Positions 1-64,000 of a stretch of DNA of 64,000 nucleotides are shown here, piece after piece. Numbering within the stretch: the first letter of the stretch is position 1; each line of letters begins with the position of its first letter. The notes below the pieces were generated by a model. That model worked only from the letters and a program-made list of their open reading frames with translations, did not search any database and was not told the DNA's origin. Source of the stretch: a virus; IMG/VR virus record IMGVR_UViG_3300010373_000007, positions 4,792 through 68,791 of that record. One strand, written 5' to 3'. A program made the position numbers and the translations under genes.

Positions 1-2985
1 GTTGTAGATCTGGATCTCCTGCAACGACGTGACGCCCACGGGCGTCGTCCCGTTGAAGGTCAGGTGCGCGTCGTCGGTGAGCTGACCGCCGGTGCTACCG
101 AACGGGACCCGATGCTGCGTCGCCGCGAAGACGCTGATCGTATCGGGCGTCCCGACAGCGACACCGAGCATCCCGCTGCCCCCGCCGTAGGACATTGTGG
201 TGGGCGACGCGCCCGACGCGCCGGTGTTCGCGACGAAGCTGTGCGCGGCGATGGATCCGATCTGGGAGAGGGTGAGCCCGGAGATGGTCGACACGTTCGA
301 TCCGGCCGAGATGCTGAGCCCCCCACCGCTGATAGTCGCGCGCTGGAGGCCGCCTCCCCCGTTCAGCGTGATCGTGGCGTTGTCGATCTTCGTCCCGATG
401 GTGACGGCGCCGGCACTAGCCGAGACAGTCGACGGGTCCGTCGCGGCGAGGCTGGTGACGCCACCACCACCGGTTCCCGTGCAGTCAAGCACTCCACCCG
501 ATAGGGAGCAGTGAGGTCCGATTGTTATCTCCGATGGCGCCGCCGGAGACGCCCCCGAGTTACCGAGAATCGTCCCGTTGGTCTCGTTCTGGATCTTGGC
601 GTAGGTGACGGACGACGATGAATACGCTGCGGTCGCCAGTGTGCCGCACCCAAGCGTTGATCCACTCTCGCGATAGGCGCACCCGCTGGCCGCCGTCGCC
701 TGGATGTCCGCTACATTCCCGGTGCTGTTGGCGCTGCGCCCGAGGATAGCGAGCGGTCCGCTCTGACGGATCTTCGCGTTAGAGATGCCGTTGTCCGCGA
801 CTTGGACGCCGCCGCCGCCGCCCTGGTTGAGCGTCACGCCGTCGAGGTTGACGTCCACGTTCGGGTTCCCGGAGGCGCCAGTCCCATTCGTCACCACGAT
901 CGATGAGCCAGAGCTTGTCAGCGTGCGCGCGGACGTCGTCCCGGACGAGGTACGGACCACGATTCCATTGCTGCCCGGGTCCGCTAGGAATGCGTCGAAG
1001 CTCTTATATGCCCCTCCGTTCTCGCTGTATTGCAAGACGCCCGCGAGGTTCCTGAGCCTGGCATTGCCACTGGCCGAAACGGCTGACGTGCTCGGCCAGA
1101 GCTCAAAGCCACCATCTGCCCTGATAGTGATCTGCTTCTGGACCAGCGATCCTCCGTTGACGTTCAGAAATGTAACGTCTCCATGGAACGCAACGGGGTC
1201 AGAAGAATTGATCATCTGAAAAACGGCGTCGCCGCCCGGCCCGGCCCCGGCAGCACTCTCGCCGAACATCGTCATCAACATCGATGACTGCGCGTGGTTG
1301 GTGAGCTGGATCCCGGCGTTCCCGGCAGGGTTCGCGTCGTACACCCCAATCCGAGCCTGCTGACTGTTCGCGGAACTGTCGTTCGAGACTGCCAAGGGGA
1401 AAAGGCCGAGAGCGGCGCCACTCACGTTCCCAATTGCCGATTGACTCGCGCCAATTCGAAACCCGTACAGACCCACGTATAACCCAGTCCCGGTTGTCAG
1501 CGTCGCCTGCGAAGCAACAGTGACTCCGTCAGACCCCCAGTTTCCGCCGGCCGTGAAGGAACCGGATCCACCGACGCTGATACCGGTGTTCTGGCTCGCA
1601 TTGGTCGCCCGGTTGACGCTGAGGCCCGTCGCTCGAATTCGGAGAGGGACCGTCCCGTTGACGGCGTACTTGTCCGTCACGCCCGCGTTGGCCATGTCGA
1701 CGAAGACGTCCCCCGCGATGTTCCCAGCCCCCGGCGTCGTGCCCTGGGAGACGTGCGTCCCGAGCACCGCGGTCTCCAGATAGGTCGCCCCGTCGTACCA
1801 CTGCCAGGCCAGGCGCCCGCCGTAGTTGGTATTCGCCACGATCGTCGGAGACGCGAAGCTGCCCTGTGACTTCTGGAGCGTGACGCGGGGCCCGCTGTCG
1901 CTGGTCGCGTAGGTCCCGACGCCAACGCCGCGGTCCGTCGCCGCCGCCTGGTCGACGAGATGGAGCTGGAATGCCGCCGCAGAGGTTCGCAGGCCAATGC
2001 GGGCGTTGCTGACATCGACCGAGAACTTCGTAGGATCGTCAGTGAGAGTTCCGGTTGAACTGAAGTAGGCAACACCGTTCGCCGTCCCCGTAACCGAACC
2101 GCCCGGAACGAACTGCCAGACGAGCGCCGTCCCGGCGGAATTCACCATCAGCGATTGCCCGGCTGCCCCGCCGCCCAGATAAGCCGGGACCGCGCTCGCG
2201 TTGGTGGCGTTCGCAAGCACCGAGAGCGAGCCCGCGGCACCAAAAGCGGTCGTCCAGGTCCCTCCCGCCGTGGTGATGGCGCCGGAAAGTACCGGGGCGT
2301 TGGCAGCGGCCACGGCCCCCGTTACGCTCGCGCCCGCGGCGAGATTGACGCCCGGATTGGGATACGTCCCCGTGAGCGCACCGCCGGCAGCGCCCGACGG
2401 AGGCAGGGACGACGGCGTGCCGGTCAACTGCGAGTAATCAAGGACGTGAAAGGCGAGTGCCGTCCCCGTGTCCATTAAGACCTGGCCCGATGTTGTCGCG
2501 GTGGCCAGGGTGAGCGCGGCGGAGCTTGTTCCGACGTTCGCGTAGATCGAGAGACCGACCACGGGCGTCCAGGCCGACGCAGCGCTCCCGGTCGGCACGT
2601 CGATGACGCCCGTGATGTGGAGGCGCTGGAGGTTGCCGCCAGTCGTGCCGATCGTGACGCCGTCGGTCCCGGCGATCGCCGGCGGCGCGCATGCCCACGC
2701 ACCCGAGAGGCGCACCGGGACATCGCCGTCGGCCGAGCACGCGACGTCGGTCAGGAGGCCGGCCCCGTTCGCCGCCGGGAAGCTGAGCGCGGCGTGCCCG
2801 GTGTTGATCACGGGGGCGCCCGCGAACGACGGCGACGGCGACGGGAGGTTCTTCAGGTAGCAGGGCGTCCCGATCGGGCACCCCGCGGCGTCCTGCGGGT
2901 GGCTCCAGAGCTGCGGGGTCTGGGCGCGCGCCGGCGCGGCCGCCAGGAACGCGACCAGGAGGGCTACGACTCGGGCCTTCCCCAT
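1..2985 (-). CDS. Large secreted Gly/Ser/Thr/Ala-rich repeat protein, tail-fibre- or adhesin-like; C-terminus lies beyond window start
   Basis: Minus frame is open from ATG 2985 to base 1 (995 codons). It is missing from the ORF track only because no stop lies in the window, and no other ORF in that frame is listed. N-terminus MGKARVVALLVAFLAAAPARA/QTP looks like a Sec signal peptide. Body has recurring ...LTDDxxxF... and ...AKIxxxxxxxLG... segments. Confidence 0.7.
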   Translation of the reverse strand, partial: MGKARVVALLVAFLAAAPARAQTPQLWSHPQDAAGCPIGTPCYLKNLPSPSPSFAGAPVINTGHAALSFPAANGAGLLTDVACSADGDVPVRLSGAWACAPPAIAGTDGVTIGTTGGNLQRLHITGVIDVPTGSAASAWTPVVGLSIYANVGTSSAALTLATATTSGQVLMDTGTALAFHVLDYSQLTGTPSSLPPSGAAGGALTGTYPNPGVNLAAGASVTGAVAAANAPVLSGAITTAGGTWTTAFGAAGSLSVLANATNASAVPAYLGGGAAGQSLMVNSAGTALVWQFVPGGSVTGTANGVAYFSSTGTLTDDPTKFSVDVSNARIGLRTSAAAFQLHLVDQAAATDRGVGVGTYATSDSGPRVTLQKSQGSFASPTIVANTNYGGRLAWQWYDGATYLETAVLGTHVSQGTTPGAGNIAGDVFVDMANAGVTDKYAVNGTVPLRIRATGLSVNRATNASQNTGISVGGSGSFTAGGNWGSDGVTVASQATLTTGTGLYVGLYGFRIGASQSAIGNVSGAALGLFPLAVSNDSSANSQQARIGVYDANPAGNAGIQLTNHAQSSMLMTMFGESAAGAGPGGDAVFQMINSSDPVAFHGDVTFLNVNGGSLVQKQITIRADGGFELWPSTSAVSASGNARLRNLAGVLQYSENGGAYKSFDAFLADPGSNGIVVRTSSGTTSARTLTSSGSSIVVTNGTGASGNPNVDVNLDGVTLNQGGGGGVQVADNGISNAKIRQSGPLAILGRSANSTGNVADIQATAASGCAYRESGSTLGCGTLATAAYSSSSVTYAKIQNETNGTILGNSGASPAAPSEITIGPHCSLSGGVLDCTGTGGGGVTSLAATDPSTVSASAGAVTIGTKIDNATITLNGGGGLQRATISGGGLSISAGSNVSTISGLTLSQIGSIAAHSFVANTGASGASPTTMSYGGGSGMLGVAVGTPDTISVFAATQHRVPFGSTGGQLTDDAHLTFNGTTPVGVTSLQEIQIYN

Positions 2986-3041
2986 GCCAAGGATGGTAGA
3001 GCGTCGCCCCTCCCGTGTCACGCCGGGCGTAGTATCGGCTC

Positions 3042-3545
3042 ATGCCGCAGACGACCGAGGAGAAGCTGTTCCCGCCCGACATGACGGACGATCAGGTGGC
3101 GGACGTGCTGATGGAGGAGATCCCGGCCGCCATCCGGATCGCGGTCGGCCAACCGCTGCGCGCCTTGTTCAAGATGGCGATCCTTCGCGAGCGCGGGCGA
3201 TGCTGCTTGCTCGCCGACCGGGCCGCCCGCCACCATCAGGCGGAGGCCATGCGGATCGACCACGCCCTCCCCGGCCTGACGCCGGGTACTCCCGCCCTCG
3301 GATCGGCGATCGCCGCCCAGCGCGCCCACGCGGCGATGGCCGGCGCGGCGGCGGGGATGGCGGTGGTGATGCGGCGCGCTCCCGGCGCCTGCGCGCGCTG
3401 CCGCGGGACCCGCCTCGTACCTGGGACCTTGGCCGGCCCGGACGGTCAACCGGTCGCCGTGCCCTGCCCGAACTGCCCGCCCGCGGCGCCGGACGCCTCC
3501 GTCTCGGAACTTCCGCCGGGCGCCCCCGCGGCCTCCGAGAGCTGA
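3042..3545 (+). CDS. Hypothetical protein with CxxC...CxxC zinc-ribbon-like C-terminal part
   Basis: 167-aa ORF with almost every third codon position G/C. Contains CARCRGT...CPNC. Divergent from the 1..2985 gene. Its last 100 nt overlap the convergent ORF 3446..4027, so one 3' end is uncertain. Confidence 0.55.
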   Translation: MPQTTEEKLFPPDMTDDQVADVLMEEIPAAIRIAVGQPLRALFKMAILRERGRCCLLADRAARHHQAEAMRIDHALPGLTPGTPALGSAIAAQRAHAAMAGAAAGMAVVMRRAPGACARCRGTRLVPGTLAGPDGQPVAVPCPNCPPAAPDASVSELPPGAPAASES

Positions 3546-4027
3546 TCCTCCGCCCCCGCCACCACGTCCCGCGCCGCCGCGATCGTGGGCGTGATCCGGA
3601 GGTCGAACTGGGCCCGGCGCCCGATGTACCCCTGGCGGCGCAGCTCCCGCCGGGTCTTCCGGCGCACCCGCACCTGGAGGTCCTCCATGTCGGCCCCCAT
3701 CCCCTCCAGGATGGCCCCGCAGAGCCTCGACAGGTCGTCCTCGTCCCGCAGGGCCGCCCGCTCCGCCGCCCGCGCGCCCAGGGCCTCGGAGAAGGCCGGA
3801 GACGCCGCCAGGGCGGTCGCGGCGCGCATCCGGTCCCGGAGGCCCGTCCTGACCAGCTCCTCCTCGCTGGCGCGGCGCAGGGCGGATTCGGGGGTCTCGG
3901 GCGGGAGGGCGCGGGCGGCGAGCCAGGTCACGTACAGGCGTGCGGGATCGGATAACGCGGCTGGTTGTTGTTCCACGTGGAGACAGTCTCGCACGCCCGC
4001 GCCGGGACCGGCGTAAGGTTTCGACAT
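3446..4027 (-). CDS. Hypothetical protein
   Basis: Internal ATG (MSKPYAGPG...) of track ORF 3446..4108. Downstream sequence is protein-like (EEELVRTGLRDRMRAATALAASPAFSEALGARAAERAALRDEDDLSRL...). No family recognised. Confidence 0.5.
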   Translation of the reverse strand: MSKPYAGPGAGVRDCLHVEQQPAALSDPARLYVTWLAARALPPETPESALRRASEEELVRTGLRDRMRAATALAASPAFSEALGARAAERAALRDEDDLSRLCGAILEGMGADMEDLQVRVRRKTRRELRRQGYIGRRAQFDLRITPTIAAARDVVAGAEDQLSEAAGAPGGSSETEASGAAGGQFGQGTATG

Positions 4028-4331
4028 GTGGAAAAAGCTGTTGATCGGCTGTGGGGTGATCTTCGGGATGATGGGATGCGGCGAGCCAACCATGGACTGC
4101 GCCGCCATTCCGGATGGCGTGTACCGATCGGCTGCCGGGGACGAATACGCCTTCGTCGGGGGCGGCGTGACCGGGTGGTTGTGCTCCGCGGCCCCCGTGT
4201 GTCCCGGAACGGTTACATGCGCACCGCCCGCGGAGACGGTCTACACCGTGGCCTTCGAGCGGTCTGGTGATGGTCTGCTCGCGACCATCTCGCCGCCCGA
4301 TCGGACGGTCGTCCTGGTGCCAGTTCCCTAG
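4026..4331 (+). CDS. Putative lipoprotein
   Basis: MWKKLLIGCGVIFGMMGC: basic N-terminus, hydrophobic core and a lipobox-like GMMGC. 101 aa with several further Cys. Confidence 0.6.
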   Translation: MWKKLLIGCGVIFGMMGCGEPTMDCAAIPDGVYRSAAGDEYAFVGGGVTGWLCSAAPVCPGTVTCAPPAETVYTVAFERSGDGLLATISPPDRTVVLVPVP

Positions 4332-5311
4332 AAGATCCCACCGGGATAGATCGACTGGCAGTAGCGGACCGCTCCGAACGCGAACTCCTGCGCAGCGGCT
4401 CCCGCGTTGGGGGTCACGGAGAACGCGGGCACGACGTTGACGTTGACGGGTAGATCGACGGTGATGTTCGACACGACCGCCTCGTTGATCAGGAACAGGG
4501 CCCGCGCGGTTCCCGCATCGTCGCGATTCGCCCCCACGAGGATCACGCGACAGCGGTAGACGGTGTTGGCCGTCGCGGTGATCCCGCTGCTGGACGTGTG
4601 CGTGACAGAACCCACGGCGGTCCGGCATTGCCACTGCGGGAAGGTGTTGTCCTTGTAGAAGTAGGCGCCGTTCCCCGTGTCGGGGGAATTTCCAGCTCCG
4701 GCGAAGCCGAACGCGTAGGTGATGTTGGCGAAGCCATCGGCGAAGACTGGGAAATCGACCGACGCCAGCGTGTCGTCTGTGAAGATCAACCCGGCCGAAT
4801 CGGGATCGAGATTCATGCTCACGGAGTCGTTGGCCACGATCCCGGTAGCGAATCGAATCGCCCTCTGCTGGACGAATGGGTTGCCGGCCACGAATCCGGC
4901 GCCTGGGGGGGGGTTGTCGATGGCCCCGGTGGTCCCGCCGAGCGCCTGGTGCCACCTCCCGACTTGGCGATTGCCCGGACCAGCGCCGTACACGTACTGC
5001 AAGCTGTGATCCCAGTTCTCCGTCCAACCATAGGTTGAAGTGCGCGAGAGGCCGAAGTGATCGTATCCAGAGATCGGTTGCCCCAGGGCATTCTCGTAGG
5101 CGATGAGGTTCTGGGTCCACTGGCTGGCGTTGGCGAATGGTGCCTGGAAATACGCCTCAAAGTCGACCGCAACCTTCGCCATCTGGGCCACCGATGCGGC
5201 GATGAGCGGATCGCCGTCTGCGGGCAGCGTGGCTTTGGGCGGCGTGCCGTCGACCGGCGGGTCGCTCGGTGCCTGCGTTGCGGTCGGGTCAGCGGTGTAC
5301 GTCGTGGCCAT
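4328..5311 (-). CDS. Distal tail protein, tail-fibre / receptor-binding candidate
   Basis: 327-aa ORF directly downstream of the baseplate genes. Pro/Thr/Ala-rich N-terminal linker followed by a beta-rich body. Call is by position only. Confidence 0.55.
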   Translation of the reverse strand: MATTYTADPTATQAPSDPPVDGTPPKATLPADGDPLIAASVAQMAKVAVDFEAYFQAPFANASQWTQNLIAYENALGQPISGYDHFGLSRTSTYGWTENWDHSLQYVYGAGPGNRQVGRWHQALGGTTGAIDNPPPGAGFVAGNPFVQQRAIRFATGIVANDSVSMNLDPDSAGLIFTDDTLASVDFPVFADGFANITYAFGFAGAGNSPDTGNGAYFYKDNTFPQWQCRTAVGSVTHTSSSGITATANTVYRCRVILVGANRDDAGTARALFLINEAVVSNITVDLPVNVNVVPAFSVTPNAGAAAQEFAFGAVRYCQSIYPGGIF

Positions 5312-5325
5312 GATCTGCTCCTATC

Positions 5326-6249
5326 CTACTGCGGCGGGATGAATGTGGTCGAGCCCCCACCCCAGGTGAGGCCGAGATCGCCCCACTTGGTGCCGACGGG
5401 CCAGCCCCAGGTCGGGCCGCTGTTGATGATCCAGCAGCCCATGTAGCGCGCCTTTCCGGGCTTCCAGAGGCGCACGAGGCCGTTCAGGACGGAGGCCAGC
5501 TGGCTTCCGGGCGTCAGGCCGGACACCGTGGCGCCGAACAAGATCCCGAACTGGTTCCAGAGCCGCGGGTCGGAGCCATCAAACGTCCACAGGGGATGCG
5601 TCCCGTAGACCGGCGTCCCGCCCGAGGCCGTCAGCCACGAGTAGCGTTGCCACCGCTGGATGACGTGGGCCCCGCTCGGATCTCCCATCGGGAACCCGGC
5701 GCGATCGAGCGCGTAGAGCAGCGAGGCGTGCGACCCGGCCGGCAGCCAACCGTGGTCGTCGGTCCAGCAGACCTGGAGGCGCGCGGCCAACGCGGCGTCC
5801 AACTCGCCGGTGGCGCGCGGGAGCTGCCGCTCGGACGCGATGAGGTCGAGGGCATCCGACGGCCCGAGCCCTGGGAGGTTGGCGAGCAGCGCCTGGCGCG
5901 CGCGCTCGAAGGCGGTGTCCTTCTCGGCGCCCAGGTCGTTCTCCCACGTCGGGCCCGTGTTGTTGCGGGTCCAGGGAGGCCCGATGGTCAGCTGGTACTG
6001 CTGGTACATCCCCTGCGTCACGTGCACCAGGGCCGTCGCCGTCGAGAGCACCGAGTCGGTCACGGTGACCTGGTCGGGGCAGAGCCCGCGCGGGCCGGCC
6101 TGGTAGATGCCGGTGGTCGGGTCGATCGAGCCCCCGGATCGGTTCGACGAAATCGAGAAGACGTAGGGCCCCGTGCCGCCCGCGGCGGCGAAGTTCGCGC
6201 GGCCGTTCGGCTTCACGAAGACGGAGGTCGGGGAGATCGAGAGCGCCAT
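5326..6249 (-). CDS. Baseplate wedge/tail protein (Mu gp48 / P2 gpI-like position)
   Basis: ATG at 6249 shares its A with the TGA of the upstream gene (TGATG). The upstream part of track ORF 5326..6744 is Arg/Gly shadow. 307 aa starting MALSISPTSVFVKPNG... with an Ig-like start. Confidence 0.6.
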   Translation of the reverse strand: MALSISPTSVFVKPNGRANFAAAGGTGPYVFSISSNRSGGSIDPTTGIYQAGPRGLCPDQVTVTDSVLSTATALVHVTQGMYQQYQLTIGPPWTRNNTGPTWENDLGAEKDTAFERARQALLANLPGLGPSDALDLIASERQLPRATGELDAALAARLQVCWTDDHGWLPAGSHASLLYALDRAGFPMGDPSGAHVIQRWQRYSWLTASGGTPVYGTHPLWTFDGSDPRLWNQFGILFGATVSGLTPGSQLASVLNGLVRLWKPGKARYMGCWIINSGPTWGWPVGTKWGDLGLTWGGGSTTFIPPQ

Positions 6250-8957
6250 CAGGTCGCCACCCAGGTGAGGCCCGCCGTCAGGCTCGTGCCGACGATTGGG
6301 ACGTGGCTGCTCGGGAGCGCGATGTTGCCGTCGCCGCCGGCGCCGGTCAGGGCCTCGCCAGTGAAGTTCGAGGCCGGGTCCGCCGCGATCGCGTCGCCGA
6401 TGATCTGGCGCAGCGCCTGGAGGTAGACCTTCGATCCGATCTGCACGCCGGCGAGGTACGCCGTCCAGGCCGCGTCCGCCTGTGTCTGGGCCTGCGCCAG
6501 GAGTGCCAGCCGCACCGTCACGGTCCCGGTCGCCGAGATCGACTGGTTCGTGGAGTTCTGCGTGGTGTTGTAGTCGGTGATCGGGCTCAGCTTGTCGAAC
6601 GCGGCCTGGACCGCCGTGACCGTCCCGCCGGCGACGGCGCCGCCCGCGTTGGCCAGGGTTGTGACGACCCCGCCCGGGGTGACGGCATCGGGGTCCATCC
6701 GGAAGCGGGTGACGAGCGGCGGCGGCGCGGCGGCGAGCGCCCACATGATGAGCCGATCCTGGACGGGGACCGCCGTTAGGTCGGGCCAGGCGTCGTCGAT
6801 CGCGGCGGTGACGTCCGCGTCGCTATCGCCGCCGGCGCCGAAGGTCGCGATCGCGGCGGCCTGGACGACCACCCCGGGGAGACCAGAGTCGAGCGAGGCG
6901 ACGAGCCCGCGCGCGGTTCCGGTGGTCTCGGCGGTCATGGTGACCGAGATCGACGAGTTCGTCCCCAGCAGGGCGGCTCCGGCGGTGACGTCGTAGCGCA
7001 CCCCGTCGGACGAGAGCCCGACGACCGATGCGACCTGCGCCGCGGAGTATGGGCCGTGCCAGGGGTCGCAGAACAGGGTGACGTTCTGGGTCGCGGCCGC
7101 GGCGGCGGCGCGCGTCTTGTCGTACCAGTAGAGCGCGATCCGGGTGAGGCTCGTCCCGGTGGCGGTGTCGGGGTAGCCGTTGTCGGCCAGCTTCTGCATC
7201 GCCAGGCCGCAGAGCGAGTAGATGACCTGGCTCTCCAGCTCCCAGTAGGTCCGCAGGGCCGCGTTGCTCTCCCAGTCGGTGATCTCGTTGGCAGGGATCG
7301 AGATGTAGGCGAGGAGGAACGCCTTGAAGTCGGCCAGCCCGAGGGCCGGGATCAGGTCGGAGATCGACTGCGGGTCGGCGGCGAACGGCGACCCCGGCGC
7401 CGGCGCGGGCGGCGCGGGCGGCGCGGCGGTACCCGCCTGGGCGGGTTGCCAGGAGAGGCCCGCCAGGAGGGTGTAGCCGGCGGCCTGGGCCGGCGCGCTC
7501 CCGGCCGGAACCGCGAGGTCGGCGGCAACGCCGTTCAGCGTGAGGCCCTGGACGTCGACCGCCCCGAGGTCGCCCAGGATCCGGTAGAAGACCTCCATCT
7601 CGACGATCCCGGAGCCGTCGATCGGGATCGTCGCCAGGTACTCCTCCCACTGCTCGTCGGCGACCGCCTGCGCCGCCGCCAGCTGGTTGGCGGGGATCGT
7701 GATGGTCGCCGCCGCCGTGATGCCAAGGACGGTCGCGGACAGGGCGGTCACCATCTCCGCGGGCGATGTGCTGCCTGGGACAGACGGCGACGCGGGGGCC
7801 GGGACGCCGACGAACCCGGCGAGCTTGGGCTGGACGAAGTCCTCGATCGCCGCCTGGGCCGAGGGCGTCGCCGCGCCCGCCGCGCTCGCGACGGTGACGA
7901 GCATCCCGCCCGGTACGCTCGGATCGGCGTCCGTCCAGACTCGGAGGACCTCCGGCGCGGCGGTGCGCGCCCACAGTTCTACCGCGCCCGCCGTGGGGAT
8001 CGCCGACAGCGCCGGCCAGCGCATCTTGCAGCGGCGCCGGAACAGGGGATCGCTCTCGGCGTCCGTCCCGTGGGCCAGGAAGGAGGATCCCGCCCGGATC
8101 GTGAAGAACGACCCCTGGACGAAGCTCGTGGTCGCGCCGGGGCCGTTCGTGAACGCCAGCCGCGCGCCGCCGCCAGGCAGGACCATCGTCGGCGGGATGA
8201 CTCCGCGCCCCACCCAGGTTAGGCCGCCGTCGATCGAGACCGAGAAGGCCCCCGATCCGACGTTGCCAGAGGCGTCGATCCGGATGCGGATGACGTCAGG
8301 GGTCGTCCCCGGCCACGACCCGGCCGCGACGGTGCCTGGCGAGGACCCGACCTGGCGCGCCGGCAGGAAGTCGCTCGGCTGGACGTTGGTGACGGTCACG
8401 CCGGCCACCGATGTCACCAGTTGCGTCACCGTGCCGGGCGGGTCGAGATAGGAGGCGCCCGCGGTCGCGGCGGCGAACGGGGCCATCGGCGCCGTATTGG
8501 GAGCCAGCGTCATGCTCTGGCCCGCTGGGAGCGACAACACGTAGCGGTTGCCGGTCGCCGGTGAGCGAACGGTGAGCTGCCCGTCCGTGAACGACTGCGC
8601 CGAGGAGTTCGGGCCGCAGATGAACTGCATGTTCTGGACGGTCTTCGTCGCGCCGTACTTGGTGAGCCGGTAGAACTTCTTCCCGAGGTAGGACAGGAAG
8701 TAGCCGGTATCGGCGGAATCGGTCGCGGTCTCGATGAGCCGCCCCATGCAGAGGGCGGCGATCCGGGCGGCGGCAAGTTGGGCGAGCGCGCCCGAGACCA
8801 TGTCGAGGCGCAGGTTCTCCGAGCCGCCCGCGCTCGACGGCACCCACGAGGACGCCGGCAGGCCATCGGCCGTCAGCGCGGTGACGAGGCGCGCGCGGAT
8901 CGTCGCTTGGGTCTCGGGCGTCGACAGATCGGCGAAACTGTAGGGGCTGTTTCCCAC
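6249..8957 (-). CDS. Baseplate J-like protein, apparently two J-like modules in tandem
   Basis: 902 aa. Sits between the gp25-like and wedge genes. N- and C-terminal halves show a similar layout of Ala/Thr/Gly-rich beta segments joined by a Pro/Ala linker (AAPPAPPAPAPGSP). Confidence 0.65.
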   Translation of the reverse strand: MGNSPYSFADLSTPETQATIRARLVTALTADGLPASSWVPSSAGGSENLRLDMVSGALAQLAAARIAALCMGRLIETATDSADTGYFLSYLGKKFYRLTKYGATKTVQNMQFICGPNSSAQSFTDGQLTVRSPATGNRYVLSLPAGQSMTLAPNTAPMAPFAAATAGASYLDPPGTVTQLVTSVAGVTVTNVQPSDFLPARQVGSSPGTVAAGSWPGTTPDVIRIRIDASGNVGSGAFSVSIDGGLTWVGRGVIPPTMVLPGGGARLAFTNGPGATTSFVQGSFFTIRAGSSFLAHGTDAESDPLFRRRCKMRWPALSAIPTAGAVELWARTAAPEVLRVWTDADPSVPGGMLVTVASAAGAATPSAQAAIEDFVQPKLAGFVGVPAPASPSVPGSTSPAEMVTALSATVLGITAAATITIPANQLAAAQAVADEQWEEYLATIPIDGSGIVEMEVFYRILGDLGAVDVQGLTLNGVAADLAVPAGSAPAQAAGYTLLAGLSWQPAQAGTAAPPAPPAPAPGSPFAADPQSISDLIPALGLADFKAFLLAYISIPANEITDWESNAALRTYWELESQVIYSLCGLAMQKLADNGYPDTATGTSLTRIALYWYDKTRAAAAAATQNVTLFCDPWHGPYSAAQVASVVGLSSDGVRYDVTAGAALLGTNSSISVTMTAETTGTARGLVASLDSGLPGVVVQAAAIATFGAGGDSDADVTAAIDDAWPDLTAVPVQDRLIMWALAAAPPPLVTRFRMDPDAVTPGGVVTTLANAGGAVAGGTVTAVQAAFDKLSPITDYNTTQNSTNQSISATGTVTVRLALLAQAQTQADAAWTAYLAGVQIGSKVYLQALRQIIGDAIAADPASNFTGEALTGAGGDGNIALPSSHVPIVGTSLTAGLTWVAT

Positions 8958-8961
8958 GTCC

Positions 8962-9885
8962 TCACCGGATGGTAAGCGCCCTGTCGTCCGAGATCACGGC
9001 CTTCTCGGGTGCCGTCCCGGTCTGGGCCGTCACCGTGAGGTACTTCGTCCCCGTCGGGTTGGAGATCGTCGCCGCGAGCGACAGGCGCGTTGGCGTCCCG
9101 CTCGCCGTTGTCACGGGAGATCCGACCACCGATCCGTCCGCGTTCCCCTTCGTCCCGCCGACGCGGACGCGGTATGTCCCGGTCGCGCCGCCGGTAGTGT
9201 AGAAGTCGGCGATCAACTCGATGGTGATCGTCGCCGGGAGCGAGTCGAAGTCGATCCAGAACTGGTCGACGACACTCTCCGTCCCGGTATCGTCGTAACC
9301 CTCGCTGGTAGCCAGACGGCTCGTCCACTGCGGCGTCCCGCTGGCGCCGGCGCTTCCCTTCTCGCCCTGGGGGCCAGCGGAACCTGCCGGCCCGACGACA
9401 AGCTGGACGCCGGGGGCGGCGGGCGTGCCGCTGGTCGCGGCCTGGAGGCTCACGCCGTCGATCTGGAACAGCGCCACGGTGGCGTTCTGGGCGAGCATCA
9501 CCAGCGAGAAGGTCTGCCCGGTGACCAGCGTCTCCTCGATCCTGATGGTGCAGGCGCCGGAGGTCGGATCGTAGGTGAGCTTGACCGCGCAGCTGGAGAC
9601 CCGCTCGTCGTCCTCGATCGCGTGCCCGATGTTCGCCTCCCAGACGGCCAGGTCGCGGGTGACGACGATCGTCTGGTTGAGCAGGTCGAAGATGTCGCAG
9701 GAGACGTAGTTGGGGTCGTACCAGAGGCCGCCCGGCGGGGTTGTGATCCGGCGGATGTGCGCGTTGCCGAGGTTGCGCAGTCCCGTCGCCTGACCCCAGA
9801 CGGGTCCGGGACCGTTGTTGTCGACGTCCAGATCGGTCCCGTAGATCGACGGGTCGAACGGAGGAGGGACGAGGGCGGCGGTCAC
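8962..9885 (-). CDS. gp25/GPW-like baseplate wedge protein with collagen-like stretch and C-terminal extension
   Basis: GTG at 9885 overlaps the upstream TGA (GTGA); the track start 9945 is the alternative. LRNLGNAHIRRITTPPGGLWYDPNYVSCDIFDLL resembles the gp25 family core. Contains GPAGSAGPQGEKGSAGASG, six G-X-Y triplets. Confidence 0.6.
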   Translation of the reverse strand: MTAALVPPPFDPSIYGTDLDVDNNGPGPVWGQATGLRNLGNAHIRRITTPPGGLWYDPNYVSCDIFDLLNQTIVVTRDLAVWEANIGHAIEDDERVSSCAVKLTYDPTSGACTIRIEETLVTGQTFSLVMLAQNATVALFQIDGVSLQAATSGTPAAPGVQLVVGPAGSAGPQGEKGSAGASGTPQWTSRLATSEGYDDTGTESVVDQFWIDFDSLPATITIELIADFYTTGGATGTYRVRVGGTKGNADGSVVGSPVTTASGTPTRLSLAATISNPTGTKYLTVTAQTGTAPEKAVISDDRALTIR

Positions 9886-11102
9886 GGGGCGATTCTCACC
9901 TTGGTCGAAAGGAAGAGGTTGGCTCCAGCGCTGCTTGATGCCCATCCTGCCATCAGGCTGGCCAGGGTGGTGAAGAACTGGATCGCCCCAGGATCAACGG
10001 TCGGGACAGCGAGCGCAGCGGTCGCGGCGGCACCGATGGCGGCAAACAGCGTGTCCTCGGCCCCGCGATAGGGCGCCCCGACCACCGCTGGCGGCGCAAC
10101 GGCGTCGCCCAGCAGGAGCTGCGACAGGACCTTGATGACGCGAGTGGTCGGCACGGCGTCGCCCGTGAACCCCATCGCGTAGCGCCGCGAGGGATCACCC
10201 GCCCAGCCCACCGCCACCTTGCCTCCCTGCACGCCGTCCACGGCGTCCCCCGCCTGCGCCAGGAGCGGCACGGAGGCGACCTGCGGGACGCCAGGGACGT
10301 CCGGGCTTCCATCCACCGATCCGCCCGCCTGGGCGACCACGCTGGCCAGGTACAGGAAGCGGTAGTCGATCCCGGCGGGTGTGGCCCGGACCAGCGCCCG
10401 GAACGCCGCCACCAGCCTGTCTTCCCGCGGAGAGGGGCGGGAGAACCAGACCTGCGTCCGCATGGGCCCCTCGTGGGGGATGTCATCCTGGACGGTGTCT
10501 ACCTGCCCGCCCTCGAAGGTCGTCGCCACGAGGGCCACGGGGGCGTCTAGGGCCACCTCCAGCGCGTTGTTCTCGATCCAGCGGTGCGTGACCTCGTACG
10601 TCGCGGGCTGGAGGCTGGAGGCCGGGAAGGCATCCGTCCCCACCCAGACCGTCCCGTCGTCCAGGACGCGCCAGGCGGCGCCAGGCGCGCCGGCGGCGAG
10701 CACCTCAGAGATCAGCTCCCCCACGGGCCTGGCGGTCGTCGTCCAGGCCGGCAGGTCCGCCCCGAGCACCCCCGCGTCGGCCGTTCCCGAGAGCTTCTCC
10801 CCCGCGGCGCCCAGGAGGTCGCCCAGAACCTGACCCACGCTCGGCGCGGTGTAGTCCTGGGGACTGGCCAGAGTCCCCATCCCGCCCGCGCCGGCCAGGA
10901 TCTGGAGTTGGTTGACCCCCACGAACTGTCCGCCGCGGACGACGGTGCCCGTCATCGTGCGCGCGCCAAAGACGACCGTGACCGGTCCGGGGCCGATCTG
11001 GGTAGGATCGTCCACGCGGCAATCGAGCTGCCACACGCCCTGACGCGGACTGACCAGCCGCGCGGAGTAGGCCGCCAGGCCGTTGACCGTGACCAGGGAC
11101 AT
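9882..11102 (-). CDS. Baseplate hub / central spike candidate
   Basis: 406 aa, lying between a tape-measure-proximal gene and the gp25-like gene. Call is by position. Confidence 0.5.
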   Translation of the reverse strand: MSLVTVNGLAAYSARLVSPRQGVWQLDCRVDDPTQIGPGPVTVVFGARTMTGTVVRGGQFVGVNQLQILAGAGGMGTLASPQDYTAPSVGQVLGDLLGAAGEKLSGTADAGVLGADLPAWTTTARPVGELISEVLAAGAPGAAWRVLDDGTVWVGTDAFPASSLQPATYEVTHRWIENNALEVALDAPVALVATTFEGGQVDTVQDDIPHEGPMRTQVWFSRPSPREDRLVAAFRALVRATPAGIDYRFLYLASVVAQAGGSVDGSPDVPGVPQVASVPLLAQAGDAVDGVQGGKVAVGWAGDPSRRYAMGFTGDAVPTTRVIKVLSQLLLGDAVAPPAVVGAPYRGAEDTLFAAIGAAATAALAVPTVDPGAIQFFTTLASLMAGWASSSAGANLFLSTKVRIAP

Positions 11103-11738
11103 CTACTGCGCCCCGCCCGCGGCCGCAGAGAGCTTGGGCCCGTCCAGAGTCATGTTGGAGTCGACCGTGCTGGGCTCGGGCTGCGGTGCGTTGAGCGCAG
11201 CGCTCGCCGGCTGGCGCGAGTCCTCGGGCGGCAGGGCGCCGGCCGCCTGGAGGGCCTTGACCGGGCGCTGCTTGACCTCCTCGTGGAACTGGATCCGGAA
11301 GTTCTTCGCCCCCTCGACGTCGCTGGTCTCGGCCAGCGGCCACCCGATGATCACGCCCTGATAGACGCGCAGGCGGTTCAGGTCCGGGTGGCGAACCAGC
11401 ACCGTCGCCGCCGGCGGCTTGGCGGCCTTGCCGGGGCCGGCCCAGTACTTGTCTCCCAGGTCGCAGAACACGTCCCATTGTTCGGGTGTGGCGATCCGAA
11501 CGACGACGTCGAACTCCTTGGGATCGTAGCCGAGGATGCGGATCCGCTTCCCCGAAGAGTTCTTCCCCTTGGTGGCCTCCACCTCCAGCGCCGCGACGCC
11601 CTTGTTCTGGACCTCGCACTTCCCTGGGACGCGGTCGTTGTTGATGTAGAACGTGTCCCACGGGTCGGGGTAGTAGAGGAGATCCTCGTTCGGAACCGTC
11701 CCCGCGGCGTTGAGCCCCCAGAATGGCTGCCTAGGCAC
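11103..11738 (-). CDS. Tail/baseplate protein of unknown function
   Basis: 211-aa protein-like ORF immediately after the tape measure gene, with an 8-nt overlap. Confidence 0.5.
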   Translation of the reverse strand: MPRQPFWGLNAAGTVPNEDLLYYPDPWDTFYINNDRVPGKCEVQNKGVAALEVEATKGKNSSGKRIRILGYDPKEFDVVVRIATPEQWDVFCDLGDKYWAGPGKAAKPPAATVLVRHPDLNRLRVYQGVIIGWPLAETSDVEGAKNFRIQFHEEVKQRPVKALQAAGALPPEDSRQPASAALNAPQPEPSTVDSNMTLDGPKLSAAAGGAQ

Positions 11739-13494
11739 CGGTCGACCCTCCCTGCGCGTTCAGCGCCTGCTCCAGGAGCGAGATCAGCGTGGCGCGGTCG
11801 ACCGAGCGCGTGAAGGCGTCGGCGGCGCGCTTTCCCTGCTCCGCGCCGTCTTTGCCGCCAGAGACGTGGATCACCGGGGCCAGCGTGAGCTGAACGGTGC
11901 GGCTGCCGCCGCCCGCCGGCGCGGCGCCCGCCGGGACGCGCAGGGCGCGCTCAATGCTGTTGCCGATGCCGCCGGCGGCGCCGTCCATGCCGCGGATGAA
12001 CCCGGCGGCCGACATCTCGCCGATGTCCTCGAAGACGGTGGAGGGGCTCTTGACGCCCAGTTCCTTCTTCGCCGACCCATGCACGTGGCGCGCAAGCCCC
12101 ACGGCGGCGTCGCCGGCGGCGGCGGTGGAGGCCTTGATCCCCGCCGTCATGCCGGCTCCGACTTGCTTGCCGACATCGAACGACGCCGCGTTCAGGCTGT
12201 TGACCCCGGCGTCCCCGGTCGACGCGCCGCCGGCCTTCGCCGCGCGCATCTGGCGGAGCACCTCGCGCTGGTGAGCGTACTTCACGTCCAGCGCCTTCTC
12301 CTGCGCTGAGAGCGGGACCGACTTGGCGTTGATGGCGCCGCCCGGGATCAATTCCGTGATCCGCTCGATGGCCGACACCCACCCCTTAAAGGTGTCCCAG
12401 ATCGCCCCGACCATCGACGAGACGGTCTTGAGAGCGGGGACGACCAGGTCGAGCCCCTTGGAAAGGTCCTCGGCGATCGATCCGAAGTCGATCCCGCCGA
12501 CCAGGTCGGACACCTTCTCGAAGGCCCCCTCCAGCGCGCCGAAGATGCGCTTGCCGGTCGGGCTCTCCGGGTCGAGCTTGGTCAGGATCCCGTCGAGCGC
12601 GTTGGAGAGCGTCCCGACCGCCTTGGTATCTGCCAGCTTCTTGAAGAACCGTTCGGGCAGCTCCTGGAGCTTCTGGAGCTTCGTGCCGAGCAGGTCGACG
12701 TTGTCGGCGGAGCGCTGGCCCAGCTTCGTCTCGTGCGCGCGCGCCATGATCAGCTTGAAGAGATCGTTCTGGTTGAAGGATCCCTTCTCCAACACGCTGT
12801 TGAGCTGCGTGACGTTCATGTGCTTGTAGCGGTCGATCGTCCGCAGATCGTTGACGCCGACCCCGAGCGGCATCAGGGACCGCGCCTGCACGCGCCCCAT
12901 GATCTGGATTCGCGAGAACGCGGCGAGCGCCGTCTGATACGCCTCGTCCTTGTCCGCACTCACCGCGGCGACGTCGGCGGCGGCCTTCATGAACAGGCCG
13001 GCCTGCTGCTGGCCGATCCCCACCTTCTTGAGGTCGATGTAGGCCCGCTCGTTCATCTCCTCGGTGAACTCCGAGGTCTTGGAGAACTGCTCGATCCACT
13101 TGCGGGTGGCCTCGCCCATCTCCTTCCCGCCGGCGGCGATGTTGATGACGCGGTTGATCCGCTCGGCCTTGGCGGCGGTCCGGACGGCCTCCTCGCCGAT
13201 CTCGAATAGCTTCTCGCCGATCTTCTTGAGCACCTCCAGCGCGGCCTCGGCGCCGATGAACTCCAGGAACTCGCCCGTCTTGGCGCGCGCCTCGCCGGCG
13301 GCGAGCGAGATGTGGTGGAACCCCGCGGCGTTGAGCGTGAGGACGCGCCCCATCCGCTGCATGAGGCTCATGTGCTTGGCGCCCGCGGCCTCGGCGTGCT
13401 TGAGGCCCGTCTCCAGCTTGCCGACCTCGGCGGCCGCGCTCTTGACCTGCCCCGTCGGGACGTCGATCGGGATCCGCCACTTCAATTCAGGCAC
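11731..13494 (-). CDS. Tape measure protein
   Basis: 587 aa, helix-rich and Ala/Gly/Lys/Glu-rich. C-terminal KSPSTVFEDIGEMSAAGFIRGM motif. Follows the frameshifted chaperone pair. GTG start. Confidence 0.85.
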   Translation of the reverse strand: MPELKWRIPIDVPTGQVKSAAAEVGKLETGLKHAEAAGAKHMSLMQRMGRVLTLNAAGFHHISLAAGEARAKTGEFLEFIGAEAALEVLKKIGEKLFEIGEEAVRTAAKAERINRVINIAAGGKEMGEATRKWIEQFSKTSEFTEEMNERAYIDLKKVGIGQQQAGLFMKAAADVAAVSADKDEAYQTALAAFSRIQIMGRVQARSLMPLGVGVNDLRTIDRYKHMNVTQLNSVLEKGSFNQNDLFKLIMARAHETKLGQRSADNVDLLGTKLQKLQELPERFFKKLADTKAVGTLSNALDGILTKLDPESPTGKRIFGALEGAFEKVSDLVGGIDFGSIAEDLSKGLDLVVPALKTVSSMVGAIWDTFKGWVSAIERITELIPGGAINAKSVPLSAQEKALDVKYAHQREVLRQMRAAKAGGASTGDAGVNSLNAASFDVGKQVGAGMTAGIKASTAAAGDAAVGLARHVHGSAKKELGVKSPSTVFEDIGEMSAAGFIRGMDGAAGGIGNSIERALRVPAGAAPAGGGSRTVQLTLAPVIHVSGGKDGAEQGKRAADAFTRSVDRATLISLLEQALNAQGGSTGA

Positions 13495-14163
13495 GACGGC
13501 GCCGTCCCTTCTTCGGGGACTTCTTGACCTCGCGGGCCCCCAGGAACTGCGCGATCATGCCCTTGAGCATCCGAAGATCCGCGAAGTGGTCAAGCACCAT
13601 CTGCGCGCCCACGTCCCGCGCCGGCACGCTCACCCGCAGGTCGTCCGGGTCCGGGACGGTTTCCTCCAGGTCGTGGAGCAGGGCGCGCAGGGCGCGCGCG
13701 GCGATGACCGGATAGCGCCGCGCCTTCTCCGCGACGGCTAGAGTTTTTTTTGGATGGCCTCGGTCGAGTACCCGGTGACCCTGCAGATCTCCGAGGCGAT
13801 CATGGCGCCGATGAGAGCCCGCTTCGTCAGGAGCTTGACGATGTGCGGCTGGTACTCGGGGTAGAGGACGCAGGTCTTGACCAGGAACTCCTCGGCGATG
13901 TCGGTGTTGCCGAGCGCGCCGCGGTCCGCCTGCTCCCGGTACTGCTTCTGGTACTGGGAGATCTCCTGCTTCGACGCGGGCCGGTAAATGACCCAGTCGT
14001 GCGTCTTCTCGTGCTCGTAGTACCAGAGGTCGTCGGGGTCGATCCCGCGTCCCCGCGAGACGATCGCCTTGATCTCCTTGATGACGTCCTCGCCCGGCGG
14101 CGGAACAGAGTAGGCGGGCAGGCTGGGGGCTTCTTCCTGGGCTGGAACGGCGGCGTTGGTCAT
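13487..14163 (-). CDS. Tail assembly chaperone, -1 frameshift-extended form (gpGT-like)
   Basis: The -1 frame from the A8 tract (...PKKTLAVAEKARRYPVIAARALRALLHDLEE...) stays open to 13487 and overlaps the tape measure start. Confidence 0.6.
13738..14163 (-). CDS. Tail assembly chaperone (gpG-like)
   Basis: 141 aa between the tube and tape measure genes. Ends ...AIQKKL* on CAA AAA AAA CTC TAG. Confidence 0.75.
   Translation of the reverse strand: MTNAAVPAQEEAPSLPAYSVPPPGEDVIKEIKAIVSRGRGIDPDDLWYYEHEKTHDWVIYRPASKQEISQYQKQYREQADRGALGNTDIAEEFLVKTCVLYPEYQPHIVKLLTKRALIGAMIASEICRVTGYSTEAIQKKL
13744..13751 (-). promoter_or_regulatory. Slippery A AAA AAA site for programmed -1 frameshift
   Basis: T8 on the plus strand, which is A8 in the mRNA, two codons before the gpG-like stop. 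The -1 frame matches track ORF 13487..14200. Confidence 0.6.
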
Positions 14164-14209
14164 GCCGCCCAGAGTGCGCCAGCGCCAGCCCGCCCGTCAA
14201 GGGCGCCTC

Positions 14210-14776
14210 CTAGACCGTGACGATGACGCCGACCTGGCCCTGCGGGGTGTTCTCGTACACGACCGAGACGAAGTCGAGCATGATGTCCATGACGTTGAGC
14301 GTGTACTTCGTCTCCAGTTCCTCGTCGGAACCCGTCTCGATCGACACGCCGTCCTGCTCGATGCGCGCGCCGATCATGTCCAGGCGCGTGGTCCCAAGAG
14401 CCGGCTCGAAGATCGTCGCCGTCAGCTGGAACGTCTGCTGGAACGCGCCCTTGCCGAACGGCTTGCCGGCGTTGGCCAGGTAGATCTCCAAGAGCCGGCT
14501 GTCCTCGAAGTACATCGAGAACTCGGCCGAGGGCTCGAACTTCCCGTTGGTCCGCGTCTGCGGCTTGGAGCGGTGGCTCCAGCCCTTCCCGGGCGTCAGC
14601 TTCCGGGTGTAGGAGAGGCCGGTCCACCCCTGGATGCGCAGGGGCGCGGCGATCGCCGGCGGCGTCGTCTGCCCCGCGACCTGGGGGCCGGTGGCCACGA
14701 CCGAGACCTCGACGGAGGTCCGGCTGTACCGGATCCCGTCGGTGTCGGGGTAGTTCAGGAACGGCGTCATGGACAT
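14210..14776 (-). CDS. Tail tube protein
   Basis: 188 aa directly downstream of the sheath gene and upstream of the chaperone. Confidence 0.7.
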   Translation of the reverse strand: MSMTPFLNYPDTDGIRYSRTSVEVSVVATGPQVAGQTTPPAIAAPLRIQGWTGLSYTRKLTPGKGWSHRSKPQTRTNGKFEPSAEFSMYFEDSRLLEIYLANAGKPFGKGAFQQTFQLTATIFEPALGTTRLDMIGARIEQDGVSIETGSDEELETKYTLNVMDIMLDFVSVVYENTPQGQVGVIVTV

Positions 14777-14789
14777 GGTCGGAGCCTCC

Positions 14790-16448
14790 TCAGATCGTGA
14801 AGCCGAGCGTCAGCGCGATCGTCTTGACCTTCGCCTTGGGGACGATCTGGATCGACCACAGGAGCTGCTCGGTCGACAGGATGTTGTTCGTCCGGTTGAT
14901 CTGGCTGAATGCCGCCGTGACGTCCGGGATCGCCTTGTTGATGAGCCGGGCGGCGAGCGCCTGGTTCATGACGCCCTCCAGGCGGGTCGCCTCGCGGTCG
15001 TCGACCGTCCCATTCGCGGGGTTGGTGAGCAGGTCTGCGTTCAGCTGGTTGACGGCGACGCCGACGCCCACCGAGCAGGCGATGTCCATCACGCGGCGGT
15101 TCGTCACCGGCGTGAAGTCGCTGCCATAGTTGGCCATCGTGTTGCCGGTCTCGCAGTAGTACCCGGCCTTGGTGGGACGGGTCGTCGCGCAGGTGAACCG
15201 ATTCGCCGATCCCGACTGCGCCAGGGTCGCCTCGTTGCGGTAGATCGCGACGACGTTGGCCAGCGATCCGAGGCTGGATCCGACGAAGCCCGGGTCTTCC
15301 GACGGCTGCGTGGCCGCGAGGCGGGAGGCGATCGCCACCCCCAGATTCCGGCGGATCTCACGCCCGCGGAACAGCGACGAAAGGTGCAGGACGTCGGAGT
15401 AGCAAACCATCACGCGCGCGGCGACCGTCGAGGCGAAGGCCGCGAAGACCGTCGTGTCGCTGTTCTCCGCCTGCGTACACTCCACGATGCCCATGGCGTA
15501 GCGGAACGCGGTCGCCATCGAGTCGAGCGAGGACTCCACCGTGGCCGTCATCGAGGCGGCGCCGGCGCTGGTCGACCCCTGCCCGGCGACGTGAACGCCA
15601 AACCAGATCTGGCTCCCCGCCGCCAGCGTGTTCATCGTGTTGCCGATGTCGGTGGTCCCGAAGCCGGCCGTCACGCACGCCATCGCGTAGGTGTCCCCCG
15701 CCACGAAGGTCGAGGCGAACGTCAGGATGATGCCCGTCGCCGGGATCACGTAGACGCCTCCGCTGGGGATCTGGATGGCCGCGCTGTTGGAGTTCCCTCC
15801 ATCCAGCGAGTAGGTGAACGTCCCCGCACCGAGGCCGCCGGCGGCTCCGATGGTGACGAGGACCGAGTAGCCGTCGATCGGCGAGCTGGCCTGCGTCACC
15901 CAGCCGGCCGTGCCGGACCCGACGACGGTGATCCCGCCGGCGGTGGTGATCGTCCAGACGTCGCCGCTCGTGTAGGTCTGCGCGGCGAAGGTCAGCGTGG
16001 TCATCGTCCCCGGGACGAGGTAGCTCCACGTGGTCACCGTCGACAGGACCGGCGCCGAGTAGGCCCCGCCGTTGACTGAGAACTCCCACTGGCTGGTGCC
16101 CAGCGCGCCGCCGGTCGAGACCTTGGCGAGGATCTGGTAGGCCGGCCCGAGCGACCCCGTGACGGTCCCCGCGCCGGTGCCGACGTGGGTGGTGGCGCCG
16201 ATGGTCCCGGCGACCGACTGGTTGACCGGGATGGCGTAGCAGCTGCCCGCCACGGCGATGGTGTCCGCCACGCACTCGGTCAGGTTCCCCGGGCCGAGGG
16301 TGGAGCTTGCCGTGGGGATGTCCCCGAGGGCGTAGATCGTCCCGACCGTACCGGCCGCGCAGACGCCGGCGTGGACGATGGCGTTCTGGCCGACTGAGTT
16401 GATCAGCCCGAGCCCGCCGTCGAGAACAGTGACAGTGATGTCCGCCAT
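14790..16448 (-). CDS. Contractile tail sheath protein
   Basis: 552 aa, Gly/Thr/Ala-rich beta protein. Sits in the canonical sheath-tube-chaperone-TMP order. Confidence 0.8.
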   Translation of the reverse strand: MADITVTVLDGGLGLINSVGQNAIVHAGVCAAGTVGTIYALGDIPTASSTLGPGNLTECVADTIAVAGSCYAIPVNQSVAGTIGATTHVGTGAGTVTGSLGPAYQILAKVSTGGALGTSQWEFSVNGGAYSAPVLSTVTTWSYLVPGTMTTLTFAAQTYTSGDVWTITTAGGITVVGSGTAGWVTQASSPIDGYSVLVTIGAAGGLGAGTFTYSLDGGNSNSAAIQIPSGGVYVIPATGIILTFASTFVAGDTYAMACVTAGFGTTDIGNTMNTLAAGSQIWFGVHVAGQGSTSAGAASMTATVESSLDSMATAFRYAMGIVECTQAENSDTTVFAAFASTVAARVMVCYSDVLHLSSLFRGREIRRNLGVAIASRLAATQPSEDPGFVGSSLGSLANVVAIYRNEATLAQSGSANRFTCATTRPTKAGYYCETGNTMANYGSDFTPVTNRRVMDIACSVGVGVAVNQLNADLLTNPANGTVDDREATRLEGVMNQALAARLINKAIPDVTAAFSQINRTNNILSTEQLLWSIQIVPKAKVKTIALTLGFTI

Positions 16449-16460
16449 GGTCTGGGTCTC

Positions 16461-16838
16461 CTACCGGAAGATGTTCTTGCCGCGCGCCGGGTCGGTCGCG
16501 TCGGCCACCGCCGTCAAGAAGTCGCCCTCCGACAACTCCTTGCCGACCGGCCAGTTGTGGAACGCGCGCGCGGCCGCGAAGTGCTCGAAGCGCGGGTTGT
16601 AGACCCGCCGCATGACCTTCTTGGGCTTGTCGGCCGGCGATGGCGGCGTCGCGTACTGCGGCGTGTAGCCGTACGCCTCCGCCCACTGCTCGACGGTGAC
16701 GAACCGCTGGGCGCGCAGCGCCTTGATGGCGTCGTTCGGCGCTTCGGTGGCGGCCTGGATCTTGGGCGCCGGGTCCTTCTTGGGCGCGACCGCGGGCGCG
16801 GCGGGCTTGGTGTCGGTCTTGATGTCGGCGTCGCTCAT
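16461..16838 (-). CDS. Hypothetical virion-module protein
   Basis: ATG 16838 in an ATGA overlap with the upstream stop. 125 aa (MSDADIKTDTKPAAP...). The rest of track ORF 16461..17795 is shadow. Confidence 0.6.
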   Translation of the reverse strand: MSDADIKTDTKPAAPAVAPKKDPAPKIQAATEAPNDAIKALRAQRFVTVEQWAEAYGYTPQYATPPSPADKPKKVMRRVYNPRFEHFAAARAFHNWPVGKELSEGDFLTAVADATDPARGKNIFR

Positions 16839-17401
16839 GATGGCGTGATCTCCTGGACGAAGGTGCCGGTCCCGTCCTGCGTCGTGGGAGCCACGACAGG
16901 CTGCGGCTCGAAGGTGAACGGGATCTTGACCGTGAACTTCAGGAGGCAGAGCGCCCCCGACTTCGGCTGCCGGTCGACGTTGACCGACCAGAGCGTCGAG
17001 CGCGGGTAGAACCCGTGCGCCGAGAGCTGGACGCGCCCGGCGGCGCAGAAGTGCCCGACCAGCGTCTCGACGTCGCCGAAGATCTTCGCCCAGAAGTAGG
17101 CGTCGATCTCCTCGTCGCGCACCGCGAACTTGAGCGGCTTCTTGATGCCGTGGGCACCGTAGGCGAACGGTGCCGTCTTGAGCAGCGTCACATCGCGCAT
17201 CCCGTCGCCCTCGTACGTGATCGATTTCGCGCCGCGCGGGACCCAGATGATCGCCGGCTTCCCCTGCTCCTCCCCGATGTACTTCTCCAGGAGGTCCAGG
17301 TGGCGCTCGCCCAGCTCGTGGCGGACCTGCGGCTGCCCGAGCCCGTTCAGGACGAGCGAGAGCGCCTCCCTGATGTTCGTGAAGCACGCCTCGATGCTCA
17401 C
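16835..17401 (-). CDS. Neck/tail completion protein (by position)
   Basis: GTG 17401 in a GTGA overlap. 188 aa, VSIEACFTNIREAL.... Confidence 0.55.
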   Translation of the reverse strand: MSIEACFTNIREALSLVLNGLGQPQVRHELGERHLDLLEKYIGEEQGKPAIIWVPRGAKSITYEGDGMRDVTLLKTAPFAYGAHGIKKPLKFAVRDEEIDAYFWAKIFGDVETLVGHFCAAGRVQLSAHGFYPRSTLWSVNVDRQPKSGALCLLKFTVKIPFTFEPQPVVAPTTQDGTGTFVQEITPS

Positions 17402-17859
17402 GACGCGCCCCCAAGGTGGTGCCGCACGACCCGGTCCGTGACCTTCTCGAACGCCGGCGCCCAGAGGCCGAGGTCGGTGCCGTCCATCGGGAGCATCGCG
17501 CGCGGGCGGATGCCGCCCTTCCCGGGGCCCAGGCGCGTTCCGGTCCCCTTCTGCTGGAACCAGGCGTAGGGCGCCGAGAAGCCGACCTCGATGCCGTCGC
17601 CGAAGGCCCGGGAGATCCGGCTGCCGCGCAGTTGGCCCGTGTCGTCCAGCGGCTTCCCGCGGCCGCCTTTGGGACCGAAGCGCTCCACCGGCGCCCAGGC
17701 CACGCCCCACGGGTCGCGGCTCTGCCGGAACTCGGCCAGCACTTGGCGCTCCGCCTCGATGGCGATGGCGCCGCGCAGATCGGTCGCGAGGTCACCCGAG
17801 CCGACGTGGCCCAGGGCGTCTCGCAGGGGCGACAGATCTCCGGGCATCAGCCGCTCCAC
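17398..17859 (-). CDS. Virion morphogenesis / tail completion protein (Mu gpG / Phage_tail_S-like)
   Basis: 153 aa. ...LDDTGQLRGSRISRAFGDGIEVGFSAPYAWFQQKG... matches the family pattern (TG.L..S...v.vG...YA..hQ.G). Confidence 0.65.
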   Translation of the reverse strand: MERLMPGDLSPLRDALGHVGSGDLATDLRGAIAIEAERQVLAEFRQSRDPWGVAWAPVERFGPKGGRGKPLDDTGQLRGSRISRAFGDGIEVGFSAPYAWFQQKGTGTRLGPGKGGIRPRAMLPMDGTDLGLWAPAFEKVTDRVVRHHLGGAS

Positions 17860-18251
17860 ACGCAGTCCGGGAGGACCACCGCCGGCGAGAGCACCGCCGC
17901 CACACCGCCCAGGCCCGCCAGGCTCTGGAGGTAGCGGAACATCTGGCCGTAGCCGTTCCGCATGAACGGGTCGGCCGCCTGGCCATCCAAGAGCTTCGGG
18001 TCGCGCGCGACCTCCAGGGTAGCGCGCTTCTCGTGCACCCAGTCATTCGTCCCGCGGTCGAGGCCCCGATCGGGGTTGTTCTCGACGATGTAGAACGCCA
18101 CGCAGTAGCCCTGCGCGTTCGCCAGGTAGTCGCCGTAGCGCGACCCGTCGATGAACTCGGGCGCGGCGAGCGCGATCGCCGGGGCGATGACGGAATCCGG
18201 CTGCGGCTCGAACTGCGGGAACGCGGTTCGAATCTGCGCGGGCGTCGGCAT
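17847..18251 (-). CDS. Head-tail connector-like protein (DUF4054-like)
   Basis: Internal ATG 18251 (MPTPAQIRTAFPQFE...), 134 aa. Lies between the capsid-proximal genes and the tail completion gene. Confidence 0.5.
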   Translation of the reverse strand: MPTPAQIRTAFPQFEPQPDSVIAPAIALAAPEFIDGSRYGDYLANAQGYCVAFYIVENNPDRGLDRGTNDWVHEKRATLEVARDPKLLDGQAADPFMRNGYGQMFRYLQSLAGLGGVAAVLSPAVVLPDCVWSG

Positions 18252-18285
18252 CGTGGCCACGGCGATCGCTCCCCTGGAAATCGGC

Positions 18286-18513
18286 CTACGCCGACTCCTC
18301 TTCGTCCGAGACAACGACGAGGTGCCCAGCCGCGAAGTAGTTCGCGACGACCGGCTTGGCCTTCATGCCGGCGACCTCTTCGGCCGTCGCCTCGCGGACG
18401 GCGCCGGGCCCGATCTTGAAATCGTCGCCCAGGCGCTGCCCGGTGAGAGGGTTGTTCCCGAGGACGCCCGGGATGTCGATGATGTGGGTGGTCGTGTTCT
18501 TGATCTTGGGCAT
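18286..18513 (-). CDS. Hypothetical small virion-module protein
   Basis: ATG 18513 preceded by GGGGAAGG. 75 aa, MPKIKNTTTHIIDIPG.... Confidence 0.55.
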   Translation of the reverse strand: MPKIKNTTTHIIDIPGVLGNNPLTGQRLGDDFKIGPGAVREATAEEVAGMKAKPVVANYFAAGHLVVVSDEEESA

Positions 18514-18515
18514 GT

Positions 18516-18914
18516 TCAGGCCGCCTTCCCCTTCTGCTTGTCGTCGTCGATGGTGCGAGCGATCTCCAGGCCCTGCCCGGCCTTGATGTCGCGCCCAAAC
18601 CACTTCGAGGCGATGCGGTGGTTCTTCATGATCTGGAGCTGCTCGTCGGTGATGATCGTCTCGGTGGGGCCGCCCTTCTGGTAGCCCTTGTCGCCAGGCT
18701 CGCCGCGGGGCTGGAGGAACTTCGGGAACAGGATGGACTGCTTCTCCATCCGCTCCGTGTACTGGTCCCGAGATTCTCCGGGGCGCTGTTCAAGCATGCT
18801 GCGAATGCGCGCGGCATGCTCCTCCTCTTTCTCGCCCAACTTCTTTTCGAGGTTCGGAACGATGGGGAGGTGGAAGTCGTGCTCCGCGTAGTTGTGGATG
18901 ACGTGGGTCTTCAT
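18516..18914 (-). CDS. Hypothetical protein
   Basis: 132 aa, Lys/Glu-rich and protein-like. First gene after the capsid-gene hairpin. Confidence 0.6.
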   Translation of the reverse strand: MKTHVIHNYAEHDFHLPIVPNLEKKLGEKEEEHAARIRSMLEQRPGESRDQYTERMEKQSILFPKFLQPRGEPGDKGYQKGGPTETIITDEQLQIMKNHRIASKWFGRDIKAGQGLEIARTIDDDKQKGKAA

Positions 18915-18931
18915 GTCCTGGCTCCTTGGTC

Positions 18932-18956
18932 GGGGCCGGCATCCATCGCCGGCCCC
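18932..18956 (-). terminator. Perfect 9-bp GC hairpin after the major capsid gene
   Basis: GGGGCCGGC-atccatc-GCCGGCCCC in the 71-nt gap between the capsid stop (18986) and the next start (18914). No U-tract. Confidence 0.35.
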
Positions 18957-18985
18957 GCCATGGTGTCACAGGCGAGTCGCCGCGC

Positions 18986-20167
18986 CTAGTTGCCGTCCTG
19001 GTAATAGAACGACGGAGTGCGGCGGACGATGACGCCTGCGTAGCGGTACTGACCTGGGATCTTGACCTTCAGGTTCACCAGCTGGGGAGCCAGGAAGCGC
19101 AGCGGCATCGGGGTGTGCTGCACCAGATCCTGGTCCGTCTTCCGGTAGTAGACCGTGCGGCTGTTGTTCCCCGCGACGCCAGCTGAGGCCGCGTCGAAGC
19201 AGGGGCGGATGTCGACGTTGACGCCGAGTGCCTGCGCGAAGTTGTTCTTCTTGAGGAACTCCAGCAGCGAGATGAAGAAAGAGCCCGTGGTGCCGGCGGC
19301 GGGAGTCGACAGCGCGTAGTTCCAGGCGGCCGGAGGCAGGGCGACGGTGTCGGGGATCGTGGTGAACGAGCTGTTCGCGTACACCTGGTAGAGCCCGAAG
19401 TTGAAGTCGCCCAGCAGCTGGATCGGGGTGATGCCAGACGTCGCCGACCACGCCAGGCCCGAGGGGCTGGCCGCGTGCGTGACGTTGGCGTTGTTCAGGA
19501 ACCCGGTCAGGTTCCCGACGGTCTCCCCGAGCAGGCCGACCTCCGAGAGGTGCCGCTCGTACGCCTCGATCGCGGCCGCCATGCGGCGCTCCGAGATCGG
19601 CCGGCGCAGGAACGCTGCCTGAAGCAGCTCGATCGTCGTGTATTCGTAGCCGATGCCGCCCGTGTACACGTTCTGGGTGCCGTCGGCGTAGAAAGCGTCC
19701 GCCGTCGGGATGTCGTCCCCGGCGCTGTTGACGCGCTTCGCCTTGCCCACCCGGTCGTAGATCTCCCAGCGGATGACCTCGGCCGCCTCGCCCGCCGAGT
19801 ATTCCTGCGGGACGAAGTCCTTGTTCTGCATCGGCTGGTAGTAGCGCTCATACAGACCCGCCTCGGTGTAGGCCAGCTGCGAGATGAGGAACACCAGCGC
19901 CTCCTGCGCATCCTTCGCGCCGAAACGGTTGTTCCGGGTCATCTCCCGGCCCTTGCCCGCATTGATCCCGATGCCGTCCGAGATCGCCGACCACTCGTCA
20001 TGGATCTGGAGGTAGCGGTCGGGATCGATGTGGACATGCCCGCACTCGTAGCCGAGTCCGTTGCCGTTCGAGTCGCGACCGCGCCACTTGGCGCCGCAGC
20101 TTCCGATCTCTGCCTCGCGGGGGAGCCCGCTCACCGAGTCGGCGACCTGGATTTTCCGAGCGTTCAT
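18986..20167 (-). CDS. Major capsid protein (DUF2184-like)
   Basis: 393 aa. Follows the scaffold/protease and decoration-like genes. The central and C-terminal sequence resembles the DUF2184 capsid family. Confidence 0.75.
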   Translation of the reverse strand: MNARKIQVADSVSGLPREAEIGSCGAKWRGRDSNGNGLGYECGHVHIDPDRYLQIHDEWSAISDGIGINAGKGREMTRNNRFGAKDAQEALVFLISQLAYTEAGLYERYYQPMQNKDFVPQEYSAGEAAEVIRWEIYDRVGKAKRVNSAGDDIPTADAFYADGTQNVYTGGIGYEYTTIELLQAAFLRRPISERRMAAAIEAYERHLSEVGLLGETVGNLTGFLNNANVTHAASPSGLAWSATSGITPIQLLGDFNFGLYQVYANSSFTTIPDTVALPPAAWNYALSTPAAGTTGSFFISLLEFLKKNNFAQALGVNVDIRPCFDAASAGVAGNNSRTVYYRKTDQDLVQHTPMPLRFLAPQLVNLKVKIPGQYRYAGVIVRRTPSFYYQDGN

Positions 20168-20206
20168 CGTGTTCTCCTTGTTCGTGTCCGGGTTGGCGCC
20201 GCTCGA

Positions 20207-20749
20207 CTAGGTCGAGGTGGTCACGTCGCCGACGTACTTGATCCGCATCCGGCCAACGGTGCCGGTGGTGACGTTGTCGACCCAACCCGTGCCCGTAAGC
20301 GCGAGCCGCGTGGCCGAGGTGGCGCCGCCCTCGATGGAGCCGAGCGCGCCCGCGGATCCGTTGCCGGCGCCGCCCGACTGGAGGCCGTAGCACTGCTGCC
20401 GGGCCTTCACGGTCTCCGCCGCAAGGGCGAAGACCGTCCCGTCGATGCAGATCGGAACCGACTTGTACTGGGCGAAGTTGACGGTCGACAGGGTGTCGGC
20501 GTCGCTCGACGAGGTCATCGTCGGGAGGCGGACCGAGATCCCCGTGAACAGGTCCGTGCTCGCGTGCTGCGGGCGGCACTGCTCCGGGTCATCCCCGATG
20601 GCCCAGAAGACGGCCACGCCGAAGTCGATGGCGGTGGCGGACAGGTTGATGCGCGAGATGATCTGCGCGGTCTCCAGGTCAGCGACCTGGCCCGCGATCC
20701 CCGCGCTCAGGAGCGCGCCGCCGGTGGTGGAGAGAGTTGCCTGGGACAT
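20207..20749 (-). CDS. Head decoration/structural protein (DUF2190-like)
   Basis: Internal ATG 20749 (MSQATLSTTGGALLSAG...), 180 aa. Lies between the scaffold and capsid genes. Confidence 0.55.
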   Translation of the reverse strand: MSQATLSTTGGALLSAGIAGQVADLETAQIISRINLSATAIDFGVAVFWAIGDDPEQCRPQHASTDLFTGISVRLPTMTSSSDADTLSTVNFAQYKSVPICIDGTVFALAAETVKARQQCYGLQSGGAGNGSAGALGSIEGGATSATRLALTGTGWVDNVTTGTVGRMRIKYVGDVTTST

Positions 20750-20796
20750 GGTGTTCTCCTCGTTTCCTTCCTGGGTTCGTTTCCCGGCCGAGCCGG

Positions 20797-22215
20797 CTAG
20801 TTCTTGCCCTCGACCGGGCGGCCGACCGTCCGCGAGTCCTGCGCGTTGCGCTGGAGGAACAGATCGCGCCCGAAGGTGCCGCCGCCGTTGCCGCCGCCGC
20901 CCGCCGCCCCGATGGCGTCGCCGAGCAGGGCGCGCGAGATGCGCTTGTCGCCGCCGTCGTCGCCGGCCGATACCGTGCGCCCCCCCAGCTTGACGAGGGT
21001 CCGGAGGATCCGGGCCGCGTCCTTGGCGGAGAGCTTCTCGACCTTCACGCCGTCGAGCTGCTCGGTGACGATGTCGGCCAGCGCCTCGTCCTTTGCGGCG
21101 GCGCCGATGGCCGCCAGGCGGATGTCGTGGACCGACTTCCCCTTGGCGTCGAACTCGTCGCCCGCGAAGACCTTGGCGGCCTCCAGGACGGCGGCGCGCT
21201 CCTCGGCGAGCTTCTCGTGGGCCGAGGTGTCCTCGGCCTTGGCGCGCCACTTCTTGGCGGCGTCGAGGGCGCGGCGGAGCCGGTACTTCCAGGTCGGCTT
21301 GCCGTCCTTGGTGTAGCCGACCTTGTGGCCGTCCTTGGCCTTCTTGGCGCCGCCCTCCTCCTCCTCGGCGGCTTCCATCTCGGCGGTCTCGCCGTGCTCG
21401 GGGTCGGCCACGTCCTCCATGTCGTCGTCGTCCGCGGCCTCCTCCATGCCGGACTTGTACTCGTCGAACGACTTCTTGAGGGCGTCGTGGTCCTTCGCCA
21501 GCTTATCGTAGGCGTCTTTGGCCGCCTCGATCCCGTGCTTGTGCAGATCGAAGGCGTCCTGGACCTTGCGCGCGGTGGGGGCGTCGGCGATCTCGATCTC
21601 CTGGTCCATGCCGGAGACGGTGATCTTGCCGATGGCGGTGTCCGAAGCCTTGAGACGAATGAGCATGGTCTGTTCTCCCTTTCGGTCAGCGATCCGAACG
21701 CGCGAACCGGCGCGCCCGCGATCCACAATCGCGACGTGATTCCCCTCGATGTCCCGCTGGACGGCGTCGTACTGCTCGCCCGCGGGCGTGGTCCCGGACG
21801 TCATGTCCAGGTTGAACTCGTACCCGCAGGACAGCTCCGCCTTGCCGTCCTTCACCAGGTCGATCTGGTCCTGGTCCCGGACGATGATGACGGCCTCCGT
21901 GAACTCGCCCGCCATCGCGCAGTCGCGAACGTCCCCCTTCGCCAGGAGGTGCCAATTCACGGCATCCACGCCGTTCGGCGGGTGCTCGTTCGTCACCGTC
22001 ACCGACTCGAAGGTCTTGACGGCCTTGGCTACCTCCTCGGGCGGGCGCCAGAGCCGCATCGGCTTGTCCCCGCCGTCGAGCCCCAGTTCCCGGCACGAGT
22101 AGATCTGGATCCCGGTTCGGTTGATCTTGGCCGGCGCTCGCAGGAACCCCGTGCCAGGGAGGATCTCCCTGGACGCCGGAAGGTCGTAGAAGTCGCGAAC
22201 CTTGCACCGCTGCAT
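20797..22215 (-). CDS. Prohead protease/scaffold protein (DUF2213-like)
   Basis: ATG 22215 preceded by CCGGAGCAG; the track start 22257 is a GTG with no SD. N-terminal DUF2213-like region (RTGIQIYSCRELGL...) followed by a long acidic/Lys-rich coiled-coil scaffold-like tail. Confidence 0.7.
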   Translation of the reverse strand: MQRCKVRDFYDLPASREILPGTGFLRAPAKINRTGIQIYSCRELGLDGGDKPMRLWRPPEEVAKAVKTFESVTVTNEHPPNGVDAVNWHLLAKGDVRDCAMAGEFTEAVIIVRDQDQIDLVKDGKAELSCGYEFNLDMTSGTTPAGEQYDAVQRDIEGNHVAIVDRGRAGSRVRIADRKGEQTMLIRLKASDTAIGKITVSGMDQEIEIADAPTARKVQDAFDLHKHGIEAAKDAYDKLAKDHDALKKSFDEYKSGMEEAADDDDMEDVADPEHGETAEMEAAEEEEGGAKKAKDGHKVGYTKDGKPTWKYRLRRALDAAKKWRAKAEDTSAHEKLAEERAAVLEAAKVFAGDEFDAKGKSVHDIRLAAIGAAAKDEALADIVTEQLDGVKVEKLSAKDAARILRTLVKLGGRTVSAGDDGGDKRISRALLGDAIGAAGGGGNGGGTFGRDLFLQRNAQDSRTVGRPVEGKN

Positions 22216-22362
22216 CTGCTCCGGTCCCGACTGTGCGGGGATCTGAGATCCGCCCACAAGGCCGCGCCGCGCCGCGCGCGTCGATTCTCAGGAGGGTCCG
22301 CCGACCGTCAGCGGGCCGCCACGCGATTGTCTTCGGGTTCGGTCCCTGGTACCGTTTTCCCC

Positions 22363-22557
22363 ATGAGCGAGCCTGCCACCGCCAAGAAGGTCCCGAACCA
22401 CGTCATCCTCCGCATCGCCGGCGAGGTCCCGGCCGATCCAGCAACGGTCCGGAAGGTCCTCGCGGGCCAGCCGGTGCGCGGGTCAGTCTACTCGCGGATC
22501 TGCGCCGCGCTCACGAAGTCGGGGATCTCGTTCCCGGCTCCGGTCGAGGCCGAGTGA
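22363..22557 (+). CDS. Small HTH DNA-binding protein (stand-alone LacI-type HTH-like)
   Basis: 64 aa with high GC3. HVILRIAGEVPADPATVRKVLAGQPVRGSVYSRICAALTKSGISFP has the layout of a LacI-family N-terminal HTH. On the strand opposite to the head genes. Confidence 0.55.
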   Translation: MSEPATAKKVPNHVILRIAGEVPADPATVRKVLAGQPVRGSVYSRICAALTKSGISFPAPVEAE

Positions 22558-22880
22558 CCGACCAGGAGATCATCGCCCTCGCGAAGAAGGATCTCGCGGG
22601 GGCTGGCGAGGTCGCGGCATTGCTCTACATGGGCCCCGACGAGCAGCCTCCCATGGAACCGAAGTCCTGGGACGAGTGGCGACGCATGCCGCAGACCCGG
22701 CGTCTGCTGAGCTGGATCGTCGAACAGCTGGCCTCACGGCGCGTTGCGCGTGTCGGCGAAGATCAGAGCGACGCCGAACTTCTCAAGGCGCTCAGCCGGG
22801 CGCGCGTCCTGGAGTTCGGCGACCGCGTCGTAGAGGCGATCCTGACGAGCTACGGTCCCGCGAAGAAGGCTGGAGAATGA
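22554..22880 (+). CDS. Hypothetical protein (cassette gene 2)
   Basis: GTG 22554 in a GTGA overlap with gene 1. 108 aa with high GC3. Confidence 0.55.
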   Translation: MTDQEIIALAKKDLAGAGEVAALLYMGPDEQPPMEPKSWDEWRRMPQTRRLLSWIVEQLASRRVARVGEDQSDAELLKALSRARVLEFGDRVVEAILTSYGPAKKAGE

Positions 22881-22969
22881 GCGGGCGCGCCCTACTCGTT
22901 CTCGTCGTCGGCGAGATCGTCCTCATCGTCGCCGCCTGCGCCCTCGCCCGCGTCTTCCTCCGGGTCTAG
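22877..22969 (+). CDS. Possible 30-aa hydrophobic peptide (cassette gene 3)
   Basis: ATGA overlap and a GGAG 5 nt upstream. MSGRALLVLVVGEIVLIVAACALARVFLRV. Lies antisense to the acidic tail of the MuF-like gene, so it may be a shadow. Confidence 0.3.
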   Translation: MSGRALLVLVVGEIVLIVAACALARVFLRV

Positions 22970-23800
22970 GTCCAGGATCGGATCGGCCGCGCAGCGGCAG
23001 TTGATCCCGCAGTCGCCCGGCGGCCCGGTGTTACCGTCGGCGTCGGTGGGCGGGTCGTCCCAGTCGTGCACCGTGCCGTCCAGGTCCTGGTGGGCCTCCC
23101 GCACGCGGTCGTCTCCGACGGTCTGCCACTCGTAGCGCGTCACGCCCAGGCTCTGCTGCCGGGCCTGGTTGAAGCGCGAGTTCATCTTCATCGTCTGGTC
23201 GCGGGCGATCAGCTCGGCGCGGCTCTCGGTGACGTCGCCAAGGTGCTCCACCGCCGCGACCGCCTCGTGCCAGTCGCCGACGTTCTCCCAGTTGTCGCCC
23301 AGGACCGTCTCCAACTCGTCGAAGTAGTCATCCGAGATCGAGGTGATGAGCTGGATGTTGTCGGCGAGCGCGTCCCGCATCTCCGAATGGATCGCCGATT
23401 TGTCGAGCAGGAACGCGGTGCGAAGCTCGACCCCGAGGGACATCCGGATCCGCCCGGCCAGCTTGTTGTCGGTCTCCTGGGCCTGGGCGACGACCGTCCG
23501 GCTGGCGATGCGCGGGGCCTTCTCGTGCACCTCGGGCGTCACCTTCCCGCGCAGGCGTCCGACCTCGTGCCTGATGGACGGTGGGCGGGCGTCGTGGGCG
23601 GCGGGCCAGTGCGGGCGGAGGTTGCGGACGGCCTCCAGCCCCGCGGCGCGCAGGGGGCCGACGATCTCGTGGATGAGCGCCCCGGCGTAGCGGGTGGCGA
23701 TGGCGATGCTTGGGCGGATGGCCCCGAGGCGCCGCGCGCGCCGGACGCGGAGGCGCTCCCCGTGCGGGTGCTGGGCGACGAAGTGCCCGAGATGGATCAC
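22892..23800 (-). CDS. Head morphogenesis protein (Mu gpF / SPP1 gp7-like)
   Basis: GTG 23800 in a GTGA overlap, 302 aa. ...YEWQTVGDDRVREAHQDLDGTVHDWDDPP...GINCRC is the MuF motif. Acidic C-terminal tail. Confidence 0.8.
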   Translation of the reverse strand: MIHLGHFVAQHPHGERLRVRRARRLGAIRPSIAIATRYAGALIHEIVGPLRAAGLEAVRNLRPHWPAAHDARPPSIRHEVGRLRGKVTPEVHEKAPRIASRTVVAQAQETDNKLAGRIRMSLGVELRTAFLLDKSAIHSEMRDALADNIQLITSISDDYFDELETVLGDNWENVGDWHEAVAAVEHLGDVTESRAELIARDQTMKMNSRFNQARQQSLGVTRYEWQTVGDDRVREAHQDLDGTVHDWDDPPTDADGNTGPPGDCGINCRCAADPILDLDPEEDAGEGAGGDDEDDLADDENE

Positions 23801-24162
23801 GTCTCGCGCGCGGCCTGGTAGGCGATCCCGCGGAGGAGGGCGCCGTAGATCTCCGCCTTGATCTGCCCGACCGCCTTGTCCTTGGCGATGGCGTTCATCG
23901 TCTCCGGGCGCGCGCCGCGCATGTTCCGGTACTTCACCAGGGCGACCTCCTCGGCCTCCATGGCGGTCACGAGGCCCTCGGCCAGCGTCCCGATGAACCG
24001 CCGCATCGCCGGCAGCTTGACGAGCGCCTTCCACTCGGCCGGGGTGACGCTGTCGAACTCGTCCACCGGCATCGCGTCCAGGCCGAGTTCCTTGGCCACC
24101 GCCAGCGCCTTCCGGGTGACGTCCCGGTCGCGGGTCTCATCGCGCAGGATCTTGACGGCCAT
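23797..24162 (-). CDS. Hypothetical protein
   Basis: 121 aa, coupled to the portal stop by a TGATG overlap. Confidence 0.55.
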   Translation of the reverse strand: MAVKILRDETRDRDVTRKALAVAKELGLDAMPVDEFDSVTPAEWKALVKLPAMRRFIGTLAEGLVTAMEAEEVALVKYRNMRGARPETMNAIAKDKAVGQIKAEIYGALLRGIAYQAARET

Positions 24163-25955
24163 CAGGTCACCCCCTTCGCGGCCTTGGCCGCTTCGATCTG
24201 GCGGAGGCGCTCGTTCGCCTCGGCGCGGCTGGAATAGGTCCCCATCTTACGGCCGCTCTCGGCGTAGACGACGAACTTCCCGCCCTCCTTGCGGACGTAG
24301 TCCTTCCCCGTGGCGTCGCTGGCGTGGCCGCCGACCGGGCCGCCGGCGGCGGGTTCGACCGGCGCGCCGGCGGTGGGAGCCTTCTTCTCGGCGGGCTGGC
24401 CGGGCTTGCCGACGGGTTGCTGCGCGATCGCCATGGCGGCCATGCGCTCGATGAGCTGGACGTCCTTCTCGGACATCGACTTGTAGACGCCGTTCGCCCG
24501 AAGCTCCTCGGCGATGATGTGCTCCAAGACGGCGCCCTGGACGAGGTAGATCTGGTCCCGCTCGGCGTTGAGCTTCTGGATCTCGGCGCGCTCCTTGTCG
24601 GTGACCTGCCAGAGGGGCGGGAAGTCCAGCTCGTACCCGGTCGGCATCGACCCGGAGAGGTGCCGAAGCAAGACCTCGTCGAGGGTCTCGATCGGATGGC
24701 GCATGGTGCGCTCGCGGTCCGAGTCGAGGCGGTCGTAGTAGTTGCGGATGTCAGACTCACCGGTGGCGGTGAGGCCAGCGGGGCTCTGCCCGAACAGGCG
24801 GGTCATGGGGACGTCGGCGGCGCCGCAGACGTTGATCATGAACTTCTCGGCGACGTCCTTGAGGCCGGCGAAGGTGGTGGTCTTCTGCTGCCAGGTCTCG
24901 TGCGCCTGGTCCTTGGGGCCGTTCGCCTTCCCGCCGTCGAGCACCATCATGTGGTTGATCGACTTGAGGACTCCGAGCGCGGCGTAGCGATCGACGACCT
25001 GCTGGGACAGGGTGCCGCCAGGAGTGAGCGCCTGGGCGAGGCCGGGGCTGGTGATGATGTCGACCGACGCCTCGTAGACCAGGGAGGCGATCCCGGCCAT
25101 CGTCGCATCGTAGTCGCGGATCACCTCGGCGACGTGCTGGAGGACGGAGTCGTCCCAGAAGGCGTTCTGGATCCAGAGGAACCAGGGGAGCGGCTCGCCC
25201 TCGAACTTGAGGACGCGCGTCCAGTGGACGAGGTACTGGCTCGTGGTGGCGCCGGCCGATCCCGAGACCGTGTAGTACTTCGGCCTGCCGTAGTTCGTGG
25301 TGCGCCGGTCCTCGTCCAGCTCACCGGTTGCGGCGAGGCGCCAGCGGTCGAGGACGTGCAGGTTGCGGAGCTGCCCCTTCTGGATCGTCGCGATGTCGAG
25401 CGGTTGGCTCCAGTCCTCCTGGCCCTTGATGTCGAGGACGATCCCCGCGCCGCCGTAGAGCCGTCCCCAGGTCAGGGCGTCGAGCACCTTCCCGCGGACG
25501 TTGAATTTCTTCTCGGCGACCTTGAGCTGCGCCAGGAGCTGGTTGCCGGGCTCGTCCCAGCCGTCCCACTTCCGCTCGACCCAGGCGCGGGTCATGTCGT
25601 CGGCGGGCGTGCGGACGATCCGCTTGGCCAGCCAGGACGATCGAAACATGTTCTCCAGCTCGACCCGGGTGAGGGTCAGCGGGAAGGCGTAGAACGAGTG
25701 GGAGCGCTTGTCCTGGCGCGTCCCCAGGGCCGCCACGAAGTTCTTCAGGCTATCGCCCTGGTAGGGGACCGAGGAGCGCCGCGCCTCGGCGTCGTTCGCA
25801 ATCAGGGCCCGCCGCGCGCGCGCCAGGGTCTCCGGGGGCAGGTACTGCGCCGCCTGGGCGCGGGCGGCCGCCTGGAAGCGCGGCGAGGCGGCGTCCCCGA
25901 TCGGCGTCCTCCGGACCATCGCGCGGGAGACCCGGGACGCTGCCTGCTTCGCCAT
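24162..25955 (-). CDS. Portal protein (DUF1073-like)
   Basis: Start MAKQAASR at 25955, 597 aa. Size, position after terminase and family-like core (...SWLAKRIVRTPADDMTRAWV...). Confidence 0.8.
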   Translation of the reverse strand: MAKQAASRVSRAMVRRTPIGDAASPRFQAAARAQAAQYLPPETLARARRALIANDAEARRSSVPYQGDSLKNFVAALGTRQDKRSHSFYAFPLTLTRVELENMFRSSWLAKRIVRTPADDMTRAWVERKWDGWDEPGNQLLAQLKVAEKKFNVRGKVLDALTWGRLYGGAGIVLDIKGQEDWSQPLDIATIQKGQLRNLHVLDRWRLAATGELDEDRRTTNYGRPKYYTVSGSAGATTSQYLVHWTRVLKFEGEPLPWFLWIQNAFWDDSVLQHVAEVIRDYDATMAGIASLVYEASVDIITSPGLAQALTPGGTLSQQVVDRYAALGVLKSINHMMVLDGGKANGPKDQAHETWQQKTTTFAGLKDVAEKFMINVCGAADVPMTRLFGQSPAGLTATGESDIRNYYDRLDSDRERTMRHPIETLDEVLLRHLSGSMPTGYELDFPPLWQVTDKERAEIQKLNAERDQIYLVQGAVLEHIIAEELRANGVYKSMSEKDVQLIERMAAMAIAQQPVGKPGQPAEKKAPTAGAPVEPAAGGPVGGHASDATGKDYVRKEGGKFVVYAESGRKMGTYSSRAEANERLRQIEAAKAAKGVT

Positions 25956-26000
25956 GGCCCCGATGGTAGACGGGGCGCGGGGCGCGCACAAGGCGGACGG

Positions 26001-26306
26001 CTACTTGGCGGCGGCGGCGATGACCATCTCCCCGACGTCTGCCTGAAGACGCCGGAGTTTCATGCGGTCGCGCCATGCTTCGCTTTTGCCTAGCCGATCC
26101 ACAGAACCATCAATCACCCCTATCCCGCCGAGCGCAGACAGCACGGCGTCGCCGACGGTCCGGAAGCGAACGAAGCGCTTTGTCTGCGCTGCGGTCATCC
26201 GGGTAGCCGGACATTCGGCATCGCCACATTTCGTCCATCCGCGCAGGAGAAGCTCCTCGCCGCACCCTGGGCAATCGGGCAGATGCCTTCGCATCCGCTC
26301 AGCCAT
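26001..26306 (-). CDS. Small zinc-ribbon protein
   Basis: 101 aa, CPGCGEE...CGDAEC. Confidence 0.5.
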   Translation of the reverse strand: MAERMRRHLPDCPGCGEELLLRGWTKCGDAECPATRMTAAQTKRFVRFRTVGDAVLSALGGIGVIDGSVDRLGKSEAWRDRMKLRRLQADVGEMVIAAAAK

Positions 26307-26637
26307 GGCGAGCCTCGTCCAGATGGGAGATCAGTTCTTGCGCAGCTTCCGCGACCCCGCGAGGTGCTGCGGCTCCGATGTATTCACCGGGGAGCACCTC
26401 GGCGGCCACGTGTCGCAGCAGCGCCTCCATCTCGGGAGCGGCGGCGATGAGGGTCCGCGTCCCCGCCGACGGAACGTCCACCGGCTCCCCGGTCTTTGCG
26501 CTCCGCATCTTCATCGCGGAGACGAATGCCAGGTAGGTGTACTCGATGTCGACTAGCGTCCAGTTGCCACCGGCGTCCCGCTGCCAGATCCAGGCGTGGG
26601 CTTGCCGCGCTTCGGTTGTCGGTTTGTCAGCGCTCAC
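26299..26637 (-). CDS. Hypothetical protein
   Basis: 112 aa, GTG start, protein-like composition. Confidence 0.5.
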   Translation of the reverse strand: MSADKPTTEARQAHAWIWQRDAGGNWTLVDIEYTYLAFVSAMKMRSAKTGEPVDVPSAGTRTLIAAAPEMEALLRHVAAEVLPGEYIGAAAPRGVAEAAQELISHLDEARHG

Positions 26638-26648
26638 GGGATGACCCT

Positions 26649-26658
26649 AGATTACGCC
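26649..26658 (-). promoter_or_regulatory. GGCGTAATCT box
   Basis: In the 23-nt gap after the terL stop, 14 nt before GTG 26637. Confidence 0.4.
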
Positions 26659-26660
26659 GC

Positions 26661-28055
26661 TCAGGCGACGTCGAAGATCGAGATCTCCGGCCCGTTGTTC
26701 CACAGGTGGGCCAGCGCGTCGACCTGATCCGAGAATGGGTCGTTGACGCCGGTCCAGGTCTCCAGCTCGTAGAGGAACGGCTCCAGCCAGGGGGGGTTGC
26801 CGAGCGGCACGAGCACGCGCCCCTGGTTCCAGGCGGCGGCGACGCCCTGCGCGCGCTGGAACTTGTCGCCCTTGGCGGGGCTGGCGACGATCCGGGCGTG
26901 GGGGTCGACCCGCCAGATGGTGTCCATGACCGCGCGCCCCGGGCCCGGCCCCTCCACCGCCGCCATCGCGCCGTCGTTGCGCTCCTGGAAGCCGCGGAGG
27001 TCGTCGCAGAACTGCGGGACGGTGACCTGCTCGTGGTAGACGTCCGTCAGGTAGAGGATCCGCTCGTCCTCGATGACGCCACGGAAGCGCCCCGAGACCG
27101 CGGCCGAGTAGCACGCCGTCTCCGAGTCGCTGGCCGCCGGGTCCGCGCCGATCCCAATCTGGCAGTCGTTGAAGTTGACCGTCTTGGGGTCGTAGTAGTG
27201 CGGCGCTCCGAACAACCGCGTCCCCTTAACGCGCGGCTCACCCTGGAAGAGGGCGGAGAAGTTGAACTCGCCGATCGTGCGCTGCTTCTTCTTGAGCCAC
27301 TCGGCGGGGTACATCTCCGGCCAGAGCGCGTTCCCATCCGCGTCGAGCGCGGGCAGGTTGATGAACTGCCAGCCCGAGATGTCCCCCTTCTTCTGCATCC
27401 GCTTCAGGCGCCCGATCGCGTCGTCGGGGTGCCAGCGGGTCTGGATCAGGAAGATCGGCGCGCCGCCCTCAAGGCGGGTCAGCGCGACGGCCTGGATGGC
27501 GTCGAACACCTTCTCCCGGTAGGCGCGGCTGTTGGCGTCCTCGGGCCCGGCGTAGGGGTCGTCGATCACCAGTGGGCCCTGGATGCGCTTGCCGGTCAGC
27601 GACTCCATGCCGCCGGCGACGAGGCCGCCGTTCTGGGTGGTGCGCCACTCCCGCTTGGCGTTCGACTCCTCCGATAGCTCGACGCCCGCCATCTCGGTCA
27701 GGATGCGGGTCTGGGCGCTCTTTCCGAGGGCCTGGTCGGCGTTGTAGCTGTTGTACGCGCACAGATCGCCGGGGAACTTCGAGAGCCACCAGGCGATGGC
27801 GTGCATGACGAGGTAGCTCTTGGCGTGCCCGGGGGGCATCGAGACCCCGACCATCACGTCGCGCTCGACCCGCGCGCGCTCGAAGGCGTTGATCAGCGGC
27901 CGGAGGTGGGGCGGCGGCGGCCGGTGCGGCGCCATCCGCGTCATGAACTCCGCCAGCCCCTCCCCGCCGGCGATCGCCTCCACGTCCCCCGAGAACGCAT
28001 CCCGCTCGTCCTCGGTCATCGCCTCCCAGACCTCTGGGGTCAGGCCATCGAGCAC
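26661..28055 (-). CDS. terL: Terminase large subunit
   Basis: 464 aa. Walker A-like MPPGHAKS, Walker B-like LVIDDPY, and a C-terminal nuclease-like region (IGADPA...DQVDAL). Confidence 0.9.
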   Translation of the reverse strand: MLDGLTPEVWEAMTEDERDAFSGDVEAIAGGEGLAEFMTRMAPHRPPPPHLRPLINAFERARVERDVMVGVSMPPGHAKSYLVMHAIAWWLSKFPGDLCAYNSYNADQALGKSAQTRILTEMAGVELSEESNAKREWRTTQNGGLVAGGMESLTGKRIQGPLVIDDPYAGPEDANSRAYREKVFDAIQAVALTRLEGGAPIFLIQTRWHPDDAIGRLKRMQKKGDISGWQFINLPALDADGNALWPEMYPAEWLKKKQRTIGEFNFSALFQGEPRVKGTRLFGAPHYYDPKTVNFNDCQIGIGADPAASDSETACYSAAVSGRFRGVIEDERILYLTDVYHEQVTVPQFCDDLRGFQERNDGAMAAVEGPGPGRAVMDTIWRVDPHARIVASPAKGDKFQRAQGVAAAWNQGRVLVPLGNPPWLEPFLYELETWTGVNDPFSDQVDALAHLWNNGPEISIFDVA

Positions 28056-28056
28056 G

Positions 28057-28629
28057 CTACTCCTCGTCGCTCGCTGCGGCCTCGGCGACCTGAGCCGCCA
28101 CTCGGGCGCGGGCGGCCTCCAGGAGCTGCGCGGCGCGCGCGCGGCGCTCCCCGGATGTCAGGACCACCGCAGTGGCCGTCGACTCGGTCTGGATGGGGCC
28201 GCCGCCCTCGCCGGCGATGTGCACGACCTTGGCGGCCTCCGTCCCCTCCAGGCGCGACAGGTGGCGCTCCAGCTTGTCCACCTCGCCGTAGAGGCCCTTG
28301 GACACCAGGACCGGCAGCCGCTTGTAGTGCCGCCGGATCGCCCGCTGGCGGGCCACGCGGCGCCCGGGTAGGGGGTCGTCCTTCCAGCGCTGGGTCACCC
28401 GAGCGACATAGTCGTCAACGGTTCGGTCGGGGAGCGGCTCGGCCTCGGCTTGGGCGTCGGCTCCGGCTCCCGGCGGCAACGCCGCGATGGCCAGGACCTT
28501 CCCGTACCGGGCCCGGGGGATGTTCAGCAGCATCGCGTCCTCCAGGGCGTCAACCAGCCGGAGGATCTGAGCCTGACTGCGGGGTGTGCCGTGGGGGACC
28601 TTGGCCGGCGCGACCTTACGCGACTTCAC
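28057..28629 (-). CDS. Terminase small subunit candidate
   Basis: 190 aa, basic N-terminus, immediately upstream of terL. Call is by position. Confidence 0.5.
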   Translation of the reverse strand: MKSRKVAPAKVPHGTPRSQAQILRLVDALEDAMLLNIPRARYGKVLAIAALPPGAGADAQAEAEPLPDRTVDDYVARVTQRWKDDPLPGRRVARQRAIRRHYKRLPVLVSKGLYGEVDKLERHLSRLEGTEAAKVVHIAGEGGGPIQTESTATAVVLTSGERRARAAQLLEAARARVAAQVAEAAASDEE

Positions 28630-28685
28630 GGCTCCAAGGGTAACGCGACGGTCGGGGGACCGTCAATGGATGGCCCGGGGCGCGG

Positions 28686-29087
28686 TCAGCGCCCGGCGTC
28701 CGGGAGCAAGTCCCAGTCGTCGATGCTCGGGACGTACGGGGCCGGGCGGGCGGCCTTGTGGATGGTGCAGGCGCAGCCCAGGCGGCAGCCGGCCTCCGAG
28801 TCGGGGCGGTGGTCGCGGGAGCAAGAGCCGACGCGGTCCCCCTTGGTCATAGCGGCCTTCGGCGGGGGAAGCGTGGCAACGATGCCGCGCCTCGCCTGTT
28901 CGGGCAGCGGGTCGCGGCGCCCGTCCATCCAGCAAGCCTCGCAGCATCCAGCTCCGCCGATGATCCTGCCGTTCTCGTCGCGGTTGAACAGCGCCCTGGA
29001 CGCCGCGGTCATGCAAACGATTCCGACGGCCAAGCGCTGGGTACAGCACCAGTGGATCGAGACCTTCTCCCATTGCTGCATGCCCAT
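28686..29087 (-). CDS. Cys-rich hypothetical protein
   Basis: 133 aa with at least 10 Cys (HWCC, GCCEAC, CRLGCAC). Start uncertain. Confidence 0.4.
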   Translation of the reverse strand: MGMQQWEKVSIHWCCTQRLAVGIVCMTAASRALFNRDENGRIIGGAGCCEACWMDGRRDPLPEQARRGIVATLPPPKAAMTKGDRVGSCSRDHRPDSEAGCRLGCACTIHKAARPAPYVPSIDDWDLLPDAGR

Positions 29088-29134
29088 GTGGATCCTCCTC
29101 GGGGGATACTACGCCGAGCTGGTGACGAGGGCGA

Positions 29135-29365
29135 TCAGGGCGCCGCCCAGTCGAAGTAATTGCAGCAGAACGCATCCGGGTTGGCGATGACCTGCCCGGT
29201 CTTGCCGTCGACGAAGCGATCGTCCCCAGCCTTCTTCCAGCGGTAGCTGGACCGGATGTAGTCGGGGTTCTGGCAGCGGTCGCCATTGGGGGCCGGAGCC
29301 TGGTACTCGCACTTGGAGCAGCAGGAGCCGAGGACGGGGACGCGGATGCCGATGGGGGAGGGCAT
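29135..29365 (-). CDS. Small Cys-rich protein
   Basis: 76 aa, SCCSKC...C...FCC. ATG preceded by GGTTAGAATCTCCCCC with no SD. Confidence 0.5.
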   Translation of the reverse strand: MPSPIGIRVPVLGSCCSKCEYQAPAPNGDRCQNPDYIRSSYRWKKAGDDRFVDGKTGQVIANPDAFCCNYFDWAAP

Positions 29366-29382
29366 GGGGGAGATTCTAACCT

Positions 29383-29748
29383 CTACGGATCCCCCCTGGG
29401 GAGCTGCTCAGGCGCCATAAACACGGCGCATGTCTTCCCGGCTTTCTTCGCCAAGTCGATCGTGTGCTTCGTTCCACGGGACCTGCCGTCCCAGAACGCC
29501 GCGATTGCATCCGCCTTCTCCACGATGGTCACGTTCCGACGGAATCCGGCTGACTTGCCGAGACCTGACCAGTCGGCCGGGTAAACCTCGACAGCGATGC
29601 CCTGCTTCCGCGCCTCAGTCTCGGCGATCCGGTCGACGCCGCGGGCACCGCCAGAAACCAGGACCGTGCCGAAGTCCAGCGCCCGGACGTACCTGCGCAC
29701 CATCTCCATGTCGGCGAACCCCCTGCTTCCTACGACCGCGACCCTCAT
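29383..29748 (-). CDS. SLOG-family protein (DUF2493-like)
   Basis: ATG 29748 in an ATGA overlap, 121 aa. MRVAVVGSRGF...VLVSGGARGVDRIAE...YPADWSGLGKSAGFRRN...AFWDGRSRGT matches the DUF2493 pattern. Confidence 0.7.
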   Translation of the reverse strand: MRVAVVGSRGFADMEMVRRYVRALDFGTVLVSGGARGVDRIAETEARKQGIAVEVYPADWSGLGKSAGFRRNVTIVEKADAIAAFWDGRSRGTKHTIDLAKKAGKTCAVFMAPEQLPRGDP

Positions 29749-30182
29749 CGGATCGGCTCCCTCGGGGTGCAGTCGGGGCAGGCAATCGCCGCATGATGGA
29801 ACGACCGCACGACCTTCGCCCCCCCGCACGTCTCGCACTCCCGGGTGGGGCGGGGCTGGCAATCGGGGCAGCCGAAGCACCGGGGTCCGCCGGCCTTCCC
29901 GCCACGCACCTTGGTACCGCCGCACCCCCGGGTGGAGCTCTCCGGGGGCTGGCGGCAGTTCCCGTACGACCCGTCACCCAGCACCGGCGACCCGCACCGC
30001 TCACACGCTGGGCCTGTGGCCGTCGTGAACAGGCCAGCGCTCCCCGTAGGGCGCGAGGCCAGGGCTTCTTGCTGGGAGATGTAGGCGTCGAGGTCGAGCC
30101 GAGCCACGCGCCTGTCTTCGGCGTCGTTCGAAGTCGTCATCAGGACGGCGAGCTTGGCCTGATCATGCGTTACGGGCTTCAT
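29745..30182 (-). CDS. Protein with DnaJ-type CxxCxGxG zinc-finger repeats
   Basis: 145 aa. CERCGS, CGGTKVRGG, CFGCPDC, CETCGGAK and CPDC. Confidence 0.6.
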   Translation of the reverse strand: MKPVTHDQAKLAVLMTTSNDAEDRRVARLDLDAYISQQEALASRPTGSAGLFTTATGPACERCGSPVLGDGSYGNCRQPPESSTRGCGGTKVRGGKAGGPRCFGCPDCQPRPTRECETCGGAKVVRSFHHAAIACPDCTPREPIR

Positions 30183-30499
30183 CGGGTCTCCGTGGCGAGC
30201 CGGAACCTCACGCGAGCCGGGTCCAGGAACGCCGCCAGCCGAGCCAGCGACATCCCGACGGTCAGACCCTCGGGAGAGCTTCCGGTGATGAACAGCTCCC
30301 ATGGGCCGCCGTCGACGGACCACTCTACGACCCGGCCAAGCAGGGTCTCGCGGGCCGCCCAGCGTAAGTCGTGTTGCTTCTCCAGCACGCCCAGAATCAA
30401 CCGCGTGTCGTCGTAGTAGTTCTGTCCCGCCCGGCTGTCGACGAGGGCATTCAGGATGGCTTGGGCAAGCGGGGAGTTTGGCACGGTGTCAGCGTTCAT
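30179..30499 (-). CDS. Hypothetical protein
   Basis: 106 aa, ATGA-coupled at both ends. Confidence 0.55.
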   Translation of the reverse strand: MNADTVPNSPLAQAILNALVDSRAGQNYYDDTRLILGVLEKQHDLRWAARETLLGRVVEWSVDGGPWELFITGSSPEGLTVGMSLARLAAFLDPARVRFRLATETR

Positions 30500-30879
30500 C
30501 GGTCGGTCTCCTTCTCTTCGGGGCGTAGGTCCAGGAAGGCACGTACGCGGTGCCTCCAGCACGGAGCATCGGGATGCCAGCAGGCCCTTGACCTACTGGT
30601 CATGCACCCGCCGCCGAGGTCATCGGCCTCCAATAGCCCCCGCGCCGCGACGAGGGCGGACTCTGCGGCTTCCCGGTCGACGTGCTCGCCGCCGTATCGG
30701 ACTGCCACGTCGTGCAGCAGTCCCCTCGCCTCCGCAAGCTCTCCCTGGAGGCGCAGGACGTCGGACTCTACCTCTCCGAGGCGCTGGGTTAGGGAGGCGA
30801 CTTGGGCGCGGGCCATTCGCAGCGCACCGGCCAGCACGCGCGTGTCCTCGGTTGCCAAGTCGTCATCGCTCGTCTCCAT
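30496..30879 (-). CDS. Hypothetical coiled-coil protein
   Basis: 127 aa. ATG 30879 preceded by AGGAGG. Confidence 0.55.
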   Translation of the reverse strand: METSDDDLATEDTRVLAGALRMARAQVASLTQRLGEVESDVLRLQGELAEARGLLHDVAVRYGGEHVDREAAESALVAARGLLEADDLGGGCMTSRSRACWHPDAPCWRHRVRAFLDLRPEEKETDR

Positions 30880-30880
30880 G

Positions 30881-31657
30881 TCAGCGGCCCTCCTTCGGCT
30901 GTACTGGGGGGTGAGTGGCGAGGGAGCGGATGCGGGCCAGGAAGGCATCGGCGCCAGCAAGACCGGCCTTGGCTTTTCCGGTCGCGTCGACCATCTGGTT
31001 GTAGACGGCGAGCGACGGTGGGCCGGCGCCGTTCACCTGATGCCAGTAGGCATCGAATGCGGCGACGAGCCCGCTCAAGTCGCCCTGCACCTTCTCGAAG
31101 AACGCCAGGGTTTCGTTGACCGCCCCGGCCCAGCTTGCAGCGGTCTCCGCTCGTACCCGCTCCAACTCGGCGGTGTGAGCGGCGCGGTCGGCTTCGAGGG
31201 ATGCGGTCCAGGCGGCGTCCCGGGCGATGATTGCGTCTGTCAACCGACGAACCCTCAATAGCCCGCTGTGGTCGCGCACCATTTCCTCGTAGAGCTGTTC
31301 GGCGAGTTCCAGCGGCTCCCTCGTCCCCATCCCTGCCCCGTCCCCGGCTCCCCGCGGCTTCCCGTAGTGCCTCTCCCAGCACGCATCGCAGACGGTGAAC
31401 ACGGTTCCGCCCTCGGCCTTCGTACGCGGTTTGCCGCAGTCGGCACAGGGGTACGTCTCGTCGTCTCCGGCTCCTGGGCTGGGAGTGCGGCGGTTCCACT
31501 TTTTTACCGCGTGAGGTCCGACCGAATGCGATCCGCCGCGGGCGAGGCAGTTCGCGCACTCGACGTAGGCGGTGTTGAAGTCGTGGACCAACGCCCGCAC
31601 CTCGGACCCGCAAAACGGACAAGGGGCCAGCGCTCCTGGCGTCCTGGTGGTGGTCAT
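30881..31657 (-). CDS. Lar-like (restriction alleviation family) zinc-ribbon protein with second zinc ribbon and coiled-coil extension
   Basis: N-terminus CPFCGSEVRAL...YVECANCLARGGSH...AVKKWNRR fits the Lar family signature. Followed by CADCG...CDAC and a helical C-terminal half. Confidence 0.6.
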   Translation of the reverse strand: MTTTRTPGALAPCPFCGSEVRALVHDFNTAYVECANCLARGGSHSVGPHAVKKWNRRTPSPGAGDDETYPCADCGKPRTKAEGGTVFTVCDACWERHYGKPRGAGDGAGMGTREPLELAEQLYEEMVRDHSGLLRVRRLTDAIIARDAAWTASLEADRAAHTAELERVRAETAASWAGAVNETLAFFEKVQGDLSGLVAAFDAYWHQVNGAGPPSLAVYNQMVDATGKAKAGLAGADAFLARIRSLATHPPVQPKEGR

Positions 31658-31845
31658 GCTGCCCTCGCACGGGTAAGCGGGTCACGTACGATTTCCAGGC
31701 CATGCTTCGCGGCCCATTTTGCTATCCGCTTGTTCGCGGCCCGAGTTTCCGAATCGGACAGAAGGCCGTGAACGCTCAAGAGCATCCACGCGTCCATGAA
31801 TCGTTTTCCCAGCGCCAGCGCTCGCTTCTTCTCGTCGTCGCCCAT
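31654..31845 (-). CDS. Hypothetical small protein
   Basis: 63 aa, coupled to the next gene. Confidence 0.45.
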   Translation of the reverse strand: MGDDEKKRALALGKRFMDAWMLLSVHGLLSDSETRAANKRIAKWAAKHGLEIVRDPLTRARAA

Positions 31846-31846
31846 C

Positions 31847-32062
31847 TCATCCCTCCTTCCTCTCAGTAGTAGACGCAGGGGTGCCCGCTGGACGATGAAC
31901 CGGGCATAGAACCTCTCCCGGTCGCTTCGTCGCGGGGGTCGTCATCCACGTCATCCATCCCTCTGATTCAGCTCGCGCCATGTCCGTCGAGGCTGAGCAC
32001 AGAACCTGTCGCGCGAATCGATCGACGTAGGCGGTACATTTGAGCGGCCAAGGTTCACCCAC
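31847..32062 (-). CDS. Hypothetical small protein
   Basis: 71 aa. Confidence 0.4.
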   Translation of the reverse strand: MGEPWPLKCTAYVDRFARQVLCSASTDMARAESEGWMTWMTTPATKRPGEVLCPVHRPAGTPASTTERKEG

Positions 32063-32453
32063 GGTTCACGTCCTTCCTCTCGGCCGTAGACACAGGGGTG
32101 CCGAAGAGCAGGCCCTCCAAGCCCTGTAGCGCTTCGTCGATTATCCTGCTTCGGGCGCCAAGCGACAGTTCGGGCAACTCGTTCTCCAGCGCGTCGTCGA
32201 GCGCCTCGACCGCCTCATGGGATTCGGCCAGCCCCTCTCGGTTCCCCGCTGCGGCCAGGGCACGGCGAGCGATGGCCCCGCGGCAATCCCCCTCCTCGCT
32301 CCAGTTCGGCTCCGCGTCGCAGTATTCGACCCAGCGGAGACAGGCGGGGCAGCACCTACGGCCGCCATACTCGTCGTCGAAGCCGCACGCCTCCAGCGCA
32401 CCAATGAGCCCCTGAACGAAGTCACGGGAGGAGATCATACGAACATCCGGCAT
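32055..32453 (-). CDS. Hypothetical protein
   Basis: 132 aa, with a CCPAC...C...C cluster. Confidence 0.5.
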   Translation of the reverse strand: MPDVRMISSRDFVQGLIGALEACGFDDEYGGRRCCPACLRWVEYCDAEPNWSEEGDCRGAIARRALAAAGNREGLAESHEAVEALDDALENELPELSLGARSRIIDEALQGLEGLLFGTPVSTAERKDVNRG

Positions 32454-32710
32454 GGCGCCTTCTCCTCTCCGTCGATGTTGTGCTCCAGCTCCAGGTAGCT
32501 ACAGGACCGGCACGCGCGCCCGAAGCTGCGGATCATTTCTGTGGCCTCGCGCCGGAAAACCTCGCCGGAGCCGTACGACCACGTAGCCGCCAGAACTGCC
32601 TGCCGACCGCGTCTGGGGTCCCAGTTGACCGATTGGAATCCGTCGGTGCTGGTCCAGGCTCGATAGGTCCCGTTCGGCTGCCGCTCAAACGTAATCCTGG
32701 CTTCAGCCAT
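32435..32710 (-). CDS. Hypothetical protein
   Basis: 91 aa. Confidence 0.5.
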   Translation of the reverse strand: MAEARITFERQPNGTYRAWTSTDGFQSVNWDPRRGRQAVLAATWSYGSGEVFRREATEMIRSFGRACRSCSYLELEHNIDGEEKAPCRMFV

Positions 32711-33299
32711 TGCGTCCCTCCCCGAGGTACTCGCGCTCGGCCGCCTTGAGCCCCGTCAGTATCTCCTCGCCGGTGTACTGCACGTTCGAGTAGAACTTCC
32801 ACTTCACCCGCTCCAGTACTTCCCGTACAAGGCGTTCCCCGTGGCACACGATGAACTCACGCACTTCATGAGCCGGATAGACGCCCTCTGGCCGCAGCCC
32901 CACCTCGCCTGCCAGCTCCCTCGCCCGTGAGACTGGAGCGGGAGCGGGTTCGGGCTTGAGGCGGAAGTCCCAGGCGCCGCGAGAGATGTCCTTCGGCGAA
33001 AAGGCGTCGAAGTCATTCATGTCGACCCACGTCCCGCCAGTGGCCACGTAACGGCATTCCACCTTGCGCCCGGCAGCGATGTCCTCGCACGCCTGCAAGA
33101 ATTTCGCACGCGTCAGCTCCCCGTCCGCCTTGGCTGGGTGCAGGGAGCCATTTGGATTCCGAACGCATCCGCTTTGGCAAAGACATGGCAGCACACCTTC
33201 CTCTGTCTGAAAACATTTCAGGCCACGTCCGCACATCCAGCCGTGCTTGGCATGGGTTCGGATTTCCCCGCACCACTTCTCGCACACCTTCGTCTCCAT
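32703..33299 (-). CDS. Hypothetical protein with Cys-rich N-terminus
   Basis: 198 aa. Start lies within the repeated junction GGGTAGGACCCCATGG. Confidence 0.6.
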   Translation of the reverse strand: METKVCEKWCGEIRTHAKHGWMCGRGLKCFQTEEGVLPCLCQSGCVRNPNGSLHPAKADGELTRAKFLQACEDIAAGRKVECRYVATGGTWVDMNDFDAFSPKDISRGAWDFRLKPEPAPAPVSRARELAGEVGLRPEGVYPAHEVREFIVCHGERLVREVLERVKWKFYSNVQYTGEEILTGLKAAEREYLGEGRNG

Positions 33300-33311
33300 G
33301 GGGTCCTACCC
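33296..33311. repeat. 16-bp direct repeat, copy 1 (CCATGGGGTCCTACCC)
   Basis: Identical to 33710..33725. Contains the MazG-like stop (TAG) and the next ATG. Confidence 0.8.
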
Positions 33312-33713
33312 GACGCGAACGGTGATTTTCGATCCGGCCCGCTCGCTCACCATGTTGAAGGTCTTACCGAGCAGGGTCTCCAGGTCCATGCACCCAACGT
33401 TGCTGGCCACGAGGGACAGGTACGTCATGGCGTCCGCGACCGCGTCGAGCACGTCGTCGTTCGTCAGGTGCGCCTTGCGCTTCTTCTCGCCGGTCACGCC
33501 GAGCACCGCCGCCGCCAGCTCGCCGACCTCCTCTTGCACGCACGCCACTAGCGCCATCAGCGGGTGAGGCGGCGCGAACGCTTCCCGCTGGCGCTCGTAG
33601 TTTGCGCGGTGAAACTCGTTGAGGTGAAACTCTCTCTGGCATCCGTAACCCATCTCGGCCTCCTTTGCTTTCTGTCCAACAATCGCGTTCCAACCTCGTT
33701 CGTCGCCGCCCAT
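33306..33713 (-). CDS. MazG-like nucleotide pyrophosphohydrolase
   Basis: ...LVACVQEEVGELAAAVLG...DVLDAVADAMTYL... is an EExxE-type MazG helix pair. An alternative start at 33653 is preceded by AAGGAGG. Confidence 0.65.
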   Translation of the reverse strand: MGGDERGWNAIVGQKAKEAEMGYGCQREFHLNEFHRANYERQREAFAPPHPLMALVACVQEEVGELAAAVLGVTGEKKRKAHLTNDDVLDAVADAMTYLSLVASNVGCMDLETLLGKTFNMVSERAGSKITVRVG

Positions 33714-33725
33714 GGGGTCCTACCC
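33710..33725. repeat. 16-bp direct repeat, copy 2
   Basis: Identical to 33296..33311. Here the TAG closes a 12-codon mini-ORF that is ATGA-coupled to the pentapeptide gene stop. Confidence 0.8.
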
Positions 33726-33754
33726 TCCCTTCCTAGTCGTTGGGTCTGTCGTGG

Positions 33755-34621
33755 TCATGGGTTCACGGGGGTCCCGGCACACCGCTTGATGTCCTCCAGG
33801 GCGGCGGTGTTTGTGGCGTAGAAGTGCGGGGCGCGACCGGTGGAGGCTAGGTAGATCATCCGCCCCGCAACGGCCGAGTCGTACTTGACCTCCAGTTCAT
33901 AGCCGGGCTTCCCCGCGAGATGAATCGCCCACCCGGCGCGGCAATGGGTCGTTTCGCAGGAGTGCCAGTTGCCCATCTCCAGCTTGCCTTCACCGGACTC
34001 GATGACCGCTAGGATCTTCGCGTCGAGCGCTTCGACCACGGGAACGTCTGGGTGTTTCTCGCGGTAGCGCCTTGCCCGCTCCGCCGCCGTCCTGGCGCGG
34101 TTCGCCTCCCATTCTTCGCGGGTCTTCCGGGGCTGCGGCGCGCGGGCCAGGTCCGCGCCGGCCAGGTCCGCGCCGGCCAGGTACGCGTCGGCCAGGTCCG
34201 CGCGGGCCAGGTCCGCGCCGGCCAGGTCCGCGCCGGCCAGGTACGCGTCGGCCAGGTCCGCGCGGGCCAGGTTCGCGCCGGCCAGGTCCGCGCGGGCCAG
34301 GTTCGCGCCGGCCAGGTTCGCGCCGGCCAGGTCCGCGCCGGCCAGGTACGCGTCGGCCAGGTCCGCGTCGGCCAGGTTCGCGCCGACCAGGTCCGCGCCG
34401 GCCAGGTACGCGTCGGCCAGGTCCGCGCGGGCCAGGTTCGCGCGGGCCAGGTCCGCGCCGGCCAGGTCCGCGCCGGCCAGGTACGCGTCGGCCAGGTCCG
34501 CGCGGGCCAGGTTCGCGCCGGCCAGGTCCGCGCGGGCGCCAGATCGGCCACCGCTCGCCCGCCACTCCTTGTGCGCGGCCAGAATCTTCGTTAGTTGGTC
34601 CTTGCTAATGGTCATCATCAC
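33755..34621 (-). CDS. Pentapeptide-repeat protein with distinct C-terminal domain
   Basis: 288 aa. Has 26 consecutive A(D/N)LxG/A-type pentapeptides (ARADL AGANL ADAYL ...). C-terminal part includes GNWHSCETTHCRAGWAIHLAG. Confidence 0.9.
   Translation of the reverse strand: MMMTISKDQLTKILAAHKEWRASGGRSGARADLAGANLARADLADAYLAGADLAGADLARANLARADLADAYLAGADLVGANLADADLADAYLAGADLAGANLAGANLARADLAGANLARADLADAYLAGADLAGADLARADLADAYLAGADLAGADLARAPQPRKTREEWEANRARTAAERARRYREKHPDVPVVEALDAKILAVIESGEGKLEMGNWHSCETTHCRAGWAIHLAGKPGYELEVKYDSAVAGRMIYLASTGRAPHFYATNTAALEDIKRCAGTPVNP
34148..34537. repeat. 15-bp periodic coding repeat array with exact long internal duplications
   Basis: Printed 60-mers 34141-34200, 34201-34260 and 34441-34500 are identical. 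Identity continues so that 34201-34296 matches 34441-34536. Confidence 0.85.
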
Positions 34622-34699
34622 TCTCCTCCTTGCTTGCGTCTCAGCGGGGCGTCCATGGTCCGCGCGGGTTGATAGGTAATCGCTGCGCGCGGGGTGCTA

Positions 34700-35035
34700 C
34701 TAGACGCGCGGCGGCTCGAACCAGCAGCCCGCCTTGTCGGTGGAGTCGGCGATGACCTGGCCGCGCGAGGTGGCCCAGTATTCGTCCGAGCCGTCGAGGA
34801 ACACGCGCAGGTTCGACGTGCCGACGTCGCTGGGCTGGAACACCCGCACGATCATCGCGGGGTAGACGTCGCCGGCCGCGACCGGGTTGCCGATGTGCGC
34901 CTGCGCTCCGATGGGCCACCGACCGGCCTCGATGCGCTGGGCGATGGCGACTTCGGTGGTGCGGCGGCGCGTGATTTCGGCGGCGTCCTGCTCGGTCAGC
35001 ATGTAGTGAACGATTCTTCCCGGCGATGGCGTCAT
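34700..35035 (-). CDS. Hypothetical protein
   Basis: 111 aa, protein-like. First gene after the 311-nt non-coding region. Confidence 0.55.
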   Translation of the reverse strand: MTPSPGRIVHYMLTEQDAAEITRRRTTEVAIAQRIEAGRWPIGAQAHIGNPVAAGDVYPAMIVRVFQPSDVGTSNLRVFLDGSDEYWATSRGQVIADSTDKAGCWFEPPRV

Positions 35036-35149
35036 GGTCTGTCCTTTCTGTTCTTGGGCGTGTTGGCTGGGTTAGGCACCGAAATCCGTTTCAGTCCCCC
35101 GCTTGCGTCTCATACGGGGGTCTCCGTGTGCTGCCGTTGTCACGATCCT

Positions 35150-35159
35150 AGGTTACGCC
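35150..35159 (-). promoter_or_regulatory. GGCGTAACCT box
   Basis: Inside the 311-nt gap. A GTG follows after 9 nt, opening only a short ORF. The annotated start 35035 lies 118 nt downstream. Confidence 0.35.
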
Positions 35160-35346
35160 GGCGGCGCAGCGGAGCGAGGACAGGCGACCGCCCTAGATCC
35201 GGGTTCCACGCGGTCGCCCACAAGGTGGGGCAGGCGCGTCAGGTAGGCCGGCCAGTCACGGAGCCTGCACGCCTTCCCCGGAGCGGCACCACACTACTCG
35301 CACGGCTCATCATCCCGGCGCCGGCGGACGTTCACGACGTCCTTGT

Positions 35347-35829
35347 TCACTGCGTCCCTGTAGCGGCGAGTTGCTCGACCATGACGTTGACGGCGGAAAA
35401 CCGCGCCGTGCCGCGCGCTGGCCCCAGGAAATGGAGCACTTCGATCGCCTCGATGATCCGCCCCATCCCAGACCGCGCGTAGAGGGCTGCCTCCCCGGCG
35501 ATGGCTGAGAGGAGCTGGCCACGCTGGGCCCGGCAGTCGGCGGGGAGCTTCTCGTGCCCCAGGACGAGGAGGCGGTGCCCAGAGCGCGCCTCGGTGTAGA
35601 GCCGACCAACGGCGGCCAAGTCGGGCGAGGGGCCGAGGTCGGCGCGGCGCTCGTACCCGACGCCCCGGACGCCCAGGAGCGTCTCCAGGCGCTCGGCGCC
35701 GAATCCGGGGGTGCGGACCTGCTTCGGGCGGAGGTCGACGACCCGGGAGACGCGGTGGCGCGTGACGAGGCGCAGGAGGTTGTCCGTGGTCGAGCCCTCG
35801 CAGCCCCAGGATAGGATCGCTCCGGTCAT
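35347..35829 (-). CDS. DUF488-family protein
   Basis: ATG 35829 in an ATGA overlap, 160 aa. ...VSRVVDLRPKQVRTPGFGAERLETLLGVRGVGYERRADLG... fits the DUF488 pattern. Confidence 0.65.
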   Translation of the reverse strand: MTGAILSWGCEGSTTDNLLRLVTRHRVSRVVDLRPKQVRTPGFGAERLETLLGVRGVGYERRADLGPSPDLAAVGRLYTEARSGHRLLVLGHEKLPADCRAQRGQLLSAIAGEAALYARSGMGRIIEAIEVLHFLGPARGTARFSAVNVMVEQLAATGTQ

Positions 35830-36407
35830 GCCTTCGGCGCCCTCCGGGCCGTTTCCTCGCGCTGCGCCTGGGCGATGAAATTCAGGACGCCTTTGTCCTC
35901 CTCGGGCCATGCGGTCGGGAGCGGCGTCCCGTCGGTCTTGAAGAACGCGAACAGCGAGGCGAGGTCGCTCATCTCGCAGAGGACGTCCTCGGCCTCATGC
36001 GTGAAGGGGATCGACGAGACGAGCCGGAAGATGCCGTGGGGGTCCGATCCATCGACATCGAAGACCGCGATCGCGTCCTGGATGAGGTTCGTCGGGCACT
36101 GATGGGAGTGGATGAAGTAATCGTCGTGGTCGCTTGGCGTCGCGGAGCTGTACTGGTTCCGCAAGACGAAATAGACATCGCCGATCCGGACGAGGTAGAG
36201 GCGCCCCTTCCGCTCTCTGGTCGAGAAGGTCACGTCGGCGCCGTCCGCCGTCACGGTCCCGCGGACCTCCTGGTTGCAGTCGGTATTTCGACACGACCAC
36301 GGACCGAAGGGGGAGCCCAGCTTCAGGTGGTCGATCGACCCGAAGTGACCACCGCACGCTTCGCACGCGATCCGATGTATCACCTGGATCTTCGCCGCGA
36401 TAGTCAT
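35826..36407 (-). CDS. Hypothetical zinc-binding protein
   Basis: 193 aa. CEACGG...CRNTDC near the N-terminus. ATGA-coupled. Confidence 0.55.
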   Translation of the reverse strand: MTIAAKIQVIHRIACEACGGHFGSIDHLKLGSPFGPWSCRNTDCNQEVRGTVTADGADVTFSTRERKGRLYLVRIGDVYFVLRNQYSSATPSDHDDYFIHSHQCPTNLIQDAIAVFDVDGSDPHGIFRLVSSIPFTHEAEDVLCEMSDLASLFAFFKTDGTPLPTAWPEEDKGVLNFIAQAQREETARRAPKA

Positions 36408-36604
36408 CCGCGCGCCTTTACCCGGCCGACGATGTTCCGCGGACCAGCGGCCGCGCGCCCGGCCTTCACGCGGTCGTCCAGGTCGGCGCACATCTCTGCC
36501 TCGCGGGCCGCGTCCCGCCAGCGCCCGGTCGCCACCGCAAGCTTGAGGCGTGTCTCGGCGGTGCTCCTCGCGACCCTGAACTTCGTCTCCTCATCGTCGG
36601 ACAC
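36404..36604 (-). CDS. Small hypothetical protein
   Basis: GTG start inferred. 66 aa, VSDDEETKFRVARSTAETRLKLA.... Start uncertain. Confidence 0.35.
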   Translation of the reverse strand: MSDDEETKFRVARSTAETRLKLAVATGRWRDAAREAEMCADLDDRVKAGRAAAGPRNIVGRVKARG

Positions 36605-37481
36605 GGCGGACCTCCTCGATGTACGGATCGTACAGCGGCCCCTTGGCGGCGCCAGGGACGGCGTAGCTCGCATCGGCGTACTGGATGACCTCCCCGGCGT
36701 CGTCGAGCTTGAGCGACGAGTAGTGGTAGAGGACCACGTCGCAGAACGTCCACGGCGGGCCGCGCCGGAAGATGCGGGGCGGATCGCCGGGCTCGGCCGC
36801 CAGGATCCCATCGCACGAGGCGCGGAGGTTCCAGGGCGCGAGGTTGACGCCGGGATTCTTGATGACGTGCGCCGGGATGATCTCGTCGATCAGCGCCAGC
36901 CAACCCTGGTCCCCGAAGATCACGCGCCCGTCGAGCAGCTCCAGGAACCCCTGGTAGGCCCACTGCTCGGCGTGGTTTGCCATGAAGATCGCCGGCGCGG
37001 GGTCGCGGAACCACGCCCAGCCGCCGTTGAAGCGCCCGAACTTCCCGTGGCTCTCCTGCGTCACGCCCTGGAGCCCGCGCGCGGCCGGCGCGAAGCGGTG
37101 CTCCGTCAGGGCCCAGGGCGCGGGAGACACCTCCAGCTCTTGCCAGAGGGCCTCCGGCGACGACCAGAACCACATGTCCCCGTCGATCGCCATGATCTGA
37201 CCGTGCGCAGAGGCGAGGTCGGCGAACCAGCGCCAGCGCACCGAGCAGTTGTACTCGTTCGGGTTGCGCGGGCGCCCAGGCAGCCGCGCGAGGTGCGGGT
37301 ACCTGGCGACGAGGTCCGACCCGCGCGTGAAGATCAGCTGGCGATCCTCGGCGGTGATGTCGGCGATCGGCTCGTAGTCGGTCGCCAGGACGTGCAGCGC
37401 GAACGGGCGGCAGTGCCGCTTCATCGACTCGTAGAGGACGCATGCCTGCCAGGCCGGGGCGGCGGTGGCGTAGTGCCTCAC
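36591..37481 (-). CDS. GT8-like nucleotide-sugar glycosyltransferase
   Basis: 296 aa. IMAIDGDMWF (DxD), RFNGGWAWF, FGDQGWL and NLAPWN follow the order of GT8 motifs. Confidence 0.65.
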   Translation of the reverse strand: MRHYATAAPAWQACVLYESMKRHCRPFALHVLATDYEPIADITAEDRQLIFTRGSDLVARYPHLARLPGRPRNPNEYNCSVRWRWFADLASAHGQIMAIDGDMWFWSSPEALWQELEVSPAPWALTEHRFAPAARGLQGVTQESHGKFGRFNGGWAWFRDPAPAIFMANHAEQWAYQGFLELLDGRVIFGDQGWLALIDEIIPAHVIKNPGVNLAPWNLRASCDGILAAEPGDPPRIFRRGPPWTFCDVVLYHYSSLKLDDAGEVIQYADASYAVPGAAKGPLYDPYIEEVRRVRR

Positions 37482-37729
37482 GGCGAGAACCCCGCGCGCG
37501 CGTTCGCGGCCTTGGCCCGATCGTTCCTCGGCTCCGTGCTCCAGATGCCGTGGGCGGGGGCGAGCCGCGGGAAGGGAACGACCTCGTCGGCCTCACGCAT
37601 CGCCAGGATGTCCTCCAGGTCGCGCGCGCCGTTATGCTCCGCGTCCCGGTGCAGGATCAGGCAGAACTCCGCGCCGCCGGGTCCGAGGAACTCGGCGGGA
37701 AAGTCCGCCCCGCACACGCCGCATGTCAC
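37478..37729 (-). CDS. Hypothetical small protein
   Basis: 83 aa, CGVCG near the N-terminus. Coupled on both sides. Confidence 0.45.
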   Translation of the reverse strand: MTCGVCGADFPAEFLGPGGAEFCLILHRDAEHNGARDLEDILAMREADEVVPFPRLAPAHGIWSTEPRNDRAKAANARAGFSP

Positions 37730-38604
37730 GGCGCGCGCCGCTCCTGCTCGTTCAGCCAGTCGATGTCGGTTTGGCCCATGGCCTGGACGTTGGCGAGGTA
37801 GGCCGACGTCTGCTTACGCTCCTCGAAGTCCGCCTCCTTCGAGTAGGAGATGTGCAGCGACCGCTCGCGGCTCCAGCCGGTGCAGGACTGAGCCGCCCAG
37901 GCGAAGGCGGAGTCGTCCTTCGTCCCCGTCAGCCAGGCGACCTCGCGCGACATCGGCCCGAGCTGCTCCGCGGTCCACCCGCGCGACCCCCAGATGTTCG
38001 CGATCAGCTTGGTCGGGCGCGCCGCCGCCAGGTACGCATCGCGGTGGTAGAGGTCCCACGCCTGCTCGGGGGGCGTCACCTGGACCGATGGGTGGTCGAT
38101 CCACCAGGGGACCTGGAGAACCATCGATCCATTTATGTGCGGCCGACCGCCCATGTAGGGACCCGTCACGGACTTGCCGGCGGCGATCGTCCGCTCGTGC
38201 TCCTCCAGCAGCCGGTCCAGCCAATCGGCGCGCAGCGGGCACCCGTCGGCCTCGGCAAGGAACACGGCGGAGCGCGCGAAGCCGTCCCGCCAGAGCCCCG
38301 CCAGGTGGTCGAGCGTCCCGCCGGCCAGGGCGTTGCAGCCGGCGGGGTGGCCCTCTCCATCCCGGGCCGAGCGCGCGACCATCACCGGGAAGCGCTTGGA
38401 CAGCTTCTCGACCGCGTCGGGGAACGCGATTTCCGCGCGCGTCGTGTCCTTGCGGCAGATCAGGAGCATCGTGACGTCGCCGCGCGGGCGCGGCTCGATC
38501 GCCGCCAGCAGCCGTGCCAGCCGGAGCGCCTTGGCCTGGTCCCCGGCCCAGAACTGGATCGCGACGACGAGGCCCTTGGGTCCGGCAGGCAGGCGGAGGC
38601 CCAT
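37726..38604 (-). CDS. Putative second transferase (GT-A-like?), function unknown
   Basis: 292 aa. VVAIQFWAGDQ..., GHPAGCN and FLAEADGCPL (DxD-like). Fold assignment is tentative. Confidence 0.5.
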   Translation of the reverse strand: MGLRLPAGPKGLVVAIQFWAGDQAKALRLARLLAAIEPRPRGDVTMLLICRKDTTRAEIAFPDAVEKLSKRFPVMVARSARDGEGHPAGCNALAGGTLDHLAGLWRDGFARSAVFLAEADGCPLRADWLDRLLEEHERTIAAGKSVTGPYMGGRPHINGSMVLQVPWWIDHPSVQVTPPEQAWDLYHRDAYLAAARPTKLIANIWGSRGWTAEQLGPMSREVAWLTGTKDDSAFAWAAQSCTGWSRERSLHISYSKEADFEERKQTSAYLANVQAMGQTDIDWLNEQERRAP

Positions 38605-38948
38605 CAGTCCACCATCTCCTCGGGAATCTCGACCTCCTTGATGGTCCCCTCCATCGGGTCATTCTCCAGGCCAAGTTCGACGAGCCGCTGGGTTGCCTGA
38701 TGGGCGTGCTCGAAATCCTCGCGGAACGGGATGCCCTTCAGCTTCCCCTCGATCCGGTGGCGCTTGACCATCTTCGGCGGCGCAGGGACGAGAACCGTCA
38801 TTCCCCAATCGGTCTTGCGGGCGACGAGCCTGCCGCCCTTGCCGTCGGTGATGATGACGCCGGTTACGTTGCCATCCGTCTTCTCCAACTCGACGCTCAC
38901 CCCGGCGAGCGAGACGTCCGACAGGTTCTTCACGGTCTTCATGTTCAT
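38604..38948 (-). CDS. Hypothetical protein
   Basis: ATG 38948 preceded by GGAGGG. 114 aa. Confidence 0.55.
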   Translation of the reverse strand: MNMKTVKNLSDVSLAGVSVELEKTDGNVTGVIITDGKGGRLVARKTDWGMTVLVPAPPKMVKRHRIEGKLKGIPFREDFEHAHQATQRLVELGLENDPMEGTIKEVEIPEEMVD

Positions 38949-38971
38949 GGCTGGGTTTCCCTCCGCCACGA

Positions 38972-38981
38972 ACATTACGCC
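38972..38981 (-). promoter_or_regulatory. GGCGTAATGT box
   Basis: In the gap between 38989..39348 and the next gene, 26 nt before ATG 38948. Confidence 0.35.
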
Positions 38982-38988
38982 GCCCCGG

Positions 38989-39348
38989 TCACGGGACCTG
39001 CGGGTTCAGCCGGATCAGCAGCGAGCGGTCCGGCGGCCAGGTAATCCGCTCGCCCCCCGCCGGCTGCTGGATGAGGAAGTTCCCCTGGTAGTCGCCCGGT
39101 ACCTGGGGCGAGCCGAGGTCGGTCGCGCGCCAGAGGTACTGAGCCTTGGTCTGGGGTGTCGTCCCCGCCACCGACCCGACCAGGTCGACCGCCGCTACCG
39201 TCTCGTTCAGGGGCCCGACGTGGAGCGTGACGGTCGCCCCCGTGATGTCGATATAGGACCCGAAGGCATCGGTGACCGTGAAGGCCATGGGGACGTTGTC
39301 GTCGCCCACCCAGAACTCGAAGTCGGGGACGGGGTCGTTCTCGCTCAT
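38989..39348 (-). CDS. Hypothetical Ig-like/beta-sandwich protein
   Basis: 119 aa. ...DITGATVTLHVGP...YLWRATDLGSPQVPGDYQGNF... resembles phage Ig-like domains. Confidence 0.5.
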   Translation of the reverse strand: MSENDPVPDFEFWVGDDNVPMAFTVTDAFGSYIDITGATVTLHVGPLNETVAAVDLVGSVAGTTPQTKAQYLWRATDLGSPQVPGDYQGNFLIQQPAGGERITWPPDRSLLIRLNPQVP

Positions 39349-39381
39349 GGGGCGATGGTACCACCGCCTGGGTCAGCGGGC

Positions 39382-39603
39382 CTACCCGCCGGAGCGAACG
39401 GCGTCCGCGGCTTCCTGGGCCTTGTCGCGGTAGCGCTGGTGCCGGGCCGGAGCCGAGGCGCGCCAGCCGTCGATCACCGCGGCGGCCTCCTCGGGATTGA
39501 GCGGCCGCCCCTGGGCGCACTCGAAGTTGACGGTGATGGTGCGGGCGTCGATCCCGCGCGCGCCCAGCTCCTCGGCCTTCTCCCTGATCTGGCTGGTGGT
39601 CAT
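39382..39603 (-). CDS. Hypothetical small protein
   Basis: 73 aa. The start is preceded by an AT-rich island and has no SD. Confidence 0.5.
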   Translation of the reverse strand: MTTSQIREKAEELGARGIDARTITVNFECAQGRPLNPEEAAAVIDGWRASAPARHQRYRDKAQEAADAVRSGG

Positions 39604-39611
39604 GAACGGAC

Positions 39612-39624
39612 AATAATATCTATC
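39612..39624 (-). promoter_or_regulatory. AT-rich -10-like island (GATAGATATTATT on gene strand)
   Basis: TATTAT at 39613-39618. CTGGAC lies 15 nt upstream. ATG 39603 follows 9 nt downstream. Confidence 0.35.
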
Positions 39625-39641
39625 GTTGCCGCCGTCCAGGG

Positions 39642-40526
39642 CTATTCGGAGGCGCCCGGCTCGGCCAGTTCTAGTGAGATTTCAACCTTGCCGCAGGCTT
39701 TCGTTGCCTTGGCCGGGTCGCCCTTGCAGAAGACCAGTACATTCTGGTGGGTCTTCCCTAGTTTGCGACCGGCGGCGAACTGGCGTCCGGCCCGGATGCT
39801 CAACGACCCGACGGCCGTCACCAAGATCGCTTCGTTGTAGAGCCGCGCGCCAGCCGCCTCGAACGCCAGCTCCGTGTCTCGCACGAAGCCGCGATAGAAG
39901 CCTTTGCGGTCCCGAAAATCTCCCACGACGATACATGCGAAGCGATCCTGGCGGAGTTGCGCGACGCTCGCCGCGATGATCTGCCGGTACTTCTCGGCGA
40001 ACGCGTCGTAGCCGAGCGTCGACAGGTCTCGCGGGTCGTCGCTGTAGACCTCCAGGTCACCGTACGGCGGACAGGTGAACACGAAGTCGACCTGCCCTGG
40101 AGCCAGCGCCGCCACGTCGACCGAATCGCCAACGATCCAGATCGGCGCATGGTTGCCACAGATCACCTTCCCCTGCTGTCGGTTGGCCGATACCTGCTCC
40201 TCTCGAAGATCAATCCCGACGTACTTCCGGCCGACCTTGGAGGCGACGATTCCGCGCACGCTGCCGCCAGCGAACGGGTCGAGGACAGTTCCGCCCTTGG
40301 GCGAGAACCAGAGATAGGCCAGCTCGCAAAGGACGGGATCGAAGATCGACGTCCCGCTGGCAGCATTCAGAATGCTGCCAGCCTCCGTATTGGAGGTGTT
40401 GCCGGGTGGATTGAAGGCTCCCTTTTTCTTCACGCGCTGCCCCCCCCTACAACGTGCTCGCCGCGCATCAGGTCTTGCCCGAACGTACGCCCGAACTGCT
40501 TCACAGCGGATGCCCCGCTCCGTCAC
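39642..40526 (-). CDS. DNA methyltransferase (amino-MTase; motif I DPFAGGS, motif IV TCPPY)
   Basis: GTG start. ...TSIFDPVLCELAYLWFSPKGGTVLDPFAGGSVRG...VFTCPPYGDLEVYSDD.... Confidence 0.8.
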   Translation of the reverse strand: MTERGIRCEAVRAYVRARPDARRARCRGGQRVKKKGAFNPPGNTSNTEAGSILNAASGTSIFDPVLCELAYLWFSPKGGTVLDPFAGGSVRGIVASKVGRKYVGIDLREEQVSANRQQGKVICGNHAPIWIVGDSVDVAALAPGQVDFVFTCPPYGDLEVYSDDPRDLSTLGYDAFAEKYRQIIAASVAQLRQDRFACIVVGDFRDRKGFYRGFVRDTELAFEAAGARLYNEAILVTAVGSLSIRAGRQFAAGRKLGKTHQNVLVFCKGDPAKATKACGKVEISLELAEPGASE

Positions 40527-41292
40527 CGCGCATGATCTTGCCGTTCCGCCCGAGCTTCATCGCCGGCCTCGGGTTGCCGCCGGGGCTTTCTCGCCCCCTC
40601 CTTACGTGAGCGTTCTTCGCTCGATCCAGCGGCATCGGCCCCCCCCCAATCGGGGCGGTTCGGCCAAGCTCCGACTTGATGCCGAGCGAGAGCCATGCCC
40701 GCTTGCGCTCTTGCCAGTAGCCCTGTCGCGCGTCGAGCACCGAGAAGGGCGGAACCAGGAACTGCTCGGCTAGGCTGCCGGGAGGCGCGTCAGGCGTCGC
40801 CGGCGTGACGAGCGCGGCCCATTGCTCGCCGTCAAGGCCGGTGCCGAGGAGCCCGTCGGTGGCGACTACCTCGCGGAGGAGCGCGGCCAAGCCGTCCTCG
40901 TCACGCTCGGCGAGGTTGCCTACCTCGTTGTCGATCGCGACCAGCTTCAGGGCGCGCGGGTCGCTGGGCGCGAGCGGGAGGCGGCGCGCGCTGATCTTCT
41001 TGCGACCGGCGCGGCGGGCGGCCTTGACCACGCCGTGGCCCATGAGGATCGTCCCCTCGCGGGCGATGACGACATTCTTGTAGACGCCGGCGACCCGCAT
41101 CGCCTCCTCGATGTGCTCGATCTGGGCGTCGGGATGCTGCTTGTAGTTGCGCGGGTGATCCTTGAGGGAGGCCAGTGCCACCAGCTCCGTCGGCGTCTCC
41201 TCCAGCTCGGCCCCGGGGATGGGCTTCGACTTCCTCGCCTCGGCTTCTTTCGGCAAGGCCCCAGGATGCACCCGGTTTGACCGCGCGCGCAA
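40501..41292 (-). CDS. ParB-like nuclease-domain protein (N-terminal part of a ParB-methyltransferase architecture?)
   Basis: The track start is TTG, so the true start is uncertain. LKDHPRNYKQHPDAQIEHIEEAMRVAGVYKNVVIAREGTILMGHGVVKAARRAG is a ParB N-terminal domain. FSVLDARQGYWQERKRAWLSLGI follows. The last ~40 aa look like shadow. Confidence 0.7.
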   Translation of the reverse strand: MRARSNRVHPGALPKEAEARKSKPIPGAELEETPTELVALASLKDHPRNYKQHPDAQIEHIEEAMRVAGVYKNVVIAREGTILMGHGVVKAARRAGRKKISARRLPLAPSDPRALKLVAIDNEVGNLAERDEDGLAALLREVVATDGLLGTGLDGEQWAALVTPATPDAPPGSLAEQFLVPPFSVLDARQGYWQERKRAWLSLGIKSELGRTAPIGGGPMPLDRAKNAHVRRGRESPGGNPRPAMKLGRNGKIMRGDGAGHPL

Positions 41293-41336
41293 TGGTGACT
41301 ACGCTCTACCCCGTGCGCACAACCGACCGCCAGACG

Positions 41337-41388
41337 CCCAGGGCGCCGCGCTGACCCCCTCTCAGGAAGGCGGCGCGGCGCTCCTGGG
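41337..41388 (-). terminator. GC-rich hairpin between lysozyme and ParB-like genes
   Basis: CCCAGGGCGCCGCGC...GCGCGGCGCTCCTGGG imperfect inverted repeat in a 107-nt gap. No U-tract. Confidence 0.3.
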
Positions 41389-41399
41389 AAGAGGCAGGG

Positions 41400-42056
41400 T
41401 CAGGGGCTCTTGATGTACGGCGCGCCGGCGGGGACCAGGGCGGCGAAGGTGCGGAGCGAGGCGAGGTCGCCGTTCCAGACGTCCAGGTCGACGTTGCCGC
41501 CGATCCCTGGCTCCCGCCCGGTCTGCGAGTACTGCCACATCGCCCAACTCTTGCCGGCGGCAAGCCAGGGCGCGGGGACAAGCGGCTCCTGGTCGCCCGA
41601 GTCGTAGCGCGGCAGGAACAGCGCGATCTTGTCGGCCAGGTCCCACGTCGCCGGGTACTGATTTCCGACCCAGTAGCCGTTCGACGTGTAGAGGCAGGGC
41701 TGGCGGTCCGGGACATCGGCCAGGAGCTGGTCGAAGAACTCGTCCAGGTAGTCGAACGGCACGACGCTGGAGCGCTCGGTGTCGAGCGTGATCCGCTCGT
41801 TCGGGTAGAGCGGGCCCACCAGGTCCAGAACCCGCTTCGCCTGCCCGCGCGCGTCGCCGATCCCGGCCACGTGGTAGTACCAGACCAGCTCGAAGCCCAT
41901 CGAGCGGGCGCCGGCGATGTCGGCCGCCAGGGCGGGGTCGGTGTTCGTCTCGCCCTGGGATGTCTTGATCCCGACGAAGTCGACGGCGCGCCTGAGGGCG
42001 ACCCAGTCGCGCGGGGGATTCCAGTGGGAGACGTCGCAGCCCCGCGCTCGATCCAT
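41400..42056 (-). CDS. GH25 muramidase (endolysin)
   Basis: 218 aa. GCDVSHWN...VDFVGIKTSQGE... and ...WAMWQYSQTGREPGIGGNVDLDVWNG are GH25 hallmarks. Confidence 0.85.
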   Translation of the reverse strand: MDRARGCDVSHWNPPRDWVALRRAVDFVGIKTSQGETNTDPALAADIAGARSMGFELVWYYHVAGIGDARGQAKRVLDLVGPLYPNERITLDTERSSVVPFDYLDEFFDQLLADVPDRQPCLYTSNGYWVGNQYPATWDLADKIALFLPRYDSGDQEPLVPAPWLAAGKSWAMWQYSQTGREPGIGGNVDLDVWNGDLASLRTFAALVPAGAPYIKSP

Positions 42057-42100
42057 CGCCCCGGATGGTGCCGCGCGCGGGGGCGTGGGTCAAGCTCGGG

Positions 42101-42619
42101 TCAGAACGGGCAGCCCTCGTCCCATCGCCAGGTGTGGAAGCCAGGGCGCTCCCACCGGCCGTAGACCAAGATCATCAGATCCTTCGGGTACGGGTCCTTC
42201 TGGCCGACGAACTTGAGGCGGGGGCGAATCGGCTCGACGAGCGCCTTCCCCTCGACGTGGTCTGCGAACCAGTTCGTCCCCACCGCGGCCTGGACGAGGA
42301 CGGTTATCGCCCCAGGCATCGACGTGGCCTGCTCGGCGCACTTCTTCACGAACGGCGCGACGTTCCCGTGCGGCGGGTTCAGGAACCAGTGGCCCATGAC
42401 CACGCCGCGCTCGGGGAGCATCGCCCAGTCGACCGCCAGGGCGTCCTCGCCAAGCTGAGATCCGGGCCCCAGCCACTGCTCGCAAACCCGGTTCTCTTGG
42501 TTGGCGGCCAGGTCCAGGTTGATGGGTCCGAAGCGGTCGACGAGCGCCGCCAGGAACTCCGGCGGCGTCCCGACATCCTGCTTCGAGCGGTGGCGGTTCA
42601 GCCCGGCTCCGGTCTTCAT
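42101..42619 (-). CDS. Phage Dam-like N6-adenine DNA methyltransferase homologue with NPPH motif
   Basis: ATG 42619 in an ATGA overlap, 172 aa. VGTPPEFLAALVDRFGPINLDLAA...WFLNPPHGN...ITVLVQAAVGTNWF.... Confidence 0.65.
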   Translation of the reverse strand: MKTGAGLNRHRSKQDVGTPPEFLAALVDRFGPINLDLAANQENRVCEQWLGPGSQLGEDALAVDWAMLPERGVVMGHWFLNPPHGNVAPFVKKCAEQATSMPGAITVLVQAAVGTNWFADHVEGKALVEPIRPRLKFVGQKDPYPKDLMILVYGRWERPGFHTWRWDEGCPF

Positions 42620-42789
42620 GACGCCTCCTGTGGCGTAGTCCTGCGGATCGCTTCGCGCATCGGCACCGCGTCGCGCCTTGTGTTCTCGTCGCACCACTGC
42701 TCGGCGGCCGCCCGAAGCTCCTCGGGGCTGAAGGTGCCCAGGCCGATCTGGGCCAGGGTGGCAGCGATGACGTGGTAGTTCGGGCACAT
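42616..42789 (-). CDS. Small hypothetical protein
   Basis: 57 aa from an internal ATG (MCPNYHVIAATLAQ...). Confidence 0.4.
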   Translation of the reverse strand: MCPNYHVIAATLAQIGLGTFSPEELRAAAEQWCDENTRRDAVPMREAIRRTTPQEAS

Positions 42790-42833
42790 GACCGCCAGCC
42801 CCGCGGCGAAGGCGGCCGTTCCACGTGGAACCC

Positions 42834-43100
42834 TCACGACGAGCCCCCTGCCGCCGGCTGGTCGACCGCCGCCGCCATGCGCGACCACCCCCAGACAGTG
42901 TCGATCTCGGGGTTGGAGCCCCGCCCGCGCAGCCATGAGACGAAGCTCTCGACGCACGAGGCCGCGGTGGGGAGGCCGACGAATGTGGACTCGGCTCCGC
43001 CCGGCACCGTCACGTCCATCCGGTAGGGCGGGAGGTGGCCGTTCATGGGGGCGACAATGGCGCGAGCTCCGCCTTGCTCTAGGTCGAGGGTGATCCTCAT
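42834..43100 (-). CDS. Hypothetical protein
   Basis: ATG 43100 in an ATGA overlap. 88 aa. Confidence 0.45.
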   Translation of the reverse strand: MRITLDLEQGGARAIVAPMNGHLPPYRMDVTVPGGAESTFVGLPTAASCVESFVSWLRGRGSNPEIDTVWGWSRMAAAVDQPAAGGSS

Positions 43101-43699
43101 CGCCAACCCCGGATCAGGATCCGCAGGGCCCGCAGGCGGTCGGCCTCATCCGCCAGCTTGGCAACCCGCCGCTCCGCCCCGCTGGACGTCTTGTCGGCCT
43201 GGAACTGCTTGCGCAGGGCCGTCTCCATCTCGCCGATGAGGCGGTCCAGGCCGTAGGTCTTGACCGCCTCCACGGGGCTGACGATGCGCTCGGTGGCCTT
43301 CCAGCGAGATACCTCGCCTGGGACGGTGGACCAGGGGCCGTCGTAGACCAGCTCGACGAGTTCCCCGTCCTGGCGCAGCATGAGCCGCGTCCCCGAGTAG
43401 CGGCCGCGGGACGATATCGGCCCGCGGACGGTCGGCGCTCCGGTGGTGGGCCCCGCGCCACCCAGGTAGAGCCCGCGCCAGGGGGCCGGCTCGACGATCG
43501 TCCCGGCGCTGGTGGTGACGGACGCCAGGCCGACCTGCGAGGCGAGCGCCCGCAGGGCCGGGCCGACCGCCTGGATGACCTCGTGGAGGATGGTGGCCCG
43601 CTCGGCGAGCGCGGCGGCGCCGGCGGCGTCCAGGGCGTCCAGGCTGCGGCCAACCTGCTCGGCGACGCTGCGGAGGTCGGTGATGGTCTCGGTGTCCAT
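43097..43699 (-). CDS. Hypothetical protein
   Basis: 200 aa. ATG preceded by AAGGAG. Confidence 0.6.
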   Translation of the reverse strand: MDTETITDLRSVAEQVGRSLDALDAAGAAALAERATILHEVIQAVGPALRALASQVGLASVTTSAGTIVEPAPWRGLYLGGAGPTTGAPTVRGPISSRGRYSGTRLMLRQDGELVELVYDGPWSTVPGEVSRWKATERIVSPVEAVKTYGLDRLIGEMETALRKQFQADKTSSGAERRVAKLADEADRLRALRILIRGWR

Positions 43700-43714
43700 G
43701 GCGGGGGCTCCTTG

Positions 43715-43724
43715 AGGTTACGCC
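43715..43724 (-). promoter_or_regulatory. GGCGTAACCT box
   Basis: Its TAA is the stop of 43718..44533. 18 nt before ATG 43699, and an SD is present here. Confidence 0.35.
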
Positions 43725-44533
43725 CGCGCGACGGCGAGCAGGTTGTTCTCGGCTTCGGTGACGGCGGCCTCGGCGGCCTTGACGGCGGCCTCGGCGATTC
43801 GGACGGATTCGATCGCGGCCTTGTGCTCGCCGCGGGCCTGCTCTGCGGCGACCAGGGCGCGCGCGTAGGCGGCGCCGGCCTCCTCGGCGGGCGAGCGCGG
43901 GGCGGAGGCGGGAGCCTTGCCGCGGGGAGATCCATCCTTGAGGCCGCGCGGCTTGGGGTAGTCGCGCAGCGCCGGGATCAGCTCCAGGAGCTTGTCGTAG
44001 TTCGCCTGCATCGGGAGCATGAGCCCCATCTCCCAGCCGCTGATCGTTGAGCCGTGGACGCCGCCCAGGGCGCCCAGCTCGCGCTGTCCGATCTTCTCGA
44101 CCTCCTCGCGTAGGTATCGGAGCGCGTCCCGGAAGTTCCGGATGTTGGGGCGCGAGGGCGGGATGACGACGAGGGAGCCGGCATCGATCACGGCGGCGGG
44201 CGCGGGCGGCGTGGCGACGGCGGGCGCGGGCGGCGTGGCGGCTGGCTCGGGGTCGCGGGATCTCTCCGGGAGGAGGTGCTGGAACGTCGTCAGGACCCGC
44301 ATCCCCTTGAGCGTGTAGATCCCCTTGAGCTGGTAGCTGCTCGGGAACCCGAGGCCTGCCTCCCACTTGTCGACCTCTCCGGCGCCGGTGCTCGCGTGGC
44401 CCGCGATCTCTCGGAGTGTGAACCCGGCTCGCTCTCGGCACTGACGGAGGGCCTGGCCCCAGGTTGTGATCTTGGCGGGGCCTGACGGGATGAGTCTGGG
44501 CGCGTTGAATGGCTGCTTGGCGTGTGCGTTCAT
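43718..44533 (-). CDS. Tandem-HTH (two XRE-like domains) regulator with coiled-coil tail
   Basis: ATG 44533 preceded by CAGGAGAAC; a GTG at 44560 (GTGA overlap) is the alternative. TWGQALRQCRERAGFTLREIA...KWEAG and NFRDALRYLREEVEKIGQRELG...GWEMG. A 24-nt tandem duplication encodes ATPPAPAV/ATPPAPAA. Confidence 0.65.
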   Translation of the reverse strand: MNAHAKQPFNAPRLIPSGPAKITTWGQALRQCRERAGFTLREIAGHASTGAGEVDKWEAGLGFPSSYQLKGIYTLKGMRVLTTFQHLLPERSRDPEPAATPPAPAVATPPAPAAVIDAGSLVVIPPSRPNIRNFRDALRYLREEVEKIGQRELGALGGVHGSTISGWEMGLMLPMQANYDKLLELIPALRDYPKPRGLKDGSPRGKAPASAPRSPAEEAGAAYARALVAAEQARGEHKAAIESVRIAEAAVKAAEAAVTEAENNLLAVARA

Positions 44534-44556
44534 CGGGCGTTCTCCTGGTTGGTGGT

Positions 44557-44817
44557 TCACGGTCGGGATCCTTCTCGGATCGCGATCTCATTGGCCGCCT
44601 TGGCGATCACCTCCATCCACTTGCGGCCGTGCCCCGTGAGCCGGTGCCCGAGGCGGTGGTGGCGGAGCATCTCGGGGACCTTGGAGGTGACGATGATCCG
44701 CTCGGCGAGGGTTCCGTAGTCGTCTCCCATCTGGAAGTCCCCCCGCTCTGCGCGGCGGGTGTCTCCCCACTTGGCCCCGCAGGAGCAGGTAGCTACGGCG
44801 TTCTGGCGTGTTGGCAT
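44557..44817 (-). CDS. Hypothetical protein
   Basis: 86 aa. Confidence 0.45.
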   Translation of the reverse strand: MPTRQNAVATCSCGAKWGDTRRAERGDFQMGDDYGTLAERIIVTSKVPEMLRHHRLGHRLTGHGRKWMEVIAKAANEIAIREGSRP

Positions 44818-44876
44818 CTGGTGGACCCCGTGCGGGCCCGGAACCGAAGCTCCGGGCCCGAGGCGGGATCCGCCAG

Positions 44877-46040
44877 CTACGCGGCCTGCTTCTCCCCCGC
44901 GCCCCCGACGAACGAGCCCGCGAGCACCTGGAGGTCCAGCTTGCGGTCGGCGTCCATGCCGTCCTGGTTGGCCAGCCAGGAGATCGCGTTGGAGAAGCGC
45001 CAGGCCGTGTTACCCGGCGGGAGCATCTCGACGTCGGGCGAGTTGTACTTGTCCACGATCAGCTTCTCCTCGGCCTTGCCGACGACCTTCCGGAGCGAGG
45101 CCAGCGCCTTGTCGGCGTCCAGCTCGGTCGCGTTCGCCTCGCGGACCCGCTCGATCATCCCCTTGATGGCGTCGGCGCCGAGGAGGGCCTTGGCGGCGTC
45201 GGTCATCGCGCTGCGGGTGAAGTCCTCGTTCAGCTTGCGGGTCCGGTTCGAGAACGTCGTCTCGTCGAGCTGGGCGCCGATGTGGACGCGGCGGAACTGG
45301 GCCGTGACGCTCGCGCCGTTGAGGCAGAGGAGCCGCTCGATGAACCCGCGGAGCTCGCGCCCGCCGTTCCCGTAGTCGCTCGTCCGGTAGTCGGCGCCGA
45401 TGATCGCCCACTCGCCCGGGAAGACCTCGATCGGCTCCGGCTTGACGATCCGGAACGAGCAGCGCGTGTCGAGCGCGTAGCCGTCGATCATGACGGCGCC
45501 GGCGACGCGGGCGACCTCCATGATGGCCTGGAGCGCCGGGCGGCTGTCGTCGGTCCGGTAGTTCCGCCCGAGGACGCCGCGGACGACGCCGTCGACCCGG
45601 CGAACGAGGAACTTCGCGTCGTCGTCCTGGTGCGCGAGGAGCTCGCTCAGGTTGCGGCCGACGAGGTCGCGCCCCCAGTCCGTCCCGCGCAGCTCACCGA
45701 GGTACTTACGAGGGAACCCCGCCCGCTCGGCGACCTGGCCGAGCGCGTGCTCGTGGAAGTCTCCGAGGTGGCCGGCGGCGTCGCCGATTTGGCCGAGCTT
45801 GAACTTGCCGTCGGCGTTCGCCCAGACCTTCAGGGCCGTCGCGCGGACGACCGCGTCAACGGGGACCTCGCGCTCGACCCGGGCGAGCGCGGCGACGGCG
45901 TTCTCGCGTCCCTTGTTGATCCGCTCCTGCAGCTTCGCCCGGGCCTTGTTCTCCCGCTCGGCGGCCGACATCCCGGCGTACTCGCCGTGAACGCGGTCCA
46001 GGGTGCGGGGCTGGGGCTTGATGACCTCGACGTTTTCCAT
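44877..46040 (-). CDS. DUF932-like phage/plasmid protein
   Basis: 387 aa. VRGVLGRNYRTDDSRPALQAIME... and ...YRTSDYGNGGRELRGFIERLLCLNGA fit the DUF932 pattern. Confidence 0.55.
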   Translation of the reverse strand: MENVEVIKPQPRTLDRVHGEYAGMSAAERENKARAKLQERINKGRENAVAALARVEREVPVDAVVRATALKVWANADGKFKLGQIGDAAGHLGDFHEHALGQVAERAGFPRKYLGELRGTDWGRDLVGRNLSELLAHQDDDAKFLVRRVDGVVRGVLGRNYRTDDSRPALQAIMEVARVAGAVMIDGYALDTRCSFRIVKPEPIEVFPGEWAIIGADYRTSDYGNGGRELRGFIERLLCLNGASVTAQFRRVHIGAQLDETTFSNRTRKLNEDFTRSAMTDAAKALLGADAIKGMIERVREANATELDADKALASLRKVVGKAEEKLIVDKYNSPDVEMLPPGNTAWRFSNAISWLANQDGMDADRKLDLQVLAGSFVGGAGEKQAA

Positions 46041-46124
46041 GTTCTTTCTCCTCGGTTCGTTGGTGGTCGCGGTAGTGCGGACCGTGCGGGGCCCGACGGC
46101 GGTCAGACCCAGAGGCGGCGCGCG

Positions 46125-46646
46125 CTACGGGTCTAGTTCATCCAGGACCATGTCGATCAGATCTCGGTACGGCATCCACGCCACGCAGGCGTCCTGCTTT
46201 GAGCCATACCGGACGACACATCCCTCGTTCGCGATCCGTTCCGGCAGGGGAAGCGGTTCAAGCCCACGACATCCGGACGGGCGGTGGTCGAAGATCGCGC
46301 AACCTGCGGCCGTCAGGAAGTTGCAGGGGCCGCCCCACGACCCGTCTCGCAGGCGCCCGCGCCCTTGCGTTGTAGCCGGGCGGAGGTAGTACGCCGACCC
46401 GACCATCGCGTCGCTCAGACGGCTGTGATCCGGGCGCGGGTCGCCTTCCCACCAATCGACCGACCATGCACCGGAAGCGAGACGCTCCCGCAGAAGCCGA
46501 TGCATCTCTGCCCGATCGGGAGCGCCGAAGTCTTCTGGCAGTGCCGCGCCTGGCGCAGAGTGGCAGCAAGACGCCTTGGCATCTCCGCATGGTCCGCAAA
46601 GATCGGGTCGCTCATACGAATCGCGAACCACCGGAAGATGTTTCAT
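46125..46646 (-). CDS. YkgJ-type Cys-cluster (zinc/iron-chelating) protein
   Basis: ATG 46646 in an ATGA overlap, 173 aa. CGPCGDAKASCC ... GCAIFDHRPSGCR. Confidence 0.6.
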   Translation of the reverse strand: MKHLPVVRDSYERPDLCGPCGDAKASCCHSAPGAALPEDFGAPDRAEMHRLLRERLASGAWSVDWWEGDPRPDHSRLSDAMVGSAYYLRPATTQGRGRLRDGSWGGPCNFLTAAGCAIFDHRPSGCRGLEPLPLPERIANEGCVVRYGSKQDACVAWMPYRDLIDMVLDELDP

Positions 46647-47062
46647 AGCCCCACCGCCCGCACGGCCGCCGTGACCCCCGCGTCGAACGTCTGGTTCAGC
46701 ACGTCCAGGAGCACCTCGCAGGCGACGCAGCGGCCCGGCTTCTGGTAGTGCGCCCGGTGGGCCTTGCGGCCGGTCTCGGCGAAGTCCGGCCGGCGGACGT
46801 CCTGCTTGACGTCGATGGCCGCACCGTCGCCGGAGAAGTGGCGCGCGCGGATGGCCGCCACGACCATCCCCCAGGTGGTGTCGGAAGGGGCGGTCTTGCA
46901 GCCAGCCAGGAGGCCGTAGACGTCGCGTTGGGGGGGCGTCAGGTGCTCCAGGAAGGTCGCCAGGAGGTCGTTCTGGGCCTGCGAGCGCGTGGGCGGGAGG
47001 ATCCCCAGGATGGAGATGACCTTCCGGGCGCGGGCGGCGTCCTCGAAGCCGTTGGCGGCCAT
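46643..47062 (-). CDS. Hypothetical protein
   Basis: ATG 47062 in a TGATG overlap. 139 aa. Confidence 0.5.
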   Translation of the reverse strand: MAANGFEDAARARKVISILGILPPTRSQAQNDLLATFLEHLTPPQRDVYGLLAGCKTAPSDTTWGMVVAAIRARHFSGDGAAIDVKQDVRRPDFAETGRKAHRAHYQKPGRCVACEVLLDVLNQTFDAGVTAAVRAVGL

Positions 47063-47367
47063 CAGAGATCCACCTCGTTCGTGCGAACTTTCCCGCCCTG
47101 CGCCTCGAACCACGGAACCAGCTTGCCGCGGAAGCAGTCGGGACAGATGTCGAGGATGGTCTGGTTGATGGTCCCGCCCTCGGGATAGATGTCGCCCTCT
47201 TCCATGCCGACGTGGACCTCCATTTTTTCGTACATGCCCTGGCTGTAGTCGCCCCCGACGGGGTAATCCTCGCCGCGCCCGCGGCGCCCACACAGCTCGC
47301 AGACCACAGCCGCCACACGCCGGACGGTGCTCGCCGGCACCTCGACCGTCTTGTGCTCAATCGCCAT
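47062..47367 (-). CDS. Small zinc-ribbon protein
   Basis: 101 aa, CELCG...CPDC. Confidence 0.5.
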   Translation of the reverse strand: MAIEHKTVEVPASTVRRVAAVVCELCGRRGRGEDYPVGGDYSQGMYEKMEVHVGMEEGDIYPEGGTINQTILDICPDCFRGKLVPWFEAQGGKVRTNEVDL

Positions 47368-47933
47368 CAGCGCACCGCCCCGGTCGTCACGCCGTCAGTC
47401 TTGGGGGCCACCTCGGGCAGCTCCGCGGGCGTCTCGGTGGTCGCCGTGGCCGTCCGGTCGTCGTCCCCCGAGTCGACGATCTGGGCGTGGCCGAAGTCGG
47501 TCGTGGCGTGAACGGGAGCTGTCCATGTCGACGGCCCGGCGGCCAGCGTCCCGACCGTCTCGACCTGCGGCGCCGCCGCGCGCGCCGCGCACCCGGCGCC
47601 CAAGAAGGCCGCCAGGGCGAGTGTCATCACCGCCCCGAGGACCGCGCGCGCCCAGCGCGGCAGGTCCGGCGCGCCCGCGCAGCGGTGCCCGAACACCAGC
47701 GCCTTCATCCCCATCGGCTCCAGGCAATTCCCGCAGGCCCGGTAGACGACGTCGGTGGTCTTGAGGTCGTCCTCGTGCTCCTCGGTGGCCAGGAGCACCT
47801 CCAGGCACCAGGACGGCCAGTCGTGGTGGCGGCCGGCGGTACCATTGAGGATCATCTCCGGGACCACCGTGCCGGCCGCCGTTCGGCCCGACCAAAGCAG
47901 CCCCACCAACCTCGCGCGCGTCGTTTCAGTCAT
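47367..47933 (-). CDS. Hypothetical protein with one predicted membrane span
   Basis: 188 aa. ATG preceded by GAGGAGG. Hydrophobic AVLGAVMTLALAAFLGAG. Confidence 0.55.
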   Translation of the reverse strand: MTETTRARLVGLLWSGRTAAGTVVPEMILNGTAGRHHDWPSWCLEVLLATEEHEDDLKTTDVVYRACGNCLEPMGMKALVFGHRCAGAPDLPRWARAVLGAVMTLALAAFLGAGCAARAAAPQVETVGTLAAGPSTWTAPVHATTDFGHAQIVDSGDDDRTATATTETPAELPEVAPKTDGVTTGAVR

Positions 47934-47977
47934 CGGTTCCTCCTCGGAAAACCCAGTTCGGCTCCTCGCCGATCTGT

Positions 47978-47995
47978 TACGTACATATTATCGAA
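47978..47995 (-). promoter_or_regulatory. AT-rich -10-like island (CGTTCGATAATATGTACG on gene strand)
   Basis: TAATAT at 47984-47989, with ATGGAC 17 nt upstream. About 50 nt upstream of ATG 47933. Confidence 0.35.
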
Positions 47996-48002
47996 CGTTG
48001 GC

Positions 48003-48033
48003 CCGAAGTCCATCCCCTTCGGCGTCTTTTTTT
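48003..48033 (+). terminator. Hairpin plus T7 tract (plus-strand orientation)
   Basis: CCGAAG-8nt-CTTCGG followed by CGTC and TTTTTTT. No plus-strand gene is obvious upstream. Confidence 0.25.
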
Positions 48034-48040
48034 CGGACCT

Positions 48041-48069
48041 CGTAACCCCGCGAGTCTCGCGGACTTACG
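48041..48069. repeat. 29-nt palindrome CGTAAC-CC-CGCGAG-T-CTCGCG-GA-CTTACG
   Basis: 12 of 14 symmetric pairs match. The outer arms are inverted CGTAA half-sites. Confidence 0.6.
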
Positions 48070-48181
48070 GCAGCCTTTCGGGCGTCTTCGGCCTGGGCAT
48101 CGGCGATGAGGCGCTCCAGGCGGGCCCGATCCTCGTCGTCCCGGATGGGTTGCCGGGCCAGCTCCCGGCGCCAGCGGCGGC

Positions 48182-48922
48182 TCACTTGACGACCTCGAAC
48201 GAGAGCGCCCAGACCATCGGGTTGTCCCGGAACGACTGCTCCCCGTTGAGGACCTTCCAGAGCGCGAAGAAGGCGCCGCGCGCGGTCGGCTCGGCAACGC
48301 CATCGCGGTCGCTCCGCCAGCCATCGTCGCCCGGGATCATCCCCTCGGCGCGCGCGTCCTCCTCGCTGATCTCGGTGAGGCGCTGGGCGCGGACCTCGGT
48401 GATCTTGAGCGTCAGGCGCGACGCCCAGCGCGGAAGGAAGATGCCGGGGCGCCACTTTCGATCGGCCGCCTTCTGGTCGATGGCGAAGTTGCTCGGCTCG
48501 CTCAACGTCGACCAGGTATCGCTCAGCCGGCCCGCCCACTCGGATGGGATCGTCTCACACAGCCGTCGCGAATCATCGGCTCGGTACCGAATGAACGGAT
48601 AACCGTCCTCGGTCCAATCGGCGTACTGCCAGGCTTCGCGGACCCAAAGGTGGTCGCCGATACGAATCCTCGACCAAGCCACTAGTCCGCGCGGCCACGG
48701 CATGATCCGCGTTCCCTTCCAGGCCCACCCGATCTGCTTCTCGTCCCCTGCTTCTTCCGGTAACAATCCAGCGCCAGCGCACGCCTTGAGCGTATCGAAC
48801 GCAGTCTGGTCCATGATCGACTGCTCGGGCTGGGGATTCAGCAGCCGCCGCGTCTGGGTCTTTCGGCCCGTGAGGATGGCTCGGATCATTGGAGGCGAAA
48901 ACAGGATCGGCCGCTCGGTCAT
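48182..48922 (-). CDS. ASCH-like (PUA-fold) phage protein
   Basis: ATG 48922 in an ATGA overlap, 246 aa. MTERPILFSPPMIRAILTGRKTQTRR is the typical N-terminus of this prophage family. Confidence 0.6.
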   Translation of the reverse strand: MTERPILFSPPMIRAILTGRKTQTRRLLNPQPEQSIMDQTAFDTLKACAGAGLLPEEAGDEKQIGWAWKGTRIMPWPRGLVAWSRIRIGDHLWVREAWQYADWTEDGYPFIRYRADDSRRLCETIPSEWAGRLSDTWSTLSEPSNFAIDQKAADRKWRPGIFLPRWASRLTLKITEVRAQRLTEISEEDARAEGMIPGDDGWRSDRDGVAEPTARGAFFALWKVLNGEQSFRDNPMVWALSFEVVK

Positions 48923-49797
48923 CGTGGGAATTCCCTGATGCGGATGTCCTCCGGCCACTCGGCCATGTCGCCGCCGTGATTTGGATCCTTCTCCAGCCGG
49001 AGGCGGTTCAAGCCCTCGGCGTGCCTCGCGTTGACCCCGAGTTGCTTCCAGAACGGGTGCACGCCGTCCCGGCGCATCGCGCGCGTCAAGGCGCGGCCCC
49101 AGTCCAGAACGAACGGGCGCGCGCCCGCCCCGCTCTCACCGCCGATGATTCCCCAGTGGATATCGCGGAGATCGACCGACTCATGGATCGGTCCGATCAG
49201 CGGCTCGAACGACGCGAACCGAACAATCGCCGGGATCTGCCGCAGGATCGGGATCCGAGATGTCGCTGCCTCGTCTTCGACCGTCGTCCCGATCCAGACG
49301 TTCGGCCACGGGTCGCAGCCGCGCCCACCATCCGCGATGTCGCAGAAGTCCTCGCCGCAGCAAACCCCGTCGCGCATCGACGCCTTGCAGGTGACGTTCC
49401 CGCATCCTTCGGGCGTCCACGGGAGCATCCGCGCGACGTTCTCCGGCCGCTTGGTGAGCAGCATCCAGTCGAGGTTCGGCGTCGCCAGGATGAGGCGCCA
49501 GAGGCGCTCGCGCTCGACCAGGAGGTCGACGCGGTCCTCGAACACGTCCGCCATCGACGCGCAGAACACACGCTGGCGTCGACCCTCGCCGCCGGCCTTG
49601 GCGTTCCACTTGAGCGGCTCCCGCCAGTGGTTCTCGCCGAAGAACCGGCGCGGCGCGCGCGGCCCCCAGTCGGCGCGCCCTAGGCGCTTGTCGAACGCCT
49701 CCGCGTAGCAGTGTTCGCAGCCCTTCGACACGCGCTGGCAGCCCCACCACGGGTTGAACGTCGAATCGGCCCAAGCGATCTTGGTCTCGGCTCCCAT
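48919..49797 (-). CDS. Phage Gp37/Gp68 family protein (DUF5131)
   Basis: KIAWADSTFNPWWGCQRVSKGCEHCYAE is the family signature. An extra Cys-rich insert follows (CGNVTC...CCGEDFC). Confidence 0.8.
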   Translation of the reverse strand: MGAETKIAWADSTFNPWWGCQRVSKGCEHCYAEAFDKRLGRADWGPRAPRRFFGENHWREPLKWNAKAGGEGRRQRVFCASMADVFEDRVDLLVERERLWRLILATPNLDWMLLTKRPENVARMLPWTPEGCGNVTCKASMRDGVCCGEDFCDIADGGRGCDPWPNVWIGTTVEDEAATSRIPILRQIPAIVRFASFEPLIGPIHESVDLRDIHWGIIGGESGAGARPFVLDWGRALTRAMRRDGVHPFWKQLGVNARHAEGLNRLRLEKDPNHGGDMAEWPEDIRIREFPR

Positions 49798-49803
49798 CCC
49801 GGG

Positions 49804-49813
49804 AGATTACGCC
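49804..49813 (-). promoter_or_regulatory. GGCGTAATCT box
   Basis: GGCGTAATCTCCCGGG-ATG(49797). No SD. Confidence 0.45.
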
Positions 49814-49826
49814 GGGCCGGCGACGG

Positions 49827-50144
49827 TCAGCGCTGGCAGCCGGGCGTGCCGGGATCGGCGCAGCGCACCCCCGGGCAGTCGGCGGCCGCCACCAGGCGCG
49901 CGGCGTACGCCTGCCCGATGCGGTGGCAGTCGGCGGTCAGGTCGGCCTGGATGACGGCGGGGCAGACGGCGTGCGCGTGCGCGGCGGCGGCCTCGCAGGT
50001 CACGGAGGCCGGCGGGGGCGGGGAGGCGTCGGCGTCCGGGGACGGGTTCACGGGGGGCTTTGGCGCGGGGCAGGCGAGCGACAGGAACGCGCAGGCGGCG
50101 CCCCCGAGGGCCCATAGGAGGACGCGCTGTCGGAAGCCGCGCAT
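49827..50144 (-). CDS. Cys-rich lipoprotein
   Basis: ATG 50144 in a TGATG overlap, 105 aa. MRGFRQRVLLWALGGAACAFLSLAC lipobox. Confidence 0.6.
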   Translation of the reverse strand: MRGFRQRVLLWALGGAACAFLSLACPAPKPPVNPSPDADASPPPPASVTCEAAAAHAHAVCPAVIQADLTADCHRIGQAYAARLVAAADCPGVRCADPGTPGCQR

Positions 50145-50917
50145 CAGGCCACCGCCGCCAGGAACCCATCGTAGGCCGGCACGAGGTCGCCCGCGGGGGT
50201 TTTGCCCTTCGGCGCCCAGATGCCGTTCGCCAGGAGCGCCCACGCCTCGTCGTTGTAGGCCGCCATGAAGTCGTTCGTCAGGCGCACCCGGACGCCCCAG
50301 GTGACGACGAGGAAGCCGTCGGCGTCGTACGCCTCGATCACGACGCAGTGGCCGCCCAGGCTGCCGGGCTCGGCATCGGCACCAGCGGTGGGGTCGTAGG
50401 ACCACGTCGCACCGTCGCCCTCGCCCTGCGCCTCAATGGTGCGCGGGAGCGACAGGCCGATGTAGCAGCCGCCGAAGGTGTTCACGATCTGGCGGATCTC
50501 GCCGAGGTTCTGGGCCTGCGCCGAGGCGAAGCCATCGATCTTGAACCCGCCGCAGCCGATCCCCTTGAGGTAGGTCAGGACCTCGGCCTCGACGCCCCCC
50601 TGGTCGGTCGAAGGATCCGCCGGGTTGTAGCCGGTCGACCCCTCGTAGAGCTTGAGGATGTCGTCGTCCGAGATCGTGACCTCGGATCCGTTCGCGGAGG
50701 TCGCCGCCTGGACCCAGTGCCCGAACCCGGCCGCCGTGCAGTCGCCGAGGCGGTCGTTCCCCATCACGCCGGCGGGGAAGGCCATCCCGGTCGTCCAGTC
50801 GCGCGCGTCCGGCGCCGGTGGGAGCGACGCCACGAGCTGGCGCGCCGCCATCCGGTGGGCCAGCGAGACCGGCCGCGGGGCAGCTTTCCCGAGGCGATGT
50901 CCGCCAGCGGTGGTCAT
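50144..50917 (-). CDS. Papain-like cysteine peptidase candidate
   Basis: ATG 50917 in an ATGA overlap, 257 aa. GNDRLGDCTAAG (Cys), GGHCVVIEAYD (His) and VVTWG parallel the papain CGSCW/HAV..VGY/NSWG order. Confidence 0.5.
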   Translation of the reverse strand: MTTAGGHRLGKAAPRPVSLAHRMAARQLVASLPPAPDARDWTTGMAFPAGVMGNDRLGDCTAAGFGHWVQAATSANGSEVTISDDDILKLYEGSTGYNPADPSTDQGGVEAEVLTYLKGIGCGGFKIDGFASAQAQNLGEIRQIVNTFGGCYIGLSLPRTIEAQGEGDGATWSYDPTAGADAEPGSLGGHCVVIEAYDADGFLVVTWGVRVRLTNDFMAAYNDEAWALLANGIWAPKGKTPAGDLVPAYDGFLAAVA

Positions 50918-51531
50918 CGCGCCGCCCAAGTCAGGCGCCCGCCGACGATCCGCCCGCACAGACAATCCGCGCCGGGGGAGCCGATGGCGTCAGGGCCGCC
51001 GCAGGACGCCTCGCAGCGCGCCTGCGCCGCCGCGACGGTCTCACCCGCGTAGGCGAAGTCGACCCCGGCCGGCACCCGTGGGGCTCCTCCGGCCGGGGTA
51101 CCCGGTTGGCCCGGCTCGCCCTCGGCGTTTTTTTGGAAGTCTTTCTCCAGCGACGGCGGGCAGATCAGCGACTGGTGGATCTGCCGAACCACCCCGACCG
51201 CGTGCGCCCGACCGCGGAGCTGTGCGGAGGCCGACGGGTTGCCCTCGATCTTGGCGATGATGCAGTCGATCGTCGCCTTGCCATCGGGCCCCAGCACCGC
51301 CTCCAGGTTCCGCAGCTCGTCGAGCGCGCAGACGGGGGCGGCGGCGGGGTCGAAGTTCGGGTCGCACTGGAGGGCGATGATGACCATGTCCCCCAGCTCG
51401 GTCGCCGTTCCCGTCCAGGTGATCTTCCCGATCTCGGGCTTCACGCAATCGGCGTAGATGCTTCCACAGCCTGGAATCGCCATGAAGGCGGAGAGGAGGG
51501 CGAGCAGGGCGGGCATCGTGAGGCGCTTCAT
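50914..51531 (-). CDS. Cys-rich lipoprotein
   Basis: ATG 51531 in an ATGA overlap, 205 aa. MKRLTMPALLALLSAFMAIPGC lipobox. Confidence 0.65.
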   Translation of the reverse strand: MKRLTMPALLALLSAFMAIPGCGSIYADCVKPEIGKITWTGTATELGDMVIIALQCDPNFDPAAAPVCALDELRNLEAVLGPDGKATIDCIIAKIEGNPSASAQLRGRAHAVGVVRQIHQSLICPPSLEKDFQKNAEGEPGQPGTPAGGAPRVPAGVDFAYAGETVAAAQARCEASCGGPDAIGSPGADCLCGRIVGGRLTWAAR

Positions 51532-51749
51532 TTGGTCACTCCGGCGTCGGGTTTCTTGGTCATCGTGCTCGGGTTGTCGCCCCAGTCGTTCGGCGGTGCC
51601 GGGCAGCCGGGCGTGCGCGGGTCCATGCAGGGGCACGGCTTGAGCACCGGGTCGCCCTGGCAAGACGGGTCGGCGGGCTGGTCGAACAGGTGACATCCGC
51701 CGGCCAGGAGCGCCAGCATCCCGATCGCGAGTCCCGTCTTGACCCTCAC
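51528..51749 (-). CDS. Small Cys-rich lipoprotein
   Basis: GTG 51749, 73 aa. (M)RVKTGLAIGMLALLAGGC lipobox. Confidence 0.5.
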   Translation of the reverse strand: MRVKTGLAIGMLALLAGGCHLFDQPADPSCQGDPVLKPCPCMDPRTPGCPAPPNDWGDNPSTMTKKPDAGVTK

Positions 51750-51781
51750 GCCGACGATGCTGCGCCGGCCGCGCGCGCCCG

Positions 51782-52174
51782 TCAAGCGTCGGTCTCGGGC
51801 CGGTCCTCGACGTCGGCCTGGTAGTCCTTCTTCTCCAGGGTCCGCTCGCCAAGTTTCTCGTCCGTCTCGGCGTCGTGGATCGCCGCGATGCCGTGTCCGA
51901 AGTCCTTCAATTCGTAAACCTGGCACTCCTGCTCGGTCGTCCCCTCGCGAATGTCCTGCTTCAACTTCCGCTTGTCAGCGCGCAGGGCGGTAATCTTCTC
52001 CTTGGCGGGCTTGAGCGTCTCGGTCAGGGCGTCGATCTGAAGCTCCGCCTCGGCGAGGCGCATCTTCCGCGCCGCGGTCTCGTCGGCGTCGATCGGGACG
52101 CGAACAAGCTTCGGGAAAATTCCGGTGCGGACGACTTCACTGGACTTCGCAGTCTCTGGCATGCTTGCCTCCAT
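51782..52174 (-). CDS. Hypothetical coiled-coil protein
   Basis: 130 aa. Start follows a GGCGTAATCT box by 9 nt. Confidence 0.55.
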   Translation of the reverse strand: MEASMPETAKSSEVVRTGIFPKLVRVPIDADETAARKMRLAEAELQIDALTETLKPAKEKITALRADKRKLKQDIREGTTEQECQVYELKDFGHGIAAIHDAETDEKLGERTLEKKDYQADVEDRPETDA

Positions 52175-52180
52175 CGGCAG

Positions 52181-52190
52181 AGATTACGCC
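52181..52190 (-). promoter_or_regulatory. GGCGTAATCT box
   Basis: TAG-GGCGTAATCTCTGCCG-ATG(52174). No SD. Confidence 0.45.
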
Positions 52191-52472
52191 CTATCCGGCA
52201 CGGAGGGCGGCGTCCCGCACCCGGCGGATGATGGGGAGGCGTTCCTTGAACGACAGGCCGGCGCGCACCAGCTCCCGCTCCAGGGCGGCGCAGACGCGCT
52301 CGACCCCTTCGCCGTAGCCGGATTCGCGACCCGCCATGTGGTCCAGAGAGCGGTGCGGAGTCGTCTCGGCGAGCGGTTCCGGGCGAGCATCGATGACGGT
52401 CGGCATCCGCTGGAACCACTCGGGCACCGGATTGTCGTCATCGTCTCCCTGGTCCACGCCGAGACGATACAT
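52191..52472 (-). CDS. Hypothetical protein
   Basis: 93 aa. Confidence 0.5.
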   Translation of the reverse strand: MYRLGVDQGDDDDNPVPEWFQRMPTVIDARPEPLAETTPHRSLDHMAGRESGYGEGVERVCAALERELVRAGLSFKERLPIIRRVRDAALRAG

Positions 52473-52953
52473 CGCGTGCCTTCCGTTCGGCGTCCAAGCT
52501 CACGGTCTCCCGTTGGTCGGCGATCAGCTCGTCGAACTCGGGTCGGTGCTGCTCCACGAGCTTCGCGATCGCAAAGAGCTGGCGCGCGAGGTCCCTCGTC
52601 CGCTCCGCCCGCTTACCGCCGCCGTAGCCGTCGCCGACGGAATGGATCCGGTGGCCCCAGGCCCCGCCGCCCGATGAGATCTCGCGCTCCATCGCTGAGA
52701 TCGGGTTCTCCTCCCAGGTGTTCGGGTAGCGCTTCAGCGTGTCGTAGCAGGTCAGGCACGTCGTCATCGCGGTCCGACGCTCGCCGAGCTTCTTCAGGCG
52801 GGCGTTGAACTCGTCGCGCGTCAGTGCCGACAGGCGGAGGTTGTCGAGCGGGAGGCCGCATTGGGTCAGGTCAGCCGTATTCCAAGGAAGGGAGATCCGC
52901 TTGATGTGCTGGATCGTCACGTCGTCTTCGTCCGCCGCTTCTTGGTCGCTCAT
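52438..52953 (-). CDS. Hypothetical protein
   Basis: 171 aa, acidic N-terminus. Confidence 0.55.
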   Translation of the reverse strand: MSDQEAADEDDVTIQHIKRISLPWNTADLTQCGLPLDNLRLSALTRDEFNARLKKLGERRTAMTTCLTCYDTLKRYPNTWEENPISAMEREISSGGGAWGHRIHSVGDGYGGGKRAERTRDLARQLFAIAKLVEQHRPEFDELIADQRETVSLDAERKARDVSSRRGPGRR

Positions 52954-53528
52954 ATCGTTCCCCCTGCGGCCCGCACGTCCCAGTGCGCCCGCCCGTCATC
53001 GGTGAGCCCGTCCCAGTAGTAGCTCGCGAACCGGACCAGCTTGGCGCGCAGCTCGCGCTGGCCGTCGCGCCCGAGAGCGACGTACCAGGGGGCCTTCCCG
53101 CCCTCCTTGCCGTCGATCGCCTTGTGGTGCTTCCGGCAGAGCGGCGCCGTCTTGTCGTCCGGCGCGCGCCGCCAGCCGCCGGTCCCGGTTGCGCCGCGAT
53201 CCCCGATGTGGGCGACCTCGATCCCGGACCAGTACGTCCCGCGACCGCAGGCCGTCGCAGCTTCGACCAGATGCGGCTCGATGTTCCCCGTCAGCGCAAT
53301 ATCCCGCAGGATGCACCAGAGGCTCGCGTAGAACGCCATCCGGCCGCGCTCCCTGGGCCGTCGCGCGTGCCTTGTCCCATCGGGGGCGACCGGCGGCGGG
53401 AGGGCGAGGGCGGCCTTGGCGGCGCGGCGGGAGGCCCTGGCGGCGATCTCGGCGCGGGGACGGCGGCGCGCGCGCAAGGGGCTCGGTTTCTTCTCCCGCT
53501 TGACCGGCTTCGGCTGGGGGCGGATCAA
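52950..53528 (-). CDS. DUF968/HNH-like nuclease candidate
   Basis: 192 aa, basic N-terminus. ...IEVAHIGDRGATGTGGWRRAPDDKTAPLCRKHHKAIDG fits the AH...G.K..D...PLC..HH pattern. Confidence 0.55.
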   Translation of the reverse strand: MIRPQPKPVKREKKPSPLRARRRPRAEIAARASRRAAKAALALPPPVAPDGTRHARRPRERGRMAFYASLWCILRDIALTGNIEPHLVEAATACGRGTYWSGIEVAHIGDRGATGTGGWRRAPDDKTAPLCRKHHKAIDGKEGGKAPWYVALGRDGQRELRAKLVRFASYYWDGLTDDGRAHWDVRAAGGTI

Positions 53529-53737
53529 GTGTCCTCCTCCGGGGCGGCCCAGGCGACCTGCGCATCCACGACCTCTTTTGCGCGCAGCCTAGCGGACGGA
53601 AACGTCCAGCCGCGCTTCGATAGGTAATTGACGACGGCAGCTCGGACGACGTCCTTGTGCTCACCCCGATCCAGCATGGCGCCCGCCAGGGTGCGCGTCG
53701 ACTTCCGCTCCCGGTCGTCGAGCTTTCGGAGGCCCAC
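53525..53737 (-). CDS. Hypothetical small protein
   Basis: 70 aa, GTG start. The frame stays open upstream, so the start is uncertain. Confidence 0.45.
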   Translation of the reverse strand: MGLRKLDDRERKSTRTLAGAMLDRGEHKDVVRAAVVNYLSKRGWTFPSARLRAKEVVDAQVAWAAPEEDT

Positions 53738-53954
53738 CAGGACACCGCCGCCGGCCAGTGGATCGCGCAGCGCGGACCTACGTTGCTCTGCTTCGCGGGC
53801 TGGTCGCAGAAGGCCCTGAGCGTGCCGCAGGTCAGCTTGGGCGGCGCCACCCGGGAAAATCGAAACTCGCCCGTGAATTCCCGGGAGCCGCGCTCGGCGT
53901 ACCAGCGCTCCAGCCCGGGGCCGACCGACGCCTTGTCGTCGTCGAAGCGGCTCA

Positions 53955-55709
53955 CTAGCTCATCTCCGCCTGGCCCGCGCCGCTCTGGTCCGCCCAGAAT
54001 GGGGTCTGGGTCCCGTCGAGAAGCTTGAACACCTTCCCCTCCTTGCCGGCGTCTACGATCCTACCGAGCGTGTAGTCCGAGTCGTAGCAGTTCTTTCGCA
54101 CGTCGAACTTCGTGAGCGCGACGAAGCGCGTGACGCTCATGTCGGTTCGGTTCTTGGCGGCCGCCATGTAGGTCCCCCACTTGAAGCTGTCTGGGCTGGA
54201 GACACCGAACGCGGGCGCTATCACAACCGCCTTCGTCGCCACGTTCCCGATGTCCTTCGCGCCCGAGAAGTCCTCCAGGTTCGGGATGATCGACTCCTTT
54301 GCGCGGTCGCTCTTTCGGAGGTGCGCCACCACGATCACGGGGACGCGCGCGCCGAGCGCGCAGGCGGCGAGCTTCTTCGCGAGCTTGCTCGCCGCTCGGA
54401 TCTCGTTGTCGCGCTCGTCCTCGCCCCCGACGTAGTGGAAGTGGTCGAGCACCACTAGGTCGGCCTCGTCCTGGATCGCCTCGAACTGCACCTGGAAGTC
54501 GTTCGAGGTGAACGAATCCTCCCGGTAGAACGTGCGGAGGTTCTCCAGCGCGGTCTCCATCTCCTGGTCGGCCTCGTCCTCGAACTGCCCCAGCACGCCG
54601 TCGAGGTCACCGCTCACCCAGTCCTGATATCGGATCGGCTTCGTCCCGATGCGCCGGTAGTACATGTTCGCGATCGCCTGGTACTTCATGCGGCGCTCGA
54701 TCTCGCGGTCCTCCGCCTCCAGCGCGAAGTAGAAAACCCGCTTGCCGCGCCGGCAGTTCGCCATCGACGTAATCGCCGCGAGTTGCGTCTTCCCCGTCCC
54801 CGACTTGGCCCCGTAGAGCACCACGTCTGTGCGGGTGATGCCGCCCAGGGCCTGGTCGAGGAACGGGACCCCGAACGTCATCCGATCCTTGCCCGCCGCT
54901 AGGCGCGCGGCGCGCTCGCCAGAGAGGCGCGATGTCGCCGGCTTGAACGTCTGCGGGATCTTCCCCGGCGCCGCCGCCACCAGCCGCTCAAGCTCGACGC
55001 GCGTCCCGCCCTTCGCGATCCAGTCGGAGACGTCCCCCTTCGCCGGCAGGCCCGGCAGTTCCACGACCTTCACCCAGGCGGCGATCCCGCCGAGCGCCTT
55101 CGCGACGATCGCGGCGTGGGCGGCGCCCGGTTGGTCGTTGTCCGGGAGGATCGCAACACCGCGCCCGCGCAGCGCCGCCGAGTAGTCGTCCCGCCACTTC
55201 CCCGCGCCTCCGACGTTCGTGGTCGCCAGGAGCCCGAGCCGCTCTAGGTTGTCGGCGTCCTTCTCGCCCTCGACGACGAACGCGATCCGGTCCTTCGGCG
55301 CCTTCGAGATCTCGGGGAGGTGGTACAGGACGCGGCGCGCGCCGTCCATGGTCCACTTCCAGCCGCCCCGCCCGTCCGGCTGCCGCTGCCGGAAGGTCTT
55401 CGGGACCATCCTCACGACCTCGTAGAGCAGCGCCCCCTTCTCGTCCTGGTAGGCGTAGCGCGCCGCCACGTCGTTCCCAGCCGAGTCGCGATCGGGGAAT
55501 AGGTCCGACATCGCCATCTCAAGGTCCTCGACGATGCTCTCCGTCTCGCATCCGGCATGGCAGTTCAGGAGCACCCGGCCGTCGTCCCCCTCCTTCACGC
55601 TCAGGCTCGCCTGGCGGTCGTCGTGGCTCGGGCACTTCGCCATCCAGGCCCGGGGCCCGACGCCCTTGACCCCTTCGAGGCGCGACACGAACTGGTCGGC
55701 TGGTTTCAT
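53955..55709 (-). CDS. Bifunctional primase-helicase (zinc finger + TOPRIM + DnaB/RecA-type NTPase)
   Basis: 584 aa. CPSHDD...CHAGC, TOPRIM VVEGEKDADNL...DNDQPG, Walker A GAKSGTGKT and Walker B LVVLDH. Confidence 0.9.
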   Translation of the reverse strand: MKPADQFVSRLEGVKGVGPRAWMAKCPSHDDRQASLSVKEGDDGRVLLNCHAGCETESIVEDLEMAMSDLFPDRDSAGNDVAARYAYQDEKGALLYEVVRMVPKTFRQRQPDGRGGWKWTMDGARRVLYHLPEISKAPKDRIAFVVEGEKDADNLERLGLLATTNVGGAGKWRDDYSAALRGRGVAILPDNDQPGAAHAAIVAKALGGIAAWVKVVELPGLPAKGDVSDWIAKGGTRVELERLVAAAPGKIPQTFKPATSRLSGERAARLAAGKDRMTFGVPFLDQALGGITRTDVVLYGAKSGTGKTQLAAITSMANCRRGKRVFYFALEAEDREIERRMKYQAIANMYYRRIGTKPIRYQDWVSGDLDGVLGQFEDEADQEMETALENLRTFYREDSFTSNDFQVQFEAIQDEADLVVLDHFHYVGGEDERDNEIRAASKLAKKLAACALGARVPVIVVAHLRKSDRAKESIIPNLEDFSGAKDIGNVATKAVVIAPAFGVSSPDSFKWGTYMAAAKNRTDMSVTRFVALTKFDVRKNCYDSDYTLGRIVDAGKEGKVFKLLDGTQTPFWADQSGAGQAEMS

Positions 55710-56440
55710 TTCCCACCCAAGTTACGCCCGAATAATCGCCGCTCGGCCTCTTCGAGGTCGCCGCCGGGCGCCGGCGCCGCGTGAACGCGCGCCTCGTTCG
55801 GGTCCTGGAGGTACCTCCCATCGCTGAGCCATGTGCGGACGTGCGGGTAGTGGAACCAATCGGCTTTCCACTCGGCCGACGCCTCCCAAAGCTTCCACGC
55901 GGCACCGAACCTGGGGCGGCCAGCCTTCTCCCAGAACGTGCACGCCTTGTCCTTCGACCCCGTCCTGGCGGTCTGGCTCCACTCGGCCTCGAACTCCGCG
56001 GGGTAGCTCGTTCGGGGGAGCGTCGGCGCGCGCCTAGATCTCTTCGTTGTAGGGATCTGGATCTCTCTCTGATCCGGTCGGATCAAGACCAGATCGAGTA
56101 CCCCGGATAGACCCCCCCCCAAAGCCCCCCCCCTTCCGGGGGAGGGCGCTATAGGTAGCGGGCTCCCGCGGGCCTGCCCGATACCTGTAGCGGGCGACCG
56201 AACCATCAGCCCGGCATTAGTAGCGGGCGGAATGACTTCACCCGCTATAGGTAGCGGGCTAGCGTTCTTTGGAATGGGGTCGCCCTTGCGCCAGATCGAC
56301 CCCGCGCGGACCGCCTGGTCGCTGGTCCAGCGGCTCTCGCACGCCTCGCAGACGTGGCGCCGCACGGGGGCCTTTCCAGGGACCGTTCGGATGGTCCCAG
56401 TGCGGTCGCTCCCGCAGACCGGGCAGGTCATTTGGTCCAT
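55706..56440 (-). CDS. Zinc-ribbon replication-initiator-like protein
   Basis: ATG 56440, 244 aa. CPVCGS...CEAC. C-terminal FEAEW...FWEKAG...AWKLW...YPHVRTWLSDGRYLQD resembles a common phage replication-module domain. Iterons lie inside the gene. Confidence 0.55.
   Translation of the reverse strand: MDQMTCPVCGSDRTGTIRTVPGKAPVRRHVCEACESRWTSDQAVRAGSIWRKGDPIPKNASPLPIAGEVIPPATNAGLMVRSPATGIGQARGSPLPIAPSPGRGGALGGGLSGVLDLVLIRPDQREIQIPTTKRSRRAPTLPRTSYPAEFEAEWSQTARTGSKDKACTFWEKAGRPRFGAAWKLWEASAEWKADWFHYPHVRTWLSDGRYLQDPNEARVHAAPAPGGDLEEAERRLFGRNLGGK
55719..55728 (-). promoter_or_regulatory. GGCGTAACTT box
   Basis: 12 nt before primase-helicase ATG 55709. Lies inside the 3' end of the initiator-like gene. 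Confidence 0.3.
56037..56095. repeat. Cluster of six GATC sites
   Basis: GATC at 56037, 56054, 56060, 56071, 56081 and 56092, all within 59 nt. Confidence 0.7.
56112..56133. repeat. Two C9 (coding-strand G9) homopolymer tracts 4 nt apart
   Basis: C9 at 56112-56120 and at 56125-56133. They encode GRGGALGGGL. Confidence 0.8.
56147..56260. repeat. Four in-phase iterons (core GTAGCGGGC)
   Basis: Cores at 56155, 56187, 56220 and 56251, spaced 32, 33 and 31 nt. The outer two share an 18-mer, CGCTATAGGTAGCGGGCT. Confidence 0.75.
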
Positions 56441-56850
56441 GGCCCGACGTTCGGGGCGTGGTCGATGGCGCAACCGAATCCGGCGATCTCCATCGGCGAC
56501 ATGACGGCCCAGTCGCCGTCGTCGTGGTCCGGATCCTCCGCCGCAAGGGCGCTCACGACTCCAATCACGAAGTCGATGTTCGCGGCGTCGAGCGTGCTCA
56601 AGAGGACCTTCAGCCGGTCGATCTTCTTGGTCACCAGGCCGTGGCAGTCCTCGCAGACCGTCGCGAGCTGTTCGTCTCCGTACTCCCAGGGAGCCAGGTC
56701 CCGCAGGTAGAAGTTGTGGTGGACGTTCAGCGTCTTGTCGGTGGCTCGACAGAGCCGACACGCGAATCCGTCCCGCTGCATGATCTCCAGCCGCTTCCGC
56801 TGCCAGCGAGGATCCTTCAGGAGCGCGGCGTAGGCGTTACGCGATGCCAT
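56428..56850 (-). CDS. HNH endonuclease
   Basis: 140 aa. DPRWQRKRLEIMQRDGFACRLC...LNVHHNFY...PWEY...VCEDCH. Confidence 0.7.
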   Translation of the reverse strand: MASRNAYAALLKDPRWQRKRLEIMQRDGFACRLCRATDKTLNVHHNFYLRDLAPWEYGDEQLATVCEDCHGLVTKKIDRLKVLLSTLDAANIDFVIGVVSALAAEDPDHDDGDWAVMSPMEIAGFGCAIDHAPNVGPWTK

Positions 56851-57007
56851 CGCGGTTCCCGTCCGGCGCCAGCGACTCCCACGCGCGGTCGATGAGCCGA
56901 TCCAGCTCCTCGACGCGGGCGCTGCGCTCGGGGGTGAACTCCTCGCCGACGATCGCGTCTCGCTCGGCCTCCCAGGCGCAGATCCGGTCCCGAATGTCGT
57001 CGGGCAT
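56837..57007 (-). CDS. Small hypothetical protein (56 aa, below track cutoff)
   Basis: ATG 57007 preceded by GGAGG. MPDDIRDRICAWEAERDAIVGEEF... with high GC3. Confidence 0.4.
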   Translation of the reverse strand: MPDDIRDRICAWEAERDAIVGEEFTPERSARVEELDRLIDRAWESLAPDGNRDGIA

Positions 57008-57025
57008 CTCAGCCTCCGAACGCGA

Positions 57026-57113
57026 GAAAGCCGCTCTGCGGACCCCGCCCCGTCCGATTCACGATCGCTTGCTGAGGGCGACGGGATAGGACGAGGACCG
57101 CAGAACGGCTTTC
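57026..57113. repeat. 19-nt inverted repeat with 50-nt spacer
   Basis: GAAAGCCGCTCTGCGGACC (57026-57044) pairs with GGACCGCAGAACGGCTTTC (57095-57113); 17 of 19 positions are complementary. Confidence 0.65.
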
Positions 57114-57152
57114 AGGCGTGATCATGAGTTGTCGGCACCCTCAGCGTCAAGG

Positions 57153-57162
57153 ACGTTACGCC
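57153..57162 (-). promoter_or_regulatory. GGCGTAACGT box
   Basis: In the 178-nt gap. Sits 30 nt from the next box, in direct orientation. Confidence 0.35.
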
Positions 57163-57182
57163 GGACGAGCCACGAGGTCTAG

Positions 57183-57192
57183 GACTTACGCC
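57183..57192 (-). promoter_or_regulatory. GGCGTAAGTC box
   Basis: Its TAA is the stop of 57186..57389. Confidence 0.35.
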
Positions 57193-57389
57193 CGACCGCC
57201 CCCGCTGGCGCCCTTGGCGGCCTCCAGGAGGCAGCTCCGGCAGATGGCGAATCGGTGGAGGATCACGCAGTTGGACGGCTGCTCCACGAGGAGCTTCGCC
57301 GCCACGCGGACCCGGTAGGTGTTGCAGACGTCGCAGCTCTGCCCCTCCCGCTTGCTGTGGCGGCGGGAGAGGAGCAGCAGGCGCGCCAT
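57186..57389 (-). CDS. Small zinc-ribbon protein
   Basis: ATG 57389 in a TGATG overlap, 67 aa. CDVC...CRSC. Confidence 0.5.
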   Translation of the reverse strand: MARLLLLSRRHSKREGQSCDVCNTYRVRVAAKLLVEQPSNCVILHRFAICRSCLLEAAKGASGGGRA

Positions 57390-57841
57390 CAGCCGCCGAA
57401 CGGGTCGGACCCGCCCCCCATGGGATCGCCGTCGTCGTCGCCAGGCGTGCGCTCCCGCTTGAACGGGTCGTCGGTGGTGCCGGCCGCGGGCTCCGTGGGC
57501 TTCTCGGCGGGCTTGCGGCTCGACCCCTCGACCTCGAATTTGGCGGGGCGCAGGGCGGGGATCCAGACCTCGTAGCCGTCGACCTTGACGTCGTTCCGGC
57601 TCTTGTCCTGGAGCTTCTCGCTCTCGATCTTCCCCGTGAACTGGACCCGCTGCCCCACGCGGAGGTCGCGCTGCATGTCCCCGATCAAGATCCGATCGAA
57701 GCACTTCATGTCCAATTCCGGTGGGTGCGGCGGCGAGTTCACCTTCAGCCTGACGGCGGCGAACTTCCCCGTGGGGGAGATGAACAGCCGCTTGATGGTC
57801 CCGACGATCCGGAAGCCGGCCCCCTCCTGCCAGGAGGCCAT
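57389..57841 (-). CDS. SSB-like OB-fold protein with acidic/DPF tail
   Basis: ATG 57841 in a TGATG overlap, 150 aa. Beta-rich core and a C-terminal ...GDDDGDPMGGGSDPFGG. The upstream 440 aa of the track ORF are shadow. Confidence 0.55.
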   Translation of the reverse strand: MASWQEGAGFRIVGTIKRLFISPTGKFAAVRLKVNSPPHPPELDMKCFDRILIGDMQRDLRVGQRVQFTGKIESEKLQDKSRNDVKVDGYEVWIPALRPAKFEVEGSSRKPAEKPTEPAAGTTDDPFKRERTPGDDDGDPMGGGSDPFGG

Positions 57842-59475
57842 CAGGCTTCGTCCCCGCCCAGCTCGGCCAGGCTGTAGAGGCCCATCGCGCGGCCAGGGTA
57901 GACGCGGCGGGCGAGCTGCGACGAGCAAGTCTTGTCGAGGAGTTCGGGGCGCCGCTTGTCCCAGTTGTTGCGCCGGTCCTTGTCGGGTTTCCCCGTCTTC
58001 GGGTCGATCGTCCAGTCGCGCGGGACGATCTCCAACTGGCAGAGGCCGGCGTTGACCGCGTCCTCGATGGTGTAGGTGTGGAAGATCGGCTCGGAGATCC
58101 CGCGGTGCTTCGTCCCCCATCGGGCGACCTTGTTCTTGTCGTCGCCCTCGGCCGGACACGGCAGGAACCATTCGCAATTGGGGTCGCTCTGGGCCAGGTG
58201 GCGGATCAGGTGGGCGTGGAGGGCCAGCTTCTCCTCGAAGTAGTGGAAGCAGTCGAGCGCCGCCAGGGCCGGAATCCCCAACTCCCGCCCGCGCGTGATG
58301 ACGGCGTACAGCGCCTCCTCCGTGGGGAACTTCCCGTAGAGGCCGGACTTCCACAGAACTCCAGCCATGTTGCGCGCCTGGCTGGCATTGACGGGCTCCA
58401 GGGCCAGCTCGAAGCGGGGCGCGATGACCTCCGGGACCACCACCGCCAGCGCGGTCGACTTGGCCGGCGCGGGCGCAGCGGGGGGCGTCGCAGCCGGAAC
58501 TGCCGCCTGCGGGGCGATCGGCGCCGGCGTGGGGGATTCTGCCCCGGCGGCCTTCGGCGTCTCCTGAGCGCTCCCAGGCGCTCCGTCGCCCTCTTGCGTT
58601 AACTCGTTCGTCGCGGTCATCTCGTCCTCCTGCGGTGGTTGGTCGGGTTGCCGCCGGCGCTCCCGCGGGCGGTAGATCTCCTCGAAGTCGATCGGGGCGT
58701 CGAAGCGCAGCTCCACCAGCTTGCGGGCCAGGCGGATGTCGGCCTCGTTGGCGGCGATGGCGGCGGCGAGCTTGGCGGCGCTCCGGATGCCCGAGATCTG
58801 CCCGGCGACGCCCGCCCGGCACCCCTCGAACAGGTGGCCCAGGCCCGGATAAGCCATCAGGAACCCGGTTGCCGATTTGGGGCCGACGCCGGGCGCACCC
58901 CGGATGTTGTCGGAGCTGTCGCCCACCAGTGCCAGCCAGTCGCCTAGGAGGTAGGGCGGGATCCCGAACTCGGCCATCACCTCGGCCTTCCCCCATGGGT
59001 CCGCGTAGCTGGAGCCGATGTGCGGGCGAATAACCCGCACGCCGTCCGTCGCCACCAGCTGGAGGAGGTCCTTGTCGGACGAGGCGATCCGGACAGGGTG
59101 GCCGGCGGCAACCGCCTTCTGGGTCGCGGTGGCGATGATGTCGTCCGCCTCGAAGCCGTCTACCCCCCATGTCGTGAATCCCTCATCGGCTAGCATCCGC
59201 TCCGTCTTGCGCAGCTCGTCGACCGCCTGGAGGTCTTTCTCCGGCCGGGTGGCCTTGTAGGTGTCGGCGATGTCCTTCCGGAACGAGCGGCCGCGGTCCA
59301 GGCAGATCGCGACCGGCGCCTGGAAGCCGCACCCCTCCATGCAGCGGCGAATCAGGGCTAGGGTGTTGTCGCGCGCCTTGAGGGTCTCGCCGTTCGACAT
59401 CCACGACCGCCAGAAAAGGCCGGAGAGGTCGACGAGGAGCACTTCCTGTTTTGGCTGCTCGGATGAGGCGGTCAT
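57841..59475 (-). CDS. Fusion of 5'-3' (FEN/53EXO) exonuclease and RecT-like annealing domain
   Basis: N-terminus LLVDLSGLFWR, GFEADDIIA, SSDKDLLQLV and GAPGVGPKSA (H3TH). Then a Pro/Ala/Gln linker. C-terminus ...ITRGRELGIPALAALDCFHYFEEKLALHAHL...NWDKRRPELLDKTCSSQLARRVYP... is RecT-like. Confidence 0.75.
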   Translation of the reverse strand: MTASSEQPKQEVLLVDLSGLFWRSWMSNGETLKARDNTLALIRRCMEGCGFQAPVAICLDRGRSFRKDIADTYKATRPEKDLQAVDELRKTERMLADEGFTTWGVDGFEADDIIATATQKAVAAGHPVRIASSDKDLLQLVATDGVRVIRPHIGSSYADPWGKAEVMAEFGIPPYLLGDWLALVGDSSDNIRGAPGVGPKSATGFLMAYPGLGHLFEGCRAGVAGQISGIRSAAKLAAAIAANEADIRLARKLVELRFDAPIDFEEIYRPRERRRQPDQPPQEDEMTATNELTQEGDGAPGSAQETPKAAGAESPTPAPIAPQAAVPAATPPAAPAPAKSTALAVVVPEVIAPRFELALEPVNASQARNMAGVLWKSGLYGKFPTEEALYAVITRGRELGIPALAALDCFHYFEEKLALHAHLIRHLAQSDPNCEWFLPCPAEGDDKNKVARWGTKHRGISEPIFHTYTIEDAVNAGLCQLEIVPRDWTIDPKTGKPDKDRRNNWDKRRPELLDKTCSSQLARRVYPGRAMGLYSLAELGGDEA

Positions 59476-59705
59476 CGCGGGCCTCCCTTCGCGCGCGCGG
59501 CGTGCCTCTCCTGGACCTCATCCCAGGCCGCCGCCGCCTCGGCCAGGAACCCCCCGCGGGTCATCTTCTTCGACTCGCAACCCGTGGCCGCCTGCCAGAG
59601 ATAGGCGCGGACTACGTTCATCACCTTGAATTCGAGGGCGGCGAAGTCATGGTTCAACTCCATCAGCATGATGAACGCCGCGATCGTTTCCTTGCTCGCC
59701 GTCAT
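59472..59705 (-). CDS. Hypothetical small protein
   Basis: 77 aa. Confidence 0.45.
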   Translation of the reverse strand: MTASKETIAAFIMLMELNHDFAALEFKVMNVVRAYLWQAATGCESKKMTRGGFLAEAAAAWDEVQERHAARAKGGPR

Positions 59706-59989
59706 GGCCGGTACCCCAGAGGGCGGCCCGTCCGCTTCCGGCGGGACTGCTTGGCGGCGAGCCTCACGCTCTCCCGAAGGAACCAGCGGTTGGCCGCCTC
59801 CCGGCGGGTGAGCGGCGTCCTGGCGACGTCCACCCCGGGCGGGATGGGGAGCTGGCCCTTCCGCGCCCAGAGGTAGAGCGTCACCACGGCGATCTTGTGC
59901 TTGGCGGCGAGTGCCTGGGCGGTCGCGTAGCCCTGGATCGCCATGTCTCGGATCAGCGCGCGCGGGGGCGCGCCTCCACGTGTGTTCAT
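59702..59989 (-). CDS. Small HTH DNA-binding protein
   Basis: 95 aa. ...GYATAQALAAKHKIAVVTLYLWARKG.... Basic tail. Start follows a GGCGTAATCT box by 9 nt. Confidence 0.55.
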   Translation of the reverse strand: MNTRGGAPPRALIRDMAIQGYATAQALAAKHKIAVVTLYLWARKGQLPIPPGVDVARTPLTRREAANRWFLRESVRLAAKQSRRKRTGRPLGYRP

Positions 59990-59995
59990 TCAGGG

Positions 59996-60005
59996 AGATT
60001 ACGCC
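59996..60005 (-). promoter_or_regulatory. GGCGTAATCT box
   Basis: Its TAA is the stop of the sigma-like gene. GGCGTAATCTCCCTGA-ATG(59989). No SD. Confidence 0.45.
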
Positions 60006-60703
60006 GCCAACTCGGCGAGCTTGCGCCGTGCTCGGACCGCCCCGCGATCGGCCCGCACGCGCTGCCCGAGACGGTGCAGGGCCGCGGAGAGCCCGACCGA
60101 GCTGTTGCCGGTGATCCAGGCCGCGTCGGAGATCGGCGTCTCGCTGTCCCGCGACAGGGCGACCTCCAGGCCGCGCCGCTGGCGTTCCGGAAGGGCGCAG
60201 AGGTGCGAACGGACGAGCCGCCCGACCTCAGCGCGCGCCGCCCGCGCGTCCGCCGCCGCGCGCCGCGCCGTCGGATCGTCCCCGCCCGAGATGTCGATCG
60301 GATCTGAACGCGGGTCGACGTTGGCGTTGTCGCGGGCCGCCGACTTGCCACCCTTCAAGGCGACATGGCCGCAACCGATCAGGGGCATGTATCCGACCGG
60401 CGCCTCCCGCGCGAAGCGGTCGTAGACACTGGCCGCGCACGCCGCGCGCCTCCCCTGGTAGATCACCTTCAGGCGGGCCGCCTTGAAGTGGTAGACGCGG
60501 TTCCCGGCGCAGAGCGGGACGCCCCGCAGGACGACCCCCTCCCAGACGGCGAGCGCCGCCCACTGGAAGGCGTCCTCCTCGTCCCCGTGCAGCTCGCCGC
60601 GCGCGCGCATCGTCGCGAGCACCATCCGCACGAACTCCTCAAGCTCCCGCGACTCTGGGGGCTTGACCGCCCCGGCGCGCGCCCTGACAATCGACTTCGA
60701 CAC
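59999..60703 (-). CDS. Sigma-70-family (ECF-like) factor candidate
   Basis: 234 aa. DEEDAFQWAALAVWEG is region-2-like. LPERQRRGLEVAL...ISDAAWITGNSSVGLSAALHRLGQRVR is region-4 HTH-like. Confidence 0.55.
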   Translation of the reverse strand: MSKSIVRARAGAVKPPESRELEEFVRMVLATMRARGELHGDEEDAFQWAALAVWEGVVLRGVPLCAGNRVYHFKAARLKVIYQGRRAACAASVYDRFAREAPVGYMPLIGCGHVALKGGKSAARDNANVDPRSDPIDISGGDDPTARRAAADARAARAEVGRLVRSHLCALPERQRRGLEVALSRDSETPISDAAWITGNSSVGLSAALHRLGQRVRADRGAVRARRKLAELAA

Positions 60704-60792
60704 TGGATCCCTCCTGGCTGGGTGGGTTCTGGTTCGTTGGTTGGGGCGGCGGCGCCGGGTTCCCCCTGATTTCCCGGCGCCGCCACCTCGTT

Positions 60793-61272
60793 TCAGGCGG
60801 CGCGCGCCTGGAGCCGGTAGGACGGGACCACGAACGAGTCCCCCTTGAGGCCATCGCGATCCACCTGTACCTTCGCCTGCTTCCCCTTGACGTCGAGGAC
60901 GACGAGCGAGGCCAGGTCGTCCTTGTCGAAGAAGTCAGTGTACTTGCCGGCGTGGCGCGGCTTGACCATCGCCAGCGACCCGGCGACCAGGACGTCACGC
61001 CCGCCGATGCGCGGCTCCCACTTGGCCTTGGTCAGCGCCAGGAGCGCCTCCGACATCGCCGTGCACACCTGGACGGCCTGATCGGCGTACGCGGCGGCAG
61101 CCTGGATCTTGTCCTTCGTCTCCTGCGGGGCGGATGCCCCGGCGGCGACGAGGAGCTTGTTCACCCCCCGGGCGTAGTCGCCGAACTTGACGACCTTGGC
61201 GTTGATGGGGTCGAGCTTCGACTTCCGCTTCTTGGCGGGCGTGGCTGCGCCCCCCTCTTTCTTCGGTGACAT
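60793..61272 (-). CDS. Hypothetical protein with Lys-rich N-terminal tail
   Basis: 159 aa. ATG preceded by AGGAGGG. First gene after the AT-rich island at 61.3 kb. Confidence 0.6.
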   Translation of the reverse strand: MSPKKEGGAATPAKKRKSKLDPINAKVVKFGDYARGVNKLLVAAGASAPQETKDKIQAAAAYADQAVQVCTAMSEALLALTKAKWEPRIGGRDVLVAGSLAMVKPRHAGKYTDFFDKDDLASLVVLDVKGKQAKVQVDRDGLKGDSFVVPSYRLQARAA

Positions 61273-61336
61273 GGCATCCCTCCTGATTTTTGGCTGGGCG
61301 GAGCCAACCGGCGCCGCATGAGGGACACCCTAACCC

Positions 61337-61372
61337 ATAATATCGCCCGATGGGAAACTATTTTATCGGGCG
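61337..61372 (-). promoter_or_regulatory. AT-rich -10-like island (GCGATATTATGGG on gene strand) adjoining an 8-bp hairpin
   Basis: TATTAT at 61337-61342. Arms 61344-61351 and 61365-61372 (CGCCCGAT/ATCGGGCG) with a 13-nt AT-rich loop. About 65 nt upstream of ATG 61272. Confidence 0.4.
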
Positions 61373-61605
61373 TTCGGAACCGTCGTGGTTCCGTGGGGAT
61401 GCGGCGAGCAATCTGGGCACCGGCAGGAGCATGGTTCGGCGCGGACGGCTTCGATCGCGGCGGCGATGACCGCCACCGGATCGTGCACGCTTGGCCCGAA
61501 TGCGTTCACCATCCCCTTGCCCATCTCCGCTGAGCGCTCCGCCGCGCGCTGGGCGTCCCGCCAAGCGTCCTCGGCGATCGACCGGGCTGGGCGGCGGATC
61601 GGCAT
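61363..61605 (-). CDS. Hypothetical small protein
   Basis: Internal ATG 61605 in a TGATG overlap, 80 aa. Contains CSCRCPDC. Confidence 0.4.
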   Translation of the reverse strand: MPIRRPARSIAEDAWRDAQRAAERSAEMGKGMVNAFGPSVHDPVAVIAAAIEAVRAEPCSCRCPDCSPHPHGTTTVPNAR

Positions 61606-61817
61606 CAGGACCCGCTGTACGGCCCGGGAACGCGCTTCGCCTGGCGCCCGCGGCGGACGGGGAACTGGAACGTCCCGGCGCACTCAGGGCGGCGCCACTG
61701 GCCATCAACCCGGCGGCTACGCGGCGCGCGCGGGTCGGCGTGGACGGTGAGGCGGAGCGCGGGGCCCATGCGGCGGAGGGAGATCTCGCGCCGGCAGACG
61801 CGGCAACGGCCCATCAC
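61605..61817 (-). CDS. Hypothetical small basic protein
   Basis: 70 aa, CRVC...C. Coupled to the rusA stop. Confidence 0.4.
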   Translation of the reverse strand: MMGRCRVCRREISLRRMGPALRLTVHADPRAPRSRRVDGQWRRPECAGTFQFPVRRGRQAKRVPGPYSGS

Positions 61818-62284
61818 TCGACGAGCCCCGGAAGGACCGGACCGGACTCGGTGGCCGGCGGCGGCTTGTAATCGACCGGCTCAACGGTGATGGTCGCCCC
61901 TTCGTCGCCGGGATCGGCGTAGGTCTTCGTGACGATCTTCTCGCAGATCCGCGAGTCGTCGTCGTAGATGGTGCCGATCATCGAATCGAGCGTGGCGCGC
62001 GTGAGCTTGTCGATATCGGGCTTCACGATCGGGTAGGGCGTCCGGCGCCCGGTGGCGTTGAGCCCGTTCTTCCCCCAGTGCCCGGACGGCCGCGCGAGCC
62101 GGAACCCCAGGATCACGCGGAGCGCGGTCTCAACATAGACCGGCCCTTCTGCCTCCGGTGCGAACAGGTTGCGGGCGTTGCTCGCCTCCGCGCGGACCGC
62201 GGCGTCCCAGGTCCGCAGCTTGGCGCGGGCCGTGTCCGATCCAGAAGCACCGAGGACCGCGTGCGGATTCGGTCCCCGGGTCAT
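61814..62284 (-). CDS. rusA: RusA-family Holliday junction resolvase
   Basis: 156 aa. ...VKPDIDKLTRATLDSMIGTIYDDDSRI... is the RusA catalytic motif. Confidence 0.8.
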   Translation of the reverse strand: MTRGPNPHAVLGASGSDTARAKLRTWDAAVRAEASNARNLFAPEAEGPVYVETALRVILGFRLARPSGHWGKNGLNATGRRTPYPIVKPDIDKLTRATLDSMIGTIYDDDSRICEKIVTKTYADPGDEGATITVEPVDYKPPPATESGPVLPGLVE

Positions 62285-62337
62285 GAAGGCGCGCGCGGAT
62301 CCCTTCGGCGCCGGCGACCCCAGGACGTCGAACCGGA

Positions 62338-62538
62338 TCAGTTTGGCCTCCGGAACTGCCGGTCGTAGTCCTCGTCGAAGTCCGATACCGGCGCGCCCTG
62401 GCCGAGCATTTTCCCGGCGCAGTACATCCCCCGGCAGACCCCGCGGAAGAACCCCGCGCGCCGCCCGGTGACGAACCCGACCAGGGTCGCAAGTCCGATC
62501 GAAAACACCTCGATGGCGAGGAGGGCCAGGATCCGCAT
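62338..62538 (-). CDS. Small membrane protein
   Basis: ATG 62538, 66 aa. MRILALLAIEVFSIGLATLVGFV. Start follows a GGCGTAACAT box by 10 nt, no SD. Confidence 0.5.
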   Translation of the reverse strand: MRILALLAIEVFSIGLATLVGFVTGRRAGFFRGVCRGMYCAGKMLGQGAPVSDFDEDYDRQFRRPN

Positions 62539-62545
62539 GGGGGAG

Positions 62546-62555
62546 ATGTTACGCC
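62546..62555 (-). promoter_or_regulatory. GGCGTAACAT box
   Basis: GGCGTAACATCTCCCCC-ATG(62538). Confidence 0.4.
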
Positions 62556-62599
62556 GCCCGCGCGGCGCGGTCATCCCGAGCGGCGGCGCGCGAAGTCCT

Positions 62600-62836
62600 C
62601 TAGCTGGCGGGCGTGGTCGTGGGCAGCGTCGGCGAGATCCCGGGCAGCGTCGGCGAGGTCCCATGCGAGCGCCGCGCGATGATCCGATCCAGCTTCCCCC
62701 CAAAGGCGTCGAGCCGTGCGGACGCGATCGAGATCGCCCAATAAAGCTCGTTCGAGTCCTCTCCAGGCTGCGCCGAGAGGGACGTCAGGACGTCGTGCAT
62801 TGAGGTCCACTGGGGTCGTCGTGTCATCATCGTCAT
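62600..62836 (-). CDS. Hypothetical protein
   Basis: 78 aa. Higher GC3 than the overlapping frame 62571..62864. Contains an 18-19-nt tandem DNA repeat near 62621-62660. Confidence 0.4.
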   Translation of the reverse strand: MTMMTRRPQWTSMHDVLTSLSAQPGEDSNELYWAISIASARLDAFGGKLDRIIARRSHGTSPTLPGISPTLPTTTPAS

Positions 62837-62870
62837 CTCCTGTCGGCGGTGGTGGCGTGGACATCTAAGC

Positions 62871-63191
62871 CTACGGCTTCCGTTCTGGCGCGGTGGTGGG
62901 CTCGCTCACGAAGTCCATCGCGGTCGTGGGGGTTCCGGTCTTCGGGAGCTCGGCCGGCGCCGTCGCCCCGCCAGCGCGCACGTACCGCCAAGCCTTGACG
63001 GCCGCGCCACCAAGCGCGGAGGCGGCGCCGACCAGTCCGGCCACGACGCTCACGACCTTCGTCCAGCGCTTCGCGTGGGCCACCAGTCGCGCGTCCCAGG
63101 GCCGCAAGGCGTCCGGCCGCTGCCAACGTGCCCGGCGCGCCACCTCGTCGCTCTGCGCAACGCTGAGGTGGTCTGGCTTCCGGGGCGACAT
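62871..63191 (-). CDS. Membrane protein (one span)
   Basis: 106 aa. VVSVVAGLVGAASALGGAAV. Confidence 0.5.
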   Translation of the reverse strand: MSPRKPDHLSVAQSDEVARRARWQRPDALRPWDARLVAHAKRWTKVVSVVAGLVGAASALGGAAVKAWRYVRAGGATAPAELPKTGTPTTAMDFVSEPTTAPERKP

Positions 63192-63222
63192 GCCACATCG
63201 TACGCGTGTCCCGGTGCCAGCG

Positions 63223-63636
63223 TCAGCCCTTTGGCGCGGCGGGCGGCGGCTGGTCGAGCGGCGGCTTCCCGAGCAGCGCGCGCGCGCCCTGGCGGCCGCC
63301 GATCACACCGAGCAGGATGCCGACTGCCCCGATGACGCCGTACAGGTGGGCGTGGGCCGTCGGGTCCCCCAACTTACCGGTCGCGTGGGCGACCAGCAGG
63401 GCGGACGTCGCACTGCTCAAGTAGCTGAAGACCTTCGCGAGTGTCGGGCTGACCGGCCACGGCAGGACGCCTAGCTGGCCGAGCACGCCGGAGCCAGCGA
63501 GGATCAGCGAGGCCCCCCATGCCGGAACGCCCAGAACGCTCTCTCCGATCGCGTCCGTCGTCGCGGCGAGCACCAGGGCGATCCAGGGGAGGATGTACTT
63601 CGCGAGCCAGCGCCCGGCGGCCTTGATCTTGTCCAT
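63223..63636 (-). CDS. Multi-span membrane protein (holin-like or exclusion-like)
   Basis: 137 aa with about four hydrophobic segments. Confidence 0.5.
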   Translation of the reverse strand: MDKIKAAGRWLAKYILPWIALVLAATTDAIGESVLGVPAWGASLILAGSGVLGQLGVLPWPVSPTLAKVFSYLSSATSALLVAHATGKLGDPTAHAHLYGVIGAVGILLGVIGGRQGARALLGKPPLDQPPPAAPKG

Positions 63637-63650
63637 AGCCGGAAATGGTC

Positions 63651-64000
63651 TCAGGGCTTGCGGGTCGGCGTCAAGGGTGGCCGCTCGGCGAGCTGCTTCC
63701 TGAGCGCGGCGATCTCATCGTCCTTGGCCTTCTCCCTGGCCACCGCCTCGGGCGTGCTCGCGTTCATAAAGGCCACGACATCCGCGCTGACGTCCTTCGC
63801 CCCCGCCACCGGGGACACCGGGAGGATGACCAGGCCGCGCGACTCGGCGAGCTTGGCGACCGCGGCGTCGCGGGCGGCGATCAGCTTGGCGTCCGATTCC
63901 TGGACGGCGTGTTGGGCGTCCTGCTGGACCTTGGCGAGGACCGCGCCGGCGCTCTCGACCTTCGCGTCCTTTCCCTTCCCGCCGGCCGTCTTCGCGTCCG
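63651..64000 (-). CDS. Hypothetical coiled-coil protein, N-terminus beyond window end
   Basis: Open minus frame ending ...IAALRKQLAERPPLTPTRKP-TGA at 63651. Not in the track because no start lies in the window. Confidence 0.5.
   Translation of the reverse strand, partial: DAKTAGGKGKDAKVESAGAVLAKVQQDAQHAVQESDAKLIAARDAAVAKLAESRGLVILPVSPVAGAKDVSADVVAFMNASTPEAVAREKAKDDEIAALRKQLAERPPLTPTRKP

Follow-up and report, generated by a model that had tools for sequence, protein, structure and literature searches.

The locus described here raises the question of why one gene of a high-GC phage carries phased repeats, long G runs and a cluster of GATC sites inside its reading frame. The stretch analysed (the window) is 64,000 nt of a 68.8-kb contig, in a genome of 69% GC. 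The iterons, the G-runs and the GATC cluster all lie within the codons for a linker of ~80 residues in a 244-codon gene. This block is probably a phage replication origin, embedded in the linker-coding part of its own initiator gene, and the gene product would belong to a new initiator family. The location of an origin inside an initiator gene is already known (lambda O, SPP1 gene 38); the protein family is undescribed. The gene, the three parts of its product and the neighboring gene are:

55706..56440, minus strand: initiator-like gene, 244 codons (open reading frame and translation)
56276-56440, minus strand: zinc ribbon, aa 1–55 (AlphaFold2 pLDDT 86–97)
56021-56275, minus strand: disordered linker, aa 56–140 (AlphaFold2 pLDDT ~47–56)
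55796-56020, minus strand: helical C-terminal domain, aa 141–215 (AlphaFold2 pLDDT 92–97)
53955..55709, minus strand: primase-helicase, Toprim + DnaB_C (Pfam DnaB_C, 1.5e-13; phrog_239 "DNA primase/helicase", 8.9e-43)

The start of the primase-helicase overlaps the stop of the initiator-like gene by 4 nt. In every locus examined, the next gene downstream encodes a primase-helicase, a DnaB, a DnaC-like loader or DUF6475, and by its position DUF6475 is a candidate helicase-loading partner. Gene callers break the 55706..56440 gene at the origin-like block; one such product is P0002 (126 aa), called on the contig of the window.

The N-terminal ribbon is of the four-cysteine type found in NrdR transcriptional repressors. 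Zn_ribbon_NrdR (Pfam PF22811) is matched by 13 of 28 family members (best 4.4e-14), and the window protein itself gives E = 1.1e-4, which is below Pfam's cut-off. The family HMM matches NrdR 7p37_A in the PDB (E = 2.2e-6), and the top 12 Foldseek hits with the ribbon are all NrdR (rmsd ~1 Å over 45 residues). A match to the ATP-cone domain was not found in any of the 28 members. With no ATP-cone, and with a disordered linker and an unrelated helical domain after the ribbon, the protein is thus not an NrdR, and the two have the DNA-binding module alone in common.

The C-terminal domain may have a role in replication. PHROG family phrog_270 ("replication initiation protein") is matched by 27 of the 28 members, the match of the window protein alone being weak (E = 0.0026), and at the family level the C-terminal domain also matches phrog_9474 ("replication initiation protein"). 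The model of this domain gives weak BFVD matches to predicted phage replisome organizers, RepA-like initiators and DnaD. A fold search of the PDB with the C-terminal domain yielded no solved structural relative, and Phage_rep_O, the Pfam entry of the lambda O family, matches neither the window protein nor any of the 28 family members.

The original prediction was of four phased iterons, and these were found where it placed them. The core GTAGCGGGC has exactly four copies in the 64 kb, at 56155, 56187, 56220 and 56251 on the plus strand, with spacings of 32, 33 and 31 nt, i.e. about three helical turns. An 18-mer, CGCTATAGGTAGCGGGCT, is common to the outer copies (56147-56164 and 56243-56260). 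One-mismatch copies of the core elsewhere in the window are scattered and at chance level (35 found vs 28.7 expected); single half-site copies are also scattered, and no second box cluster was seen in the 64-kb window. A second origin may be present elsewhere in the 68.8-kb contig, including the part beyond the window. Each iteron forms a partial palindrome of ~18–20 bp, e.g. CCCGCTACCTATAGCGGG. In coding-strand order the boxes are:

56240..56259, minus strand: box 1, first on the coding strand, GCCCGCTACCTATAGCGGGT, partial palindrome, read S-P-L-P-I-A-G
56208..56228, minus strand: box 2, GCCCGCTACTAATGCCGGGCT, read P-A-T-N-A-G, in a codon phase different from that of boxes 1 and 4
56175..56195, minus strand: box 3, GCCCGCTACAGGTATCGGGCA, read P-A-T-G-I-G
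56144..56163, minus strand: box 4, GCCCGCTACCTATAGCGCCC

Two codon phases are used across the boxes (PLP vs PAT). The codons are rare ones, i.e. CTA, GCT, CCT and ATA, each of which makes up 1–5% of its own codon family, and none of 20,000 synonymous resamplings of the linker gave four CCCGCTAC copies. GC3 falls from 0.85–1.0 to 0.4–0.75 across codons 56–135, and does so in linker codons only. Because the same motif is kept in different codon phases and by way of rare synonymous codons, selection is acting on the DNA rather than on the peptide.

Downstream of the boxes on the coding strand are three further elements, and a possible modifier of one of them is encoded elsewhere in the window:

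56112..56142, minus strand: GC-rich element, coding strand C5-GGAA-G9-CTTT-G9 (run-pair simulation, family comparison)
56034..56096, no strand assigned: GATC block, candidate DNA unwinding element (six GATC, duplex stability)
56023..56036, no strand assigned: alternating (CG)n tract, TAGGCGCGCGCCGA on the coding strand, encoding a basic RSRRA stretch
42101..42787, minus strand: Dam-family N6-adenine methyltransferase, possible modifier of the GATC block (PF05869, E = 7.5e-18)

The six GATC sites (positions 56037, 56054, 56060, 56071, 56081 and 56092) had been predicted as a cluster, and they form the unique GATC maximum of the window: this is the sole place with at least five GATC per 62-nt frame, against a window average of 0.89 per 100 nt. 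Four of the six are 10–11 nt apart, and the block includes a perfect palindrome, TGATCCGACCGGATCA. The Dam-like methyltransferase of the original prediction is borne out by the PF05869 match listed above. Of the 63,960 40-bp segments in the window, the one starting at 56034 has the lowest computed nearest-neighbor stability; at 60 bp, the corresponding segment comes second among distinct windows. In eight of 10 relatives, the equivalent segment has the lowest computed stability of any 40-mer in the gene. This weakest segment still has ~50%–60% GC, unlike a classical AT-rich region.

In the window linker alone, synonymous resampling with genome codon usage gives a mean of ~4.3 GATC, and the observed six are not significant. 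The case for the GATC sites therefore rests on family-wide tests of position and codon usage. The same segment is GATC-enriched in all 11 genes tested (combined p = 6e-22), and the cluster is kept in 11 of 12 loci, the exception being L013 with a single GATC. For Asp, GAT:GAC is 36:5 in the segment vs 23:62 in the folded domains of 11 genes (p = 6e-11). TCT codons are enriched in the segment as well, alongside GGG, whose enrichment among Gly codons has p = 5e-5. In most members the GATC block is followed by a CGCGCG-type tract, which may have a DNA-level or a protein-level cause.

The two C9 runs of the GC-rich element (56112-56120 and 56125-56133) were likewise found as predicted. Single G/C runs are unremarkable (4 observed vs 2.25 expected per simulation); a pair of G/C runs of at least nine within 30 nt occurred in none of 200 first-order Markov simulations. 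A coding-strand G-run pair is present in nine of 12 full-length relative genes, with the window counted. A tenth, L005, has a single G6, and the runs are absent from L003 and L010. In 10 of 10 members having runs, these lie on the coding (non-template) strand. The pair is found in all three codon phases among family members, and it is always followed by a conserved TCTGYCTTC. A hairpin was considered for the C5/G9 element. When folded as single-stranded DNA, neither strand of the block does better than shuffles (z = −0.97 to +0.28), which does not support a hairpin, and the upstream C-run is present in just five of 11 relatives. An Rfam search of 55000-57500 gave a sub-threshold sbcD RNA only (19.5 bits vs a cut-off of 40, E = 0.64).

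Relatives were found by an exhaustive HMMER search; a word-indexed protein search gave few. The initiator family comprises ~110 cluster representatives. No relatives were detected among 50,697 GenBank phages, IMG/VR contigs or GTDB genomes, and JGI metagenome contigs yielded one locus only. Thirteen related genes with 25%–60% protein identity were read at the DNA level, and 11 of these have the layout of the window. In these 11 genes the order of elements is boxes, G-run pair, CT-rich stretch, GATC cluster and (CG)n tract, and the boxes are member-specific, partly palindromic and whole helical turns apart.

One close relative, L001 (57% protein identity), shares the core in its four boxes and also has C/G runs and four GATC. 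Comparison with the window gives 71%–85% identity for the boxes and only 25%–36% for the inter-box spacers. The distant relatives have palindromic boxes of their own, with centre-to-centre distances of 21–22, 30–33 or 42 nt. Loss of the nucleotide repeats from homologs that keep the protein, which would have counted against the original prediction, was not seen: L001 retains the boxes, runs and GATC sites, and the distant relatives retain the architecture with box sequences of their own. In the linker-less L012 a displaced module was looked for, and the upstream region has CGTCGAG repeats only. L011 alone displays a near-consensus DnaA box, TATCCACA, after its G-runs, and this is not a family feature.

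The original prediction of an origin inside an initiator gene, in the manner of lambda O, is supported by the selection at the DNA level, by the weakest duplex and by the predicted combination of a ribbon with a replisome-organizer-like domain. GC skew, checked at 1-kb resolution, has no extremum at 56 kb; it is uninformative here because all genes are on one strand.

Other explanations of the block have to be weighed. The ribbon protein could repress its own gene and the primase-helicase by way of the four in-gene boxes, which would then be an autoregulatory operator or roadblock with no origin role. The ribbon is homologous to the repressor NrdR, the boxes match NrdR boxes in size and spacing (PMC13584703), and the window has no exact copy of the nine-base core outside the boxes. 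However, this explanation leaves the G-run pair, the CT-rich stretch, the GATC block and its weakest-duplex rank unexplained, and the families matched by the C-terminal domain are those of replication initiators and replisome organizers rather than of regulators. A promoter and terminator scan of 55400-57100 found none, so that no promoter-like site is seen in or near the block, and a location 180–300 nt inside a coding region is unusual for an operator. An operator without an origin role is therefore considered unlikely; the two roles are also not exclusive, and autoregulation is common for initiator-bound origins. Phased protein-binding repeats are also found in clusters at pac, parS and attP arm sites, and the block could be one of these, or a partition or recombination site, situated in the gene by chance. 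The terminase gene, however, is 28 kb off, and integrases, where present, are ~1–3 kb upstream and not adjacent. In addition, the module accompanies the initiator gene in phages of unrelated background, always with a helicase or loader gene next to it. A chance location of such a site has hardly any probability.

Two further explanations concern the product of the gene. The homopolymers are long and in frame (peptide GRGGALGGGL in the window), as originally predicted, and it was also suggested that they are prone to slippage. Slippage of polymerase or ribosome at the G9 runs could act as a switch, giving a truncated protein of ribbon plus part of the linker that modulates the full-length form, with the repeats and GATC sites secondary. 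The +1/−1 products would be 118–135 aa in the window and ~100–125 aa in several relatives, and run lengths vary from G6 to G9 among relatives. The in-frame part of that prediction stands; the slippage part is not supported. All ten run-bearing members are in frame in their assembled consensus sequences. A short product is not a conserved outcome, since L006, L008, L009 and L011 have one or both shifted frames open over 40–126 more codons. Slippage does not require the constant pair with TCTGYCTTC, and it leaves the phased boxes and the weak duplex unexplained; such a switch is judged to be quite improbable. The block might instead merely encode a low-complexity disordered linker (PLP, PAT, GG.GGG, SDPDP), the DNA having no function. 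Disorder is predicted for the linker, many family members have recurring GGVGGGL-like and SDPDP-like peptides, and the GATC count of the window fits the peptide sequence. Against this, the codon phase in which the same DNA core is read differs both within one gene and from gene to gene, and the codons used are strongly biased toward the DNA motifs. Blocks of 27–31 nt around the G-run pair are identical between members that are each 32%–36% identical to the window protein, and GATC clusters persist in contigs that avoid GATC (0.06–0.28 sites per 100 nt outside the gene). The linker is wholly absent in some family members. The frame and codon tests have already largely refuted the protein-level explanation, and it is very improbable.

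With the block read as an origin, a sequence of events can be proposed. The NrdR-type ribbon of the gene's own product would bind the four boxes, which are three helical turns apart and would lie on the same side of the helix; a DNA-binding domain homologous to the ribbon reads 16-bp partial palindromes spaced 31–32 bp. The nucleoprotein complex would strain the neighboring DNA, with the G/C-run element acting as a stiff GC-rich boundary, and the duplex would open in the adjacent GATC/CT-rich block. As the gene order of the family suggests, the replisome-organizer-like C-terminal domain may then recruit the primase-helicase encoded by the next gene. More speculatively, the phage Dam may methylate the GATC sites and so modulate melting or the binding of factors. 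A more specific proposal is tentative and itself rather doubtful: the G-run pair, TCTGYCTTC and the GATC block would be a sequence-specific firing element common to an undescribed family of phage origins, where a structure opens or primes the adjacent weak duplex and couples firing to expression of the initiator, and the ribbon on the boxes gives specificity.

The block provides a concrete candidate origin for an uncultivated high-GC phage lineage, and a clear example of a coding region that carries a second, non-protein code. If the proposed reading is true, a new initiator family reuses the DNA-reading module of NrdR for origin recognition. The conserved "GGVGGGL" and "SDPDP" peptides appear to be by-products of DNA elements, which matters when disordered linkers are annotated or their conserved motifs interpreted. 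The G-run pair, likewise conserved, is a further candidate element of the origin.

Several known systems display parts of this arrangement. The G/C runs of mitochondrial CSB II and ColE1 RNA II resemble those of the window in being two adjacent G-runs on the non-template strand of a transcribed region by an origin, a transcription-primed one in the known systems and a candidate one in the window. CSB II has a sequence of the G6AG8 type. Its likeness to the window would be one of sequence form and position only, and the phage has its own primase.

Dam-dependent origins (E. coli oriC, V. cholerae ori2, P1 oriR) have, like the window, a GATC cluster far above background by the (candidate) initiator sites. 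In P1 oriR the order is GATC repeats, GC-rich spacer, iterons. Several GATC sites of the window are one helical turn apart and the phage has a Dam-family gene, which by analogy may correspond to these origins. V. cholerae ori2 needs Dam methylation (PMC6090056). In contrast to the Dam-dependent origins, the relative L013 keeps the module with one GATC.

NrdR boxes are 16-bp partial palindromes with 15–16 bp between them, ~31–32 bp centre to centre (PMC13584703). The window has a homologous N-terminal ribbon and partial palindromes of ~18–20 bp at similar spacing; across the two systems the palindromes are ~16–20 bp long. It differs in the lack of an ATP-cone, in box sequence and in having four boxes, not two; its boxes are inside a gene beside an unwinding-type element, and its C-terminal domain is of a replication type.

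In Bacillus phage SPP1, oriL is inside gene 38, which encodes the replisome organizer G38P, and has direct repeats and an unwinding element, with loader and helicase genes following (PMC6316719). The window similarly has repeats and a weak element in a putative organizer gene, and its C-terminal domain model weakly matches predicted structures of "replisome organizers". The DNA-binding domains differ, and no similarity was detected between the window and any GenBank phage. SPP1 also has a second origin copy, oriR, whereas no second box cluster was seen in the 64-kb window.

Lambda O binds ori with its N-terminal part and brings in the helicase system with its C-terminal part, a layout that resembles the one predicted for the window initiator. 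There is no sequence relationship between the two proteins, and the DNA-binding domain in the window is the four-cysteine NrdR-type zinc ribbon. The boxes of the window are about three turns apart vs about two in lambda, the weak tract is GATC/CT-rich in a 69% GC genome vs AT-rich, and the partner gene is a primase-helicase fusion vs a P-type loader. Unlike lambda, the window has a conserved G-run pair between the boxes and the weak tract. The lambda ori, as in lambdoid and Stx phages, is in the middle of gene O (PMC7466680). Like the candidate origin described here, it lies within a gene and has at least four initiator-binding iterons, putative ones in the window, that show internal dyad symmetry and precede a tract that melts easily. 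In both phages the gene that follows is one of the helicase-loading step (PMC7466680).

The 64-kb window has four perfect copies of GTAGCGGGC and no more, all on the + strand, at positions 56155, 56187, 56220 and 56251 (spacings of 32, 33 and 31 nt), and the two outer copies have an 18-mer in common. The exact search thus agrees with the original prediction of four iterons, two of them sharing an 18-mer. One-mismatch copies elsewhere in the 64 kb show a chance-level scatter. On the coding strand of the initiator-like gene (55706..56440, – strand) every copy is a partial palindrome of ~20 bp (boxes 1–4), and center-to-center distances are 31, 33 and 32 nt. The features are:

Coding-strand repeat, first listed: GCCCGCTAC-C-TATAGCGGG
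Coding-strand repeat, second listed: GCCCGCTAC-TAATGCCGGGC
Coding-strand repeat, third listed: GCCCGCTAC-AGG-TATCGGGC
Coding-strand repeat, fourth listed: GCCCGCTAC-C-TATAGCGCC
56112–56120 and 56125–56133, + strand letters: C9 runs
42101..42787: Dam-family methyltransferase gene

The frame of the initiator-like gene runs uninterrupted across the iterons, the homopolymer runs and the GATC cluster, and the runs are in frame, as proposed. One box core has two readings: boxes 1 and 4 encode PLP, boxes 2 and 3 PAT. The box codons are rare, each representing 1–5% of its own codon family in the window genome, and when the linker was resampled synonymously 20,000 times, four copies of CCCGCTAC never came up. 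GC3 is 0.85–1.0 in the two folded domains vs 0.4–0.75 in codons 56–135. On sequence evidence, the block (boxes, G-run pair and GATC cluster) falls exactly within linker codons that are under DNA-level selection. The public protein call at this locus on the window's 68.8-kb contig, P0002 (126 aa, window 56083–56440), takes a TTG within the GATC block as its start (LIRPDQ...). Gene calling broke the open reading frame at the low-GC3 linker; the full 244-codon frame fits full-length homologs.

Single 9-nt runs are expected at 69% GC. The two C9/G9 runs predicted beside the iterons are present and exceed chance as a pair, runs no more than 30 nt apart being found in 0 of 200 Markov simulations; a second G-run of at least 9 nt arose in 63 of the 20,000 synonymously resampled linkers. 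Elsewhere in the window, long homopolymers are present at 4905–4913 (G9), 40440–40447 (C8), 40639–40647 (C9) and 13744–13751 (T8). The proposed cluster of six GATC sites (56037–56095) is unique, as no other 62-nt frame of the window has five or more. GATC is commoner than expected window-wide (570 sites vs 410 in shuffles). By nearest-neighbor free energy, the least stable of 63,960 40-bp segments in the window starts at 56034; the 60-bp segment there is second among distinct segments and the 100-bp segment third.

The AlphaFold2 model, built from an alignment of 28 sequences, has a zinc ribbon (aa 1–55) and a helical domain (aa 141–215), both confident, and between them a disordered region (aa ~61–135, pLDDT ~50). 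Pfam PF22811 matches 13 of the 28 family members (best 4.4e-14). A search of the PDB with the family HMM yielded S. coelicolor NrdR (E = 2.2e-6), and the 12 best Foldseek matches of the ribbon are all NrdR (~1 Å rmsd). By sequence and model comparison, the N-terminal ribbon is homologous to the NrdR DNA-binding ribbon; the protein is not an NrdR because it has no ATP-cone. NrdR reads 16-bp partial palindromes, 15–16 bp apart (PMC13584703). The C-domain matches PHROG “replication initiation protein” families (27/28 and 13/28 members) and “primosomal protein” (10/28), and among predicted structures it weakly resembles those of phage replisome organizers, of a RepA-like initiator and of DnaD; no solved structural relative of it was found.

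Word-indexed searches gave one homolog, P0001 (57% identity, on the 924-nt contig L001), and an exhaustive HMMER search gave 110 cluster representatives, 36 with E<1e-10. The DNA of twelve further loci was retrieved; L004, whose protein is identical to that of L003, was left out. L001 has retained the CCGCTAC core in four boxes, a C6-N6-G6-TA-G7 sequence and four GATC sites. Its identity to the window is 71–85% in the boxes and 25–36% in the inter-box spacers, thus the repeats are kept in the homolog and not only the protein. Distant members (each 24–40% identical to the window protein) have boxes of their own, mostly palindromes about a central CCGG, with spacings of 21–22, 30–33 or 42 nt, i.e. 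whole helical turns:

L006 box: ACGCTACCGGTAGCGT
L009 box: GGCAACCGGTTGCC
L010 box: GGCCACCGGTGGCC
L005 box: CCACTGCCGGCAGTGG

The order of elements after the boxes is constant: an optional C5–6, the G-run pair, a CT-rich stretch, the GATC cluster, a (CG)n tract and the C-domain. The G-run pair (G6–9, 1–4 nt, G7–9) is found in 9 of 12 full-length genes, window included, and L005 has a single G6. Across the family the pair occurs in all three codon phases. In addition, 31 identical nt surround it in L006 and L013, and 27 in L001 and L007, although the L006, L013 and L007 proteins (L001 excepted) are far diverged, each 32–36% identical to the window protein. On this evidence the family's “GGVGGGL” peptide appears to be a by-product of a DNA element; of the DNA elements in the module, the G-run pair is the best conserved in the loci compared.

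All 11 genes tested have more GATC than their contig background in a fixed segment, the 120 nt leading up to the C-domain (Fisher combined p = 6e-22), even in GATC-avoiding contigs (0.06–0.28 per 100 nt); L013, a later locus, has one GATC only. The folded domains have Asp GAT:GAC at 23:62 and this segment at 36:5 (p = 6e-11), and in the segment Gly GGG (p = 5e-5) and Ser TCT (p = 2e-4) codons are enriched. The weakest 40-mer of the gene lies in the equivalent segment in 8 of 10 relatives and ranks fourth there in the other two. Outside the gene, GATC is strongly avoided (0.06–0.28 per 100 nt) in the contigs of L007, L008, L002, L009 and L013; this, against the window excess, suggests differing restriction/methylation pressures among hosts. 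A GATCC-N0-4-GGATC palindrome lies inside the GATC block (window 56070–56085, coding-strand listing 56356–56371, TGATCCGACCGGATCA), with an exact GATCCGGATC version in L002, L005, L006 and L011. Rather than mere GATC clustering, this palindrome might be a distinct binding site for a protein.

The window is from a phage (terminase, GH25 lysin, 5′-3′ exonuclease, HNH nuclease, primase-helicase) with nearly all genes on the minus strand; it has no close GenBank relative, and its terminase has at most 30% identity to any known phage. As predicted, the zinc-ribbon gene is directly upstream of the primase-helicase, its stop overlapping the start of this Toprim/DnaB-type gene. The start of the initiator gene shares 13 nt with a gene at 56428–56850 (– strand) that is HNH endonuclease-like (phrog_119, E = 1.7e-13). 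A second HNH/RecA-dependent-nuclease-like open reading frame is at 52950–53528, and a DUF5131 protein (PF07505, E = 3e-66) is encoded in the early region (48919–49797, – strand). A tandem array at window 34139–34537 consists of 26.6 copies (88% identity) of the 15-nt unit CGCGCCGGCCAGGTC; it is inside the minus-strand open reading frame 33755–34621 and would encode a pentapeptide-repeat stretch.

The zinc ribbon is joined straight to the C-domain in P0032 (L012 309–812), P0050 and P0044; the protein can thus do without the linker. The same ribbon with a DLILISGSDP-type linker is found on unrelated C-terminal domains in P0039, P0053 and P0060. Judged from its sequences, the family is modular. 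The gene directly downstream usually overlaps the initiator gene and differs in type by locus:

Window, L001: primase-helicase
L012: DnaB
L011: DnaC-like loader
L002 4708–5316: DUF6475 (PF20081, phrog_10105)
L003 2728–3333: DUF6475 (same families)
L005 4738–5325: DUF6475 (same families)
L006 1661–2164: DUF6475 (same families)
L007 4723–5064: DUF6475 (same families)
L009 938–1546: DUF6475 (same families)

DUF6475 is a candidate helicase-loading partner, because a helicase or DnaC-like loader fills the same slot in other members.

The block is probably an iteron origin that lies within the gene of its own initiator, since phased, unique, conserved binding-site-like boxes adjoin the weakest duplex, and a DNA-binding ribbon, a replisome-organizer-like domain and a neighboring helicase gene accompany them. 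The protein would bind the boxes, the duplex would open and the helicase would be recruited. A purely regulatory operator is unlikely, as it leaves the G-run/GATC/weak-duplex module unexplained. A repeat selected in the protein is very improbable, as it runs counter to the frame and codon tests, and a pac, par or att site, at odds with the gene neighborhood, is more improbable still. Slippage at the G-runs is possible but unsupported.

For the proposed origin, P1 oriR, which has a GC-rich spacer, offers an analogy: the G-run pair may be a GC-rich boundary. A more speculative role is that of a non-template-strand element forming an R-loop or G-quadruplex in the manner of CSB II (PMC3488243). 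The predicted phage Dam-like methyltransferase does belong to the Dam family, and the GATC sites could act through methylation by it, on the model of Dam-dependent origins (PMC6090056), or could be just part of the unwinding element.

A literature search gave no match to the initiator family, its NrdR-type reader or the conserved G-run/GATC module, and no GenBank phage relatives were found; these three appear to be undescribed. The arrangement itself is classical, with origins inside initiator genes in lambda and Stx phages (PMC7466680) and in SPP1 (PMC6316719). The module of an initiator gene with a helicase or loader gene is of the same type as lambda O-P.
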